A DNA stretch of 64,000 nucleotides from Thermoanaerobaculia bacterium. Its GTDB lineage: Bacteria; Acidobacteriota; Thermoanaerobaculia; UBA5066. Positions 1 through 64,000 of this stretch are shown piece by piece. The notes under the pieces were generated by a model that was not told the origin of the DNA, did not search any database, and was given only the letters and a program-made list of their open reading frames with translations. The position numbers and the translations under genes were made by a program. The DNA is taken from contig CAWFJJ010000001.1 in assembly GCA_963816185.1 (NCBI GenBank), positions 352,001-416,000 on the forward strand. The letters run 5' to 3'. Every line of letters starts with the position of its first letter. Position 1 is the first letter of the stretch.

Positions 1-303
1 AAGCTCGGGAGCGGGGGCGAAGGTGATAGTCCGCTCGGCGCGGATCTCGAGCGCGCGGCGGACCTCGGGTGGGACGAGGAAGAGCGGTGCGGCTGTGGGT
101 GCTACCAGCGAGGCGATCGCGCAGGCCGCGCAGGGGTGCTCCTTCTCCGGCACGAACGGCGCATGCGCGGGATGGTCCGGCGGGAAGAGGAACGTGCCGT
201 GCGACAGCGTCTCGAAGCCGTCGACGTGCCCGAACGCGCCGCCGAGAGCGATCGGCGCGAGGGCGAGGACGACCAGCAGGCGCCGGAACCGGGTCAATCG
301 CAC
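1..303 (-). CDS. DUF2946/CruR-like putative leader peptide, 3' end outside the window
   Basis: Manual translation from GTG at 303 gives MRLTRFRRLLVVLALAPIALGGAFGHVDGFETLSHGTFLFPPDHPAHAPFVPEKEHPCAACAIASL... It has a signal-like N-terminus, a His-rich segment and CxxC, and is a paralog of 2991..3326. TAGGAT lies 6 nt upstream of the start. Confidence 0.75.
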   Translation of the reverse strand, partial: MRLTRFRRLLVVLALAPIALGGAFGHVDGFETLSHGTFLFPPDHPAHAPFVPEKEHPCAACAIASLVAPTAAPLFLVPPEVRRALEIRAERTITFAPAPEL

Positions 304-338
304 CCTTGAATCCTACACGAGCCCATTCTTCGAACCTC

Positions 339-2426
339 TTACGGAAGGATCGTTCTCGGGTCGTTCGTGGTGTTGTCGATGACCGCGGCATACGTCGCGA
401 TCTGCGCGCCGGCCGTCGCGGTCGACACGACGAGGACCGCGTTCGTCGTGCCGAAAGGCGCGAGAAGCGTGGTGACGACGTTGCCGACCTGCGTCATCCC
501 GAGCGGGGGCAGCGTCCGGGTCGTGGTGCCGAAAGTCGAGCCGTCCGCAGCGAGCAGCGTGAGCGTGACGTCCACGCTCAAGGCCGTCGCGTTCGCGAGG
601 ACGACGTTCGTGCGGAATGCCGTGTCGTCACGAAGGCCGATGAGCGCTTTGGGCGTGCCCGGCATGACGAGGTCGTTCGCGCCCTCGGCCGGAACGGACT
701 GGCCGAAAGTGCCGGCGCCGCCCGCCGCCGGTGTCGAGGTCTGGCTGACCACTTTGAGCGACGCCGAGTCGGCTGTGATCAAGATCGCGCCATAGTTCTG
801 GGGATCCGTGGGGCTGACCCCGAAGAGCGAGGCGAGAATGTCGGCATAGGTCACGGCCTTGTTCGCCGCGAGCGCGCGGACCTGCTTCGGGCCCCCGGTG
901 CCGTCCTGGTCGTGGCCCAGGAACTGGAGCGTGAGATTCGCGTCCGTCGTGCCGCGGTTCGCGATCGTCAGGTCCGTCGTGTAGAAGGCGCCGTTCTTGC
1001 CGGCGGCGTGGGCGCTCGAGGGCAGGATGTACGTGGTCGTCGGGCCGCCCGAGCCGGCGAACCAGCCGATGTCGTTGAACAGGGGAAGTGTGGCGTCGAC
1101 TCCGCTCGGCAGGTCGGACGAGATGTACGGCTCCATGAGAAGGCTCGGGGACGCCGTCGAGTCGAAGTGCGACACCGACGAACCCTGTACATACGGGTTC
1201 GGTGCGTAGAGAAGCAGGCGGCCGGCGGCGTCCGTGCCGGCGAGAAGCGTCGGGTCCGTACCCAGATTTGCCGAATCGGGCAGGTTCGCGCGGAGGGTCG
1301 CGCCGTCGCTCATGGTGACGAGGATGGACGGGATCGTGATCGTGGCGTCCGTGCCGGACATTCCGAACAGAGGCTCGGTCGTGTTGTCCGCGATGATGGC
1401 GCCGATCGCGCCCGCGTTCTGGGCGTTCTTGGCCTTGACTGTAAAATTACAGGTTCCGCGGTCGATGAGCGCGATCTGGCCGGAGACATTCGACGTGATC
1501 GGGCTGCACCCGTCCGTGGCGAATCCGTAGAGGGCCGCGACGATCTGCCCGGTGACGCCCGGGTTTGAGAGCGCCGGCCCGAAGGAGGCGGTGCCGACGG
1601 AGTAGGAGCCGGACGCCGCCCCAGCGGTCACGAGAAGGCGCCGCCTCTTGCCGAGATACGTGCCCGCGAACGCGTTCGCCGCCGTCCCCGACCACGTCAG
1701 GTTGCCCGTGTTGAGCTCGGACGCCGCGCGCTCGGCGTCCGTGAGCTTGTCCCACGTCTTACCGAGCGTGTCGTCGTAGATGAAGCGGTCGAAGATGGTC
1801 GGCTGCGGCGTCGGCTGCGATGACGTGCTGCCGAGGAGCGCGCCCGTCGAATCCACGCCCGAGAAGAACCCGAGCCCGTGGGCGAACTCGTGTACGGCGA
1901 CCGAGAGGAAATTGATGTCCGACCCGGCGAGGTTGTCGAGGCCGAGGTAAAACGAGAGACCCGTCAGGCAGCCTGTCTGTCCGAGGCTGCTGTTGAAACG
2001 CGCCGTCATGTCGACCGTGGCGGGGTCCTGGTCAGAACCCACGAACTTGTTCGCGAGAGCCTTCGCGTACCACGTTCCCGCGACGGGGGCACCCGCAAAA
2101 TCGGCGTAGACCGTATTCGCGTAGGTCGATCCGAGGATGCCGGAGGTCGCGCTGCACGCGAGGGGAGTAAAGCTCGCGCTCACGCGGATCGTGACATTGC
2201 TCGTCAGGAGCCCTCCCCAGATCGCGCCGGCCTGCTGGAATACGTTGAGGCGTTGCTGCCCGAGCGTCGTGCCCGTGTTGCCGCCGACGGGCGAGACCGG
2301 AGTCGGGTCGTTGAGGCCGGTTCCCGCAGGATCGGAATTGACGATGACGAAAGCCGCGCCGGCGAAAAGCGGCCGGGCGGCGAGAGACGCAAGGAGGAGG
2401 AGCGGCAAGAGCGAGCGTCGCGCCAT
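339..2426 (-). CDS. Secreted zinc metalloprotease with an inserted PA domain and a C-terminal accessory domain
   Basis: Signal peptide, HEFAHGLGF zinc motif, PA domain (IALIDRGTCNFTVKAKNAQNAGA), a later SVSHFD...LLMEP segment, and a C-terminal ~230-aa module shared with 25115..27928. Confidence 0.85.
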   Translation of the reverse strand: MARRSLLPLLLLASLAARPLFAGAAFVIVNSDPAGTGLNDPTPVSPVGGNTGTTLGQQRLNVFQQAGAIWGGLLTSNVTIRVSASFTPLACSATSGILGSTYANTVYADFAGAPVAGTWYAKALANKFVGSDQDPATVDMTARFNSSLGQTGCLTGLSFYLGLDNLAGSDINFLSVAVHEFAHGLGFFSGVDSTGALLGSTSSQPTPQPTIFDRFIYDDTLGKTWDKLTDAERAASELNTGNLTWSGTAANAFAGTYLGKRRRLLVTAGAASGSYSVGTASFGPALSNPGVTGQIVAALYGFATDGCSPITSNVSGQIALIDRGTCNFTVKAKNAQNAGAIGAIIADNTTEPLFGMSGTDATITIPSILVTMSDGATLRANLPDSANLGTDPTLLAGTDAAGRLLLYAPNPYVQGSSVSHFDSTASPSLLMEPYISSDLPSGVDATLPLFNDIGWFAGSGGPTTTYILPSSAHAAGKNGAFYTTDLTIANRGTTDANLTLQFLGHDQDGTGGPKQVRALAANKAVTYADILASLFGVSPTDPQNYGAILITADSASLKVVSQTSTPAAGGAGTFGQSVPAEGANDLVMPGTPKALIGLRDDTAFRTNVVLANATALSVDVTLTLLAADGSTFGTTTRTLPPLGMTQVGNVVTTLLAPFGTTNAVLVVSTATAGAQIATYAAVIDNTTNDPRTILP

Positions 2427-2433
2427 GTTTCGC

Positions 2434-2898
2434 CTATTTCTCCCGGCTCGCGGGGGGCGGGGCGGGCTGGGGCGAGGCCTCGAGGAAGATTCGCGCCTCG
2501 TCGGCGCCGCGAACGCAGGCGCTCGTGAGGGTTCCGTCCGGGTTCTTCCGGATTACGGAAAGGCTGGCCTGATCCGGGCCGAGCCGCATCATCTTCGTTC
2601 CGTCCGGCAACGTGATGACCTGCGGCTCGGCCGCGACCAGAGGGCGTCGTCCGAGAAGCTGGCGGGCCTCTTCGGGGGTCAGGGGACGGAGTGCTCCGGT
2701 CACGGGATCGCGCGCCACGGTCAGGGAGATCCCGGGCGCGGCCGAGGGCTTCACCGTAGCGGGAGCCGCAGCCTTCCTCGTTGCGGACTCCTTCGGCGCA
2801 GCGCTTGTCGCGGGCTCGTCCGCGCGGGCCGGGAAAGAGAGGAGAAGAAAGACGAGAATCGAAGGGGCGGAATGTCGCGCCGTTCGGAGGAGGATCAT
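2434..2898 (-). CDS. Small exported protein, possibly a propeptide or partner of the protease (recalls the 'post-PEP-CTERM-1'-type family)
   Basis: Signal peptide and motifs DPVTGALRPLTPEE and VIRKNPDGTLTSACV. SD GGGAG upstream. Stops 7 nt before the protease start. Confidence 0.7.
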   Translation of the reverse strand: MILLRTARHSAPSILVFLLLSFPARADEPATSAAPKESATRKAAAPATVKPSAAPGISLTVARDPVTGALRPLTPEEARQLLGRRPLVAAEPQVITLPDGTKMMRLGPDQASLSVIRKNPDGTLTSACVRGADEARIFLEASPQPAPPPASREK

Positions 2899-2990
2899 TT
2901 GTCTGGTCTCCCTATGTCGGCAAGAGCCTGCGCCGAGAGCGAGGCTGCTCGACCTTCGAAGAAATCCGTTTTACGACTGATGAAGGTCGG

Positions 2991-3326
2991 CTACGCGCGA
3001 GCCAGGCAGGGAGGGGAGCGTCCGGGAAGCTCGGGGAGAATTGGAGCGTGCTGCACGCGCTCGGCGTGAACCGGATGCGCGAGACGGATTTCGGGCGGAC
3101 TCAGGAAGAGGGGTGCGATGACCGGCGGCAGGAGGTTTGCTACCGCGCAGGCGGCGCACGGGTGCTCCTTCTCGGGCACGAACGGCGCGTGCGCGGGGTG
3201 GTCCGGCGGGAAGAGGAACGTGCCGTGCGACAGCGTCTCCAAGCCGTCGACGTGCCCGAACGCGCCGCCGAGAGCGATCGGCGCGAGGGCCGCGAGGACG
3301 ACGATCCGGAAGAGCCGCCTTTTCAT
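2991..3326 (-). CDS. DUF2946/CruR-like leader peptide with CxxC and a RAPP-like (GRSPP) arrest motif
   Basis: 111 aa with a hydrophobic N-terminus, His-rich core, HPCAAC, a Pro-rich spacer and C-terminal PGRSPP. Confidence 0.75.
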   Translation of the reverse strand: MKRRLFRIVVLAALAPIALGGAFGHVDGLETLSHGTFLFPPDHPAHAPFVPEKEHPCAACAVANLLPPVIAPLFLSPPEIRLAHPVHAERVQHAPILPELPGRSPPCLARA

Positions 3327-3449
3327 CGCCGTTGAGATTCTATCTCGTCAGAAGAGCACGGCCGGCCCCGAGGTGTCGTTCAGCAGTTTCGGGAAAGGCT
3401 TTCACGCGGGCCTGCCCTCTTGACGAGCCGCGCCTAGAATGCGCGAGAT

Positions 3450-3824
3450 ATGCGCCGCCTGAGGGAGGTTTCGGCCGCGCTCCTCCTCGCCGTCTTGGCG
3501 ACTGCGGCCATCCTGCCGCTCGCCGCGTCGGGCGCCGCGTGCCACAGGTGCCACTGCGCGGTGCGGATGGCCTGCTGCGAGGACGGCACGTGCACGATGG
3601 GCGAGGAGCCGCCTGCGGGCGGACCCGAGTGGCGCACTTGCCGGCGCGAGGCGCCGACGTCCGCGGCGTCGGCGCTCGACGCGTTCGACCGGGCGCTGAG
3701 AGGGGGTTCCTTCGAAGGAAAAGACAGGGAGCCCGCCGCTCGAAGCGTAGAGCTTCAGCCCGCCCGGCCGCGCACCACCACACCGAATCCTGAAACGCCC
3801 CCTCCCCGCGTCTTCTCTTTCTAA
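3450..3824 (+). CDS. Cys-rich CutF-like leader peptide with a C-terminal polyproline arrest-like motif
   Basis: Signal peptide, CHRCHC...CC...C...C cluster and C-terminal PNPETPPPR. Followed by an SD-masking hairpin. Confidence 0.65.
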   Translation: MRRLREVSAALLLAVLATAAILPLAASGAACHRCHCAVRMACCEDGTCTMGEEPPAGGPEWRTCRREAPTSAASALDAFDRALRGGSFEGKDREPAARSVELQPARPRTTTPNPETPPPRVFSF

Positions 3825-3859
3825 GAAATTCCTCTCTTCGAATTTCCTCGGAAGGAGAA
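3813..3859 (+). promoter_or_regulatory. RNA hairpin predicted to sequester the Shine-Dalgarno of 3867..4868
   Basis: TTCTCTTTC (3813-3821) pairs with GAAGGAGAA (3851-3859) with one G-U pair. GAAATTC (3825-3831) pairs with GAATTTC (3840-3846). The 5' arm overlaps the last codons and stop of the leader ORF. Confidence 0.65.
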
Positions 3860-3866
3860 CCGCATC

Positions 3867-4868
3867 GTGAAGACGGTCAAGGTGTTTCGCTTTCTATGTC
3901 TCGTCCCCGCAGCTTTTCTCGTTCTCCCCTCGAACGCCGGCCTGGCCTGCGCCTGCGGCTGCAGCGTGTTCGACGTCGGCGCCGGCACGATGATGCCGGT
4001 GAGCTCCGAGTCAGGTTTCTCTCTCTGGCTCCGCTACAGCTACATGAACCAGAACCGGAACTGGGAGGGCGGCTCCCGGGCGCCGGCCTCGGACAACCCG
4101 GACGTCCAGATCAAGACCAGCTTCTACACCTTCGGAGGCAGCTACATGGTGGACCGGTCCTGGTCCGTGATGGCCGAGCTGCCGGTCTATTCCCGCAAGT
4201 TCACGTCGACCGACGACGGCACCGTCGCCGGCCCGGCCGGCAGCCTCTACACCGCCAATCTGACCGATCTCGGCGACATGTCGCTCTCGGTCATGTACAC
4301 GGGGTTCTCACCGGACATGTCGACCGGGCTTGGCCTCGGCGTCAAGCTGCCGACGGGCAACTACACGGGGCCGTCCGGCCCGCTCGGCGGCTCGGAGTTC
4401 GACCGCGACACGCTGCCCGGCACGGGCAGCACCGATCTCGTGCTGGGCTCCTATCACGTCGGCGGGCTCAATTCCGACGGCTCGCTCGCCTGGTTCGCGC
4501 AGGCGCGGTACGAGTTCGCGGCCTTCACCCGGAACGACTACCGACCCGGCAACGACCTGAACGGCGCGCTCGGGTTGACGTGGAGTTTCAGCGCCGGCGC
4601 GTCGCAGACGAGGATGACGCCGGTCCTGCAGATGATCGGAAGCTACCGGGAAAGAGACAGCGGCGCCAACTCGGACCCGGACAACTCCGGATACAAACGC
4701 CTGCTCCTCGCGCCTGGCGTCGAGGCGCGGCTCGGGAAGATCCGTCTCTACGCCGACGTCGAATTTCCCGTGTATCAATTCACCAACGCCGCGGCGAGCG
4801 GGAGCGACAAGGCGGGGCAGCTCGTGGCGTCGACGTTTCTCAAGGCGCAGATCGCGTACGATTTCTAG
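3867..4868 (+). CDS. Putative outer-membrane beta-barrel transporter with an N-terminal CxCxC motif
   Basis: Signal peptide ending AGLA, mature N-terminus CACGC, amphipathic beta pattern, GLGLGVKLPTG and PGTGSTD motifs, and a C-terminal Phe (IAYDF). Confidence 0.7.
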   Translation: MKTVKVFRFLCLVPAAFLVLPSNAGLACACGCSVFDVGAGTMMPVSSESGFSLWLRYSYMNQNRNWEGGSRAPASDNPDVQIKTSFYTFGGSYMVDRSWSVMAELPVYSRKFTSTDDGTVAGPAGSLYTANLTDLGDMSLSVMYTGFSPDMSTGLGLGVKLPTGNYTGPSGPLGGSEFDRDTLPGTGSTDLVLGSYHVGGLNSDGSLAWFAQARYEFAAFTRNDYRPGNDLNGALGLTWSFSAGASQTRMTPVLQMIGSYRERDSGANSDPDNSGYKRLLLAPGVEARLGKIRLYADVEFPVYQFTNAAASGSDKAGQLVASTFLKAQIAYDF

Positions 4869-4903
4869 ACGGCCGACGGCATGGGAGAGAACGGATTGTG
4901 AAA

Positions 4904-5416
4904 ATGACGCGCTCGGTCCTGACTTCCGCAGTGATCCTCGCGATGCTGGCCGGTCCGGCCGCGGGCGCGCCCGCGCTCGGCGAGCCGGCGCCGGCGCTCG
5001 TCGTGCCCCTGATCGATGGCGCAGGATTCGATCTCGGCGTGCTCCGCGGCAAGGTCGTGATCGTGAATTTCTGGGCGACGTGGTGCCCGCCGTGCCGGAA
5101 GGAGATGCAAGCACTCGACGCCTTCTTCGCCCGGTTCCACGCCCGCGGCGTCGAGATGGTCGGAACGAGCGTCGATCGCAAGCGGGACCGCAAGGCCGTG
5201 CTCAAGGCGGCGCGGGCGGTGCGCTATCCCGTCGCGCTTCTGGCCGACGCCGTAGCCAACGGCTTCGGCAAGCCCGCCGTCCTGCCCGTGACCTACGTCG
5301 TCGATCGGGCGGGCGTCGTCCGCGCCGTCCTGACGCCAGACGCGGGTGCGGTCACCGAGAGCTCCCTCGAACAGACCGTGGCGCCCCTCCTTTCGGGCGG
5401 TCACCCCGGCCTCTAG
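4904..5416 (+). CDS. TlpA/ResA-family thiol-disulfide oxidoreductase
   Basis: GKVVIVNFWATWCPPCRKEM motif, LPVTYVVDRAG and a signal peptide. ATG at 4904 lies within ORF 3896..5416. Confidence 0.9.
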   Translation: MTRSVLTSAVILAMLAGPAAGAPALGEPAPALVVPLIDGAGFDLGVLRGKVVIVNFWATWCPPCRKEMQALDAFFARFHARGVEMVGTSVDRKRDRKAVLKAARAVRYPVALLADAVANGFGKPAVLPVTYVVDRAGVVRAVLTPDAGAVTESSLEQTVAPLLSGGHPGL

Positions 5417-5426
5417 AATCCTCTCC

Positions 5427-6512
5427 ATGTTGAAAAGCCGTCGCGCGTTCCTCGAGGAAGTCTCGTTCGCCTCGCTCATCGCCGGTTTTCCCCTGCCCGC
5501 CCAGGCCGCGCTCGCGCGCTACGCGGAGAGGCCGCCCGACCCCGTGTACCCGAAGGCGCTGCGGCCCGGCATGACGGTCGCGCTCGTCGCGCCCTCGTCG
5601 CCCTCTTGGAATCCCGACCGGAACGACGTCGCCGTCGAGGTCGTCGAGTCGATGGGATTCAAGGCGAAGCTGTTCCCGCACGCGCGGGAAGCCACGAACT
5701 ATCTCGCGGGAAGCGACGAGCACCGCGCCGCGGACGTGAATGCCGCGTTCGCGGATTCGTCCGTCGACGCGATCTTCTGCCTGCGCGGCGGGTACGGCGC
5801 CTCGCGCATCCTCCCGCTCCTCGACTACGAGACGATCCGGAAGAACCCGAAGGTCTTCATCGGCTACAGCGACATCACCGCCCTCCTGAACGCGATCCAC
5901 CGCCTCACGGGCCTCGTGACGTTCCACGGGCCCATCGGCGGCGAGATGCAGAGCGACTACACGCTCGCGGCGTTCAAGAAGGTGCTCTCGCAGACAAGCG
6001 CGGCCGGGCGCGTCGCCGATCCGCCGCCGTTCAAGCCCTCAGAGGGGCACGTCGACGTGGAGAACCGCATCTACAGGCTCGCTCCGGGAAAAGGGAAGGG
6101 CCGGCTCGTGGGCGGCAACATCAGCGTCTTCTCCACGCTCGTGGGAACGCCGTTCGAGCCGGAGCTCAAGGGCCGCGTCCTCTTTCTCGAGGAAGTGGGC
6201 GAAGAGCCCTACCGTATCGACCGCTGGCTCACGCAGTTCCTCCTGACGGGGAAGCTCTCGGGCCTCGCCGGCGTGGCGCTGGGGAAGTTCCACGACTGCG
6301 GCCCGAAGGACTACAAGCCGAGCTTCCCCGGCATGGGCACGTGGACGTGGCAGGAAGTCTGCCGGGACCGCCTCGGCAAGCTCGGCATCCCCGTCGTCGC
6401 GAACCTCGTCTTCGGGCACGTCACCGACAAGGCGACTCTTCCGCTCGGCGTCATGGCCGAGCTCGACGGCGACGCGGGCACGCTCACGCTGCTGGAGGCC
6501 GCGGTCCGGTGA
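5427..6512 (+). CDS. LD-carboxypeptidase (peptidase S66) with a Tat signal
   Basis: SRRAFLE twin-arginine motif plus RGGYG, GYSDIT, LFLEE and FGH catalytic motifs. Confidence 0.9.
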   Translation: MLKSRRAFLEEVSFASLIAGFPLPAQAALARYAERPPDPVYPKALRPGMTVALVAPSSPSWNPDRNDVAVEVVESMGFKAKLFPHAREATNYLAGSDEHRAADVNAAFADSSVDAIFCLRGGYGASRILPLLDYETIRKNPKVFIGYSDITALLNAIHRLTGLVTFHGPIGGEMQSDYTLAAFKKVLSQTSAAGRVADPPPFKPSEGHVDVENRIYRLAPGKGKGRLVGGNISVFSTLVGTPFEPELKGRVLFLEEVGEEPYRIDRWLTQFLLTGKLSGLAGVALGKFHDCGPKDYKPSFPGMGTWTWQEVCRDRLGKLGIPVVANLVFGHVTDKATLPLGVMAELDGDAGTLTLLEAAVR

Positions 6513-7846
6513 GGCCTACGTTCGCGAACAGCGTCCTCGCAGTGGCACTGCTGTTCTCGGGCGACCCTTCTGATATGCGGCGGCTGCTCATGCAGCCGCC
6601 GATAGACGCGAATCTTTGCCCGGATGTCCGGTGTCAAGGGCGCGCTCCGCGCGCCGCGCAGCGGTCGGAGACCCTTGACTCCGGACTTCCGGGGAAGAGC
6701 GCCGGGCCCGCCGGCGCGGCCGAGACCTTGTCCGCAGCGCGGGCGCAACTCCGCGCACTCGATGAAGTCTTCCGGCGTGAGGTGAGCGAGACCGGCGTCG
6801 TGGGGGCGGCCCTGATGGTCGTGCGAGGGAGCAAGATTCTTCTCTCTTCTTATGTCGGGCTCGCCGACCGCGAGAGGAACATCCCGGCGTCGCCCGACAC
6901 GATCTGGCACTGGGCATCGATCACGAAGACGTTCACCGGCGTGACGATCATGCAGCTCCGCGACCGCGGACGCCTCTCGCTCGACGACCCGATCGTGAAA
7001 TACGTCCCGGAGCTCGCCGCCGTGCACGACCCGTTCGGAAGCGTCTCCGAGATCAAGCTCCGGCACCTCATGACGCACAGCGCCGGGTTCCGTTCGGCGA
7101 CGTTCCCGTGGGGAGGCGACAAGGACTGGCATCCGGCCGAGCCCACCCGGTGGGAGCAGGTCGCGGCGATGCTCCCGTACACGGAGATCCTCTTTCCGCC
7201 CGGATCGAAATACTCGTATTCGAATCCGGGCGTCGTGTTCCTCGGGCGCACGATCGAGGGCCTCATGGGCGAGGACTACGAGATCACGGTCGAGAAGAAC
7301 ATCTTCAAGCCCCTCGGCATGACGCGCGCGTATTTCGACCACGCCCCCTATCACCTGGCAAAGGACGTCGCGCGGGGCTACGAGATCGAGGACGGCAAGC
7401 CCAGGCCGACGCGCGCGAACTTCGACAGCGGGATCACGGTCTCGAACGGGGGCCTGAACGCGCCGATCGGCGACCTCGCGAAGTGGATCGCCTTTCTCGC
7501 GGGAGACGGCCCGTACCCCGTCCTCGCGCGGGCGTCGCTCGAGGAGATGTGGACGCCGGTTCTCCCGACGGGGCGCGCGGGTCCGGGAACCGAGTCCGTG
7601 GGCCTCTCCTTCTTCGTCGAGGACCGGGACGGCGTGCGCTACGTCGGGCACGAGGGCGGCCAGAACGGCTTCATCAGCCATTTCTTTCTCGACCCGAAGT
7701 CGAAGCTCGGCTACGTCGTCGTCTACAACACGTCCGTCTCGGATCCGACGAAGACCTGGGACAAGAACCTCACGCGCGCGTTCGACCGTCGTCTCAAGGA
7801 TCTGATGTTCACGGGCGTCTTCCCGGCGCTCCGTGGGGAACGTTGA
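6509..7846 (+). CDS. Serine hydrolase of the beta-lactamase family, with an in-frame palindromic insertion near the N-terminus
   Basis: SxxK (WASITK), LMTHSAG, YSN and HEGG motifs. The GTG start overlaps the upstream stop. Confidence 0.85.
   Translation: MRPTFANSVLAVALLFSGDPSDMRRLLMQPPIDANLCPDVRCQGRAPRAAQRSETLDSGLPGKSAGPAGAAETLSAARAQLRALDEVFRREVSETGVVGAALMVVRGSKILLSSYVGLADRERNIPASPDTIWHWASITKTFTGVTIMQLRDRGRLSLDDPIVKYVPELAAVHDPFGSVSEIKLRHLMTHSAGFRSATFPWGGDKDWHPAEPTRWEQVAAMLPYTEILFPPGSKYSYSNPGVVFLGRTIEGLMGEDYEITVEKNIFKPLGMTRAYFDHAPYHLAKDVARGYEIEDGKPRPTRANFDSGITVSNGGLNAPIGDLAKWIAFLAGDGPYPVLARASLEEMWTPVLPTGRAGPGTESVGLSFFVEDRDGVRYVGHEGGQNGFISHFFLDPKSKLGYVVVYNTSVSDPTKTWDKNLTRAFDRRLKDLMFTGVFPALRGER
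6571..6697. repeat. Palindromic dispersed repeat, copy A (in-frame within a CDS)
   Basis: Reverse complement of 44385-44505. Long stem GTCAAGGG...CCCTTGAC plus a perfect 10-bp hairpin at 6578-6601. Confidence 0.85.
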
Positions 7847-7847
7847 C

Positions 7848-8501
7848 GTGGCCGATCCCGACTCCCGTGCCGGCCAGAGGTACACGACGCCCGAGATCCT
7901 CGACTGGGTGGCGCGTGTGCACGCCCCGCACGACGAGGCGCTCGCTCGCGCGTTCGACGCGCCGGACAAACATGGCATGCCGGCCATCCAGCTCGGACCC
8001 TCGGAGGGAAAGGCGCTCGAGCTCCTCCTGAAGCTCGCCGGCGCGCGGCAGGTAGTGGAGGTCGGAACGCTCGCCGGCTACTCGGCGATTCGCGCCGCGC
8101 GGGCTCTGCCCTTGGACGGGCACGTCCACACCGTCGAGTTCGACCCGAAGCATGCGCGCGTCGCGCGCGAGAACGTCGAGGCCGCGGGTCTCTCGGAGAC
8201 CATCACCGTTCACGAGGGCCGGGCTCTGGACGTCTTGCCGCGGTTCGTCCACTTCGGCCCCTTCGACGCCGTCTTCATCGACGCGGACAAGGGCAACTAC
8301 GACCGGTACGGGCGCTGGGCGGCCGAGAACACGCGCGCGGGCGGCCTCCTCGTCGGCGACAACGCCTTCCTCTTCGGGCGCCTTCTCGAGGACTCACCCG
8401 AGGCCGCTGCGATGCGCCGTTTTCACGAGGAAGCGCGAGCTCACTACGACACGGTCTGCCTGCCGACGCCGGACGGCATGCTGCTCGGCGTCCGGCGCTG
8501 A
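7848..8501 (+). CDS. SAM-dependent O-methyltransferase (caffeoyl-CoA OMT-like)
   Basis: VEVGTLAGYS, FDAVFIDADKGNY and GGLLVGDN motifs. Confidence 0.9.
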   Translation: MADPDSRAGQRYTTPEILDWVARVHAPHDEALARAFDAPDKHGMPAIQLGPSEGKALELLLKLAGARQVVEVGTLAGYSAIRAARALPLDGHVHTVEFDPKHARVARENVEAAGLSETITVHEGRALDVLPRFVHFGPFDAVFIDADKGNYDRYGRWAAENTRAGGLLVGDNAFLFGRLLEDSPEAAAMRRFHEEARAHYDTVCLPTPDGMLLGVRR

Positions 8502-8522
8502 TTGCCGCTTGCTTCCGCGATC

Positions 8523-9947
8523 TCAGGCGCCGAGGAGCTTCGAAACGACGTCCTTCGCCGTGTACGAGGTTGAACCCTGCGGCAGGAAGCGTCCGATCTC
8601 CACGAGGTCGTCGCCGGAGGTCAGGAGCGGCTTCTCCTTCAGGGTGTCGCTCCGGACCTGCCCGTAGCCGATGTTCGCGAGGAGCGCGTTGCAGAGGCAC
8701 CGCCTCCCCTCCGTGTCGGAGGGGTCGCCGCCCTTCGCGGCCCAGGTCGCGAGCGGCTCGGACGGGCAGCGATAGCCGATCGACGCGTCGTCTCGCCGGT
8801 AGGCCTCACGCAGGTAACCGAGGTCGCAGATGCGCATGCGAAGAAGGTAATCCTCCTGCTCCGAAAGGCTGCCTTCCATCTGTGCGACCTTGAACGGGAA
8901 ACCGGTCGGGGAGGCGACCGGATGCGTGAAGACGTTAGCCTTGCCGGCGAGCGCCAGCTTCAGGATGTGCTCCTTGTAACGCGCGTCGAGGCCCGACTCC
9001 TCGCAGAAAGCGAACGCCGTCCCGACCTGGATCCCCGCGGCGCCGGCCGCGAGGGCCTCCTCGAGACCTACGGCCGTGCCGTGTCCGCCCGCGAGCCAGA
9101 ACGGCAGCCCCAGGTCGCGGATCTTCGCGAGATCGACGGCGTCGCGCTCCCCGTACACAGGCTCGCCCAGGGCGGAGAGCTGGAGGCGGCCGCGGGGCGG
9201 TGCGTTGTGGCCTCCCGCCGTCGGGCCTTCCACGATGAAGCCGTCCACGCGTCCGTTCGCCTTTCTGACGAGCGTCAGCGCGAGCGTGTACGACGAGATG
9301 ATCGGAAGGAAGAAGGGACGTTTCAGCGGGGGGAGGTCCGCGCCGTCTTCCCTCAATTGGCGCGGGTCGAAGTGCAGCAGATTGTCGTCGCCCTCCTGCG
9401 AGCCCGCCACGTTGAGCGGGTAGGTTGCCGCTTCGTGGTTCGCGAAGAGGTCGAGCGCGAGCGGCACCTTCAGCGGGATCCCGGCACCCATCAGTACGTA
9501 GTCGACACCGGCCAGCATGGCGCCGTACAAACACGGGAGGACCGGAAGCTGGATCTTCTCGAGGAAGTTGACCCCGACGAGGCCGCCGTGGCCCTCCCGG
9601 GCGAGGAACACCTCCGTGAAAGTGGAGGCGACGCACAGCTCCAGAAGCTCCAGCGGGCTGGTCTTCGAATGCATCGGCACGGCGCGATACGGCTTGTCGG
9701 CAGCCTTCCCGCCCTCGACGAAATAACGCTCGAGGATCCGCGCGGCGGCCCGGGGAAACGGAAAGCGAGAGAAGGCCCTGCGAACGTGGCCCCCGGGGTC
9801 GCCGTCCTGCAGGCGCCGGGCGAGGACGACGTCGAGCGCCGTTCCCGCGGCGACGCCGAGCTGGCCCAGGGACGAGACGGCACGGGCCAGCCTCCAGCCG
9901 GAGACGCCGACCCCCATTCCGCCCTGGATGATTCTCGGGTGCTGCAT
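8523..9947 (-). CDS. Nitronate monooxygenase/FabK-family flavoprotein
   Basis: IIQGGMG, EGPTAGGH and GIQVGTAF motifs, with a C-terminal Cys cluster (C...C...CLC). Confidence 0.8.
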   Translation of the reverse strand: MQHPRIIQGGMGVGVSGWRLARAVSSLGQLGVAAGTALDVVLARRLQDGDPGGHVRRAFSRFPFPRAAARILERYFVEGGKAADKPYRAVPMHSKTSPLELLELCVASTFTEVFLAREGHGGLVGVNFLEKIQLPVLPCLYGAMLAGVDYVLMGAGIPLKVPLALDLFANHEAATYPLNVAGSQEGDDNLLHFDPRQLREDGADLPPLKRPFFLPIISSYTLALTLVRKANGRVDGFIVEGPTAGGHNAPPRGRLQLSALGEPVYGERDAVDLAKIRDLGLPFWLAGGHGTAVGLEEALAAGAAGIQVGTAFAFCEESGLDARYKEHILKLALAGKANVFTHPVASPTGFPFKVAQMEGSLSEQEDYLLRMRICDLGYLREAYRRDDASIGYRCPSEPLATWAAKGGDPSDTEGRRCLCNALLANIGYGQVRSDTLKEKPLLTSGDDLVEIGRFLPQGSTSYTAKDVVSKLLGA

Positions 9948-10048
9948 CGCTCTATTTCTATTCGCCGCCCCGAGCACGCGTGCGTTCGGCCCCGGCCGCC
10001 GGCAGAACCATTTTCCGCCGAATGCGTCTTATCGGATAGAGGTTCCGT

Positions 10049-10832
10049 ATGAGACACCTCCTTCAAGGAGTTCTGGCCCTCTTTCTGGCGGCTTCACCGG
10101 CCGCCGCCGACCGCGCGGTCTCGAAGACGCTGCCTCTGCCCGCCGACGGCAAGGTCACGATCGACACGTACAAGGGCAGCATCCGCGTGACGCCTTGGGA
10201 CCGTGCCGAGGTCGCGGTCGAGGCCCGGATCGTCCCGGACGACAGCTGCGGGTCGGAGCGGGACCAGAAGAAATGGGTGGACGCGACGGAAGTCGTCATC
10301 GAGCCGAGCGGCCGGAACGTGCGAATCGAGTCCGACTACGACAAGCTCGAGACGAGATGGGGCTTTTTCGGCGGCTGCACGAGCCGCCCGTTCGTCCACT
10401 ACAAGGTGAGCCTGCCGCGCGCCGCGACTCTGAAGATCCACGACTACAAGTCCGACACGGACGTCAAGGATTTCGCGGGGCGCCTCACGATCGACACGTA
10501 CAAGGGAAGCGTCTCGCTCGTCGGCCTCTCGGGCGCCCTCGACCTCAAGACCTACAAGGGCGAAGTCCGGGCGGCTTTTGCGCGCATCTCGGAAAGCGTG
10601 CGCGCCGAGACGTACAAGGGCGACGTGACCCTGACGTTCCCGGCCGCGTCGGCGTTCGAGCTGAGCGCGAATGCAGGCCGGAGAGGCGAGATCGTCTCCG
10701 ACTTCGAGGGAGTAGGGCCCGATTCGCTCGTCCCGTCGCTCGGGACTTCGCGCCTCGGCGACCGTGAACGGCGGCGGCCCGAGCGTCACGCTGTCCACGG
10801 ACAAAGGCAGACTCTCCATCCGCCGGAGCTGA
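10049..10832 (+). CDS. Exported DUF4097 beta-strand-repeat protein, frameshifted near the C-terminus
   Basis: Signal peptide and repeated (I/L)xTYKG units. The typical ending TVNGGGPSVTLSTDKGRLSIRRS* is in another frame, with the shift at about 10720-10760. Confidence 0.7.
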
Positions 10833-10878
10833 GAACCTCCGCGCCGTAACCTTCCGGCCGGCGCGCCGTCATACTCCC

Positions 10879-11511
10879 GTGAGTGCTGCCGTTTCGGCCG
10901 TTTCGGCTTTGGAGGCGTGCGTGGAAGCTCCCGGCGCGAACCCGGATCAGGAAGCGGATCTCGAGTCGATGGAGCAGGTTCGCCGCGGTGAGGCCGCGGG
11001 AGCGGCGCGGCTTTTCCAGCGCTATGCGGCGCCTCTCCTGAGGTTCACCGGGCGCATCCTGGGCGATCCGGCGGAGGCCGAGGAAATCACGCAGGACGTC
11101 TTTCTCAAGCTCATGGTTCGCGCCGACCAGTACGACGGCCGCGCCCCGGTGGCCTCGTGGCTCTTCGCGATCGCGACGAACGCGTGCCGCGACCGTCTGC
11201 GCCGCTCGGCGCGTCGGCCGAACGTTGCGCTCGAGGCCGTGGCCGAGGCGAGAGAGCCCGGGATCCCGGCGGACGAACGCCTCGCCCGCCGGCAGCGGCG
11301 CGAGGCCGTGCGGCGCGCCCTCTCCGAGCTTTCTTTGGAGCAGCGCGAGGCTCTCGTCCTCGCGCGCTATCACGGGATGCCTTACGCGGAAATCGCGCGG
11401 GCTCTCGACATCAGCGAAGGCGCGGTGAAAACGCGGATCTTCCGGGCCATGGAAACTCTGAAGGCCCATTTTTCCGAAGGAGACTCGTCATGGAATGCCG
11501 CCAGGCTCTGA
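10879..11511 (+). CDS. ECF RNA polymerase sigma factor
   Basis: AEEITQDVF, SWLFAIATN and YAEIARALDISEGAVKTRIFRA motifs. Confidence 0.9.
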   Translation: MSAAVSAVSALEACVEAPGANPDQEADLESMEQVRRGEAAGAARLFQRYAAPLLRFTGRILGDPAEAEEITQDVFLKLMVRADQYDGRAPVASWLFAIATNACRDRLRRSARRPNVALEAVAEAREPGIPADERLARRQRREAVRRALSELSLEQREALVLARYHGMPYAEIARALDISEGAVKTRIFRAMETLKAHFSEGDSSWNAARL

Positions 11512-12494
11512 AGATTCGGGATCTCGTCCTCGTTCGCCTCGCCGGGTGGCAGTCCGCGAACGCGGACATGGCGTTTCTCGCATCCCACCTCGCGTCGTGC
11601 GAGGCGTGTCGGGCGGAAGCGGCACAGATCGAATCCGTGTGGGCCGGTCTCGGCGACGACGACGGAGGCGATCTCGCCCCTCCGCGGCGTTCGTCGCCCG
11701 CGCCTCGGCTGCCCTCGCAGACGCGAGCCACGGGAACGTGATCCGGTTCCGCGCGCATCGGGCGACGGACGGACTCCTGAAAGCCGCGGCCCTGCTCCTG
11801 GCGGGAGGGCTCGGGTTCCTCGTCGCGAAGAGCGGGGGTCGCCCGCTTCCCCTCGTCGGGCGCGGCTGCGCTCCCGACGCCGAGCGGACGCGGCGAGAAC
11901 GTGGCGCTCGTCGCGAACCGCACCGTCGACGCCTCTCGTGCCGTGCTCGACCTCTCGAGCAAGCCGCGGCTCGCGAACGCGACCTACGGCGCCGCGGAGG
12001 AGCCCGGAAAGATCGCGGTCTCTTTCGACGTGACGACCCGGTACACGGTCGTCGGGCGTCCGGAGGACAAGGGCGTGGCGGATCTCCTCGTCTCGCTGAT
12101 GTCGGGCGCCACGGAGACCGAGGGCGCCCGGGGCCGGGTCCTCGACTTCGTTTCGGCGACGACACGCGAGGGCACGGCCGTCTCTCCCGAGATCGTGAAC
12201 CTGCTCCGGCGCACGCTCGAAACGGACAAGAACCCGAGCGTCAGGAAGAAGGCCGCCGAGGCGCTCGTCGAGATGCCGCCCACGCCGGAGATCCGGGACG
12301 CGCTCGCGCACGCACTGAAGACGGACGTGAACCCCGCCGTCCGGATCCTCGCGGTGGAAGGACTCGCGAAGTCCGCCACCGTGCTGAAGGACCAGACGAC
12401 GATCGAGACGCTCCGGCAGAAGGCCGGAGACGACCGCGAGAACGACTACGTGCGCAGCCAGGCCGCGCTCGCCCTGAAGAGGCTCGAGATCTGA
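11490..12494 (+). CDS. Zinc-finger anti-sigma factor with a TM helix and HEAT repeats, frameshifted
   Basis: HLASCEAC, a TM segment (AAALLLAGGLGFLV) and HEAT-like NPSVRKKAAEAL / NPAVRILAVEGL fall in three different frames. Confidence 0.7.
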
Positions 12495-12531
12495 TGGCGA
12501 TACCTATTTCTCACAGGAGCGTCTTGCCAAC

Positions 12532-14461
12532 ATGAGTACGACCTCTTATCCCTCTCCCTCGAAAGGGACGCCGACGCGCGGCGGGAGCCGCGTCGCCCTC
12601 TGGGCGCTCCTCATCGCGGCTCTCGTCCTCCTCACGCTCGCCGCCGGCCTTCGTGCGGACGCGCGGGAGCTGACGGCCCACGCGAGCCGGACGCAGAGCT
12701 TCGTCGCGTCGGGCAACCTGAAGTCTCTCGCCGTCGAAAACGTCAACGGCAGCGTCGAGGTTCTCTCCGGCCCGTCGTTCAAGGCCGACGTCGACGTGAC
12801 GGCGTACGCGTCCACCGAAGCGACTGCGAAGAAGCGGCTCGAGGACGTCAAGGTGCGCTTCGACAACGAGAACGGCGAGCTCTCGCTCTATACCGAGGAG
12901 CCGGGCGTCACCGTCCGGCGGAGCGGCCGGGGCTGGCACGTGCACAGTGACCACGACGACTACACGTGGCGGACCGAGGTCGAAGTACCGCATCACGACG
13001 CCCCCGGGCCTGTCGCTCAACGTCTCGACGGTGAACGGCGCCGTGAACGTCGTGGACGTGGCGGCGCCCATGGAACTCTCGACCGTGAACGGGAAGATCG
13101 ACGTCACCCGTGCGCGGCGGGACGCGAAGCTCAACACCGTGAACGGGGCGATCCGCGCCGCGTTCGCCGAGCTTCCGAAAGGCGTGAGCGTGGACGTCCG
13201 GACCGTCAACGGCGGCATCGACCTCACGCTGCCTGCGAAGGCCGGCTTCCATTTCGAAGGCCACACGATGAGCGGCGAGATCCTCTCGTCGTTCGCGCTC
13301 CCGGCCGCCGCGGACGGCGACGAGGCGACGCTCGCGCGCGACGAGTCGCGGGCGGCGCGGGACAAGATCCGCGCCAAGCGCGACACGCTCCGCATGGAGA
13401 TCCGGGAAAAGCAGCGTAAGGCCAGGAAAGGCGACGAGGGCGACGAGGAGGTCATCGACCTGTCCGGGCTGAACGAGGCGCTCGGGGACTTGAACCGCGA
13501 AATGGCGGAGATGAGCCGCGAGCTTTCCCGGACGATCACGGTCCGCCTGAACCGTGCCTACGAAGGGACCGTAGGCGGCGGCGGCGCGAATGTGCGCTGC
13601 TCGAACCTGAACGGCAGGATCGTCCTGCTGGCCGAGGGCACGACCGAGGCGCAGGCGAAGAAGCTCACGTCCTCTCGCGGGCCGATCGTCGTGACGGTCC
13701 CGTCGCCCCGCGTTTCCATCCCGCCCGTTCCCCCGGTCCCGCCCGTTCCTCCGATCCCTCCGATCCCGCCGGTGGCGTCGGATCCGTGGGGGCGTTCGAT
13801 CTCGAAGGGCGACGTGGAGGGCGATCTCGTTCTCACTTACGCGCCGAGCGACGTGACGGCCGGCCACGTCGCCGGCAGCGTGAAGATCTCGACGCGTTCC
13901 GGCCAGATCCGCGTGGCGGCCGCCGGCAAAGGCGCGGAGCTCTCGTCGGCGGGCGGCGACATCCGGATCGAGAACGTGACGGGCGACCTCAAGGCGACGA
14001 CGTCCGGCGGTGACATCCGGGCGGGCGACGTCAGCGGGGACGCACGGCTCGCGACGGCCGGAGGCGACGTCGTCGTCCGATCGGCGGGCGGGTCGGTCAC
14101 GGCGAGGACGGGGGGAGGCGACATCACGCTCAGGAAGGTGCACGGACCGGTCCTGGCGCGCACGTCCGGCGGCACGATCGTCTGCGAGATCTCGAGCGCG
14201 GCCGCGCCGGGCGGCGAGCTCGTGACGAGCGGCGGCGACGTGACGGTCACGCTTCCGTCCAACTACCGCGCAGACGTCAACGTGCGCGTGACCGGCGGGG
14301 AGATGGAAGCAGACGCCATCTCGTCGCAGTTCCCGGACATCGTCGTGACGCGCCGCCCGGGTTCGATCTCGGGAGAAGGAAAGCTGAACGGAGGCGGCCC
14401 GAAGCTGATCATCCGCTCGACGTCCGGCTCGGTTTCCGTCCGCAAGGGGCCCGCGGCCTGA
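12532..14461 (+). CDS. Large DUF4097 beta-strand-repeat protein, frameshifted near 12980
   Basis: TVNG and TSGGD repeats, a coiled-coil segment, a PPV/PPI repeat linker and a LNGGGPKL end. Two ORFs join across one shift. Confidence 0.75.
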
Positions 14462-14512
14462 CGGCAGGCCGCGCGCCGCCCGGGCGGCGCTCCGTTACAA
14501 TGGTTTCACTAC

Positions 14513-15121
14513 ATGGGTACGGCTTCGCCACCTCCCACGCGCCCGCCCGCCGTGCATCCGGCTCCGGATGGCGAGGCGGCGCCGCCGCAGGCCGCGACCA
14601 CGTCACGATTCCAGTTCGCCGAGCGTTCGGTCTCGATGGGTCCCTCGGGAACCACCATCCTCCTCGTGATCGCCGCCGTCGCCGTCGGGCTCTGGCTTTA
14701 TTACAAGCCACCAGGGGAGATCGGCCCCCAGGAACTTCAGAGGTACACGGGCTTCGAGTCGAACATGGATACCGTCGTCCTGCGCAACTGTACGCCGCCG
14801 GGATGTGCGGCCGTCTATCTGACGCCGACGGTGGGAGGCGGATACCAGGAAGCGTTGCCCCAGGCGGTCGCTCTGGCCGGACAGCTCGAGCAACAGAGCA
14901 TCGAATGCTTCATCGTGTTCGGCGAAGAGCCGCTGAAGGACGCGGTCAGCCGCGCGCGTAGCGTTCGCCGGCCCGTCCTCATCGATCCGAGCGGGGCGTG
15001 GGCGAAGGAGTCGGGCATCGAAAAGGCGCCTTACTGGATCGCGTGGCGGACGGGCGGAAAGATCTGCCTGAGAAGTGAGAAACCGGTTTCGGCCGCGGAC
15101 GTCGCGGCCGCGATCCGCTGA
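14513..15121 (+). CDS. Membrane-anchored hypothetical protein, possibly a degenerate thioredoxin fold
   Basis: TM helix followed by CTPPGC and PVLIDPSG...APYWI. Coding-like codon bias. Confidence 0.5.
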   Translation: MGTASPPPTRPPAVHPAPDGEAAPPQAATTSRFQFAERSVSMGPSGTTILLVIAAVAVGLWLYYKPPGEIGPQELQRYTGFESNMDTVVLRNCTPPGCAAVYLTPTVGGGYQEALPQAVALAGQLEQQSIECFIVFGEEPLKDAVSRARSVRRPVLIDPSGAWAKESGIEKAPYWIAWRTGGKICLRSEKPVSAADVAAAIR

Positions 15122-15719
15122 GAGATTCCGATTCCTTCTGGATCTCCCGGACCCGCCGCCCCGTCCCGCTACGCCGCCGCCCTCGGTGACGACGACCCGG
15201 TCTGGGTGATGGCCGAGACCCCGGACCAGCGTCCGGAAGCTGATCCGGGGCCTGACCGAGAGGCAGCTCGGGACGAAGCCCGCTCCGGGAAAGTGGTGCA
15301 TCAAGGAGATCGTCGCGCACCTCGCGGACGGCGAGGTCATCCTCGGAAGCCGCTATCGGTTCATCGGCGCGCTCGACCGCCCGCCTCTGCCCGGCTACGA
15401 TCAGGATGCCTTCGTCGAGCGCCTCGGTCCGATGAATGCGAAGGCTGCCGACCTCGCGGACGACTTCGCCATGGCGCGTGCCGTCAATCTCGGCCTGCTC
15501 GAGCGGCTGCCCGAGGAGGCGTGGGATCGTGTCGGCGTGCACGCCGAACGGGGCGAGGAGTCGATCCGGTCCATCGTGGCGATGTATGCGGGCCACGATC
15601 GCCTCCATCTCGCCCAGATCGAAACGATCCGGACGGGGCTCTTTCCGAGGGCCGGGAAGAAGCGGGCGCCGCGAAGGTCCGCAAAGTCGACTCGGAAGAA
15701 GGCCGCGACGCGGCGCTGA
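15122..15719 (+). CDS. DinB-family protein, frameshifted, start uncertain
   Basis: GKWCIKEIVAHLADGE, LPGYDQD and YAGHDRLHLAQI motifs. The N-terminal LGDDDPVWVMAETP is in another frame (shift near 15230). Confidence 0.7.
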
Positions 15720-16838
15720 TCACGCGCGCGTGGCGCGCGCCGCCCAGCGTGCGATCGGCGCCGCCGCGGGAGAGACGAAGCGCGACGCGATGCCGCCGGA
15801 AAAGAACGGGCGAAACAGGCGCGAGAGGAAGAATCGCCTGCCGGCGATCTCGCGGTGCCGGCGAAGATGGGCGCTCCGAAGACCCTCGGCGTCGAGAGTT
15901 CCCGCGAGGAACCCGGCGAGTGGAGCGGCTACGGCCTCGCCGAAAAGAAGCGCGAGGGACATGCCGGTGCCCGTGTAGGGGTCGATGACGCCGGCGGCGT
16001 CGCCCACGCAGAGAACGTCGCCCGCCAGCGCCCCGTGCGCGCCAAGAAGAACGGGTTCGGAGAGCAGAACGGGTCCCGTGAGCGGGGACAACCCTTCAAG
16101 ATCGGCTGCCAGCGCGCGGCTCTTGTGCGCGGCCTCCGAAAGGAAGTCCTCGAGGGAAGAGTGTGCCCTTTTCGCAAAGGCCGCCGTCACGAGGCCTGCG
16201 AGGTTGACACGGCGTCCTTCGACGCGCGAGAGGCCGAGATAGCCCCCTTCTAAGAAATGCAGGACCGCACGGCCAGCGAGGTGTTCGCCATTTCCCGCGA
16301 GGGTCTTTCCGAATCCGAACAAAGACGGTTTTCTTCGAATGAACGTGCGGCCGAGGCGTCCGTCCAGCGGACTGTAGCGTCCCCAGGCCCCCACCGCCGC
16401 GCGGGCGCCCACCTCCCAGTCGAGGCCCTTGATTCGAAAGCCTCCCTCGAGATCTCCCTCCAGGGAAAGGACGGTCGCGCCGTAACGCATCCGCGCGCCC
16501 GCGCGCTCGGCCGCAGCGGCCGCGAGGGAATCCAGACAGCTCCGTGAAATCGACACCACAGGTCTTGGAAGCTGGGCCTCCACGGCGGTGCCGTCGCGCC
16601 GAACGAGTCGGAAATGCGTGATCGTTTCCGCTCCGTTCCTTCCAAGCTCTTCTCCGAATCCCATCCTGGCGAGCACCGGCAGCGCTTCGTGCGAGAGGAA
16701 GCAACCACAGACTTTCTCGCGCGGAAAGCGCGCTTTCTCGAAGACGATCACGCGAGCCCCGGCGCGTGCGAGGGCGCACGCCGCGGCGGAGCCCGCAAGG
16801 CTGCCGCCGATCACCGCGACGTCGAAATCGGCCTTCAG
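15720..16838 (-). CDS. NAD(P)/FAD-dependent oxidoreductase (geranylgeranyl reductase-like)
   Basis: DVAVIGGSLAG, FPREKVCG and VGDAAGVIDPYTGTG motifs. Probable CTG start overlapping the upstream TGA. Confidence 0.8.
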   Translation of the reverse strand: MKADFDVAVIGGSLAGSAAACALARAGARVIVFEKARFPREKVCGCFLSHEALPVLARMGFGEELGRNGAETITHFRLVRRDGTAVEAQLPRPVVSISRSCLDSLAAAAAERAGARMRYGATVLSLEGDLEGGFRIKGLDWEVGARAAVGAWGRYSPLDGRLGRTFIRRKPSLFGFGKTLAGNGEHLAGRAVLHFLEGGYLGLSRVEGRRVNLAGLVTAAFAKRAHSSLEDFLSEAAHKSRALAADLEGLSPLTGPVLLSEPVLLGAHGALAGDVLCVGDAAGVIDPYTGTGMSLALLFGEAVAAPLAGFLAGTLDAEGLRSAHLRRHREIAGRRFFLSRLFRPFFSGGIASRFVSPAAAPIARWAARATRA

Positions 16839-17527
16839 GGGCGTTTCCAGACGAGCTCCCAGACGAAGCGCGAAGCCATCGTGACGCGCGCGTCCGGCAA
16901 AACGGGCGCGGCGATCGCGGCGATCTCGTCGGGCGTGTAAGCCTGCCTCACGGACGTCTTCCCGTCGGCGACCGAGAGCCGGCTGCGGAAGGCGACCGGT
17001 CCCACCACGGAGATCACGGCGAGCGCGAGGCGGTGCCGCGTGAGGTCGAGGACCACGATGGTCGATGCGGCGACGCGGCGGGCCTCCAGGAAGAGCGCCT
17101 CTATTTCCGGGGGCGAGAAGTGATGCAGGAAGAGGGTCGAGAGGACGACGGCCACGCTCCGGTCGCCGAAGGGAAGCCGGAACGCATCGGCGACGACGGC
17201 GGTTCCACGCGCGGCGAGCCGCACGTGCGACGCCTTCCGGTCGAGGCCGAAGACCCGGACGCGCGCGCCTGCTTCGGCGGCCGCCGCGAGGAGATCGCGG
17301 CCCACGTGCCCCGAGCCGCAGCCGAGGTCGAGGACCTGGAACTCGTCCTCCCGCCCGGCCAGCGCGGCGAACAGAGGCCGGAAGCGGCGCCGGACGAGGG
17401 CCCGGCCGCCGAGTCTGTGATGCACCCACTCGATGTCGGCGAGGCTCGCCTCGGCCTCGCTCGCCGGGACGTCGTCGTCGTCGAGGAGCTCGGATTCGGG
17501 ACGCCGGCGGGGAACCCAGAAGCTCAT
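16835..17527 (-). CDS. SAM-dependent methyltransferase
   Basis: ELLDD, VLDLGCGSG, STLFLHHF and DGKTSVRQAYT motifs. Confidence 0.85.
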   Translation of the reverse strand: MSFWVPRRRPESELLDDDDVPASEAEASLADIEWVHHRLGGRALVRRRFRPLFAALAGREDEFQVLDLGCGSGHVGRDLLAAAAEAGARVRVFGLDRKASHVRLAARGTAVVADAFRLPFGDRSVAVVLSTLFLHHFSPPEIEALFLEARRVAASTIVVLDLTRHRLALAVISVVGPVAFRSRLSVADGKTSVRQAYTPDEIAAIAAPVLPDARVTMASRFVWELVWKRP

Positions 17528-17532
17528 CGACC

Positions 17533-18793
17533 TCAGAGGGACCGTCCGTTGCGGACGATGAGCGCGGAGTTCTTCGAGCCGAACGCGATCCCGTTGCAGA
17601 GCGCGAACTCGACCTGGGCGGGGCGCGCCGCGTTCGGGACGTAGTCGAGGTCGCACTCCGGGTCGGCGGTCTCGAGGTTGAGCGTCGGCGGAAGGAAGCC
17701 GCACTGCATCCCGAGCAACGTAGCCGCGAGCCCGGCCGCTCCCGAGGCGCCCTGCGGATGCCCGATCTGGCTCTTCACGCTGCTGCCGGGAATGCGGGCG
17801 GCCGCGTCGCCGAGAGCCTTTCTCGTCGCCCGCGTCTCGATGCGGTCGTTGAGCAGCGTGGAGGTGCCGTGGTACTGCACGTAACCGATGTCGCCCGGCG
17901 GAGAGGCCGGCGTCGGCGAGCGCCTCGCACATCGCCCGCGCAGGCTCGTCGCCGGACTCGTCGAGGCGCACGCGGTGGTACGCGTCGCAGGTCGTGCCGT
18001 AACCGCAGACCTCGGCGAGCACCCTCGCGCCGCGCGCGCGCGCCCGCTCGAGCGGCTCGAGGACGAACATCCAGGCGCCCTCGCCGAGGACGAACCCGTC
18101 CCGCCCCGCGTCGAACGGACGGCTCGCCGTCGACGGGGCGTCCACGCGAGCCGTGGAGAGGATCTGCATGAGAGAGAACCCCGTCATGATGCCGGGCGTG
18201 ATGACGGCGTCGGCGCCGCCCGTGAGGACGAGATCCTCGTCGCCCCATGCGACGAGCCGCGCCGCGTAGGCGAGCGCATCGGCCGAGGACGTGCAACCCG
18301 TCGTGATCACGTGAGAGCGGCCCTTGAGGCCGAAACGCATCGAGATCTCCGAGGAGAGCGTTCCCATGGTGCCGGTCGGGATCGAGTAGACGGAGGCCTT
18401 CTTGAGATCTCCGCGGTACCAGTGGCCGTACATACGTTCGAAGAAATCCACGGCGCCGCCGCCCGTGCCGAAAACGACGGCGATCCGGCGCCGCTCCTCG
18501 AGCGACAGTCTCTCGGGGTCGATCCCCGCGGCCGCCAGCGCCTCGCCGGCAGCCGCGAGCGAGAGCGGGACGACGCGTCCGACGTGCCGGAGCTCTTTCG
18601 CGCTCAGGGCGGATTCGGGGTCGAAGCCCTTCACCTCGGCCGCGATCGGCACGTCGAGCGCGGCCGGGTCGAAGAGCGTGATGCGCGCGACGCCCGACCG
18701 TCCGTCGCGGAGCCCCTCGGTGAACGACCGAACGCCGTTTCCGATCGGCGTGAGGCAACCGAGACCCGTCACCCCGACGCGCCGACCTCTCAA
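17533..18793 (-). CDS. fabF: Beta-ketoacyl-ACP synthase II-like enzyme, frameshifted near 17895
   Basis: Cys-His-His triad in TTGCTSS, YHGTST and KSQIGHPQGASG, plus GFVLGEGA. TTG start overlaps the moeA stop. Confidence 0.8.
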
Positions 18794-20001
18794 AATGTGC
18801 TCTCCGGAGAGCCGCGGTGCACGGGGACGAGATCGCCGGCCGCGAAAGACGACTCGGGCGGGAGCTCCAGGAAGACGTTCGCCCGCGCGTACGCGAGGAC
18901 GTCGTGGCTCCCCTTCGTCGCGATGGGCTCGACCACCTCCTCGCCCTCTCGCACGGTGAGCGTCGCCGGATGGAACGCGAGACGCGGCCCCTTGTTCCGC
19001 ACGGGACCGGTGAGGCGAGCCGGCACCGGGAGAGGCAGGGGAGGCAGGATCCCGGCCGCGGACCTCAGCGCGGGCCTCACGAGGAAGTCGAAGGCGACCG
19101 CGGTCGAAACCGGATTGCCGGGCAGGCCGAAGACGAGGGTCGCGCCTTTCGTCGCGAAGAGCACCGGCTTCGCCGGTCGGATCGCGACCTTGTGGAAGCG
19201 GATCGAGGCGCCCGCGGTCTCGAGAGCCGTCGCGACGTAGTCGTAGTCGCCCGCCGAGACGCCGCCGGTCGTCAGGAGGAGATCGTCGCCGCGTTCCAGG
19301 GCGGCGCGGAGCAGCTTGACGAGAGATTCCTCCGTGTCGCGCGCGACGCCGAGGTCCGTGACCAGGGCGCCGTTTCGCAGCAGGGCGGAGACGAGGAGCG
19401 GTCCGTTCGTGTTCCGGATTTGCGCCGGGCCGGGCGTGGTCCCGGCTGTGACGATCTCGTCTCCGGTCACGAGAACCGCGGCCCGGACCGGACGCGCCAC
19501 CCGCAAAGTCGCGCGCCCGGCCGCAGCGGCCAGGACGAGATCCGCAGGCGTGAGGCGGCGGCCCGCGGAAAGAAGGCGCGCACCCTTCTGGAAGACCTCT
19601 CCGTGAACGCGGACGTGCGCGCCAGGGCGTGGTGCGACGTCGAGCCGCACGGTCTTCTCGTCGATCTCGGCCGCCTCCTCGACGGGAACGACCGCGTCGC
19701 TGCCGGGCGGCATCGGGGCGCCCGTCATCACCTTCCACGCCGCGCCGGTGGGAAGCCGGCCTGTCACGCGCCCGGCGCCCGCGGCTCCCGCGCGGGCGAG
19801 GAGGGAGGGCACCTTGCCGACCTCCGCCGCGCGCACGGCCCAGCCGTCCATCGCGGTCATGTCGAAGACCGGAAAGGGAAGGTCCGCCGAGACGTCCTCG
19901 GCGAGGACCCTTCCTGCGGCCTCACCGAGCGGGACCGCGACGGCCGTGAGCGGCGTGGCCGCCCCCACCACGTTCGCGAGGGCTTCCTCGAACGCGATCA
20001 C
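18790..20001 (-). CDS. moeA: Molybdopterin molybdotransferase
   Basis: AMDGWAVR, MTGAPMP, TTGGVSAGDYD and FGLPGNPVS motifs. Confidence 0.95.
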   Translation of the reverse strand: MIAFEEALANVVGAATPLTAVAVPLGEAAGRVLAEDVSADLPFPVFDMTAMDGWAVRAAEVGKVPSLLARAGAAGAGRVTGRLPTGAAWKVMTGAPMPPGSDAVVPVEEAAEIDEKTVRLDVAPRPGAHVRVHGEVFQKGARLLSAGRRLTPADLVLAAAAGRATLRVARPVRAAVLVTGDEIVTAGTTPGPAQIRNTNGPLLVSALLRNGALVTDLGVARDTEESLVKLLRAALERGDDLLLTTGGVSAGDYDYVATALETAGASIRFHKVAIRPAKPVLFATKGATLVFGLPGNPVSTAVAFDFLVRPALRSAAGILPPLPLPVPARLTGPVRNKGPRLAFHPATLTVREGEEVVEPIATKGSHDVLAYARANVFLELPPESSFAAGDLVPVHRGSPESTF

Positions 20002-20053
20002 GGGTCGATCGTAGCAAGGCGCGGAATTCTCGCCGTGAGTAGAATCACGGAAC

Positions 20054-20857
20054 GTGACGGAATCCCCGTATCAATACACGGGCGATCTCGCGGAAGAGCC
20101 GCTCCCGGAGATTCTCCGAACGATTCACCATCACCGCGCCCCAGGGGTCGTCACCGCGACGTCGGGCGACGTGGTCAAGAAGATCTATCTCATGGGCGGG
20201 AACGTGATCTTCGCGACGTCGTCGGATCTTCATGATTCGCTGGGCGCGTACCTGAAGAAGAGCGCGATCATCTCGTCCGGTGAATTGCGCGTGTCCACGA
20301 GCCGGATCGATGCCTCGCAGGGCAAGCGCCATGGCGAGCTTCTCGTCGAGATGGGCGTTCTCACGCCGGACCAGCTTCGCCAGATCGTCACCGAGCAGGT
20401 GAAGGCCATTCTCCATTCGATCTTCTCGTGGGAGAAAGGTACGGTGACCTTCGAGGTGGGGAGATTCCGGACGGACGAGCTCATCCAGCTCGACGTGTCG
20501 ACGCCGCAGGCCATTGCCGACGGCATCCGGCTGTTGCCCGATCCGAGGCGCCTGGTCCTGCGTCTCGGGCCCTCCTGGACGATCTTCGAGCGGGGCGACG
20601 TGGAGCCCGAGGCCTCCGGCGTCTCCTGGAGCGAGGGCGAGCTTAAGCTCCTTTCGCGCGTGGACGGGCGCCGCAGCCTCCGCGACCTCATCACGTCCGG
20701 ACCCGGCGACGTTTCGACGAACGCGAAGCTTCTCTATGCGTTCTGGGTCCTGCACCTCGTGACGCGCCGCGACGTCCTGACGAGCGGAATCAAGAAGATC
20801 CAGTGGAAGACTCGCTCCGGCAACTTTCCCGCGGCCGGCGGCGGCGCCGCGAGCTGA
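20054..20857 (+). CDS. DUF4388 domain protein
   Basis: GDLAEEPLPEIL...IYLMGGNVIFA...GELLVEMG...FSWEKGTVTF pattern. Confidence 0.75.
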   Translation: MTESPYQYTGDLAEEPLPEILRTIHHHRAPGVVTATSGDVVKKIYLMGGNVIFATSSDLHDSLGAYLKKSAIISSGELRVSTSRIDASQGKRHGELLVEMGVLTPDQLRQIVTEQVKAILHSIFSWEKGTVTFEVGRFRTDELIQLDVSTPQAIADGIRLLPDPRRLVLRLGPSWTIFERGDVEPEASGVSWSEGELKLLSRVDGRRSLRDLITSGPGDVSTNAKLLYAFWVLHLVTRRDVLTSGIKKIQWKTRSGNFPAAGGGAAS

Positions 20858-20862
20858 CGGAC

Positions 20863-21294
20863 ATGGCCCTTTACGAGTACCAGTGCAGGAGGTGCGGGCG
20901 GAAGACGGAGGTCATCCAGCGTTTCTCCGATCCCGCGCCTGAGAAATGCCCTGTTTGCGGCGGCACCCTGGTGAAGCTCCTCTCGTCTCCGGCGTTCCAG
21001 TTCAAGGGCTCGGGCTTCTATTCGACGGACTACGGAAAACCCGGGAGGAAGGCGGAGGATTCGGCGAGGGAGAAAGAGGGAGATTCCTCGAAAGGGAAAG
21101 AGGCGGAGGCCTCGGAGCCGGAGCCGAAGCGAAGGGCGACCCGGCCGGGGGATCTTCGAAAGAGAAGAAGGACTCGAAGGATTCTTCGAAGGAGAAGAGA
21201 GACTCCGGGCCGGGCACGGCGTCTTCAAAGGAGCGGGTGCGAAGGCCTCTCCGAGTCGTCTTCACCTTCTAAGAAAAACACCAAGAGGAAATAG
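20863..21294 (+). CDS. FmdB-family zinc-ribbon protein with a low-complexity tail
   Basis: MALYEYQCRRCG...CPVCGG...FKGSGFYSTDY. The tail may contain compensating indels. Confidence 0.85.
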   Translation: MALYEYQCRRCGRKTEVIQRFSDPAPEKCPVCGGTLVKLLSSPAFQFKGSGFYSTDYGKPGRKAEDSAREKEGDSSKGKEAEASEPEPKRRATRPGDLRKRRRTRRILRRRRETPGRARRLQRSGCEGLSESSSPSKKNTKRK

Positions 21295-21352
21295 CGAGCC
21301 GGTCACCGGATTCGATGTGGGTCCTCGGACTGCTAACCCGCTAAACTTACGC

Positions 21353-23143
21353 ATGCGCTTCCGGCTCACAGGTCTTCTGTGCGCGCTTCTCGTGTCGCTT
21401 CCCCTCGAGGCCGCGCCCCCGCGCGGCACGCCGGGCGCGTGGTATCGATATCCGCTTCCGGGAGCGGAGGTGAAGTCGCTCGCCGCGGACCCGGCCCTGC
21501 CGGGCGTCTTCTGGGCGGGCACGGCGCAGGGCGGCATCTACCGTTCCGGTGACGGCGGCGTTTCGTGGACCTCGCCTCCGGGGGGTGCCCCGTTTCCGGG
21601 CTACGCGGTGACCTCGCTCGCAGTCGATCCCGCGCATCCCGGCGCGGTCTGGGCCGGTCTTACGGGCGTCGTCAAGGGCGGCCTCCTCGCCCGCTCGACG
21701 GACCTCGGACGCTCGTTTCAGGTCGTCAGGCGCTGGGAGGACCGGGCGGGTGCGCGCGTGGTCGCCGTGATGTCGCGGTCGGGCCGGACGACGATCGGCG
21801 TCGGCGGCGATTGGGACCTCGAAATCTCGGAAGACGACGGGATGACGTGGCGCGCGTCCACGCCGCCGCTCGACGCCGGCAGCGGCATCTCGTTCCTGGC
21901 ATTCGACCCCGTCCGGCCGGGCGTTCTCTATTGCGGGTCGTTCCGCCACCCCTTCCGCTCTCTGGACGGCGGCCTCACGTGGGCGCGAATCGCGAACGGG
22001 ATGGTCGAGGACACCGAAGTCTTCGGAATCGAGTTCTCGCCCGACGATCCGAACGACCTCTGGGCAGCGACGTGCGGCTGGGTGTACCGCACGACGGACG
22101 GGGGTGCGAGGTGGACGCGCTATCGCGAGGGGCTCACGGACCGGCGCACGCTCGTCGTGCGGGTGGACCCGCGAGACCCGAATCGGATCCTCGCGGGCAC
22201 GACGGGCGGCCTCTTCGAGAGCCGCGACCGGGGCAAGAGCTTCCGGCGCATCTCGGCGGACCTCGTCGTCACCGCGCTCGTCTTCGATCCGCACGATCCT
22301 TCGCGCCTCCTCGTCGGAACCGAAGCGGACGGAATCTTCAGGTCCGAAGACGGCGGCCTGACGCTCACGGAGTCGAACCGCGGCCTTTCGGAAGCGCGCG
22401 TCTCGGCCGTCGCCGTGCTTCCGTCGGGCCGCGTCGTCGTCGCGCGCGCCGCGGACGGGAAGAGCGGCGGCCTGTGGAGCGTCGACGCGACGACGGGCGA
22501 CGTGGAACGCCTCGCGGCGTCTCCTCCCGCGACGGTCCTTTCCCTCACGTGCGCGGGCGTCGCGCTCGTCGCCGGCGCGCCCGACGGGATCTATCGCGCC
22601 GCGCGCGTGGGCGCTCCCTTCACGAAGGTGCTCGGCGCCGGTACGCGCGCGTTCGCGTCGGACGGCGGGGGGCGAGTCCTCGCGGCGACGGACGAGGGCG
22701 TTTTCGAGTCGATGAACGGCGGGAGCACGTGGCGGCGCCTCGGCACCTTGAAATCGCGAGTCGAAGATATCCGCCGCGCCCGCCTTCCCCAGAGCGGTCT
22801 GAAGACATGGTCGGCCGACGCGGAAGGCCTCACGCTCTGGTGGGACGGCGCAGACTGGGTCCGGCGGCCGCTTCCGGGCAGCGGCAGGATTCTCTGGGGC
22901 GGCTTCGGGCGCCCGCGCGCGCCCCTCCATTTCGTCCCCGAGCCCATCGGCGTCGCGCTCTCGACCGAGCACCCGGTCCTTTTTTTCCGGCCCGAAGACG
23001 ATGCCGGCGAGAACCTCGCGGTCACGCTGCCCGAGACCGGTCTCGTCGTCGCGGGCTGGGCCGGAGACCCGCGCGAAAAGAGCGGCCTTTACCTCGCGAC
23101 GATCGGCCGCGGCCTTTTCCGATTCGTCCCGAACGGGCTTTAG
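21353..23143 (+). CDS. Exported BNR/Asp-box (VPS10/Ycf48-like) beta-propeller protein
   Basis: Signal peptide and many S/T-x-D-G-G-x-(S/T)-W Asp-box repeats. Confidence 0.8.
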   Translation: MRFRLTGLLCALLVSLPLEAAPPRGTPGAWYRYPLPGAEVKSLAADPALPGVFWAGTAQGGIYRSGDGGVSWTSPPGGAPFPGYAVTSLAVDPAHPGAVWAGLTGVVKGGLLARSTDLGRSFQVVRRWEDRAGARVVAVMSRSGRTTIGVGGDWDLEISEDDGMTWRASTPPLDAGSGISFLAFDPVRPGVLYCGSFRHPFRSLDGGLTWARIANGMVEDTEVFGIEFSPDDPNDLWAATCGWVYRTTDGGARWTRYREGLTDRRTLVVRVDPRDPNRILAGTTGGLFESRDRGKSFRRISADLVVTALVFDPHDPSRLLVGTEADGIFRSEDGGLTLTESNRGLSEARVSAVAVLPSGRVVVARAADGKSGGLWSVDATTGDVERLAASPPATVLSLTCAGVALVAGAPDGIYRAARVGAPFTKVLGAGTRAFASDGGGRVLAATDEGVFESMNGGSTWRRLGTLKSRVEDIRRARLPQSGLKTWSADAEGLTLWWDGADWVRRPLPGSGRILWGGFGRPRAPLHFVPEPIGVALSTEHPVLFFRPEDDAGENLAVTLPETGLVVAGWAGDPREKSGLYLATIGRGLFRFVPNGL

Positions 23144-23189
23144 TCGACGTACGCAAATCGATCTCGTCCAGGTCGAAGCAAGACTCCGA

Positions 23190-24032
23190 ATGCCGAAGAC
23201 TCGCGCGCTCCTTCTGGCAGCCGCTCTGACGCACGCGGGCGCGGCCAGCGATTCGAGTCCGGTGACCGTCGGGCCGGAGACGGTCGCGGTTCGAAGCGGC
23301 ACGCTCGTTCTTCACGCGCTCCTCTGGCGCCCGCCGGGGCGCGGCCCATTTCCCGCCGTGCTCTTCAATCATGGGAGCGGCAACACCTCCGAGCGGCAAG
23401 CTGCACAGGCCGCGGCGGTCGGCCCGGTCTTTTCGGCCCATGGATACGTCCTCCTCTTCCTCTTTCGCCGCGGGTCCGGGCTTTCCGCGGACCAGGGGAC
23501 GTCGGCCGCCGATCTCCTGGAGAGGGAACTCTCAGCTCACGGGCAGGAAGCGCGAAACGAGCTGCAGCTCCGGTTGCTGGAAGGCGACCAGATGAAGGAC
23601 GCTCTCGCCGGACTGGGGTTTCTGCGCGCGCTCCCCGAGGTTGACGTCCGGCATGTCGCGGTGGCGGGGCAGTCGTTCGGCGCTTCTCTCACGCTCCTCA
23701 TGGCCGAGCGCGACAAAGCGGTTCGCGCTGCCGTCGCCTTCTCGGGCTCGGCCGAAAGCTGGGAGCGCTCGCCGCAATTGCGAACGCGGCTCCTCGCTGC
23801 CGTCGGCCGCACGACGGCACCGATCTTCTTCATTCAGGCGGCGAATGACTACTCGGTCGCTCCGGCGAAGGCTCTGTCCGCGGAGATGGCTCGCCTCGGC
23901 AAGCCACATCGCGTCGCGTTCTACGCGCCGGTCGGGGAGACCGCCGCCGAGGGTCACGATTTCGCTTTCACGAGAGTGAACGCCTGGGAGGCCGACGTCT
24001 TCGCCTTCCTGGAACGGTACGTGCGGCGATAG
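23190..24032 (+). CDS. Alpha/beta hydrolase (dienelactone hydrolase-like)
   Basis: PAVLFNHGSG, nucleophile elbow GQSFG, then D and GH downstream. Confidence 0.8.
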   Translation: MPKTRALLLAAALTHAGAASDSSPVTVGPETVAVRSGTLVLHALLWRPPGRGPFPAVLFNHGSGNTSERQAAQAAAVGPVFSAHGYVLLFLFRRGSGLSADQGTSAADLLERELSAHGQEARNELQLRLLEGDQMKDALAGLGFLRALPEVDVRHVAVAGQSFGASLTLLMAERDKAVRAAVAFSGSAESWERSPQLRTRLLAAVGRTTAPIFFIQAANDYSVAPAKALSAEMARLGKPHRVAFYAPVGETAAEGHDFAFTRVNAWEADVFAFLERYVRR

Positions 24033-24077
24033 CCTGATATCTTCCGGGGGCGGTGTTCCACCGTTTTCGGAGTCGCC

Positions 24078-24632
24078 ATGTCCGAGCTTTCCTACAGCGC
24101 CTCGAACGCACGAGAGCAGGCAAAAGCGTACGTCGCGCCGATCCTGAAGGCCCTCGGGCCGCGAGACGCGATGGAGGTTCTGGCGGAAACTCCCGGGACT
24201 CTCCGCCAGACCGTCTCCGGGCTCACCGCGACGCAGGACGGCACTCCCGAGCGCGCGGGAAAGTGGTCGGTGCGGCAGGTCGTTCAGCACCTGGCCGACT
24301 CCGAGCTCATCGGCGCGTTCCGTTTCCGCATGATCCTCGCGCACGACGCCCCCGAGCTGCCCGGCTACGACCAGGATCTCTGGGCGGCACGACTGCACTA
24401 CGACGAAAGCGACGTCGCGACGTCTCTCGACGACTTCGCCACGCTCCGGCAGGCGAACCTCCGGCTGTTCCAGCGTGCCTCGCCCGCGGAGCTCAAGCGC
24501 GTGATGCATCACGCCGAACGGGGAGACGAATCCCTCGAGCAGACGATCCCGCTTTATGCAGGACACGACATCGTGCATCTCGCGCAGATCCGCCGCATCC
24601 GCGTCGCCATCGGGGCACCCGCTCCCGCCTGA
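24078..24632 (+). CDS. DinB-family protein
   Basis: GKWSVRQVVQHLADSE, LPGYDQD and YAGHDIVHLAQI motifs. Confidence 0.85.
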   Translation: MSELSYSASNAREQAKAYVAPILKALGPRDAMEVLAETPGTLRQTVSGLTATQDGTPERAGKWSVRQVVQHLADSELIGAFRFRMILAHDAPELPGYDQDLWAARLHYDESDVATSLDDFATLRQANLRLFQRASPAELKRVMHHAERGDESLEQTIPLYAGHDIVHLAQIRRIRVAIGAPAPA

Positions 24633-24661
24633 GCGAGCAGGCGGCGAAGACTCGAGAGTTC

Positions 24662-25096
24662 GTGAGCCCTGACGACCACTTCCGAAAGCTCGAGCGGATG
24701 TACGTGACGGCGCCCATCAACGCCTACTTCGCGCCGCGCCTGACAGTCGGGGAAGGGCGCGCGGAAGTCTCGATCCCGGTGCGTCCCGATTTCTTTCACG
24801 CGGCGCACGCCGTCCACGGCTCGGTCTATTTCAAGGCCCTCGACGACGCCGCGTTCTTCGCGGTGAACTCGCTCGTGACGGACGTCTTCGTCCTCACCGT
24901 CACGTACAACGTCTACCTGACGCGGCCGGTGACGGCCGGCGTCTTGACCGCGACTGGCCGCGTCGTGAGCCGGTCCAGGAACCTCTTCATCGCGGAAGCG
25001 GAGCTCGTCGACGATCGGGGCCGGAGCGTCGGGCGCGGGAGCGGCTCGTTCATGCGCAGCGCAATTCCGCTGAACCCCGAGGTCGGCTACGCCTGA
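24662..25096 (+). CDS. PaaI-family (hotdog fold) thioesterase
   Basis: AVHGSVYFKALDDAAFFA motif and typical length. Confidence 0.85.
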   Translation: MSPDDHFRKLERMYVTAPINAYFAPRLTVGEGRAEVSIPVRPDFFHAAHAVHGSVYFKALDDAAFFAVNSLVTDVFVLTVTYNVYLTRPVTAGVLTATGRVVSRSRNLFIAEAELVDDRGRSVGRGSGSFMRSAIPLNPEVGYA

Positions 25097-25114
25097 TCGG
25101 AGCGCGCCTCGGGA

Positions 25115-27928
25115 TCAGGGTGCAGGGATGCTCGCCTCGACGAATGCGCCGTCGCCGCTCCGCTGGCCGGGCTCGGCGCCGTCGTTGAGGACCGCATAGG
25201 CGAGGAAGGGATTGTCCCCTGAGATCCTGGTGACGAGGGCGTAGCCGCTGCTCGTGCCGGGGGCGTAAATCGCGAGGATGCGGTCGATCTGGACGAAGCC
25301 CTTCGCGGGGACGGTCGCCACGAGGGAGCCGGTTTTCGCGCCGGTAGCTCCGTCGAAGAGGTCGATGCGGAAGTTGGAAGACGAGGCATCGGCGGAGCCG
25401 GTATTGACGAGGGCGAGATTGGAGCGCGTCTCGGCATTCTGCTGGAGGCCGAAGAGCCAGGCGGTCGTCGTGGCTTCGGATCCGCTCGGCACCGCGGGCA
25501 GGAAGACGCCGTAGCGACCTCCCGTCGAGGCGGACGTGATGCGCGCCGCGATCGAGACGCCTCGCAGGTCACCGGAGTCGTCCGAAGCGAAGAGGGCGCC
25601 GGCGAACGACTCGCCGGGCGGGTCTATGACGACGTCACGATCGCGCAAGAACTGGACGAAGGCCGGAAGGATCTGCTGCTCGCCGGGGAGGAGAGAGATC
25701 GAGAAGGTCGCCTGTCCTCCCGAAAGAGAAGGAGAAACCCAGGTGAAGCGCAGCGTACGCGGTGAGGAAGAGAAATTCGTGAGGATGAGCTCGGTCGAAT
25801 ACGCCGAGGTTTCGACGAGAGCCGGCAGCGTCATCGAGGTGATCGGCAAGGCCGGGCTCGCCGCGACGGGCCCGACGAAGGAGCCATCGGACGTCGACTG
25901 ATCGTTGACGACGGCGTAGGCATAGAAAGGAGCCGTGCCGGACAGCCGTTCGACCTTCACGTAACCGTTGGAGAGCGAGAGGCCGTTCGAGACGAGGATG
26001 CCGGATATCTGCGCGAAGCCGCCGGGACGGAGCGGGACGTCGGGTAGCGTCTTTGACACGGAATTTGCCGGATCGCCGGAGAAGACGGTCAGGCGCAGCG
26101 TGATATCCCCGTCACCCGAGGAGCCCGCGTTGAGGACGGCGACGTTGGAGCGATCGGTCGAGTTCTGGCGCAGGCCGCAGAGGAAGACGGGGGAAGTCAG
26201 AAGTCTCGACGTCGGGATTCCGGCGTAAGCCAGGCCGGCGCGGCCGTTGGGCACGGCCGTGGTCGTGCGGACGGTGGCAGAGGCGGCGTCGGGGGACGAG
26301 AGGCCCGTGAAGGAGATTTGCAGCGTCCCGCCGCCCCCGGGAGACGTGAGACCGAGGCCCCCGAGGTACGCGATCACGTCGGGGATCACGTGTTGCCGGC
26401 CCGCGGGCAGAGCGTCCGTGGCCGAGCCTGCCGTCCCGCCGAAGGCCGGCGTATAGGCATAGGAGATCTGGGCATCGGTCGTGCCGCGGTTTGTGAGCGT
26501 GAGCTCGGACGTGAAGGCAGACCCGCCGAGACCGGCGGACGAGAGGACGATCGGGACGGTCAGCGTCGAGGTCGGCGCCGCCCCTTCCGCGACGAATTCG
26601 TAGTGTGAGGTTGTCAGCGTGCCGGTGACGTAGAGCCCCGCGTACACGTCTCTCTGCGTGTGGATGTGCGTGGAATCGACGTCGTCGTAGCGCCAGCCGT
26701 TGAAGCTGAAACTTCTGAGGGTCAAGTCCACGGAGAGGAATGGACAAGGTGGAGTCGGAAATTCCGTCGGCGGCTTAACGAGGTCTCCGAAGTCGCCGAC
26801 GCAGACGTCTGCGGCGACTTCATGTGGGGAGTACGCCTTGAGGTAGGAGGTCAGTTGGACGTCGTGAACGCCGCCAGGCAGACCGGCGTCAGTAACCGGC
26901 CGGGCGGACGTCGAAAGGAGAGTTGGGCCCGTTACCGGAACGGCGCGGTGGGCAGCTTCCGCGACGGCCTGTCTCGCGTCTTCGAAGGCCGACTGAACGT
27001 CGCCGTCGGAGTCGGGGGCGATGGTCGCGTTGAGAGTGACGTCGAAGACGAGGGGGCCGCCCGAGAGGCGTCCCGTGATCCGCGTCGACCACGCGTTTGT
27101 GCCGAGCGACAGCGTCGAGTCGTGCAGGACGGTGTGATGCGATGTTGACGTGCACTCGTAGTGGTTGTCGATTCCCTGGGCTCCAAAAATTATTCGCTCG
27201 AACGTGCAAGGCGGGCTCAGCCGGGCAACGACCTCGTAGTGCGACGTCGTGAGATTTCCTGTTACGAGGAGTGTGGAATAGGTGTCGGTCTGCGCGTGCG
27301 CGTGCGTGTCGTCGAGGCGGTCGGCTACCGGCGGAACGACCGAGTTGTCGGCGGCGCGCAGCTCGACCTTCCACGCGCCCGGCCCACAGCCTGGAGCCTC
27401 GGGAAGGGGAGGCGGCGGCTGGGCGAGGTCGCCGAGGTCCCCGACGCAGACGACCCGCGACGTACCCGAAGACGACTCGGAGATCTGCGTGACGAGAATC
27501 GTCGTATTCGCGACATTCGAGACAGGCTCGGACTTCACGGCGGCGATGGAGGACGACACGAGCGCCGGGCTCGACACGTCGTAACCCGTACCCGCCACGC
27601 TCAGCCTCGCGTTCGCGAGGACCGCCTGGACCGCCGGGTCGTCGGGAGGCGTGGACGGCGAGAGAGGTGCCAACAAGGAGTCGACGGTCACGTCGAAGAC
27701 ATCCGGGCTCCCCTCGCGGTGGGCCGTGATCCGCGTGCGCCAGGCGTTGACGGCGAGGTGCGTCCCGTCTACCCCCTTGGCCGTATGGCTCGAGGTCGAC
27801 CGGCAGGAGTATCGGAGTCCGGTGAACGGCGTGTTCGGCTGCTCCGAGCAAGGCGAGAATTGGGCCAGGGCCTGCTCATTCAGGACGCAGAGAGCAGCCC
27901 CCAGAAGCGCGCCGCTCAACCACCGCAT
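25115..27928 (-). CDS. Large secreted protein with two unrecognised N-terminal repeats and two C-terminal modules
   Basis: Signal peptide (…EQALA), internal duplication of an NAWxTRIT...VCVGDxGDL...THxHxQ...TTSHYE unit, and a tandem C-terminal module ending DGAFV. Confidence 0.8.
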   Translation of the reverse strand: MRWLSGALLGAALCVLNEQALAQFSPCSEQPNTPFTGLRYSCRSTSSHTAKGVDGTHLAVNAWRTRITAHREGSPDVFDVTVDSLLAPLSPSTPPDDPAVQAVLANARLSVAGTGYDVSSPALVSSSIAAVKSEPVSNVANTTILVTQISESSSGTSRVVCVGDLGDLAQPPPPLPEAPGCGPGAWKVELRAADNSVVPPVADRLDDTHAHAQTDTYSTLLVTGNLTTSHYEVVARLSPPCTFERIIFGAQGIDNHYECTSTSHHTVLHDSTLSLGTNAWSTRITGRLSGGPLVFDVTLNATIAPDSDGDVQSAFEDARQAVAEAAHRAVPVTGPTLLSTSARPVTDAGLPGGVHDVQLTSYLKAYSPHEVAADVCVGDFGDLVKPPTEFPTPPCPFLSVDLTLRSFSFNGWRYDDVDSTHIHTQRDVYAGLYVTGTLTTSHYEFVAEGAAPTSTLTVPIVLSSAGLGGSAFTSELTLTNRGTTDAQISYAYTPAFGGTAGSATDALPAGRQHVIPDVIAYLGGLGLTSPGGGGTLQISFTGLSSPDAASATVRTTTAVPNGRAGLAYAGIPTSRLLTSPVFLCGLRQNSTDRSNVAVLNAGSSGDGDITLRLTVFSGDPANSVSKTLPDVPLRPGGFAQISGILVSNGLSLSNGYVKVERLSGTAPFYAYAVVNDQSTSDGSFVGPVAASPALPITSMTLPALVETSAYSTELILTNFSSSPRTLRFTWVSPSLSGGQATFSISLLPGEQQILPAFVQFLRDRDVVIDPPGESFAGALFASDDSGDLRGVSIAARITSASTGGRYGVFLPAVPSGSEATTTAWLFGLQQNAETRSNLALVNTGSADASSSNFRIDLFDGATGAKTGSLVATVPAKGFVQIDRILAIYAPGTSSGYALVTRISGDNPFLAYAVLNDGAEPGQRSGDGAFVEASIPAP

Positions 27929-28047
27929 GCTTGAGAGTGAACGCTGGGACGGCGAACTCACGGTCACGGCCTGCGAACCCCGAGGAAACTGGTGCAGATG
28001 CATCACTTCACCGACGCAGGCCAGCTGTCGACCTCTACTCCCTCGGA

Positions 28048-28428
28048 TCAGCGCTTCTTCTTGGAAAGAAACGCGACGCCGGGGAGGCCTTCGAGATCCG
28101 CATCGGTCGTCACGAGCTCGGCGTCATGCGCCCGCGCGGTCGCGTAGACGATTGCGTCCGCCATCGCGAGCGAGTTCTCGAGGCTCGTGTCCGCGGCCTC
28201 GAGAGCGAGAGTCTCGCTCAGGGGCACGACGTTCGTCCGGAGCATCTGGGCGACGGCCAGGAGCGCATCCTCTTCGGACGCGTCGCGCTTGAGAACCTTG
28301 TAGACCTCGTAGATCGCGATCGTCGGCGTCACGATCTCCTCGGGATCGGCCAGCAGGCGGGCCACGCGATCGGCGTGCGGGCCGCCGCGAAAGACCTCGA
28401 GCCAGCCCGACGAGTCGATCAGCCTCAG
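28048..28428 (-). CDS. vapC: PIN-domain VapC toxin
   Basis: N-terminal LIDSSGWLE, IYEV, LAMADAIVYATA and LVTTDAD. Probable CTG start overlapping the antitoxin TGA. Confidence 0.85.
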   Translation of the reverse strand: MRLIDSSGWLEVFRGGPHADRVARLLADPEEIVTPTIAIYEVYKVLKRDASEEDALLAVAQMLRTNVVPLSETLALEAADTSLENSLAMADAIVYATARAHDAELVTTDADLEGLPGVAFLSKKKR

Positions 28429-28634
28429 AAGCGATCCCGCTTCTCGCGGAATCTCGTCGACCGCGTGCTCCGGGCGAAGCCCTTTAGCTCCGAGAGCGGC
28501 CGCTCCGGCACGAGTGAGATGACGCCGCCCTTGCTGACGACCTGGAACGTCTGCCCCTTTCGAAGGCCCGTTTCCTCGCGGATGTCCTTCGGAATCACGA
28601 CCTGGAACTTCGTCGAGACGACGGTGCGAGCCAC
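28425..28634 (-). CDS. AbrB/MazE-family antitoxin
   Basis: VSTKFQVVIPKDIRE motif, directly upstream of the PIN toxin. Confidence 0.85.
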   Translation of the reverse strand: MARTVVSTKFQVVIPKDIREETGLRKGQTFQVVSKGGVISLVPERPLSELKGFARSTRSTRFREKRDRF

Positions 28635-28684
28635 GAGAGGATTGTAATACGTAGTTTGTATCGACTCAAGTTTCGTAGGTTACA

Positions 28685-31531
28685 TCACGGCGCGGGGGTG
28701 CTCGCCTCGACGAATGCGCCGTCGCCGCTACGCTGGCCGGGCTCGGCGCCGTCGTTGAGGACCGCATAGGCGAGGAAGGGATTGTTGCCGGAGATCCTGG
28801 TGACGAGGGCGTAACCGCTGTTCGTGCCGGGCGCGTAATTCGCGAGGATGCGGTCGATCTGGATGAAGCCCTTCGCGGGGACGGTCGCGACGAGGGAGCC
28901 GCTCCCGGCGCCGGTGGCTCCGTCGAAGAGGTCGATGCGATAGGTGGACGGCGAAGTGTCGGCCGAACCCGTGTTGACGAGGGCGAGATTCGAGCGCGTC
29001 TCGGTGTTCTGCTGGAGGCCGAAGAGCCAGGCCGCCGTCATAGCTTCGGATCCGCTCGGAAAGGCGGGCAGGAAGACGCCGTAGCGGCCTCCCTGAGAGG
29101 CGGACGTGATGCGGGCCGCGATCGAGACTCCTCGCAGGTCGCCGGAATCGTCCGAGGCGAAGAGGGCGCCGGCGAACGATCCGCCGGGAGGGTCCGTCAC
29201 GACGCCGCGATCGCGCAGGACCTGGACGAAGGCCGGCAGGATCTGCTGCTCGCCGGGAAGGAGCGAGATCGAAAAGCCCGCCTGTCCTCCCGCCAGCGAG
29301 GCCGCGACCCACGTGAAGCGCAGCGTACGCGGTGAGGAAGAGAAGTTCGTGAGGATGAGCTCGGTCGAATACGCCGAGGTCTCGACGAGAGCCGGCAGCG
29401 TCATCGAGGAGATCGCAGAGGCAGGGCTCGCCGCGACGGGCTCGACAAACGAGCCGTCGGAAGTCGCCTGGTCGTTGATCACGGCGTAGGCGTAAAAGGG
29501 AGCCGCGCCGGAGATCCTTTCGACCCTCACCGTGCCGTTGGAGAGCGAGAGGCCGTTCGAGACGAGGATGCCGGAGATCTGCGTGAAGCCGCCGGGGGAG
29601 AGCGTGACGTCGGGAATCGTCTGCGACAGAGGGCTCGCCGAATCGCCGGAGAAGACGGTCAGGCGCAGCGTGATGTCGCCGTCGCCCGAGGCGCCAGCAT
29701 TGAGGACGGCGACGTTGGAGCGGTCGGTCGAGTTCTGGCGCAGGCCGCAGAGATAGACCGGGGAATTCAGGAGCTTCGACGGCGGGAGTCCCGCGTAGGC
29801 CAGGCCCGCACGGCCGTCGGGCACGGCGGTGGTCGTGCGGACGGTGGCGGACGCGGCGTCGGGGGACGAGAGGCCCGAGAAGGTGACTTGCAGCGTCCCG
29901 CCGCTACCAGGAGTCGTGAGGCCGAGGCTCTGGAGGTACGCGATCGCATCGGGAATGACGCGCTGCCGGCCCGCAGGCAGCGCGTCCGTGGCCGAGCCTG
30001 CAGTCCCGCCGAAGGCCGGCGTGTAGACATAGGAGATCTGCGCATCGGTCGAGCCGCGGTTCGCCAGCGTCAGCTCGGACGTGAAGGCCGACCCGCCGAG
30101 ACCGGCGGGCGAGAGGACGATCGGGACGGTCAGCGTCGATGTTGGAGCCGTCCCTTCCGCGACGAATTCCCAGTGCGAGGTCGTCAGCGTGCCGGTGACG
30201 TAGAGGCCCGCGTAGATGTCCTTCTGCGTGTGGACGTGCGTGGAGACGACGTCATCGAAGGAAAGTCGGCCCAAAGCTGTCGTCAGGAATGAGGGTCAGA
30301 AGGTGAGAGCGAAGGAACCGGATGGACACAGGCGGAGTTGCGGCAAGGCCGTCGGCGGCTGAACGAGGTCTCCGAAGTCGCCGACACAGACCTGCGTAGT
30401 TCACGAAGGAGAAGGAGTTCGCATGAGAGGAGGAGGTCAGTTGGACGACGCGCGCCGCTCCGGGCAGATAGGCGTCAGTGACCGGCCGGGCGGACGACGA
30501 AAGAAGCAGACGGGCCCGTCACCGGGACTGCGCGTGCGCAGCTTCCGCGACGGCCCGTCGCGCGTCCTCGAAGGCCGACTGAACGTCGCCGTCGGAGTCG
30601 GGGGCGATGGTCGCGTTGAGCGTGACGTCGAAGACCGGGGGGCCGCCCGAGAGGCGTCCCGTGATCCGCGTCGACCACGCGTTTGTGGCCGAGCGACAGC
30701 GTCGAGTCGTGCTGGACGGTGTGATGCGATGTCGACGTGCACTCGTAGTGGGTCCCGAAGATGTGTAAATTGCCCATGGGGGTTGCCGTCCGGCTGAACA
30801 GGTCTGTCGGCAGGCTCGGCCGGGCGACGACCTCGTAGTGCGACGTCGTGAGATTGCCTGTCACGAGGAGCGTGGAATAGGTGTCGGTCTGCGCGTGCGC
30901 GTGCGTGTCGTCGAGCCGGTCGGCTACCGGCGGAACGACCGAGCTGTCGGCGGCGCGTAGCTCGACCTTCCATGCGCCCGGCGCGCAGCCGGGAACCTCG
31001 GGTAGGGGCGGCGGCGGCTGGGCGAGGTCGCCGAGGTCCCCGACGCAGACGACCCGCGACGTACCCGAGGACGACTCGGAGATCTGCGTGACGAGAGTCG
31101 TCGTATTCGCGACATTCGAGACAGGCTCGGACTTCACGGCGGCGACGGAGGACGACACGAGCGCCGGGCTCGACACGTCGTAGCCTGTCCCGGCCACGCT
31201 CAGCCTCGCGTTCGCGAGGACCGCCTGGACCGCCGGGTCGTCGGGAGGCGTGGACGGCGAGAGAGGCGCCGACAAGGAGTCGACGGTCACGTCGAAGACA
31301 TCCGGGCTTCCCTCGCGGCGGGCCGTGATCCGCGTGCGCCAGGCGTCGACGGCGAGGTGCGTCCCGTCCAGCGCCCTTGGCCGTATGGCTCGACGTCGAC
31401 CGGCAGGAGTATCGGAGCCCGGCGAAGGGCGTGTTCGGCTGTTCCGAGCAAGGCGAGAACTGAGCCAGGGCCTGCCCGCCCAGGACGCAGAGGGCAGCCG
31501 CCAGAAGCGCGGCGCCGCTCGCCAGTTTCAC
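28685..31531 (-). pseudogene. Paralog of 25115..27928 with several frameshifts (decay or assembly error)
   Basis: Near-identical sequence split over ORFs 30437..31564, 30475..31290 and 28685..30274. Indels at about 31370, 30690 and 30280-30530. Confidence 0.75.
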
Positions 31532-31594
31532 ATTTGGGAGTGCGCCCCGGTGAGGCCACCTCACGGGAACGGAGCCGCGCTCATCGCCTCCGCG

Positions 31595-32236
31595 TCAGCC
31601 GGCCGCCCCCTCCGTGAAGCGCTGGCGAATCGACTCGACCTCGGAGGCCTGGCTTTCGAAAGCCACGACGCACGCCGGGTCGAACTTCGTGCCCTTTTGC
31701 TCCCAGAGGAAGCCGAAGGCCTCGTTTTGGCTCCAGATCTCCTTGTAAGGCCGGTCGCTCGTCAGCGCGTCGAAGACGTCCGCGACGGCGACGATCCGGG
31801 CCTCGAGGGGGATCTCTCCGGCCTTCAGGCCGTCCGGGTATCCGGAGCCATCCAGAGCCTCGTGGTGAGAGCCCACGATGTTGCGCAGCATCCTGACGTG
31901 TGCAGAGCCGCCGAGATCGAAGTCCCGGATCAGCTCTTCCACGACGGCGACTCCGGACTTCACGTGCCCCTTCATGATCTCGAACTCCGCCGGCGCGAGG
32001 CCTCCCTGTTTGAGGAGAATGTAATCGGGGATCGCGACCTTGCCGACGTCGTGGGCGGATGCGAGCCACGAGAGATCGTCGATGAACGCGTCGTCGAGGC
32101 CCTCGGTGGATGAAAGGGCCCGGGCGATGAGGCGCGCGTAATGCGAGACGCGGTCGAGATGCAGGCCCGTGTCGGCGTCCCGGAAGCGGGTGAGCTCGGC
32201 CGCCAGGTTCACTGCGGAGCGCAGAACGCTGATCAT
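31595..32236 (-). CDS. HD-GYP c-di-GMP phosphodiesterase
   Basis: HDVGKVAIPDYIL, HHEALDGSGYP and VADVFDAL motifs. ATGA overlap with the upstream gene. Confidence 0.9.
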   Translation of the reverse strand: MISVLRSAVNLAAELTRFRDADTGLHLDRVSHYARLIARALSSTEGLDDAFIDDLSWLASAHDVGKVAIPDYILLKQGGLAPAEFEIMKGHVKSGVAVVEELIRDFDLGGSAHVRMLRNIVGSHHEALDGSGYPDGLKAGEIPLEARIVAVADVFDALTSDRPYKEIWSQNEAFGFLWEQKGTKFDPACVVAFESQASEVESIRQRFTEGAAG

Positions 32237-32726
32237 CGCCCGGGGATCCCCATCCACTTCAGCTTCGCGCCCGGGACGGCACCGTTCGCGGCGGCGACGC
32301 CCGCGTTGACCTCGAGAACGGTGTCGGCTTTCGCCGCCGGCACGACGCTCTCGCACGGCGCGGGATCGGGGGCACAGGGCGGGACGTTCTTCAGCACCTC
32401 GACGACGGTTCCGTCCTTCGTCGCGTAGATCATGTCGAGAGGGAAATGGCAGTTCTTCATCCAGAACGGCCGGATCTCGAGGCCGTCGAAAAGGAAGACC
32501 ATGCCGGCGGAAGGCGGCATCGACTCGCGAAACATGAGTCCCTGCGCGCGCTCCTGATCCGTGACGGCCACCTCGACGGCGATCGGAGCGCCGGATGGCA
32601 GGACGACGCGTGGGCCGGCGGGCGCGGGCGCGGAAGATCCCGCCGGCGCCGCGGGGGACGTCGCGGGTTTCGAGCAGGCGCTCGCGGCGAGGAGGGCCGC
32701 GAGGGAAGCGGCCGCGCTGCGGCGGA

Positions 32727-32730
<4 letters not shown>
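32233..32730 (-). CDS. DUF192 family lipoprotein
   Basis: Lipobox-like AASAC, then GLMFR, FWMKNC.FPLD and VLEVNAG. Confidence 0.85.
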
Positions 32731-34171
<1,441 letters not shown>

Positions 34172-34175
<4 letters not shown>

Positions 34176-35869
34176 GAGACCTCCGTCGTCGCGCGTTCGG
34201 GAATCGCCGGAACGCCGGATCCGTGCGCGGAGCCGGCGAGGGGAAACGAGATGGAGACGGTGGTGCCCTGCCCCGGCGTCGTGTCGACGCGAATCGCCCC
34301 GCCGTGCTCCTCGACGATCCGGTGGACGATCGCGAGGCCGAGTCCGGTGCCGCCGGGAAAACTGTGGGCGAAGGGCGTGAAGAGACGATCCCTCTCGTCC
34401 GCTGTCATCCCGTGGCCTTCGTCGGCGAACGACACGCTCCAGTGATTCCCTCGAACGTGGGCCGAGACTGCGAGCGTACCGCCGCCCGGCATCGCCGCGA
34501 GCGCGTTGCGCGCGACGTTCCAGAAGATCTGGCGGAGCTGGCCGGGATCCGCCTGGATCACGACGGACGGCGGGTCGAAATCCTGTACGAGGCGGTGTCG
34601 CGAGGAAATCTCGTCTCCGTGCGCGAGAAGCGTCAGGACGTCGTCGAGAGCGGCAGGCGCGTCCACCGGCTCCACGGCACGCTCTTTCGGGCGCACGTAC
34701 CTCAGGAAGTCCTCGAGGATCGTCGACAGGCGATGCGACTCGGCGAGGACGATCTCCATGAGCTTCTGCTCGGGCGATCCCGGCGAGGATGAGTTTTTCA
34801 GAACCTGAACCGATCCCGAGATGGAGGCAAGAGGGTTGCGAATCTCGTGTGCGATTCCCGCCGCGAGCTCGCCGACCGCCGCGAGCTTGTCCTTGAGGCG
34901 CACCTCACCTTCGAGCCGCTTGAGGTCGGTGAGGTTCTGGAAGATGAGGATGCGGCCGATCGTGTAGCCCGAGCCGTCCCGGAGCGCTGTCGCCGAGATT
35001 CCGAAGTACTCCTCCGCGTCCTGCAACCGCCGGGTGTTCTCGAAGCGAAGGATCTCGGAGCCCGACGCCGCGATCCGCTTCCAGTCCGCCTCGCCGACGA
35101 GTCCGAGGCCGAGGAGGGGCCGGCCCACGAGGTCGACGGACGGCGCGCCGAGCAGCTCCTGCGCAGCCCGGTTCGCGTACGTGACGCCGCCGTCGAGGTC
35201 CGTCGTGAGGACGCCCGAGGACATCGACGTCAGGACCGACCCGTGCAGGGATTGCAGCCGGGCGATCTCGGCCTTCCGGCGTTCCACGTCGGCGCGAGCC
35301 TCGCGGAGCTTGTCCGACGCGACGGAGACGAGCAGCGCGGTGGCGACGAAGGCGGCGACGTTGAGCGCGACGTTTCCGACGAGCGTCGGCAGGCTCCAGA
35401 GGTGGCGCGTGCTCTCCGGCGTCTCCAGGGGCTTCGCGACGCCGAAGAACATGAGGTCGACGAGGACCGCGTAGAAGACCGCCGCGAGGCCCGCCGTCGC
35501 GAGTCCCCCTCGCCGGCCGAGAAGAATCGCTCCGGCGGTCACCGTGCTCAGGTAGAGGAACGTGAAGCTCGAGTCCGGGCCTCCCGACGCGTAGACGAGG
35601 CCGGTGATCACGACGAGGTCGCCGAGGAGCTGCACCCCGGCGTTCGTCTCGGCTGGAATCCGGTCGAGCGACAGGATCGCCACGATGGAGATCGAGTACG
35701 CGAACGCGGCCAGGTAGTAGATGAAGTTGAGCGGCAGGGAGGTCGAGAACGTGAACTGGATGAGAAAGGCCGAGAGGAGCAGCGTCGAGACGATGACGAC
35801 GCGCAGGACGACGAAGGCCCGCAGCATCGAGTGCAGCGGCTCGAAAGCCCGCATCCGCCCGGAACTCAC
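34172..35869 (-). CDS. pilS: Membrane sensor histidine kinase (PilS-like)
   Basis: Multiple TM helices, PAS domain, AHEIRNPL and GTGLGL. Confidence 0.85.
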
Positions 35870-35882
35870 GAGGACGAGTCTA

Positions 35883-37088
35883 CTAGTTGATCTTGCTGAT
35901 CAGGTCGAACATCGGCATGTACATCGCGACGACGATCGTCCCGATGACGACGCCGAGGATCGCGATCATCACGGGCTCCATGAGCTTCATGAGGCCGGTG
36001 ACGGCGTTGTCGACCTCTTCCTCGTAGAACTCGGCGATCTTGTTCAGCATGGCGTCCAGCGCGCCCGTCTGCTCGCCGACCCCGATCATCTGCACGACCA
36101 TCGACGGGAAGACCTTCGTCTCGCCGAGGGGCTCGGCGATGGTCCGTCCGGCCTCGACCGATTTCCTCACGCCCATGATGGCGTCCTCGACGATCGCGTT
36201 TCCCGCGGTCTTGGCGGTGATCTCGAGACCGTCGAGAATCGGCACGCCCGAGGAGGTAAGCGTCGCAAGCGTGCGGCAGAATCGCGCGACGGCGATCTTT
36301 CTCATGATGTCGCCGAGGATCGGCAGCTTCAGGACGATGCCGTCGATGACGCGCCTGCCGCGATAGGTCGCGTAATAGCGCTTCAGGAAGAAGCCGACCG
36401 CGAAGATCCCCGCGATGATGAAGATGATGTAGCTCGCGATGAAGTTCGAGGCCTTGATGACGAGGCGCGTCGGGAGCGGCAGCTCGGCGCCGAGGGCCGC
36501 GAACAGCGAGGCGAACGTCGGAATGACTTTCCACAGGATGATGAAAACGACGATCGCGGCGACGGAGAGGACGGCGATGGGGTAGATGAGGGCCGTCTTG
36601 ACCTGGCTCTTCAGCTTGACGGCCTTCTCGATGTAGGTCGAGAGGCGGCGCAGGATCGTGTCGAGGATGCCGCCCGCCTCGCCGGCGGCCACCATGTTGA
36701 CGAAGAGGTCGTCGAACGCCTTCGGGTGCTTGCGCATCGCCTCTGCGAGCGAGGAGCCGGCCTCGACGTCCTGCCGCACGGCGAGGATGATCTTCTGGAA
36801 AAGCCGGCTGTCCTGCTGACCGCCCAGGATCTCGAGGCACTGGACGAGCGGCAGGCCGGCGTCGATCATGACCGAGAACTGGCGCGTGAAGACCGCGAGG
36901 CGCCGGGCGTTGACCTTGCCGCCGCCGAGCTTCGGCACGGCCAGCTCCTTGCCCTTCTCCTTGACCGTCGTGACGTCGATCTGCCGGCGCCGGAGGTCGG
37001 CGATCGCCAGATCCTTCGAATCGGCGACGAGGACGCCGCCGGTCGTGCCTCCTTGCCGGGTGCGGCCTTTCCAGACGAACTGCGCCAT
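35883..37088 (-). CDS. pilC: Type IV pilus inner-membrane platform protein
   Basis: FTRQFSVMIDAGLPL, AGEAGGILD and GEQTGALD motifs. Confidence 0.95.
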   Translation of the reverse strand: MAQFVWKGRTRQGGTTGGVLVADSKDLAIADLRRRQIDVTTVKEKGKELAVPKLGGGKVNARRLAVFTRQFSVMIDAGLPLVQCLEILGGQQDSRLFQKIILAVRQDVEAGSSLAEAMRKHPKAFDDLFVNMVAAGEAGGILDTILRRLSTYIEKAVKLKSQVKTALIYPIAVLSVAAIVVFIILWKVIPTFASLFAALGAELPLPTRLVIKASNFIASYIIFIIAGIFAVGFFLKRYYATYRGRRVIDGIVLKLPILGDIMRKIAVARFCRTLATLTSSGVPILDGLEITAKTAGNAIVEDAIMGVRKSVEAGRTIAEPLGETKVFPSMVVQMIGVGEQTGALDAMLNKIAEFYEEEVDNAVTGLMKLMEPVMIAILGVVIGTIVVAMYMPMFDLISKIN

Positions 37089-37109
37089 GGGTCCTCCGCT
37101 GGCTCCTTG

Positions 37110-38255
37110 TTATCCGCGCCGTGTCACGTTCGACGGGGCGCCCGGAACCACCGGGGCGCCGCCGGCCGCCGTCGACGTGACGACGCCCGCGCCGCGGGCG
37201 ATCATCTCGGCGAGCTCGTCGGGAAGCGAGGAGACCGACATGGCGAGCTCCTGTGAGATCACGCGGCGGTGCACGAGCGTCGCGAGCGACTGGTTGAACG
37301 TCTGCATGCCGTACTTGTTCTGCCCCGTCTGCATCATCGAATAGACCTGGTGCAGCTTGTCTTCACGGATGAGGTTTCGGATCGCGGGCGTGGGAATGAG
37401 GATCTCCATCGCCATGCACCGCCCCTTGCCGGACGCGCGAGGGAGCAGGCTCTGACACATGATGCCCTCGAGCACGAACGACAGCTGCGCGCGCACCTGA
37501 GGCTGCTGGTTCGCGGGAAAGGCGTCGATGATGCGATTCATCGTCTGCACGGCGCTGTTCGTATGGAGCGTCGCGAGCGTGAGATGGCCCGTCTCGGCGA
37601 CGCGGAGCGCCATCTCCATCGTCTCGAGGTCGCGCATCTCGCCGACGAGAACGATGTCCGGGTCCTCGCGGAGGACGGATCTCAGGGCATTCGGGAAGGA
37701 ATGCGTGTCGGCATGCAGCTCGCGCTGGTTCACGATGCAGCGCTTGTGCGTGTGAAGGAACTCGATCGGATCCTCGATCGTGACGATGTGCTTCGGGTGC
37801 TCTCGGTTGATCTTGTCCAGCATCGTCGCGAGCGTGGTGGACTTGCCCGAGCCCGTCGGGCCCGTGACGAGGACGAGGCCGCGCGGCTTGTTGCAGAGGC
37901 CCTCGACGACGTTCGGAATGCCCAGCTCGCGGAAGCCGAGGATCTCGTACGGGATCTGCCGGAAGACCGCCGACACGGCGCCCCGCTGGAGGAAGCAGTT
38001 GCCGCGGAAACGCGCGAGACCCTTCACGCCGAAGGACAGGTCCAGCTCGAGCTGCTCCTCGAAACGGTGCTTCTGCACGTCGGTCAGGATCGAGTACGCG
38101 AGCTGCTTCGTCTCGGGGACTGCGAGCGGCGGGTAGTCGAGCGGGATCAGATCCCCGTCCACCCGGATCATGGGCGGCGAGTTCGTCGTGAGATGTAGGT
38201 CCGACCCTCCGCGCTCGACAAGCGTCTTGAGGAGCTGATGGAGCGTGACCCCCAT
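37110..38255 (-). CDS. pilT: Type IV pilus retraction ATPase
   Basis: GPTGSGKST, LREDPD, AETGHL, AIRNLIRE and GMQT motifs. Confidence 0.95.
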   Translation of the reverse strand: MGVTLHQLLKTLVERGGSDLHLTTNSPPMIRVDGDLIPLDYPPLAVPETKQLAYSILTDVQKHRFEEQLELDLSFGVKGLARFRGNCFLQRGAVSAVFRQIPYEILGFRELGIPNVVEGLCNKPRGLVLVTGPTGSGKSTTLATMLDKINREHPKHIVTIEDPIEFLHTHKRCIVNQRELHADTHSFPNALRSVLREDPDIVLVGEMRDLETMEMALRVAETGHLTLATLHTNSAVQTMNRIIDAFPANQQPQVRAQLSFVLEGIMCQSLLPRASGKGRCMAMEILIPTPAIRNLIREDKLHQVYSMMQTGQNKYGMQTFNQSLATLVHRRVISQELAMSVSSLPDELAEMIARGAGVVTSTAAGGAPVVPGAPSNVTRRG

Positions 38256-38266
38256 TTCGCTGTCCC

Positions 38267-38288
38267 TCCTGAGTACTCAGGAATGATA
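38267..38288 (-). promoter_or_regulatory. Candidate pilT promoter -10 (TATCAT) with an adjacent perfect 16-bp palindrome overlapping the SD
   Basis: TCCTGAGTACTCAGGA at 38267-38282 is self-complementary. On the minus strand the order is TATCAT, palindrome/AGGAGG, ATG. Confidence 0.45.
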
Positions 38289-38428
38289 CGCCGCCGAAGG
38301 GCGTCGGGCCACCTCCGCTTGAAGCGCGATATTCAGCCGGTCAGCTCCCCCGGGGAAGAGGGCGTGGGCGGACGATCCGTCTGTCTTGAATCCCCCCGAA
38401 CAGGGGAGAATAGACCCTCAGGAGAGCC

Positions 38429-40750
38429 ATGTTCATGATCCGGCAGGACATTCTTCAGCGATTCCCAGACCTGTTCGGGACCAAGAAGGTGAACGGGCGA
38501 GACATCAATGTCGAAGAGACGATCGCCACGCTGACGCGAGAGCTGCGCCCGGAGATTGCAAAGGTGTTGACGGCGCGCCGCCAGCTCCTGCGGTCTTCAG
38601 ACCCCGTCCGGAAGAAGTATGCATGGCCGAATTGGGATGAGAGCTTCGAAGATTCGGTGAGCGGAAAGCCGTGGACGTTTCGTCACATCGTCCGGGGTCT
38701 GATCGATAACTTCCTCGGACACGAGAGCGAGTGGCGCTGGCGGCTCAACGACGAGGTCCCCATTCCGGACGACGCGCACCCGTTGAGCAATCCCGGCCTG
38801 GAGCTCACCGGTCCCTGGCATCCGCTCGACATGGCGTTCAACGCCTTGAACAGCCCGGCTCCGATGAACATGCCGGATTTCGAGGACGCCTCGCCGCCAC
38901 ACTTCCGGCCCGACGGCACGCCGAGCAACGAGCCCGTCGGAATCTTTGCGGCCCTGCAGAACGCGAAAGAAATCTTCGAAGGTCGCTGGAACGGCCGGCC
39001 TTACGAGGTGACGAAGAAAGGGAAGACGCGTTCCTACAAGATCAACACGCCTCCCGAGAAGTGGCCGACACGCTTCGGCCGCCCGCCCGGCCTTCACGTG
39101 CGCTACGACCACGTGACGGTGGACGGCGAGCCGGTGCCCGGCCTGATCGCCGTCGTCGTTCTGTGGGTGGCCAACAATTACGAGGCGCTGCGTCGGGCCG
39201 GCACGGGCGTCTACTTCTACATCCCGAAAGTGCAGACTCCGAAGGAAGCCTTGATCCTGGAGAAGCTGCTGGCGCGGATGGAAGCGCTCATCGGCGTGCC
39301 CGCCGGCACGATGAAGATCAAGATGCTGTACGAGGAAGGCAACGCGGGCCGCTCCCTGGCGGCCATCGCGTGGGTGCTCAGGCGCCGGCTGCTGGGAACC
39401 AACGTCGGCCGCTGGGACTACCTGGGAAGCCTGATCGAGATCTGGAAGGACGATCCGAAGGGCGTCTTTCCGGACCCGCAGACGATCGGGATGGCTTCGC
39501 CCAACATGATCGCCTATCAGCGCTACAACGCTCTGCTGATGCTGATGGCCGGCATGAAGAACGGCGAGCTCCGAACGGCGGCCCCGATCGGCGGCATGGC
39601 GGCGGTGATGATCTATCAGTCCAGCGATCCGTACGGCCGCTCCCGGTACAACCCTCTCGCGCTGCGGGCCATGGTGGTCGACAAGCTGCGCGAGCGCCTC
39701 CTGGGCCTGATGTTCATCCCGGAGAAGCCTCTTTCGGCCGGTCAGCAGCCCACGTTGGACGACATTCTCGCCGGCCGGGTCAAGGCGAAACTCTACGATG
39801 CCTATCGGCAGAGCTGGGTGGCGAGCCCGGAACCGGCCTACGTCGCCGCCGGCAACACGCCCTTGCGTACGTCTCTGGCCGAGCTCCAGGCGCTGCTCGA
39901 CGCACCGCTCGAGACGGTGGACGTGAACGGCAAGCCGATGCCGACGGTCGGGAGCGGTCTCTCCGACGTCGAGCGGCAGCTCCTCCAGTCCCGCGGATTG
40001 CTGAACGCGAACGGGAAAATCACGCCGATGGTCCTCGACGTCTCGAACCTGAACACGCCGGAAGCGCTCTTCAGCCAGGAGCGTTGGGACGCGATCTACG
40101 GCGTGCCGAAAGGTGACGTCACCGTCGAGCACGTTCAACACGCCTTCTACATGGCGGCGAACTACGGCTTCCAGATCCTCAACGGCAACTTCGCCGCCGC
40201 CATCGACGACTACGAGCTGAAGCTGCGCTTCATGAACGACCTCGCCACGTACCGGATCGACGTCTCGTGGCTCTGGACGCTCGCCCATCACCAGGCGGCC
40301 ATCACGAAGGACGGCTATCTCAAGCGGCCCGTCCTGACCGCCGACGGCGTCGAGCCGGCCGTGAACGCCGAGCACGTGAAGGCTGGGACGCGCTTTACGC
40401 CGGACTTGTTCCAGAAACTGTGGGACGTCCACAACGAGTGGACGTACGCGTTTTTCGCCGAGCTGGATCGGCGCGGCGACCCGGGTCGCTTCGACCGCGC
40501 CAAGGCGCCGGTGATCATGGAGCTGCTGAAGCGGCAGCTTCTTTCGCCCCGCTACATCCAGCACAGCGCCCGCGTCCTCTTCGTCGTGGGACAGGCGAAC
40601 GAGAGAGAGCGCGCGCAGATTCTGGACGCGATTTTCGATCTCTCCCGAGAGGAGATCGTCCGGGGCGTTAACGCGGGCACCCTGAGCCGCGTCGCGATGG
40701 CCGCGCACGACTACGTCTATGACTTCTTTGAAGCGGTCGAAATCGATTAG
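38429..40750 (+). CDS. Divergent malate synthase
   Basis: MPDFED, YFYIPK, NVGRWDY, IGGMAA, SWVA and FMNDLAT correspond to malate synthase motifs. Confidence 0.75.
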   Translation: MFMIRQDILQRFPDLFGTKKVNGRDINVEETIATLTRELRPEIAKVLTARRQLLRSSDPVRKKYAWPNWDESFEDSVSGKPWTFRHIVRGLIDNFLGHESEWRWRLNDEVPIPDDAHPLSNPGLELTGPWHPLDMAFNALNSPAPMNMPDFEDASPPHFRPDGTPSNEPVGIFAALQNAKEIFEGRWNGRPYEVTKKGKTRSYKINTPPEKWPTRFGRPPGLHVRYDHVTVDGEPVPGLIAVVVLWVANNYEALRRAGTGVYFYIPKVQTPKEALILEKLLARMEALIGVPAGTMKIKMLYEEGNAGRSLAAIAWVLRRRLLGTNVGRWDYLGSLIEIWKDDPKGVFPDPQTIGMASPNMIAYQRYNALLMLMAGMKNGELRTAAPIGGMAAVMIYQSSDPYGRSRYNPLALRAMVVDKLRERLLGLMFIPEKPLSAGQQPTLDDILAGRVKAKLYDAYRQSWVASPEPAYVAAGNTPLRTSLAELQALLDAPLETVDVNGKPMPTVGSGLSDVERQLLQSRGLLNANGKITPMVLDVSNLNTPEALFSQERWDAIYGVPKGDVTVEHVQHAFYMAANYGFQILNGNFAAAIDDYELKLRFMNDLATYRIDVSWLWTLAHHQAAITKDGYLKRPVLTADGVEPAVNAEHVKAGTRFTPDLFQKLWDVHNEWTYAFFAELDRRGDPGRFDRAKAPVIMELLKRQLLSPRYIQHSARVLFVVGQANERERAQILDAIFDLSREEIVRGVNAGTLSRVAMAAHDYVYDFFEAVEID

Positions 40751-40795
40751 CGTCGCGCGTCGTTTCCGGCGAGCTGCGCGCAGAATCAGAGACCG

Positions 40796-43663
40796 ATGCG
40801 AATCGACGCTTCTTCAACCGCGCAGGAGGGCGCCGTCCTCCGGAAGGCCCTCGAGGCGATCCTGCCGCCGGAACGGGTGCTCGATCGACCCGTCGAGCGG
40901 ATCACGCGGGCGGCCGATGCGAGCTTCTACCGCCTGATCCCGCGCGCGGTGGTTCTTCCCTCGTCCGTCGACGAGGTGCGCTCACTCTTCCGGCTCAGCC
41001 ACGAGGCTCGGATCCCGATGACGTTCCGGGCCGCGGGCACGAGCCTCTCCGGGCAGGCGGTCAGCGACGGTCTCCTCGTGGACGTCGCGCGCCACTTCCG
41101 CAGCGTGACGGTCCTCGAGAACGGCCGCCGCGTCCGTGTGGAGCCGGGCGCGATCGGAGGCGCCGTCAACCGGATCCTCAGGCCGTACGGCGTTCGGATC
41201 GGGCCCGATCCAGCCTCCGTGAACACCTGCACGTTGGGCGGAATCCTGTCGAACAACTCGAGCGGGATGTGCTGCGGCGTCGAGCAGAATGCCTATCACA
41301 CGCTCGAGTCGCTCACGTTTCTTCTGCCGTCGGGGACGCTCGTGGACACGGCCGCTTCGGATGCCGACGAGACCTTCCGGGCCGAGGAGCCGGCTCTCGC
41401 CGAAGGGATCCTGCAGCTCAAGCGCGAGCTCGAGAGCGACCCCGGCCTCGCCCCTCGCATCCGGGCGAAGTACCGGACGAAGAACACGTGCGGCTACTCG
41501 CTGAACGCGTTCCTCGATTTCGAGCGTCCCGTCGACATCTTCCGGAACCTTCTGGTCGGGGCAGAGGGGACCCTCGCGTTCATCGCCGAGGCCGTGCTCC
41601 GGACCGTGGCGGACCTGCCGGTGAAGTACACGGGCCTCCTGCTCTTCCCGGACCTCCATGCGGCCTGCGCGGCGATCGTCCCGCTTCGCGACGCCGGCGC
41701 GCGCGCTCTCGAGCTGATGGACCGCTCCGCCCTCCGGTCGGTCGAGCTCCAGCCCGGAGTCCCGCCGTCGATCCGGACCCTTCCGGGGAAGGCGGCGGGC
41801 CTTCTCGTCGAGTTCCAGTCGGCAGACGAAAGCCAAGAGTCCGAGCTCGAGGAGAGAGCGCGCGCGGGAGCCTCCGGCCTCACCCTCGTCGAGCCCGCCC
41901 GATTCACGCACGACGCGGCCGAGCAGGCGCTTCTCTGGAAGGTCCGGTCGGGCACGTTTCCGTCGGTGGGCGCCGCGCGCAAGAGCGGGACGACCGTCCT
42001 CATCGAGGACGTGGGCTTCCCGGTCGAGAGGCTCGCGGACGCGGCGGTCGATCTCACCGTGCTCTTCGCGCGTCACGGCTATGACGAGGCGATCATTTTC
42101 GGCCACGCCAAGGACGGCAATCTCCATTTCGTCGTCACGCAGTCGTTCAACGACCAGGCGGAGATCGACCGCTACGCCCGGTTCATGGACGACGTCGTGA
42201 CGCTCGTCGTCGAACGGTACGACGGAGCGCTCAAGGCCGAGCACGGCACCGGCCGAAACATGGCGCCTTTCGTCGAGGCCGAGTGGGGCCGCGCAGCTTA
42301 CGGGGTCATGAAGCGGCTGAAGGTTCTGGCGGACCCGACGGGGCTGTTGAACCCGGGGGTTCTCATCAACCCGGACCCGAAGGCGCACCTCGCGAATCTC
42401 AAGCCTCTTCCGACCGTCGAGGAAGAGGTCGACAAGTGCATCGAGTGCGGCTACTGCGAGCCGCAATGCCCGAGTCGCGAGCTGACGCTCACGCCGCGGC
42501 AGCGGATCGTTCTCCGCCGGGAGATCGTGCGTCTTCGAAGCTCGCGCGAAGACGGTCTCCTGGCGGCGGAGCTCGAGAAGGATTTCTCCTACGAGGCGCT
42601 CGACACGTGCGCCGTGGACGGCCTCTGTGCGACCGCGTGCCCGGTGGGGATCGACACCGGTCAGCTCACGAAGCGTTTTCGCAAGGCCGCGCATCCGGCG
42701 TGGTCGCACCGGGTGGCGCGCGGGGTCGTCCGCCATTTCGCGCTCGTCGAGAGGATTCTTCGCGCGGGCCTCGGCGCCGGGCATCTCGTCCAGGCGATCG
42801 CGGGAGCGGGCGCGATGCGGGGCCTCACGCGCGTCGTCCGCGCCCTGTCCGGCGATGCGTTTCCCGAGTGGGATCCCGGGATGCCCCGGCCGGCCAGCGG
42901 CGTCCGCCCCTTGACGAGCCGCGACGGCGCATCGGCGGTGTACTTCCCGTCTTGCCTGTCGCGCGTCCTCGGCGCTCTGCCCGGCGAGCACAGCGAGACG
43001 AGCCTGATGGAGGCGCTCGTCGTCGTTTCGGCGCGTGCGGGAAAGCCCGTCTGGATTCCTCCGGACTGCGCGGGCACGTGCTGCGGCGTCCCATTCTCTT
43101 CCAAGGGCTACGCGAACGCGCACACAGATGCGGTCTCACGTGCGATCGATCGCTTCTGGGCCTGGTCGGACGAGGGCCGCCTTCCGATCGTCGTCGACAC
43201 GAGCCCGTGCACGTACGGGCTTCTTCACGCAGGACCCTCTCTCCCGGAGGAGAGCCGGCGGAGATTCGACCGGCTCAGGATCCTCGACGGGATTTCGTGG
43301 GCGCACGACGAGCTGCTGCCCCGTCTCTCCGTGACGTCGCGGGTCCGCCGCGTGGCGCTGCACCCGGTCTGCTCGGCGGTGAAGATGAACCTGACGCCGA
43401 AGCTCGAGCGCCTCGCGGCCGCCTGCAGCTCCGATGTGACCGTGCCGCGCGAAGCGGGATGCTGCGGCTTCGCGGGCGACCGGGGCTTCCTCGTGCCCGA
43501 GCTGACGGCCTCCGCCACGCTTCGCGAGGCTGCCGAGGTGACGGCGGGCGCGTACGACGGGCACTTCTCGAGCAGCCGGACCTGCGAGATCGGCCTGACG
43601 CGGGCGACGGGCTCCGTCTATCGCTCGTACCTCCATCTCCTGGAGGAGGCGACGCGGGGCTGA
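40796..43663 (+). CDS. FAD-binding/Fe-S 2-hydroxyacid (D-lactate/glycolate) dehydrogenase
   Basis: FRAAGTSLSGQ, GHAKDGNLHF, KAEHGTGRNMA, CIECGYCE..CP and CCG domains. Confidence 0.9.
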   Translation: MRIDASSTAQEGAVLRKALEAILPPERVLDRPVERITRAADASFYRLIPRAVVLPSSVDEVRSLFRLSHEARIPMTFRAAGTSLSGQAVSDGLLVDVARHFRSVTVLENGRRVRVEPGAIGGAVNRILRPYGVRIGPDPASVNTCTLGGILSNNSSGMCCGVEQNAYHTLESLTFLLPSGTLVDTAASDADETFRAEEPALAEGILQLKRELESDPGLAPRIRAKYRTKNTCGYSLNAFLDFERPVDIFRNLLVGAEGTLAFIAEAVLRTVADLPVKYTGLLLFPDLHAACAAIVPLRDAGARALELMDRSALRSVELQPGVPPSIRTLPGKAAGLLVEFQSADESQESELEERARAGASGLTLVEPARFTHDAAEQALLWKVRSGTFPSVGAARKSGTTVLIEDVGFPVERLADAAVDLTVLFARHGYDEAIIFGHAKDGNLHFVVTQSFNDQAEIDRYARFMDDVVTLVVERYDGALKAEHGTGRNMAPFVEAEWGRAAYGVMKRLKVLADPTGLLNPGVLINPDPKAHLANLKPLPTVEEEVDKCIECGYCEPQCPSRELTLTPRQRIVLRREIVRLRSSREDGLLAAELEKDFSYEALDTCAVDGLCATACPVGIDTGQLTKRFRKAAHPAWSHRVARGVVRHFALVERILRAGLGAGHLVQAIAGAGAMRGLTRVVRALSGDAFPEWDPGMPRPASGVRPLTSRDGASAVYFPSCLSRVLGALPGEHSETSLMEALVVVSARAGKPVWIPPDCAGTCCGVPFSSKGYANAHTDAVSRAIDRFWAWSDEGRLPIVVDTSPCTYGLLHAGPSLPEESRRRFDRLRILDGISWAHDELLPRLSVTSRVRRVALHPVCSAVKMNLTPKLERLAAACSSDVTVPREAGCCGFAGDRGFLVPELTASATLREAAEVTAGAYDGHFSSSRTCEIGLTRATGSVYRSYLHLLEEATRG

Positions 43664-43672
43664 CGGTGAGGG

Positions 43673-44071
43673 TCAGGGCCAGGCGGGCAGGGAGAGGAGG
43701 CCGCTCGAAAGAACGAGCCTCAGGTCGCGATCGCGGAAAAGAAGTGCACAGCCGTTCTCCTCGGCGAGGACAGCGATGAAGCAGTCGATCGTCGATCGCA
43801 CGGTGACTCCACGCCGGCGAAGAGATCGGTAGAGATCGGCCCCTTTGAGATACGTCGACAAGCCCGAGGCCTCGAGGAACGTCATCTTCCGGAAGAACGC
43901 TTCCAGCGCCTCGCGTTCGCGTCGAATCCCCTGAAACACCTCGGCCACGACGATACCGCACGTGCAGACGTCATCTTCGCCTGCGAGGAGTCGGTCTACG
44001 GCGAGGGCCTCGGACGAACCAGTCCCGTTCAGGAACTCAACCCATGCCGAGGTGTCGACGAGGACCCTCAC
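43673..44071 (-). CDS. vapC: PIN-domain VapC toxin
   Basis: VLVDTSAW, AEVFQG, STIDCFIA and DRD motifs. Confidence 0.9.
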   Translation of the reverse strand: MRVLVDTSAWVEFLNGTGSSEALAVDRLLAGEDDVCTCGIVVAEVFQGIRREREALEAFFRKMTFLEASGLSTYLKGADLYRSLRRRGVTVRSTIDCFIAVLAEENGCALLFRDRDLRLVLSSGLLSLPAWP

Positions 44072-44274
44072 GACGGCCGGGGCCGCCTCTTCCGGAGCGC
44101 GTCGAGGTCGCCCTGCCAGCCGATCTTGCCCGCGAGTCTCCGCAGGCCACGCAGCGCGCGCCGGCGCGCGTAATCGCGCAGCGCGTCGTTGATCACGGCC
44201 GTCTTCGTCTTTCCAGGGTCCGTCTTCAGCGCTGCCGCGAGGGCCTCGTCGTCGATGTTCAGCGTCGTCCTCAT
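44068..44274 (-). CDS. vapB: VapB antitoxin (RHH)
   Basis: MRTTLNIDDE...TKTAVINDALR...WQGDL motif. GTGA overlap with vapC. Confidence 0.9.
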   Translation of the reverse strand: MRTTLNIDDEALAAALKTDPGKTKTAVINDALRDYARRRALRGLRRLAGKIGWQGDLDALRKRRPRPS

Positions 44275-44282
44275 GATCTGCC

Positions 44283-44322
44283 TCTCGATGCAGATTCTAG
44301 CAGCCAGATGTCTGCATCAAGA
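44283..44322 (-). promoter_or_regulatory. Inverted repeat over the vapBC -10 box, probable autoregulatory operator
   Basis: TCTCGATGCAGA (44283-94) and TCTGCATCAAGA (44311-22) match 11/12 and flank minus-strand TAGAAT. Confidence 0.55.
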
Positions 44323-44339
44323 GAAGAAGATATATCTAC

Positions 44340-44505
44340 TATCGGTGGCCCGCATTCGCGGGCCACCCGGAGATGGAAGGTGTCTCCCGAATGACCGATG
44401 TCAAGGGTCTTCGACCGCTGCGCGGCGCGCGGAGCGCGCCCTTGACTTCGGCCATTCGGGAAAAGATTTCGCTCTCCGGCGGCGGCGAATGCCGCCGCCG
44501 ATATA
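44340..44505. repeat. Palindromic dispersed repeat, copy B (intergenic, REPIN/MITE-like)
   Basis: Two inverted 10-bp hairpins (44344-44367 loop ATTC and 44477-44500 loop GAAT) flank a long GTCAAGGG...CCCTTGAC stem. Matches 6571-6697. Confidence 0.85.
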
Positions 44506-44531
44506 AGCAAAGAACCCTCTTGGTCCCCGCC

Positions 44532-46259
44532 CTACAGCACCGTCTCCCTCACGACCTCCTCGATCGACGTCATGCCGTCCTTGATCTTCTGGAGGCCCGA
44601 GCGCCGAAGGGAGACCATGCCCTCCTCGAGACCCTTTCTCTTGATCTCGATGGAGGACGCGCCCGAGAGAATGAGCTCGCGGATCTCCTCGGAGATCTCG
44701 AGCACCTCGACGAGGGCGACGCGGCCCTTGTAGCCGGTGTTGTTGCACTTCTCGCAGCCCTTGCCCTTCATGACCCGGATGCTCTTGGCGTCCTCGGCCG
44801 TGAACCCGAGCGACACGAGGACCTGGGGGGCGACCTCCGTGGGGCCCTTGCAGGCCGCGCACACGCGGCGGATCAGGCGCTGCGCCGCGATGAGGACGAC
44901 CGACGTCGCGACGAGGTACGGCTCGATGCCCATGTTCATGAGACGGTTGATCGTGGAGGGCGCGTCGTTCGTGTGGAGAGTCGAGAGGACGAGGTGGCCG
45001 GTCAGCGCCGCCTTGACCGCGATCTCGGCCGTCTCGAAGTCGCGGATCTCGCCGACGAGGATGATGTTCGGGTCCTGTCTCAGGAACGACCGCAGCGCGG
45101 CCGCGAAGTTGAGCCCGATCTGGTCCTTCATCTGGACCTGGTTGATACCCGGCAGGTTGAACTCGACCGGATCCTCGGCCGTGATGATGTTCGTCTCGGG
45201 CGTGTTGATGCGCGAGAGGGCCGAGTAAAGCGTGTTCGTCTTGCCCGAGCCGGTCGGCCCCGTCACGAGGACCATGCCCCACGGCCGCAGGATGGCCTTC
45301 TCGAACTTCAGGAGGCTGTCCTTCTCGAACCCCAGCTTCGTCATGTCGAGCATGAGGTTGTCCTTGTCGAGGAGGCGGCAGACGATCTTCTCGCCGAAGA
45401 GCGTCGGAAGGACCGAGACGCGGTAGTCGAGCTCCTTCACCTTGCCCGTGAGCTTCATCTTGATCTTGATGCGCCCGTCCTGAGGCAGGCGCTTCTCGGC
45501 GATGTCGAGCTTCGCGAGGATCTTGATGCGCGAGGCGATGGCCTCCTTGAGCTTCGGTGGCGGGTTCATGACCTCGTAGAGGATGCCGTCTATGCGGTAA
45601 CGCACGCGGTACTCGCGCTCGTAGGGCTCGATGTGGATGTCCGAGGCGCCGCGCTTGATGGCGTCCGTGAGGATGATGTTCACGAGGCGGATGACGGGGG
45701 CCTCCTCGCCCTCATCGACGAGCTTCTCGAGGTCGATCATCGCCTCTTCGGATTCCTCGACGACCTCGAGCGTCGTGTCGGCCGTGTCCGTGACCGACAT
45801 CTCCTCCATGACCTTCTTGAGCTCGAGGGCGTGAGTCGCGCCGTAATGCTTGTCGATCGCGAGCTGGAGCGCGGCCTCGGACGCGACGACAGGCTCGACG
45901 TTGTACCCCGTCATGAACTTGATGTCGTCCATGGCGAAGACGTTCGTCGGGTCGGCCATCGCGATCGTGATCGTCGCGCCGGTCTTGTTGACGGGAAGGA
46001 TGTTGTATTTGCGTGCGACGTCGGCGGCGACGAGCTTGAGGACGGCCGGGTCGATCTCGAAATGCGAGAGGTTGATCGACGGGACACCGAACTGCGCCGA
46101 GAGCGTCTCCGTGATGTCGTCTTCCGTGATGTGGCCGAGCTTGACGAGAGCTTCTCCGAGCTTCATCCCCGAGGACTGCACTTCCTTGAGCGCCTCCTGG
46201 AGCTGCTCGTTCGAGATTAGCTTCGACTTGACGAGAAGGTCCCCCAGCTTCACGGCCAT
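44532..46259 (-). CDS. pilB: Type IV pilus assembly ATPase
   Basis: MshEN-like KLGDLLV/KLGEALV, ASDIHIEP, GPTGSGKT, LRQDP and a Cys zinc motif. Confidence 0.95.
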   Translation of the reverse strand: MAVKLGDLLVKSKLISNEQLQEALKEVQSSGMKLGEALVKLGHITEDDITETLSAQFGVPSINLSHFEIDPAVLKLVAADVARKYNILPVNKTGATITIAMADPTNVFAMDDIKFMTGYNVEPVVASEAALQLAIDKHYGATHALELKKVMEEMSVTDTADTTLEVVEESEEAMIDLEKLVDEGEEAPVIRLVNIILTDAIKRGASDIHIEPYEREYRVRYRIDGILYEVMNPPPKLKEAIASRIKILAKLDIAEKRLPQDGRIKIKMKLTGKVKELDYRVSVLPTLFGEKIVCRLLDKDNLMLDMTKLGFEKDSLLKFEKAILRPWGMVLVTGPTGSGKTNTLYSALSRINTPETNIITAEDPVEFNLPGINQVQMKDQIGLNFAAALRSFLRQDPNIILVGEIRDFETAEIAVKAALTGHLVLSTLHTNDAPSTINRLMNMGIEPYLVATSVVLIAAQRLIRRVCAACKGPTEVAPQVLVSLGFTAEDAKSIRVMKGKGCEKCNNTGYKGRVALVEVLEISEEIRELILSGASSIEIKRKGLEEGMVSLRRSGLQKIKDGMTSIEEVVRETVL

Positions 46260-46268
46260 GGGGTGATT

Positions 46269-47189
46269 CTAGCGGTTCGGGTTGCGGCTGGCCGATCGCT
46301 CCTCATCGGCGGCGCTCCGGGGCGAGAGAGGGGGTTTCGCCCCGGGCACGATCTTTCGCAGACGGGCCGTGACGGAGCCGATCGGCATCACCGTCTTGGC
46401 CATCACGGGGAGTCGGCGCGCGTCGTCCGAAAACCAGAGGAAGAGCCTTCCGCGATTTCGGTCCTCGGCGGTCTCGTTCTCCCGGAGCTGCGGCTGCACT
46501 TTGAATGCTTCGAAAACGCCGGCCTCGGTCTCGACTCTCTCGCGGTCGAGGATGGAGGCCTTGAGCTTGTAGATCTTGCCGCGCGAGAACATGTCGACGC
46601 GGATATCCTGACCGACGACGAGAGGCTGGGTCCTCAGGAAGTAGAACGAGGAGATGATGTCCTGCACGCGCTCGGGCAACGGGGTCCGGTCCTCCCGCCA
46701 GCTCGCGATCCGGCGCGTCAGGTCGAACTCCTCGACCTCGTCCGACTCGTAACGCCCTTCACGCGCGTGCTTCTCGAAGCGAAGAGGCTGGAAGTCGCGC
46801 GCGTCCACCCAGGTCTCGTAGAGGTCGCGCACGGGGTAGAACTTCGAGACGTAGTCGTTCGAGGTCGCGACGAGGGCGATCCGGTGCACCGGCACGCCGT
46901 CCGTCGAGGTCACGCGCGACGTCCTGAGCGTCATTTCACCGCCTTCGATCTTCAGCCACGCGATCGTGTAGACGAGCGTCTCACCGTCGCCGAAGGGCAC
47001 GGGGTAGAGCCGGTCACGCGGGAGCGACTCGCGAGCAGCCGAGATCGTCGGGCCCTTCTCGACGGTGCCGGCGGCGCGCCCGCCCGCGAGGACGGCGAGC
47101 GCGGAGGCGGCCGCGAGAATGCCGGCGACGGCGCGCGCGCGCGGCCACACCTTATGCGAGGAGACGGCTGACGGCTTCAATGAGGGCAT
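46269..47189 (-). CDS. DUF3108 domain exported protein
   Basis: PFGDGETLVY...FYPVRD...QDIISSFYFLR...WFSDDARRLPV pattern. Confidence 0.75.
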   Translation of the reverse strand: MPSLKPSAVSSHKVWPRARAVAGILAAASALAVLAGGRAAGTVEKGPTISAARESLPRDRLYPVPFGDGETLVYTIAWLKIEGGEMTLRTSRVTSTDGVPVHRIALVATSNDYVSKFYPVRDLYETWVDARDFQPLRFEKHAREGRYESDEVEEFDLTRRIASWREDRTPLPERVQDIISSFYFLRTQPLVVGQDIRVDMFSRGKIYKLKASILDRERVETEAGVFEAFKVQPQLRENETAEDRNRGRLFLWFSDDARRLPVMAKTVMPIGSVTARLRKIVPGAKPPLSPRSAADEERSASRNPNR

Positions 47190-48258
47190 CGACGGGCCAC
47201 ACCGGCCCGGAACGATTGTATTCCGCGGGCAATTCCCGGAGGGCGGCCGTGCGCGGCCCGATCGGGCCGAAGCGCTCGACGAGCGTCGGGCCGAAGAGAA
47301 CGAGCGTCGGCGTGCCTGCGGCTGCCGCGAGGTGCGTGGGCCCCGTGTCGGCGCCCACGAAGAGCGCGGCGCGCGACGCGAGGCGGGCGGTGGAGGCGGG
47401 CGTCGTCGCGGGGGCGAGGATCAGAGGAAGAGGGAAAGATTCCGAAGAAGGGGATTTCTGAGAAAGTGAAGAGGGGAGGGGAGACGAGGACGAAGACAGA
47501 GACTTCTTAGAAAGGGTAATGAGCGCTTCCGCGCGGCTCTCTTCTCCGGGTCCCCAGCGGAGGACGGGCTGGATGTCTTCTTTCCCGAGCCATTCCGCGA
47601 ATGCCACGACGTCGCCCGCCGCCCACTCCTTGTTCACTTTCGAAGAAAAAGGCTGAAGCACCGCGAATCGCCGCCCGCCCATCTGGTCGAGCCAGGTGTC
47701 GACCGCAGCGTCTTCTCTCTCGACGAGGTGCTTGACGTCCGGTGTCCTCTCGAAGCCCGTTTTCCCCGTCACGTGCTCGGCGAGCGCGAGCATCTGGTCG
47801 GCGACGTGCGGGCGCGAGGCTCGATCGACGTCGACATGCTCGTCCGTGAACAGGCAGTTGATCCGCTCCGTCGCGGTCCGCCACCCGAATCCGACGCGGC
47901 GCCCGGCCGAAGAAGCTGCAGCGGTCACGAGCGCCGATTTGAAAAGCCCCTGTGCATCGACGACGAGATCGAAGAGAGAGCCATGCCCGCTCGCGGTGCT
48001 CTTTTCTCCTCTTACCTTTCTAAGAAATCCCCGGATCTCTTCTCTCGTCTTCCTCCCGAATCCTCGGCGCCGCCAGCCGCGTGTATCGACCGGCACGACG
48101 TCGTCGACGAAGGAAGCGCCGGCGACGAGAGGCGCGAGGGACGGCTCGATCGCCCACGTGAGGCTCGCCTCGGGGAGAGCGGTTCTCAGCGCCTTCGCCG
48201 CGGGAAGCGCGAAGACGACGTCGCCGAAGGACGAGAGGCGCACGAAGAGGATCCGCAT
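47152..48258 (-). CDS. waaC: LPS heptosyltransferase I-like (GT9)
   Basis: RLSSFGDV, DAQGLFKSA and VGADTGPTHLAAA motifs. Confidence 0.75.
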   Translation of the reverse strand: MRILFVRLSSFGDVVFALPAAKALRTALPEASLTWAIEPSLAPLVAGASFVDDVVPVDTRGWRRRGFGRKTREEIRGFLRKVRGEKSTASGHGSLFDLVVDAQGLFKSALVTAAASSAGRRVGFGWRTATERINCLFTDEHVDVDRASRPHVADQMLALAEHVTGKTGFERTPDVKHLVEREDAAVDTWLDQMGGRRFAVLQPFSSKVNKEWAAGDVVAFAEWLGKEDIQPVLRWGPGEESRAEALITLSKKSLSSSSSPLPSSLSQKSPSSESFPLPLILAPATTPASTARLASRAALFVGADTGPTHLAAAAGTPTLVLFGPTLVERFGPIGPRTAALRELPAEYNRSGPVWPVDALIEAVSRLLA

Positions 48259-48301
48259 CCGGGTCCCGCAACCTTAGCAGCCGTTGGGCTATCCTTGGGC
48301 C

Positions 48302-48883
48302 GTGCTCGAGTCTCCCGTGCTCGTTCTGAACCGCGGCTTCGCGGCCCTGACGCTGACGGACGTCAAGCGGACGTTCACGCTTTTCTACAAGGGGCACGTG
48401 CGCGCGGTCCTTCCCGACTACACGACGTACGCGTGGGACGAGTGGCAGGACATTCCCGTCCAGCCCGAGGACGACGTCGTGACGACTCCGAATCTCGTGA
48501 TCCGGGTGCCCCGTGTCATCCAGCTCCTTTCCTGCGAGCGCTCGCCCCGCAACGAGGTGAAATTCTCCCGGCACAACATCTACATGCGGGACGGAAATCG
48601 CTGCCAGTACTGCGGGAAGCGCTATTCCACCTCGGACCTCTCGCTCGATCACGTGGTCCCGCTCTCCCGCGGCGGGCCCTCGAACTGGGACAACATCGTC
48701 TGCGCCTGCCTCCCCTGCAACGTGAAGAAGGGCAACCGCCTGCCCGAGGAGGCCGGCATGAGGCTGCGTCGCGTCCCGGGCAAGCCGAGGGGGACCCCGC
48801 TCGGCCTCCTGTCGCCTCACCGGATCCATCCGACCTGGAAGAACTTCCTCGACATGGCGTACTGGAACGTCGAGCTGAAGTAA
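48302..48883 (+). CDS. HNH endonuclease (McrA-like)
   Basis: VLVLN...FSRHNIYMRD..CQYCG...DHVVPLSRGG...C..CN.KK pattern. Confidence 0.9.
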   Translation: MLESPVLVLNRGFAALTLTDVKRTFTLFYKGHVRAVLPDYTTYAWDEWQDIPVQPEDDVVTTPNLVIRVPRVIQLLSCERSPRNEVKFSRHNIYMRDGNRCQYCGKRYSTSDLSLDHVVPLSRGGPSNWDNIVCACLPCNVKKGNRLPEEAGMRLRRVPGKPRGTPLGLLSPHRIHPTWKNFLDMAYWNVELK

Positions 48884-49047
48884 GAGAGTCGAAGATCCTT
48901 GACGGCCGACTTCGACGAACGAAGTCCCCTGACTGCACGGAAAGGTGCATCCGACTTCCCACGGGGGACGGAAGCTCGGGACCGGATCGACGGCTAAACC
49001 CTTCTGCACAAACTGCTTATATCCTGGCGTGACCTTACTCGTGTGCG

Positions 49048-49062
49048 TGGCAGCGGGGTTGC
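49048..49062 (+). promoter_or_regulatory. Candidate sigma-54 (-24/-12) promoter
   Basis: TGGCAGCGGGGTTGC fits GG-N10-GC, about 60 nt upstream of 49123. Confidence 0.45.
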
Positions 49063-49122
49063 GCGGACTGTCTTGTCGGTAGGCCCCGAACCGGCCACAG
49101 AAACAGGGGAATGGAGAAAAAG

Positions 49123-49416
49123 ATGAAGAAGACCCTTTCCGCACTCGTTGCTGTTGCCCTCCTGTCGCTGGGCGTTGCCTTCGCAGACGAAGCGAAGACC
49201 GAGACGAAGACCGAGGCCAAGACGACGACCAGCCCCGTCACGGGCGCCACGACCGAAAAGGCCTCGACGACGACCGAGACCAAGACTCCGCACAAGACGA
49301 CCCACAAGAAGACGACCCACAAGAAGGTCACGAAGAAGAGCGGCGCCACCAAGAGCGAGACCACGAAGACCGAGGCGACGACTGCCTCGACGCCCGCCCC
49401 CGCCGCCACGAAGTAA
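49123..49416 (+). CDS. Small exported Lys/Thr/His-rich low-complexity protein (Asr-like composition)
   Basis: SD GGAG, signal peptide ending AFA, and repeats TKTE and TTHKK. Confidence 0.75.
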   Translation: MKKTLSALVAVALLSLGVAFADEAKTETKTEAKTTTSPVTGATTEKASTTTETKTPHKTTHKKTTHKKVTKKSGATKSETTKTEATTASTPAPAATK

Positions 49417-49443
49417 GCCTCAAAAAAAACAGCTTCGAGCTTC

Positions 49444-49474
49444 AACGCCCGGGTCTCGTACCCGGGCGTTTTTT
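49444..49474 (+). terminator. Rho-independent terminator
   Basis: AACGCCCGGGT-loop-ACCCGGGCGTT followed by a T run. Confidence 0.85.
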
Positions 49475-49497
49475 CATTCAGAGGTGAACGAGGGCTG

Positions 49498-50391
49498 TTA
49501 GTCGAGTCTCCATCGATTGTGAAGCCACAGCCATTGCTCCGGGTTTCGGCGAATCATCTGTTCCAGAATCCCGTTGAGGCGGGTGGTGAGCTTCTCGACG
49601 CCGCGTTCCGCCTCGGGAAGCGTGCGGACGTCCAGGGCCGGCTCGAAAGTCAGACGCCAGCGCGCCGGAGCGACGCGAATCGCCGCCGCCGGGATGACGA
49701 GGGCCTCCGTTCGATCCGCGAGCTTCGCGAGCGCCGACGACGTCGCGGTCGGATGGCCGAAGAACGGAGCCGTGACGGCATCCGGCGGGCGCGAGCGCTG
49801 ATCGTTCAGGATTCCGATCGCGCCGCCCCTCCGAAGAACACGCAGCATTTCCCGCGCCGCGTCGCGCTTTGCGATCACGGAGTTCCCCGTGGACGTGCGC
49901 AGGCGGGTGAGCGAGGCATCGAGCAGCGGATTGTCGAGCGGGCGCGCGATGACACTCGACGAAATGCCCAGCGCACCGGTGCCGAGCGCGGCCCATTCCC
50001 AGTTCCCGAGATGTGCGGTGAGGAACAGGACGCCGCGCCCGCTCGCCAGCGCGGCGCGCGCACCATCGGCTCCCTCCGTTTCGATCCGCGAAAGAGCGGC
50101 ATGGGGGTGGTGGCCCATCGCGTGGAGGAGCTCCGCCGCGACGCCGCCGAAATGCTCGAAGACGCGGACGGTAAGGGCGTCGATCCCCGCGGGCGAAAGC
50201 TCTGGATACGCGCGCGAGAGGTTTGCGCGCGCGAGATTCCGGCGGCGGGAATCGATTCTCAGATAGAAGCGGCCGAGGGCGCGGCCGAGGCCCTCAGCGG
50301 CCTCGGGCGTCATCTTCGCGAGAGCGGCACCGGCGGCGCCCGCGGCGAGCGCCTCAAGTCGATTTCGGAACGCGCTGCGCTGCTTCGACAT
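49498..50391 (-). CDS. lpxL: Lipid A late acyltransferase (LpxL/HtrB family)
   Basis: TAHLGNWE, NDQ, PFFG and PEQWLWLHNRWR motifs. Confidence 0.85.
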   Translation of the reverse strand: MSKQRSAFRNRLEALAAGAAGAALAKMTPEAAEGLGRALGRFYLRIDSRRRNLARANLSRAYPELSPAGIDALTVRVFEHFGGVAAELLHAMGHHPHAALSRIETEGADGARAALASGRGVLFLTAHLGNWEWAALGTGALGISSSVIARPLDNPLLDASLTRLRTSTGNSVIAKRDAAREMLRVLRRGGAIGILNDQRSRPPDAVTAPFFGHPTATSSALAKLADRTEALVIPAAAIRVAPARWRLTFEPALDVRTLPEAERGVEKLTTRLNGILEQMIRRNPEQWLWLHNRWRLD

Positions 50392-50397
50392 CGGACC

Positions 50398-51420
50398 TCA
50401 GGAGGGCGGGCGTGCGAGGCGTGCGAGCGCCTCCGCGACGAAGCCGGGCTCCGCGACCGCCATCTCGACGGCGACCCGGAAGAGGGGAAGTCTCAGGCGT
50501 CCCTCCAGCTTGACCGCGTCTTTCTCCGTCGTGATGACGGCGGTCGCTCCGGATTCCTCGGCCGCACGTTCGATCCGGCCGAGCGCGAAGGGGGCATACG
50601 GGTCGTGGTCGCGAAACGTCTCGACGCGAACGGGCGCGATTCCGAGCGAGGCCAGCGTTTCGAGGAATGCGTTCGGGTGCGCGAGGGCCGCGACGGCGAC
50701 CAGCGTCCCGCCCGGCAGGTCTTCCGCGCAGACTTCTTCTCCGGAATCGTCGCGAATGCCGAGGACGCGGGTCGCGGCGTGGTAAACGGGCGCGCCGGGG
50801 GCCCACCGTGCCGCCAGACCGCGCGCGGGGGCGGAGTCCGCCTGCTCGCACTTCGTCACGACGACGAGGTCGGCTCTCTCCAGCGAAGACAGCGGCTCGC
50901 GCAAACCGCCCTGGGGGAGCAGCGCCCCGCCCGCGTCGGGCGCGGTCGCGTCGAGAAGCACCACGTCGAGGTCTCGAGCGAGAGCGACGTGCGAAAAGCC
51001 GTCGTCGAGGAGATGGAGGCCCACGTCCGGCACGAGCGCCTCCACGCGCCGTGCGGCCGCCACGCGGTCGCGGTCGGCCACGATCGGGACGCGAGGAAGC
51101 GCGCGGGCGAGGACGGAGGCTTCGTCCCCGGAATCGCGCACCGAGGCGACGGAGCCCGCGCCATCCGAGACGACGACTGCGCCCCGCGTCGCCCGGCCAT
51201 AGCCGCGCGTGAGAACCGAAGGCCGGATCTTTCGGCCGAGGAGCTCGCCCGCGAGCCACCGCACGAAGGGCGTCTTGCCCGTGCCGCCGGCCGCGAGATT
51301 CCCGACGGAGAGCACGGGCCGCCCCGCCCGCCGAACCCGGAGCAGACCGCGACGATACGCGGCGAGCCGCGCCGACACGGCGGTCCCGTAAAGAGCGGCG
51401 AGCGGCGCGAGGAAGGTCAC
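50398..51420 (-). CDS. lpxK: Tetraacyldisaccharide 4'-kinase
   Basis: SVGNLAAGGTGKTP, RGYG, GDE, DDGF, LRE and TTEKDAVK motifs. Confidence 0.95.
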   Translation of the reverse strand: MTFLAPLAALYGTAVSARLAAYRRGLLRVRRAGRPVLSVGNLAAGGTGKTPFVRWLAGELLGRKIRPSVLTRGYGRATRGAVVVSDGAGSVASVRDSGDEASVLARALPRVPIVADRDRVAAARRVEALVPDVGLHLLDDGFSHVALARDLDVVLLDATAPDAGGALLPQGGLREPLSSLERADLVVVTKCEQADSAPARGLAARWAPGAPVYHAATRVLGIRDDSGEEVCAEDLPGGTLVAVAALAHPNAFLETLASLGIAPVRVETFRDHDPYAPFALGRIERAAEESGATAVITTEKDAVKLEGRLRLPLFRVAVEMAVAEPGFVAEALARLARPPS

Positions 51421-52664
51421 GCGGTCGACGCTCCAGGGAAGGCCAGTTGGAGAGCGGCCTCGGCGGCGGTCCGCGCGGCCCCTGCGTGGCCCGCGAAGAG
51501 GTCGCGCGCGATGGCGATCGCCCGCGAGCGTACGGCCGTGTCGCTGAGGAGAGGCCGAAGCGCCTCGGCCGCCGAACGCGCATCGGCCGCGGCGAAAACG
51601 GCGCCCTCGGCCGCGTCGAGCGCGGAGCGGATGTTTCCCGTCGACGGCCCGTGGACGACCGGCGCCCCCGCGCGGAGCGGCTCGAGGACGTTGTGGCCTC
51701 CCTTGAGCGCGAACGACCCGCCGAGGAGCGCCGCCTCGCCCAGGGCATAAGTCCCCGCGAGCTCGCCGACCGAGTCGAGAAGAAAGACGTCGGCGCGCTC
51801 TCCCTCCGGCGTTTCGGGGCGCGAACGTCGGACGACGGCAAGCCCGTCCGCCCCGGCGCGGCGCGCCGCGGCGTCGAAGGCTTCCGGCTGGCGGGGCGCG
51901 AGGACGAGAAACACGCCGGGCGCGCTCGTCTCGAGCCTGCGTCGCACATCGAGAACGAGCGGAATCTCGCTCTCGGCGATCGAGCCGGCGACGAGGATCG
52001 GACGACCGTCCGCAAGGCGGCGCAAGCGCTCGGCGAACGGCGGCTCGGGCGCGCGGGCGCGGTCGAACTTCAGGTCTCCGCCGACGGCGATGCGCGTAGA
52101 AGGCACGCCGATCTCCTCGAAACGAGAAGCGTCCTCTCTCGTGCGCGCCAGGACGAGCGTGAGCGCGTCCCAGGAACCGCCGAAGAGGCGCGCGATTCGC
52201 CGATAGCGCCGCGCGGATCGCTCGGACAACCGCGCATTCACGACGAGTACCGGGGTGCCGCGGCGCCGCGCCTCACTGAGCACCGCGGGCCAGAGCTCAG
52301 TCTCGACGAGGACCAGGAGACGCGGCTGCGTGGCATCGAAAAATCGGCGGACGGAGGACGGCACGTCGAGAGGGAACGGCCGCCAGGCGCCGCACCACCG
52401 GCGCGAGAGGAGACCCACACCAGCGGGCGTCGTGGACGTGAGCAGGAGCGGCAGACCCGGGTTGAGAGAAGTCAGCAGCTCTGCGAGGGTGATGGCGACC
52501 TCCACCTCTCCCAAGGAGACGCCTTGAATCCAGATCCCGCCGCTCTTTCCAGGTCCCCTGACAGAAGGGAAAAGCCTCGAGAAGATGAGCGGGAAGAGCG
52601 GGGCCTCGGAGGGCAGGGCCGACATCAAATCAAGTCCTGACAAGAATTTATAGCCCCACTCCAC
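51417..52664 (-). CDS. waaA: Kdo transferase
   Basis: WIQGVSLGE, ETELWP, NARLS, GDLKFD and GGHNVLEP motifs. Confidence 0.9.
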   Translation of the reverse strand: MEWGYKFLSGLDLMSALPSEAPLFPLIFSRLFPSVRGPGKSGGIWIQGVSLGEVEVAITLAELLTSLNPGLPLLLTSTTPAGVGLLSRRWCGAWRPFPLDVPSSVRRFFDATQPRLLVLVETELWPAVLSEARRRGTPVLVVNARLSERSARRYRRIARLFGGSWDALTLVLARTREDASRFEEIGVPSTRIAVGGDLKFDRARAPEPPFAERLRRLADGRPILVAGSIAESEIPLVLDVRRRLETSAPGVFLVLAPRQPEAFDAAARRAGADGLAVVRRSRPETPEGERADVFLLDSVGELAGTYALGEAALLGGSFALKGGHNVLEPLRAGAPVVHGPSTGNIRSALDAAEGAVFAAADARSAAEALRPLLSDTAVRSRAIAIARDLFAGHAGAARTAAEAALQLAFPGASTA

Positions 52665-52752
52665 TCGTATCGAGCATTATACTTCGAAGGTCGAGGGGTC
52701 CTTCCGACTGGTAGACGACGACGAGTCCGCAAACGTAAAAGACGCCGAAGCG

Positions 52753-53421
52753 ATGCGTCTCGTCTCGTCTGCTGCCCGTCCGGATAGTTCCGACCCGCAG
52801 GCCGAAGAGTGCGGCCCGCGGATGGTTTCGCTCGGGCCTCCCGGAGCTCCCGCTGAAGAGCGCGCGCTCGCGCGCCGCGCCGCGCGAGGCGACGCCGAGG
52901 CTTTTGCCGAGCTCGTCGCCCGCCGGACGCCAGGCGTCCTGTCGTTTCTCAGGCGGCTTCTGGGAGATGCCGAGGACGCGCGCGACGTCGCCCAGCTCAC
53001 GTTCGTCAGGGTTTGGGAGAACCTCGAGCGGTACGACCCGGCCTACGCGTTCTCGACGTGGCTCTTCCGCATCGCCGGCAATCTCGCGATCGACGCGCTG
53101 CGCGCCCGAGGGACGCGGCAGCGCACGGAAGCCGAGACGTTTCGCCTCGTGAAAGGCGCGCGCACGAGCGCGGAGCCCGACGGCCCCGCTCTTCTCGCCG
53201 AGAGCGAGGTCCGCCGCGTGTTCGAAAGCTGTGCGAGCGCCTTGTCCGCCAAGCAGCGCCTCGTGTTCGTCCTGAGGGAGTTCGAAGACAAGGACAGCAG
53301 CGAGATCGCCGAGATCCTCGGCTGCCGCGAATCGACCGTCCGCAATCACCTCTTCCAGGCCCGGCGCCTCCTGCGCGTCGAGATCCGGAAGCGGTTCCCC
53401 GAGTTCGTGGCGGGGCGCTAG
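52753..53421 (+). CDS. ECF RNA polymerase sigma factor (start may be 52822)
   Basis: DARDVAQLTF, FSTWLFRIAGN and EIAEILGCRESTVRNHLFQAR motifs. Confidence 0.9.
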   Translation: MRLVSSAARPDSSDPQAEECGPRMVSLGPPGAPAEERALARRAARGDAEAFAELVARRTPGVLSFLRRLLGDAEDARDVAQLTFVRVWENLERYDPAYAFSTWLFRIAGNLAIDALRARGTRQRTEAETFRLVKGARTSAEPDGPALLAESEVRRVFESCASALSAKQRLVFVLREFEDKDSSEIAEILGCRESTVRNHLFQARRLLRVEIRKRFPEFVAGR

Positions 53422-53422
53422 G

Positions 53423-54028
53423 ATGAAAACCCCCTGCGCGTCGGCTGCCCGCGTTCTCGCCGCCGTCCGTCTGTCCCTTTCAGAAGAAATCTCTTTCTCT
53501 TCGTCTTCTTCTCTTCCCTCTCTTTCTCCCGAGCTGAAGGCACACCTCGTGTCCTGTGCTTCCTGCGCGGCCGAGGCGCGTGCGCTCGACCCGACGCTTC
53601 TCTTCGTGCCGCTCGGCACATCCTTCGCGGCCGCACCGGCGGCGGAAGACGTGCGTCGCGTGACGGACGACGTCCTCGCCGAAGTACGGCTGCGTTCCCG
53701 CGTCGCCTCTCCTCCGGCAGCGCGCCCCTTTCTCTCGCGCCGCTTTCTACAGGCGGCCGCGCTCGTGGCTCTCGCCGCGGGAGTCTTCGGCGTCGAGGGA
53801 ATCCGCCTCGCCCAAAAGGAGCACGTGGCGGATCTCGCGCCCACGCCGGATGAGAGACGCGACAAAGCGGACACGCCGGATACGCGCGAAGCCTCCGACG
53901 TGCGCCCCCCCGCCCGGCCCCTGATCCAGGATCTGAAGAACCCCGGCGCGCGCGTCTACGAGTTCGCCGCCTCCTCCCCGGGGGAGCCGAACGTCGTCTT
54001 CATCGCGGACCCGCACGCGGATCTCTGA
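53423..54028 (+). CDS. Putative zinc-finger anti-sigma factor
   Basis: HLVSCASC and one TM helix, directly after the sigma factor. Confidence 0.7.
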   Translation: MKTPCASAARVLAAVRLSLSEEISFSSSSSLPSLSPELKAHLVSCASCAAEARALDPTLLFVPLGTSFAAAPAAEDVRRVTDDVLAEVRLRSRVASPPAARPFLSRRFLQAAALVALAAGVFGVEGIRLAQKEHVADLAPTPDERRDKADTPDTREASDVRPPARPLIQDLKNPGARVYEFAASSPGEPNVVFIADPHADL

Positions 54029-54031
54029 GCC

Positions 54032-54778
54032 ATGAGGTTTCGCGCCGCCCGGATCGTCGTCCGGGTCCTCGTCCTGGCTTTCTTGACGCTGCCCGCCGCT
54101 TTGGGAACGCGCGCTCTCGGCGCCCCGCAGGCGCAGACGGTCGTCAAGGTCTTCACGCTGAAGCACCGCAAGGTCGAGGACGCGCTGGCGGTCCTGCGGC
54201 CGCTCCTTTCGGACTCGAACGCCGTGTCCGTCATCCTCGAATCGAACGTGAACACCCTCACCGTTCGGGGGACACCGACGCGCGTCGAGCAGATCACCCG
54301 GGCCGTCGCGGCGTTCGACGTCCCGTTCCGCGCCATCGACATCGCCGTCACGCTTCTGAAGTCCGAGAAGGGGCGGGCCGCCGAGAAGACGAACGTCTCG
54401 GAGGAGATCCGCGGCATCGGCGAGAAGCTCAAGAAGCTCTTCAACGTGACCGATTTCACCCGGCTCGACTCCGTCGTCGTCCAGGGCGTCGAAGGACAGC
54501 GCGTGGCGTACGCCATGGGTGGCGGCTATCGCCTCGCGTTCCTCCTCGAGCCGTCGCGCGACGGCACCCAGGTCCAGCTCCGGGATCTTTCCCTCGAGCG
54601 CGTGCGGCACGAGGCCGGTAAGGAGGTCCGCGGCGAGATCCTCCGGACGTCCATCAACGTCAATCTCGGCCAACCCTACATCCTCGGCGTCGGCCGCGAC
54701 GAGTCCGCTGCGGACAAGCTCTTCGTCGTCATCTTCGCGAACTGGCGCCGGCCCGGGCCGGGAATCTTCCTGAACTGA
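54032..54778 (+). CDS. Exported protein with a secretin N-terminal (NolW-like) domain
   Basis: Signal peptide, then VFTLKHRKVEDALAVLRPLLS...NTLTVRGTP...AAFDVP. Confidence 0.6.
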   Translation: MRFRAARIVVRVLVLAFLTLPAALGTRALGAPQAQTVVKVFTLKHRKVEDALAVLRPLLSDSNAVSVILESNVNTLTVRGTPTRVEQITRAVAAFDVPFRAIDIAVTLLKSEKGRAAEKTNVSEEIRGIGEKLKKLFNVTDFTRLDSVVVQGVEGQRVAYAMGGGYRLAFLLEPSRDGTQVQLRDLSLERVRHEAGKEVRGEILRTSINVNLGQPYILGVGRDESAADKLFVVIFANWRRPGPGIFLN

Positions 54779-56037
54779 TGCCAACGTACGTCTGCCGGGT
54801 CGGAATGGGGGATGGTGCGATCGTCACGCGCGAGATCGACGCGCCCGACGAGAGCGCGCTGAAGGCCGAGGTTGCGCGTCTCGGCGCGAGGCTCTTCTCC
54901 GTGACGGTCGGCGGCGGCGAGACTACCTCAGGCGCGGTCGGCGGCACGCGCTCTTTGGCTGGATTCCTATCGGGTTTCCTTTCGCGCCGCGGCCGCCCGG
55001 TGAAAGCGGCAGAGTTCCTGGTCTTCAACCAGGAGCTCGTCGCGCTCCTGAAGGCCGGACTCCCGATCGTGAACGGCTTCGACATTCTCCTCGAACGCCA
55101 GGAGAATCCGCGTTTCAAGGCGATCCTGAAGGATGTCCGCGACCAGCTCGTCTCGGGGGTCGCGCTTTCGGATGCATTCCTCTCGCACGGCGACGTGTTT
55201 CCGAGGCTCTACGCGACTTCCCTCAAGGCCGGCGAGCGCTCGGGCGAGATCGAAAAAGTGCTCCGCCGCTATCTCGCGTACCAGAAGATCCTCGGCGGGA
55301 TCCGGCGCAAGGTGACGGGAGCTCTCGTCTATCCGGCGGTCCTCATCGCCCTTTCCATCGGGCTCGTCACCATTCTCATGACGTACGTCATCCCGAAGTT
55401 CCGGGAGTTCTTCGCGGGCTTCGAGGCGGGCCGGCTGCCTCTCATCACGCGGGCGGTCGTCGGGACGGCCGACTTCCTGCACGCGCACGTCCTCGTCATG
55501 GCGGCGGCGCTCGCCGTGGCGAGCGTGATTCTCTCTCGTTGGAAGTCGAGCGCAGGGGGGAGCGTCGCCTGGGACGGGTTCCTCCTCAACCTTCCGCTCG
55601 TCGGGACGATCCTCCAGCAGTTCGCGCTCTCGCAATTCTCCCGCTCGCTCGCGACGCTCGTCGGGGCCGGGACGCCGCTCGTGCCCGCGCTCGACATCGC
55701 CTCGGGGGCGGTCGCGAACCGGCGCGTCTCGGGCGCCATCGCCGCCGTCGTTCCTCGCGTCCGCGAGGGCTCGGAGCTGTGGCGAAGCCTCGAGGAGACC
55801 GGCATTTTCACGTCGCTCGCGGTCGAGATGATCAAGGTCGGCGAGGCCACGGGCGCGCTCGAGGAGATGCTCACGAACGTATCGGATTTCTACGACGAGG
55901 CGATCGAAGCCCGGCTCCAGCGCATCGTGACCCTCATCGAGCCGATCATCCTCGTCGTCATGGGAGGCGTCGTCGCGATGATCCTCCTGTCGATCTACCT
56001 GCCCATGTTCACGATCCTCTCCAACATCAAGGCCTGA
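54778..56037 (+). CDS. gspF: Type II secretion/pilus platform protein (GspF/PilC family)
   Basis: FNQELVALLKAGLP, AGERSG and GEATGALE motifs. Confidence 0.85.
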   Translation: MPTYVCRVGMGDGAIVTREIDAPDESALKAEVARLGARLFSVTVGGGETTSGAVGGTRSLAGFLSGFLSRRGRPVKAAEFLVFNQELVALLKAGLPIVNGFDILLERQENPRFKAILKDVRDQLVSGVALSDAFLSHGDVFPRLYATSLKAGERSGEIEKVLRRYLAYQKILGGIRRKVTGALVYPAVLIALSIGLVTILMTYVIPKFREFFAGFEAGRLPLITRAVVGTADFLHAHVLVMAAALAVASVILSRWKSSAGGSVAWDGFLLNLPLVGTILQQFALSQFSRSLATLVGAGTPLVPALDIASGAVANRRVSGAIAAVVPRVREGSELWRSLEETGIFTSLAVEMIKVGEATGALEEMLTNVSDFYDEAIEARLQRIVTLIEPIILVVMGGVVAMILLSIYLPMFTILSNIKA

Positions 56038-56060
56038 CGGGCCGTAAAAGCGGATACCCG

Positions 56061-57695
56061 ATGAGCACGACCAGAGCCCCCTCTCCCGAAGCCGCGATGC
56101 CGCGGTTTCTCGATGCCGCCTCCGAGGAGACGCGCGCCCGCCAGCTCGCGGACCGCCTCGGACTTCCGTACGTCGATCTCTGGACGTTCCGGATCGACGG
56201 CGAGCTCTTCCGGTCGATCCCGCTCGAGTGGATGCTGCGCTTCGAGTTCGTGCCCGAGAAGGCGGAGAACGGCTCCCTTGCGGTGGTCATGGCGGATCCG
56301 GCCGACGTCGTGAAGCGCGACGAGCTCGAGGGGCTCCTCAAGAAGCGGCTCAGGGTCAGGGTCGGGTCGCGGGCCGCCCTGCAGGACATTCTCCAGAAGT
56401 CCGACTCCACGCAGCGCGTGCTCGAGGAGGCGACCGAAGAGTTCCGGATGCAGGTCGTGAGGGAGGACGAGGAGGGCCAGGAGGTCCTCTCGATCGACCG
56501 CATCACGGCCGATGCGAGCCCGATCATCAAGCTCGTCGATTCCGTGCTCTTCAATGCGATCCAGCGCCGCGCTTCGGACATCCACATCGAAACGCAAGAG
56601 CACGTCGTCGTCATCAAGTACCGCATCGACGGCGTGCTCTACCCGGCGATGGAGCCCATCGACAAGAAGCACCACCAGACGATCATCAGCCGCATCAAGG
56701 TCATGTCGGAGCTCGACATCGCCGAGAAGCGCATCCCGCAGGACGGCCGCTTCAAGGTACGCGTCAAGGGCCGCACGATCGACTTCCGCGTCTCGATCAT
56801 GCCGACGGTCCATGGCGAGGACGCGGTCATCCGCATCCTCGACAAGGAGTCCGCGAACGCCGAGTTCAAGAACCTGCGCCTCGACGTCCTCGGGATGGAT
56901 TCCGAGACGATGCGCCGGCTCAGGAAGTTCATCCGCGAGCCGTACGGCATGGTGCTCGTCACCGGGCCGACGGGCTCGGGCAAGACGACGACGCTCTACG
57001 CGTGCCTCTCGGAGATCCAGTCCGTCGAGGACAAGATCATCACGATCGAGGACCCGGTCGAGTACCAGCTCCGCGGCGTGACGCAGATCCCGGTGAACGA
57101 GAAGAAAGGCCTCACGTTCGCCCGCGGTCTGCGCTCCATCCTCCGGCACGACCCCGACAAGGTCATGGTCGGCGAGATCCGCGACGAGGAGACGGCGCAG
57201 ATCGCCGTGCAGGCCGCGCTCACCGGGCACCTCGTCTTCACGACCGTCCACGCGAACAACGTCGTGGACGTCCTCGGCCGCTTTCTCAACATGAAGGTCG
57301 AGCTCTACAACTTCGTTTCGGCCCTCAACTGCATCCTCGCGCAGCGGCTCGTGCGAAAGATCTGCCCGCACTGCCGTTCCGTGTCGACGCCGACCGCGCA
57401 GCTTCTGGAGGAGTCCGCGATCGCGCCCGAGCAGATGGCGGGTGTGACCCTCTACGAAGGCCGCGGGTGCATCGAGTGCAACGGCACTGGTTTTTACGGC
57501 CGGATGGCGATCACCGAGCTCCTCGACCTCTCGGACCGCATTCGGAGCCTCATCCTCGACAAGCGCCCCGCCGCGGAGATCAAGAAGGCAGCGCAGGCAG
57601 AGGGGATGAGCTTCCTGCGCGAGTCGGCGATCAAGAAGGTCCTGGCGGGCCAGACGACGCTTCGGGAGATCAACAAGGTGACCTTCGTTGAGTGA
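56061..57695 (+). CDS. gspE: GspE/PulE family ATPase
   Basis: ASDIHIE, GPTGSGKTTTLY, LRHDPD and a CxxC pair. Confidence 0.9.
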   Translation: MSTTRAPSPEAAMPRFLDAASEETRARQLADRLGLPYVDLWTFRIDGELFRSIPLEWMLRFEFVPEKAENGSLAVVMADPADVVKRDELEGLLKKRLRVRVGSRAALQDILQKSDSTQRVLEEATEEFRMQVVREDEEGQEVLSIDRITADASPIIKLVDSVLFNAIQRRASDIHIETQEHVVVIKYRIDGVLYPAMEPIDKKHHQTIISRIKVMSELDIAEKRIPQDGRFKVRVKGRTIDFRVSIMPTVHGEDAVIRILDKESANAEFKNLRLDVLGMDSETMRRLRKFIREPYGMVLVTGPTGSGKTTTLYACLSEIQSVEDKIITIEDPVEYQLRGVTQIPVNEKKGLTFARGLRSILRHDPDKVMVGEIRDEETAQIAVQAALTGHLVFTTVHANNVVDVLGRFLNMKVELYNFVSALNCILAQRLVRKICPHCRSVSTPTAQLLEESAIAPEQMAGVTLYEGRGCIECNGTGFYGRMAITELLDLSDRIRSLILDKRPAAEIKKAAQAEGMSFLRESAIKKVLAGQTTLREINKVTFVE

Positions 57696-58659
57696 TGGCC
57701 TCAGGAACCCGTTCTCGTCCGCATTCTGGCGGTCGCGGCGACCCCCGCACGCGTTCGTCCTGACGCGCGATCGGCTCGTGTACGTCGGGCCCGCGAATGG
57801 GGCGCGGCGTCCGGCGCTTGCCGCCGCGCCCGCGTTTCGCGTCCTGTCCCGCCCGCTGCCTCCCGACGCTCTCACGCCGGGGCCGGACGGATCACCCCTC
57901 GCGGGGGACGCGCTTTCCGGCGCGCTCCAGCGGCTGCTCGCCGAGGCCGGCACGAAGATTCCGGCCGCGTCGCTCGTGGTACCCGATGGCTGGGTGAAGC
58001 TCCTCGTCATCGACGCGGCGCAGCCCGAGAGGCACGCGCGCGAGGTCGACGACATGCTTCGCTGGAAGTTCGGACGCGCGTTCGGCGAGCCGGTGCCCGA
58101 GCTTCGTCTCCAGTGGCAGCCGGCGGGGGCGGGAGCCGAAGGCACGCGGATCCTTGCGCTCGCCGTGGCCGAACAGGCGGCTTCTTCCTGGGAAGGCCCG
58201 TTCGAGAAGGCGGGCATCCGCATCGGCGCCCTCGAGGCCGCCGCGTTCGCGATCTCCTCGCTGGGCGCCCGGGTCCTGGGCGACGGGTTCCTCGTTTGGA
58301 CCGACGACGAAACGGCCACGACGCTCGTCTACGCCGGGTCCCAGCTCCGTTTCGCGCGGACCCGGCCGTACACCGAGGCGAGCGAGGCGGTCCAGGACGT
58401 CCGCCTCGCGGTCACGTTCGGGACGCAGGACCGGCCGGCGGAGGCGCCGCCCGCGGACATCGCGGGCAGATGCGTGGCGGGCCCGCAGGGGTCCGGGGTT
58501 TTCGAGGCGCTGCGCACCTTCCGCGCGGAGGCGGGAGCTTCGGAGCCGGAGCTTCTCACGCTGTCTCGGCTCGCGCCGGGAGCGACGGTGACGCCGGCCG
58601 CGGCGGCGCAGGACCCCGCTGCTCTCGCCGCCCTCGGCGCTCTCGCGGGGGGCGACTGA
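57688..58659 (+). CDS. PilM/GspL-like cytoplasmic component
   Basis: Position in the operon, overlaps with neighbours, and an actin-like PilM pattern (divergent). Confidence 0.55.
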   Translation: MSDGLRNPFSSAFWRSRRPPHAFVLTRDRLVYVGPANGARRPALAAAPAFRVLSRPLPPDALTPGPDGSPLAGDALSGALQRLLAEAGTKIPAASLVVPDGWVKLLVIDAAQPERHAREVDDMLRWKFGRAFGEPVPELRLQWQPAGAGAEGTRILALAVAEQAASSWEGPFEKAGIRIGALEAAAFAISSLGARVLGDGFLVWTDDETATTLVYAGSQLRFARTRPYTEASEAVQDVRLAVTFGTQDRPAEAPPADIAGRCVAGPQGSGVFEALRTFRAEAGASEPELLTLSRLAPGATVTPAAAAQDPAALAALGALAGGD

Positions 58660-59291
58660 TGCCGGGGCGCTTCAATCTCGCGCGCCGGCCCTTCGTCGAC
58701 ACGCGTCCGGCGAACCTGACGGTGGGCCTTCTCGCAGTGGTCGTGGCCATCCTTTCGTTCGTCGCGGCGCGCACCGTGACCCGCTATTTCACCGACTCCA
58801 GCCGAACGCGTGCATCGATCGCGAGCCTCCAGGCCGAGATCACGAGCCTCGATGAGGCCCGACGGAAAGCCGAGGCGTCTCTGGCGCGGGTCGACGTCGC
58901 GTCGCTGACCGCCGACGTCGACGATGCGAACGAGATCGCTCTGAGGCGTGCCTTTTCGTGGACGCGATTCCTTTCGCGCCTCGAAAAGACCCTCCCGGCC
59001 GACCTGCGCATCGCATCGATCGGCCTCCAGAAGATAACGGGACCCACGCGATCTCCGGTCTCGGAGCGGCGCGCTCCGTCGGAGACGGTTCTCGTGGCGC
59101 TGACCCTCATCTCCCGCGACCCGAACGGCCTGCCGAAGACGATTCGCGCGTTCGACTCCTCGCCGTGGTTCGACAATCCGACGCCCGCGAGCGAGGACCG
59201 TGGGGAGAAGGGCCTGCCGGAGGGCCGCCGGCTCATCCTCACGGTCACGTACCATGACGTCGAGGGCCGTACGGAAGGGCGGCACCCGTGA
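58659..59291 (+). CDS. PilN-like protein
   Basis: FNLARRPF N-terminal motif, TM helix, coiled coil and SWTRFLSRLEKTLP. Confidence 0.7.
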   Translation: MPGRFNLARRPFVDTRPANLTVGLLAVVVAILSFVAARTVTRYFTDSSRTRASIASLQAEITSLDEARRKAEASLARVDVASLTADVDDANEIALRRAFSWTRFLSRLEKTLPADLRIASIGLQKITGPTRSPVSERRAPSETVLVALTLISRDPNGLPKTIRAFDSSPWFDNPTPASEDRGEKGLPEGRRLILTVTYHDVEGRTEGRHP

Positions 59292-60031
59292 GCGCGCCGC
59301 CGCCGACCGCCGTCCGAAAGGCCGGCGAGCGGATCCGCCGCTTCCTGCCCCTCATGCACGCTGGTGGAATCCGCCGGTCGCCATGGCGCGCTCGGTTGCC
59401 GCTCTTCGCGGTGCTCGCCGTCCTCCTCGTCGCCGCCGCGTCCGTGCTGATCGGCTATCACGCGTTCTACGACGAGCGGTTCAGGGCTCTCGAGAGAACG
59501 CGCGCCGAGCTCGCGGCGAAGCGCGATGCGGCCGCCGCGGCGACGCGACGCGTCGTGAAGACCGAAGAGCGCCTGCGCAAGCTGCAAGGGGACCTCGAGG
59601 CGTTCAACCGCGACGTCCTCGGGGAGCGCAAAGAGCGCCTCGCCGCCGTCATAGAGGACGTCTACCACCTCACCGAAAGAGCCGGCACCGTGCCGGGACA
59701 GATCTCGTACTCCTTCGACGAGGTCGGCGCCGCCACGCGCCTCGCCCTCCGCTTCCACGTGCAGGGCCGTTACGCCGACGTCAAGAAGCTCCTCTTCTCG
59801 TTCGAGAACAACCCGCGCTTTCTTCTTCTCGAGACCGTGGCCCTCGCCACCGACGACACCCAGCCCGACGTGCTGCGGCTGAATCTCCAGGTCGCGCACT
59901 ATTTCCGGCCCGACGATTCCGCTGCGCCGCGCCGCGCCGCGCGCGCCCCTCGACGCGCAGGCCCGACGGGCGCGGTGCAGGCGGGTAGCCCGACCGCGGC
60001 CACCACGCCCACGGGCGGAGTTGCGGAATGA
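59288..60031 (+). CDS. PilO/GspM-like protein
   Basis: TM helix, coiled coil and VQGRYADVKKLLFSFEN. Confidence 0.7.
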   Translation: MSAPPPTAVRKAGERIRRFLPLMHAGGIRRSPWRARLPLFAVLAVLLVAAASVLIGYHAFYDERFRALERTRAELAAKRDAAAAATRRVVKTEERLRKLQGDLEAFNRDVLGERKERLAAVIEDVYHLTERAGTVPGQISYSFDEVGAATRLALRFHVQGRYADVKKLLFSFENNPRFLLLETVALATDDTQPDVLRLNLQVAHYFRPDDSAAPRRAARAPRRAGPTGAVQAGSPTAATTPTGGVAE

Positions 60032-60624
60032 GCGCGCCCAAGAAGACCCCGAAGTCGAGCCTCAAGCTGCTTCTCTTCGCGCTCGCGGGGACTCTGGGCC
60101 TCGGGGCGCTGTCCTATCTGCCGAAGGGATCCGAGACGCCCGCGACTCTCGCGGGAGCGCCCGCTTCCGGCCGCGCGCGGGCGGCGGGAAGCATCTCCGA
60201 CCCCGAGTCCGTGCCCGACCTGGCACGCGTCGCCGCCCGCGGCTCCGCCGAAGAGCGGGTCGGGCGGAACGTATTCCGGTTCTTCGAGTCGCCGACGCCG
60301 ACGCCCCGGCCGACGCCGATTCCGACGCCGACGCCGATCCTGCCGGGCAGCCCGCTCTATGTCGGCCCGATGCCGATCCAGCCGACACCCACTCCCACGC
60401 CCATCATTCCACCCGCCATTCCGTTCAAGGCCCTGGGCATTTTCGGGTCCCACGACGACCCGATCGTGTCGCTCGAACAGGGCGGCCGCATCATCAACGC
60501 CCGCGAGGGAGACACCGTAGACGGCCGTTTCATCATCCGGAAGATCAACCGCGAGTCCGTCGACTTCGCGTTCACCGGCCTCCCGCACGAGATCACAAGA
60601 CGTATTCCGGTCCCGCTTCCGTGA
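60028..60624 (+). CDS. PilP/GspC-like Pro-Thr-rich protein
   Basis: TM helix, RNVFRF, PT repeats and FKALGIFG...AREGDTVDGRF. Confidence 0.6.
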   Translation: MSAPKKTPKSSLKLLLFALAGTLGLGALSYLPKGSETPATLAGAPASGRARAAGSISDPESVPDLARVAARGSAEERVGRNVFRFFESPTPTPRPTPIPTPTPILPGSPLYVGPMPIQPTPTPTPIIPPAIPFKALGIFGSHDDPIVSLEQGGRIINAREGDTVDGRFIIRKINRESVDFAFTGLPHEITRRIPVPLP

Positions 60625-60646
60625 GGCGGGGGATCGAGGTTTTCAC

Positions 60647-63214
60647 ATGACGACGACACGAAACGGCCGAGCTTCCCGCCGCTTCCCGCGCCGACCGGGC
60701 GTCGCCGCCGCCCTGGTCCTCGCCCTTGCCGCTTCCGGCTGCGCGTCGTCGCGCGCCTACCGGGAGGGCGAGCGCGAAGAGCAGAGAAAGCACTGGGACA
60801 TCGCGGTCCTCGCTTACGAGAAGGCGCTTTCCATCAACCCCGCGGACTCGGCGGCCCGCATCGCCCTCCAGAGGGCGCGCTTTCAGGCGGCGCAGGCCCA
60901 CTTCGAGCGCGGGCGCCTGCACCGGTCCGCGGGGCAGATCGATCTCGCGGTCTCCGAGCTCGAGCTGTCGCTCGCGCTCGACCCGACGAACGACTCCGCC
61001 CAGCAGGAGCTGCGCAAGGCCAAGGCCGACGTCGAGGCTCGCAACCGCGAGATCGAGGGGGGGACTCCTGTCGAGCAGGCCAAGGCGAAGACACGCGGCA
61101 TGCGCGCGACGCCCCCGATGCTGAACCCCTCCTCGACGAAACCCATCGACGTCGCGTTCTCGACGGACACGGAGATCAAGAAGATCTACGCGGCCCTGGG
61201 GGCCGCGGCGGGCATCAACATCATCTACGACCCCCAGCTCAAGAACGACAAGTTCACGCTCGACCTGCGCGGGATGACGTTCCAGAAGGCCCTCGAGACG
61301 GCGATGCGCCAGGCCGGCCACTTCTACAAGGTCATCGACGAGAAGACGATCCTCATCGCGCAGGACACGCAGCAGAACCGCAAGGAGTACGAGGACCTCG
61401 TCATCCGGACGTTCTTCCTGTCGAACGGCGACGTGAAGGACGTATCGGCCATGGTGCGGTCGATCCTCGACCTGAGGCGCCTCGGCACGATCCCGGCGTT
61501 GAACGCCATCGTCATCCGCGACACGGCCGACAAGGTGGCCGTGGCCGAGCGCCTCATCGAGGAGAACGACAAGGCGAAGTCCGAGGTCGTCGTGGACGTC
61601 GAGCTCCTCCAGGTGAACACGGAAAAGATCCTGGATCTCGGCACCGTCCTGTCGTCGCGACAGCCGTTGACGGTGGCGACCGTCGTTCCGGGCGCCGGAG
61701 GCGGCGCCACGGCCGCTGCCACATCGCTCCCCTGGAACGCGATCAAGGCTCTCGGCATCAACGATTTCATGTTCACGATCCCGAGCGTCTCGTTCAACTT
61801 CGTCAAGGACAACACGGATGCCGAGGTGCTTGCGAAACCGCAGCTCCGCATCGCGGAAGGCGAAAAGGCCCAGCTCGTCATCGGCGATCGCATACCGATC
61901 CCCGTCACGACGATCAACACGCAGCAAGCCGTCGGCTCGACGGGCGTCGTTCCCATCACGTCCTTCCAGTATCAGGACGTCGGCATCAAGATCGACATGG
62001 AGCCGCGCGTGCACCATAACAAGGAGGTCTCGCTCAAGCTCACGATCGAGGTCTCCCAGCTGAACGGCTCAGTCACGGCGGGCGATGGGTCGAAGCAGCC
62101 GATCATCAGCACGCGCACGATCACGTCGTCGATCCGCCTGAAGGACGGCGAGACGAATTTCCTCGCGGGCCTCATTCGGAAGGACTCGCAAAAGACGAAG
62201 AGCACCGTCCCGTTCCTCGGCGACCTTCCGCTCATCGGCCAGCTCTTCACGCACACGTCGACGGACGACAGGCGCACGGATCTCTACCTCACGCTCACGC
62301 CTCACATCATCCGGTCCCCGCAGATTACGGAGGAGGACCTCGTCCCGATCTGGGTCGGCACGGAGAACAACGTCTCGTTCTCGGGCCTCAACACGCGCCT
62401 CGAGTCTCCGAACGCGCCGGGCTCACCGTTCGACGGTGGCCGGCCCCCTGTGCGCCCGCCGATACGGCCCGTGGGCACGCCTCCGGTCGTGAACCCGACG
62501 CTTCCCATCATCCAGGGCACACCGCCGAACGACCCGTTCCGCCGAACCCCCACGCCGGTCCCCTCGACGCCGCGGACCTCCAACGAGACCGCCGCGCCGG
62601 CGCCCCAGGCTGTCGTCGCGACTTCGAGCGCCGTGCCCGCGCCGACATCGCCGGCGCTCGCTGTCAATTCGGGCGCGGTGCCCGCGCCCGGGTCGCAAGC
62701 TCTCGCCGTCACCTCCCACCCCTCGCCCGCGCCGGTGGCTCTCGTCGCCAGCTCGGGCTCCGCGCCCGGGCCCGGCGTCACGACCCCGGCGGCGGGTCCC
62801 GTGCTTCACCTCGCGGCGACGTCCCCCCAGGTCACCCCGGGAGAGGTGTCCGTCGTGAACGTGACGGGTGACTCCGGCCTCGAGGCCCTCGGCGCGCTCG
62901 AGGTGACGGTCGAGTGGGATCCTGCCGTGGCCGAGATGACGGGCGTCGTGCCCGGCCCGTGGCGGAACGCCGCGGGCGCCGAGGCGATCCGCTTCGACTC
63001 GGATCGCACCCCCGGAAGGGCGCGCCTGCACTTCGCCCGGATCACCGGTTCGGCGGGCCTTCCCTCCGGCGTGCTCGCGAAGCTGGCCATGCGCGGGCTC
63101 AGCCCCGGAACCACGCTCATGCGCGCCACCGCCGGCTCGGCGGCGACACCGAGCGGGGCCGCGCCGGCGCCGCACGTCGAAGCGGCTTCTCTCACGGTGA
63201 AATCCGTCTCATGA
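60647..63214 (+). CDS. gspD: Secretin (GspD/PilQ family) with an N-terminal lipoprotein/TPR region and a C-terminal cohesin-like domain
   Basis: Lipobox LAASGC, TPR-like helices, secretin motifs FQYQDVG, LKDGET, VPFLGDLPLIGQLF and LTPHII, and a Pro-rich linker. Confidence 0.85.
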   Translation: MTTTRNGRASRRFPRRPGVAAALVLALAASGCASSRAYREGEREEQRKHWDIAVLAYEKALSINPADSAARIALQRARFQAAQAHFERGRLHRSAGQIDLAVSELELSLALDPTNDSAQQELRKAKADVEARNREIEGGTPVEQAKAKTRGMRATPPMLNPSSTKPIDVAFSTDTEIKKIYAALGAAAGINIIYDPQLKNDKFTLDLRGMTFQKALETAMRQAGHFYKVIDEKTILIAQDTQQNRKEYEDLVIRTFFLSNGDVKDVSAMVRSILDLRRLGTIPALNAIVIRDTADKVAVAERLIEENDKAKSEVVVDVELLQVNTEKILDLGTVLSSRQPLTVATVVPGAGGGATAAATSLPWNAIKALGINDFMFTIPSVSFNFVKDNTDAEVLAKPQLRIAEGEKAQLVIGDRIPIPVTTINTQQAVGSTGVVPITSFQYQDVGIKIDMEPRVHHNKEVSLKLTIEVSQLNGSVTAGDGSKQPIISTRTITSSIRLKDGETNFLAGLIRKDSQKTKSTVPFLGDLPLIGQLFTHTSTDDRRTDLYLTLTPHIIRSPQITEEDLVPIWVGTENNVSFSGLNTRLESPNAPGSPFDGGRPPVRPPIRPVGTPPVVNPTLPIIQGTPPNDPFRRTPTPVPSTPRTSNETAAPAPQAVVATSSAVPAPTSPALAVNSGAVPAPGSQALAVTSHPSPAPVALVASSGSAPGPGVTTPAAGPVLHLAATSPQVTPGEVSVVNVTGDSGLEALGALEVTVEWDPAVAEMTGVVPGPWRNAAGAEAIRFDSDRTPGRARLHFARITGSAGLPSGVLAKLAMRGLSPGTTLMRATAGSAATPSGAAPAPHVEAASLTVKSVS

Positions 63215-63678
63215 TCCTGTCCCGAAGGCCGAGGCGCGGTTTTTCTCTCGTCGAGCTCGTCGTCGTGTGCGCCTGCATCCTCATCCTCACGGCGATGATC
63301 GTCCCCATCACGCGCTTCGGCGTCGTTCGGCAGAAAGAGATGGAGCTGCGCGAGGCGCTGCGTTCGATGCGCAGCGCAATCGACGACTACAAGCGTCTCT
63401 CGGATCAGGGCCTCATCCCGGTGGACCTCGACACCGAGGGCTATCCGAAATCGCTCGAGAAGCTCGTGGAAGGCGTCGACCTCGTAGGCCAGATCAAGAA
63501 GAAGAAGAAGTTTCTCAGGAAGATCCCGATCGATCCGATGACGGGCAAAGCGGAATGGGGGCTGAGGAGCTATCAGGACGAGCCGGACTCGACCTCGTGG
63601 GGCCGGCAGAACGTCTACGACGTGTATTCTTTGTCGCCGCTCACGGGACTCGACAAGACGAAGTACAAGGACTGGTGA
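63211..63678 (+). CDS. Pseudopilin (GspG-like)
   Basis: Prepilin motif G|FSLVEL and FLRKIPIDPMTG. Confidence 0.9.
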   Translation: MILSRRPRRGFSLVELVVVCACILILTAMIVPITRFGVVRQKEMELREALRSMRSAIDDYKRLSDQGLIPVDLDTEGYPKSLEKLVEGVDLVGQIKKKKKFLRKIPIDPMTGKAEWGLRSYQDEPDSTSWGRQNVYDVYSLSPLTGLDKTKYKDW

Positions 63679-64000
63679 TGCGTAGAACCCGTGGCTCGTC
63701 CGCTGGCTTCACTCTCGTCGAGCTTCTCGTCGTCATGGCGATTCTGGGCATTCTCGTGGCCATTGCGGTCCCGCAGCTCCAGAAGGCGCCGATCCGCGCG
63801 AAGGAGGCCGCGCTGCGCGAGGACCTCTTCACGTTCCGTTCGTGCCTGGATCAGTTCTACGCGGACAAAGGCCACTATCCGGACACGCTCCAGACCCTCG
63901 TCACGGAGAAGTACATCCGCAAGATCCCGATCGATCCGTTCACGAAATCGGCGGACACGTGGCAGGTCACCATGGAGGAGCCCGACTCGTCGGACACGGC
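63678..64000 (+). CDS. Second pseudopilin (GspG-like), truncated by the window end
   Basis: Manual translation gives MRRTRGSSAG|FTLVELLVVMAILG...YIRKIPIDPFT. Confidence 0.9.
   Translation, partial: MRRTRGSSAGFTLVELLVVMAILGILVAIAVPQLQKAPIRAKEAALREDLFTFRSCLDQFYADKGHYPDTLQTLVTEKYIRKIPIDPFTKSADTWQVTMEEPDSSDT

Follow-up and report, generated by a model that had tools for sequence, protein, structure and literature searches.

A dispersed palindromic repeat, probably inserted in frame in a secreted serine hydrolase gene, in a Thermoanaerobaculia genome

Our analyses of a 64-kb stretch of DNA from a Thermoanaerobaculia bacterium (the window, by which we mean the whole 64,000 nucleotides analyzed) indicate that it carries two copies of a dispersed, non-coding hairpin repeat of the REP/RPE/MITE kind, one of which, copy A, has probably been inserted in frame in a gene for a secreted hydrolase, where it most likely contributes ∼45 extra unstructured residues. 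As judged from sequence comparisons, the repeat is common in genomes of the Thermoanaerobaculia (Acidobacteriota). In the course of events that we favor, copy A would have entered the 5′ part of the hydrolase gene, behind the signal peptide and ahead of the linker that leads to the catalytic domain. The insert is a multiple of three in length and, of its sense frames, uses the single one that has no stop. As a result, the hydrolase gene stays open, and the added residues, which we infer to be translated and tolerated, would sit near the N-terminus of the pre-protein. The element itself may have spread by transposition, probably via a single-stranded DNA hairpin form.

Both copies were recovered with an nhmmer profile built from 20 related copies. 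Copy A lies within the hydrolase open reading frame at 6564..6699 on the plus strand (E 5.4e-42; aligned to copy B), and copy B is intergenic, at 44373..44522 on the minus strand (E 3.8e-37); both are copies of one element of ∼136 nt. The same profile detected no third full copy in the 64-kb window and returned a weak partial match at 10319–10388 (E 0.036). The first-pass annotation had described the two segments as reverse complements of each other, and indeed 83-nt arms at 6611–6693 and 44386–44468 are 87% complementary. Its bounds of 6571–6697 and 44385–44505 located the copies correctly and fell slightly short of their extent. Each copy contains a 47-nt core (6633..6679, plus strand, conserved, in copy A; 44400..44446, minus strand, in copy B), and the two cores differ, as had been claimed, at a single G/A position; 0 of 100 shuffles produced any match. 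Copy B is flanked by a pilB-like ATPase gene (44532–46259, minus strand) on one side and by vapB and vapC (44068–44274 and 43673–44071, minus strand) on the other, all assigned with Pfam. Directly after copy B, at 44336..44367 on the minus strand, there is an extra hairpin like the first hairpin of the element (HP1, below), followed by GATAG, which was identified by reading the sequence and by secondary nhmmer matches on the opposite strand. Together with this adjoining hairpin, copy B forms a mosaic layout, and an HP1–HP2–HP1 arrangement also occurs at loci L006, L075, and L096. As a separate matter, we considered the element as an outward promoter, given a TTGAC in the stem and a TA-rich right end; scans around both window copies placed neither a promoter nor a terminator on it, and the idea is unsupported.

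The element consists, in order, of a short GC hairpin (HP1), a spacer of ∼12 nt, and a long hairpin with a T-shaped center (HP2). In copy A, HP1 occupies 6578..6601 on the plus strand and is predicted to fold into a GC stem of 10 bp that is capped by a 4-nt loop, after which comes GATAG; this form is conserved in the family alignment, where HP1 is flanked by ATATG on its 5′ side and (G)ATAG on its 3′ side. HP2 of copy A (6613..6698, plus strand) has a predicted folding energy of −81.1 kcal/mol (z −6.3). Its outer stem comprises 13 pairs and varies among copies, its inner stem is an invariant 8 bp, GTCAAGGG/CCCTTGAC, and its center consists of two small hairpins and an unpaired TCGNAGA. Among the 30 copies with the layout typical of the Thermoanaerobaculia, 96.6% of cells in the alignment of stems are paired versus 88.8% in shuffles, with slid controls at 29–43%. 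Eight outer-stem pairs are altered on both sides (70 cells versus 22 in shuffles), and the covariation score for these 30 copies was matched by 0 of 500 shuffles; HP1 also shows one compensatory pair between copies A and B.

Folds this stable (z −6.3 and −8.8), with compensatory changes in both hairpins and a core conserved across phyla, would also be expected of a structured RNA, whether a cis-regulatory one or the product of a small RNA gene, that is kept for its function as RNA and not as mobile DNA. We regard this explanation as quite improbable, because the two strands fold equally well, each far beyond shuffles (z −6.3 to −8.8), and because no transcribed strand stands out: G–T pairs in the outer stem (18) are not clearly commoner than A–C pairs (11). 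In addition, searches with Rfam 15 at the gathering threshold gave no match in the window or in 20 related loci, and an E-value-mode search of region 44200–44700 gave sub-threshold noise only. The copies, moreover, occur in both orientations and within open reading frames in several frames, their cores can be flipped, and their small hairpins have the GCGNAGC motif or its complement, a type known for stability as DNA in the accounts of PMC13037366 and PMC3201870.

The host gene of copy A (6509..7846, plus strand) encodes 445 residues from a GTG at 6509, and the same 445-aa call is present in the protein collection (P0002). The GTG overlaps the stop codon of an upstream S66 LD-carboxypeptidase gene. 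A PF00144 (beta-lactamase-family) serine hydrolase domain spans residues 84–413 (E 1.3e-66), and all 111 columns that are invariant across a 23-sequence alignment are retained in the window protein. Residues S137, K140, Y237, N239, H381, and G383 are invariant in the 23 sequences, and we take the first four to be the SxxK and YxN catalytic motifs of the hydrolase family. The N-terminus (6509..6565, plus strand) is signal-peptide-like, with a hydrophobic stretch placed as in the signal peptides of homologs; copy A follows it, in agreement with the first-pass annotation, which had put the element right after a signal peptide. The hydrophobic stretch is followed by two arginines, which could hinder export. 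Reading from GTG 6509 crosses copy A without a stop. Copy A has a single open sense frame out of three, which is the hydrolase's own. The read-through that had been claimed was therefore present, as was the quoted peptide, which is ∼45 residues long (residues ∼20–64) and not ∼42. In an AlphaFold2 model built on the hydrolase alignment, residues 1–68 have pLDDT values below 50 and the fold begins at residue 69, so the insert is placed by this prediction outside the enzyme fold.

Comparison with homologs argues that the segment is an addition to this protein. It is absent in 22 of 22 aligned homologs, including P0003 (90% identical) and P0004 (87%), and is hence not a shared feature of the orthologs. 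Ahead of the first conserved helix there are 79 residues in the window protein, as against 18–57 in 21 of the 22 homologs; the sole long homolog, P0074, has 82, in an extension unrelated to the element. The sequence after the element aligns to homologs just past the signal peptide and short linker (z 4.5–20.4 for the eight homologs tested, and 10.7–20.4 for seven of them). The match of the homologs' signal peptides to the 19 residues that precede the element is weak (z ∼2; the score with P0003 was reached by 8 of 200 shuffles). The GC content by codon position of these 19 codons (0.63/0.47/0.84) is like that of local genes, while that of the element (0.73/0.58/0.71) is unlike local coding sequence. 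Alternatively, the hydrolase could have had the segment from the start, with losses in the other lineages, a possibility that would draw on the very variable length of the N-terminal linker in the protein family, 18–82 residues. However, the codon-position values of the element, its absence from all 22 aligned homologs, and the presence of the same DNA both between genes, in an unrelated place at a distance of 38 kb, and within unrelated genes in other genomes leave this explanation close to refuted.

The in-frame insertion has a more serious competitor, in which the element lies in effect between genes, translation of the hydrolase begins past it or the gene is decaying, and the open frame reflects luck together with extension by the gene caller. 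An in-frame TTG at 6728 is one possible start, which would yield a signal-less protein. Consistent with such a view, the Shine–Dalgarno-like GGAGG at 6494–6498 lies 10 nt from the GTG at 6509, a rather long spacing, and the treatment of intragenic REPs in PMC3733652 warns that N-terminal cases may be misannotations. Gene callers do absorb copies of the present element upstream of true starts: the open reading frames of two LolA-like proteins (P0125 and P0126) and of an FMN_bind protein at locus L032 were wrongly extended into upstream copies, and they are our main reason for caution with N-terminal cases like that in the window. Furthermore, 14 of the 24 copies that could be classified lie outside genes (nine intergenic and five abutting gene starts). 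Yet P0125 and P0126 begin at an ATG inside HP1 and have their signal peptide only afterwards. In these LolA and FMN_bind cases the signal peptide thus follows the element, whereas in the window a signal-like stretch precedes it and nothing hydrophobic comes after. Homologs with a complete N-terminus open with a hydrophobic stretch, which a downstream start would drop from the window protein, and the gene-like third-position GC of the 19 codons before the element likewise speaks against the downstream start that the first-pass annotation had named as a possible objection. The coincidence of the single open sense frame with the frame in use, and internal in-frame copies in dnaE and uvrA (below), which show that read-through is tolerated, also argue against it. 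On balance, we consider the intergenic explanation rather unlikely and the in-frame insertion the better account.

Protein searches with the inserted segment were of little help. When 1.84 billion representatives were searched with phmmer for the 45-aa peptide of the element, seven matches at E ≤ 0.001 were returned, mostly short open reading frames or low-complexity sequences; this search is probably uninformative, with clusters represented by insert-free proteins. A word-indexed search with the peptide region gave three candidates, two of which are LolA-like proteins that start inside the element.

Genomes, one per species, were scanned for the core with its outer 10 and 11 bases fixed and a free center of 20–30 nt. 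As these 21 bases are conserved by design of the scan, the informative results are the number of matches and the features around them. At least 114 core loci were found, in many phyla, against ∼3 expected by chance from uniform-composition arithmetic; the fixed bases miss diverged copies such as the second copy in uvrA (below). Among the matches listed, taken together with both window copies, 30 copies have the full layout typical of the Thermoanaerobaculia, and with the copies at L006 and L075 and a second copy at L070 this gives 33 that were examined. Four single assemblies contain at least five, four, four, and three loci, respectively. The concern that only two copies might exist is thus set aside by at least 33 copies of the Thermoanaerobaculia type, several per genome; for the source genome itself, the 64 kb analyzed show two.

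Ten of the 33 copies lie inside an open reading frame with recognized domains around them, five abut a gene start (L032, L037, L044, L057, and L090), nine, among them copy B, are intergenic, and nine, known from 300-nt flanks only, were left unclassified. The window hydrolase accounts for one of the 10 intragenic copies. Three others, in three assemblies (L075, L006, and L099), are in frame at the same site of dnaE, where the encoded protein exceeds E. coli DnaE by ∼69 residues in the interval from chain residue 819 to 831. Two more are in frame in a single uvrA (L070): the first corresponds to ∼35 residues over T. maritima UvrA (E 3e-178), and the second is further along the same open frame, at the end of the locus. 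A gene for a DUF7379–CHAT protein contains an in-frame copy in three assemblies, and a gene for a MobA-like NTP transferase contains one in frame, with the domain match spanning the insert. The proposal in the first-pass annotation that the family adds sequence to proteins of this lineage is borne out by these in-frame copies in dnaE, uvrA, DUF7379–CHAT, and MobA-like genes of related genomes. Inserts of this element thus reach genes as central as dnaE and uvrA.

Read-through of the element is not automatic, since a typical copy has ∼2 of its six frames open, and which frames are open varies among copies. Moreover, the frames and orientations in which the element is read differ, and with them the encoded peptides: the window hydrolase, L075, L006, L070, and L015/L080 use different frames and strands. 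The variety of frames, with so few of them open, indicates that selection retained frame and openness rather than peptide sequence. What the family conserves is the DNA hairpin and not an amino-acid sequence, and the peptide of the element accordingly looks like a passenger. For protein evolution, a DNA-level parasite of this sort would be a source of new linker segments, and for annotation it means that when a Thermoanaerobaculia protein has an extended N-terminus or an unusual insert, the extra sequence will often be this element.

Seven of 30 copies have their asymmetric core turned around with respect to the HP1 side. At the dnaE site, L075 and L006 have matching flanks and outer stems and a flipped core, and at the CHAT protein site the same is true of L015 compared with L051 and L080; the frame is open in both core orientations at both sites. 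A flipped core within matching flanks and stems implies inversion in place, and on this sequence comparison the core is inverted in situ. To produce such an event, it would suffice for the stem arms to recombine or for the template to be switched between them. Hairpin inversion is a known behavior in plastid DNA, and the T-shaped hairpin ends of parvoviruses, the ITRs, exist in flip and flop forms. The present element resembles both in having a long stem with two small internal hairpins and an asymmetric center that can face either way, a structural analogy that we draw from general knowledge. It differs from parvovirus ITRs in that it occupies internal chromosomal sites and not genome ends.

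Several known repeat families invite comparison. Rickettsia palindromic elements (RPEs) are palindromic repeats of ∼100–150 bp that are found between genes and in frame in unrelated housekeeping genes, to which they add tens of residues while leaving the gene functional as a reading frame, according to PMC10969869. The first-pass annotation had likened the window element to them, and the feature behind the likeness, a palindromic repeat in frame in protein-coding genes, was indeed found: by description, the Thermoanaerobaculia element is also palindromic and is also present both in intergenic sites and in frame in unrelated genes. In contrast to RPEs, its hosts are free-living Acidobacteriota with 68% GC; its peptide varies with frame and orientation, whereas RPEs are reported with a conserved peptide; and it has a T-shaped core common to many phyla. 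In-frame palindromic insertions, best known from Rickettsia, would hereby be extended to free-living, high-GC Acidobacteriota of soil and sediment.

For REPs, Di Nocera et al. (2013) described copies strikingly often inside uvrA (sometimes two per gene), uvrB, dnaE, and dnaE2, a bias given there as unexplained (PMC3733652). The element shares with REPs GC-rich hairpins, multiple copies, and inverted pairs or mosaics (here HP1–HP2–HP1, with the last HP1 reversed, at the three loci named above and beside copy B), and its intragenic hosts also include dnaE and uvrA, one uvrA having two copies; these hosts fit that clustering of intragenic palindromes in replication and repair genes. It differs from REPs in that the GTAG and CGTC tags are absent, HP1 being followed by (G)ATAG instead, and in that its unit is larger, 136–200 nt, with a conserved three-way core. 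No RAYT-type transposase was found in the window or in the flanks of the Thermoanaerobaculia-type copies. More broadly, no transposase domain was detected in 46 window open reading frames or beside 19 Thermoanaerobaculia-type loci with long flanks.

Bacterial MITEs are, as noted in PMC10969869, occasionally fused in frame to open reading frames. Like the MITEs Correia and ERIC, the element is small, non-coding, multi-copy, and hairpin-forming, and a 290-bp core-bearing repeat that is present in three copies in one Acidoferrales assembly, with 98–99.6% identity, is as expected from recent spread. As for terminal inverted repeats, the three-hairpin form has forward and reverse HP1s with similar outer ends; the 136-nt form found in the window lacks them. 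Neither a target-site duplication nor a parent insertion sequence was found at the loci examined, and the dnaE junctions specifically showed no clear direct repeat. Given the absence of GTAG or CGTC tags and of a conserved peptide frame, and with no RAYT, target duplication, or parent insertion sequence seen in the window or at the loci examined, we file the element as a new REP/RPE-like palindromic repeat family, the unusual trait of which is a core common to many phyla.

Beyond the Thermoanaerobaculia, the core sits in other repeats and often near mobile functions. In the Xanthobacteraceae it occurs in several copies per assembly, within another, lineage-specific repeat. Loci from the Acidobacteriaceae have conserved flanks in common, with an integrase gene ∼320 nt away, and at other loci from Acidobacteria IS110 transposase genes lie a few hundred nucleotides from the core. 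Further neighbors are genes for HipA, Gp49, AbiEi, ArdC, TnsA-like, TrwB, and Replic_Relax proteins. The 12-nt flanks of the core are complementary at 10 or more of 12 positions in 50 of 111 listed loci, compared with 2.7% when partners were swapped. A literature search returned no description of the core, and its first ten bases matched unrelated primers only.

The small hairpins of the core are of a distinctive type. Of 159 hairpin loops predicted in 93 distinct listed cores, 99 are triloops, and G-N-A or T-N-C loops make up 66 of the 159 versus 30 of 1,184 in shuffles. The heptamer GCGNAGC or its complement is present in 60 of the 93 cores versus 400 of 9,300 shuffles, and both are present in 22 of 93 versus 3 of 9,300. 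GCGNAGC is described as an unusually stable DNA mini-hairpin, with reported occurrences at the single-strand priming sites of phages G4, St-1, and alpha3, in RSF1010 ssiA, and in the hairpin promoter of phage N4 (PMC13037366 and PMC3201870); in PMC13037366, mini-hairpins of this type are placed on single-stranded DNA signals of mobile replicons. The mini-hairpins, the lack of strand bias, the two orientations, the flips, and the mobile-element neighbors suggest to us that the structure matters in single-stranded DNA.

A bolder proposal, which we put forward only tentatively and think more likely wrong than right, is that the 41–51-nt core (the GTCAAGGG/CCCTTGAC stem, one or two mini-hairpins, and the unpaired TCGNAGA) is an undescribed cross-phylum single-stranded DNA signal. 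It might serve a conserved mobile-element enzyme as a priming (ssi-like), nicking, or hairpin-promoter site, and might have been adopted by repeat families of several phyla, which would need it for their spread. The flip and flop forms would then be a trace of hairpin nicking and copying, not of passive inversion, and the Thermoanaerobaculia element would be a chromosomal, gene-invading branch. If it is a true single-stranded DNA signal, the core would be of wider interest, as its at least 114 loci are often beside integrases, IS110 transposases, relaxases, and toxin–antitoxin genes.

The resemblance to known ssi sites and hairpin promoters (phage G4, RSF1010 ssiA/ssiB, and phage N4) lies in motif and context, namely the mini-hairpins and the relaxase neighbors. 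BLAST searches of plasmids and phages with the element and two core variants, of which the Xanthobacteraceae variant gave no match, returned two Mycobacterium plasmids and one weak match to a Thauera plasmid. Specifically, the core lies near relaxase or coupling-protein genes at L009 and in the two Mycobacterium MOBF plasmids, each of 15.9 kb, where it is found downstream of mobF.

The conserved core of the palindromic element has a frame in which a GTCAAGGG/CCCTTGAC stem encloses one or two mini-hairpins and an unpaired TCGNAGA. Scanning one genome per species, we found this frame at at least 114 loci (L001 to L114, numbered with locus-internal coordinates), where the core occupies about positions 1501-1550 in most cases. 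Among the matches listed, the host assemblies belong to the Acidobacteriota, Alpha- and Gammaproteobacteria, Myxococcota, Actinomycetota, Firmicutes, Spirochaetota, Bacteroidota and Chloroflexota, and the larger hairpin or repeat surrounding the core is lineage-specific, differing in each lineage. Comparison of the window and 20 of the loci with Rfam returned no family for the core.

Our analyses revealed that the element is also carried in frame within dnaE, at an identical site in three assemblies (L075, 723-3047; L006, 718-2442; L099, 1-645; all minus strand), and within uvrA, where two in-frame copies reside in a single gene (L070, 784-3045, plus strand). The presence of the element in dnaE and uvrA is reminiscent of the preference for replication and repair genes that has been published for intragenic REPs. 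Comparison of orthologous insertion sites showed that the core can be inverted between genomes, both in dnaE (L075 versus L006) and in a gene encoding a CHAT protein (L015 versus L051 and L080). At both sites the flanks and the outer stem are unchanged between genomes, and the host ORF is open with either core orientation.

Several copies lie at annotated gene starts. In two LolA-like database proteins matched by the element-encoded peptide (P0125 and P0126), and in the ORF at 919-1662 (minus strand) of L032, the protein starts at an ATG within HP1, the short GC-stem hairpin of the element, with the rest of the element next and the signal peptide after it. These N-termini are probably over-extensions introduced by gene callers. 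In L037 (∼1470-1550), the conserved stem carries a TTG in its 3′ arm that shares the reading frame of a PNP_UDP_1 (MTAP-like) gene, and the conserved N terminus encoded by this gene begins a few codons past the TTG. The gene may take its start codon from the element.

The core also recurs next to genes of mobile elements. In the Acidobacteriaceae-type loci (L016, L018, L026, L030, L008, L022, L066 and L027), a tyrosine integrase gene starts ∼320 nt from the core, and in four of them an AbiEi gene also adjoins the core. The gp2/Acidoferrales-type loci (L010, L017, L040, L023, L071, L045 and L059) harbor IS110-family transposase genes a few hundred nucleotides from the core, which in L059 is flanked by a pair of these genes. 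The integrase and IS110 elements could use the core as their insertion target or could contain it as a component. In one Acidoferrales assembly, a core-bearing repeat of ∼290 bp is present in three copies (L010, 1394-1699; L052; L081), and their 98-99.6% identity suggests recent spread of this repeat. In a Pseudolabrys assembly (L009), the core has a Replic_Relax gene on one side and the gene for a TrwB-like coupling protein on the other. Two 15.9-kb mobilisable plasmids, from Mycobacterium intracellulare and M. lentiflavum, carry mobF followed 372 nt downstream by a core variant (L115, 3001-3050, in the M. intracellulare plasmid).

Within the window, the intergenic element (44373-44522, minus strand) is mosaic in arrangement: directly beyond it lies a second HP1-like hairpin, then GATAG and a spacer-like stretch (44336-44367, minus strand), with no HP2, the long core-bearing hairpin, after it. 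A vapBC pair starts ∼60 nt past this second hairpin. A weak partial match to the HP1 part in a DUF4097 ORF (10319-10388, minus strand; E 0.036) is probably due to chance. Other repeats in the window include a tandem duplication at 25114-31515 (period ∼3.6 kb, 89-96% identity over long stretches), which covers large minus-strand ORFs with no Pfam match and has a PIN-domain gene (28051-28365) between its two units. Two 161-nt direct repeats (113-273 and 3139-3299), 93% identical and 3 kb apart, each lie at the 3′ end of a different minus-strand ORF.
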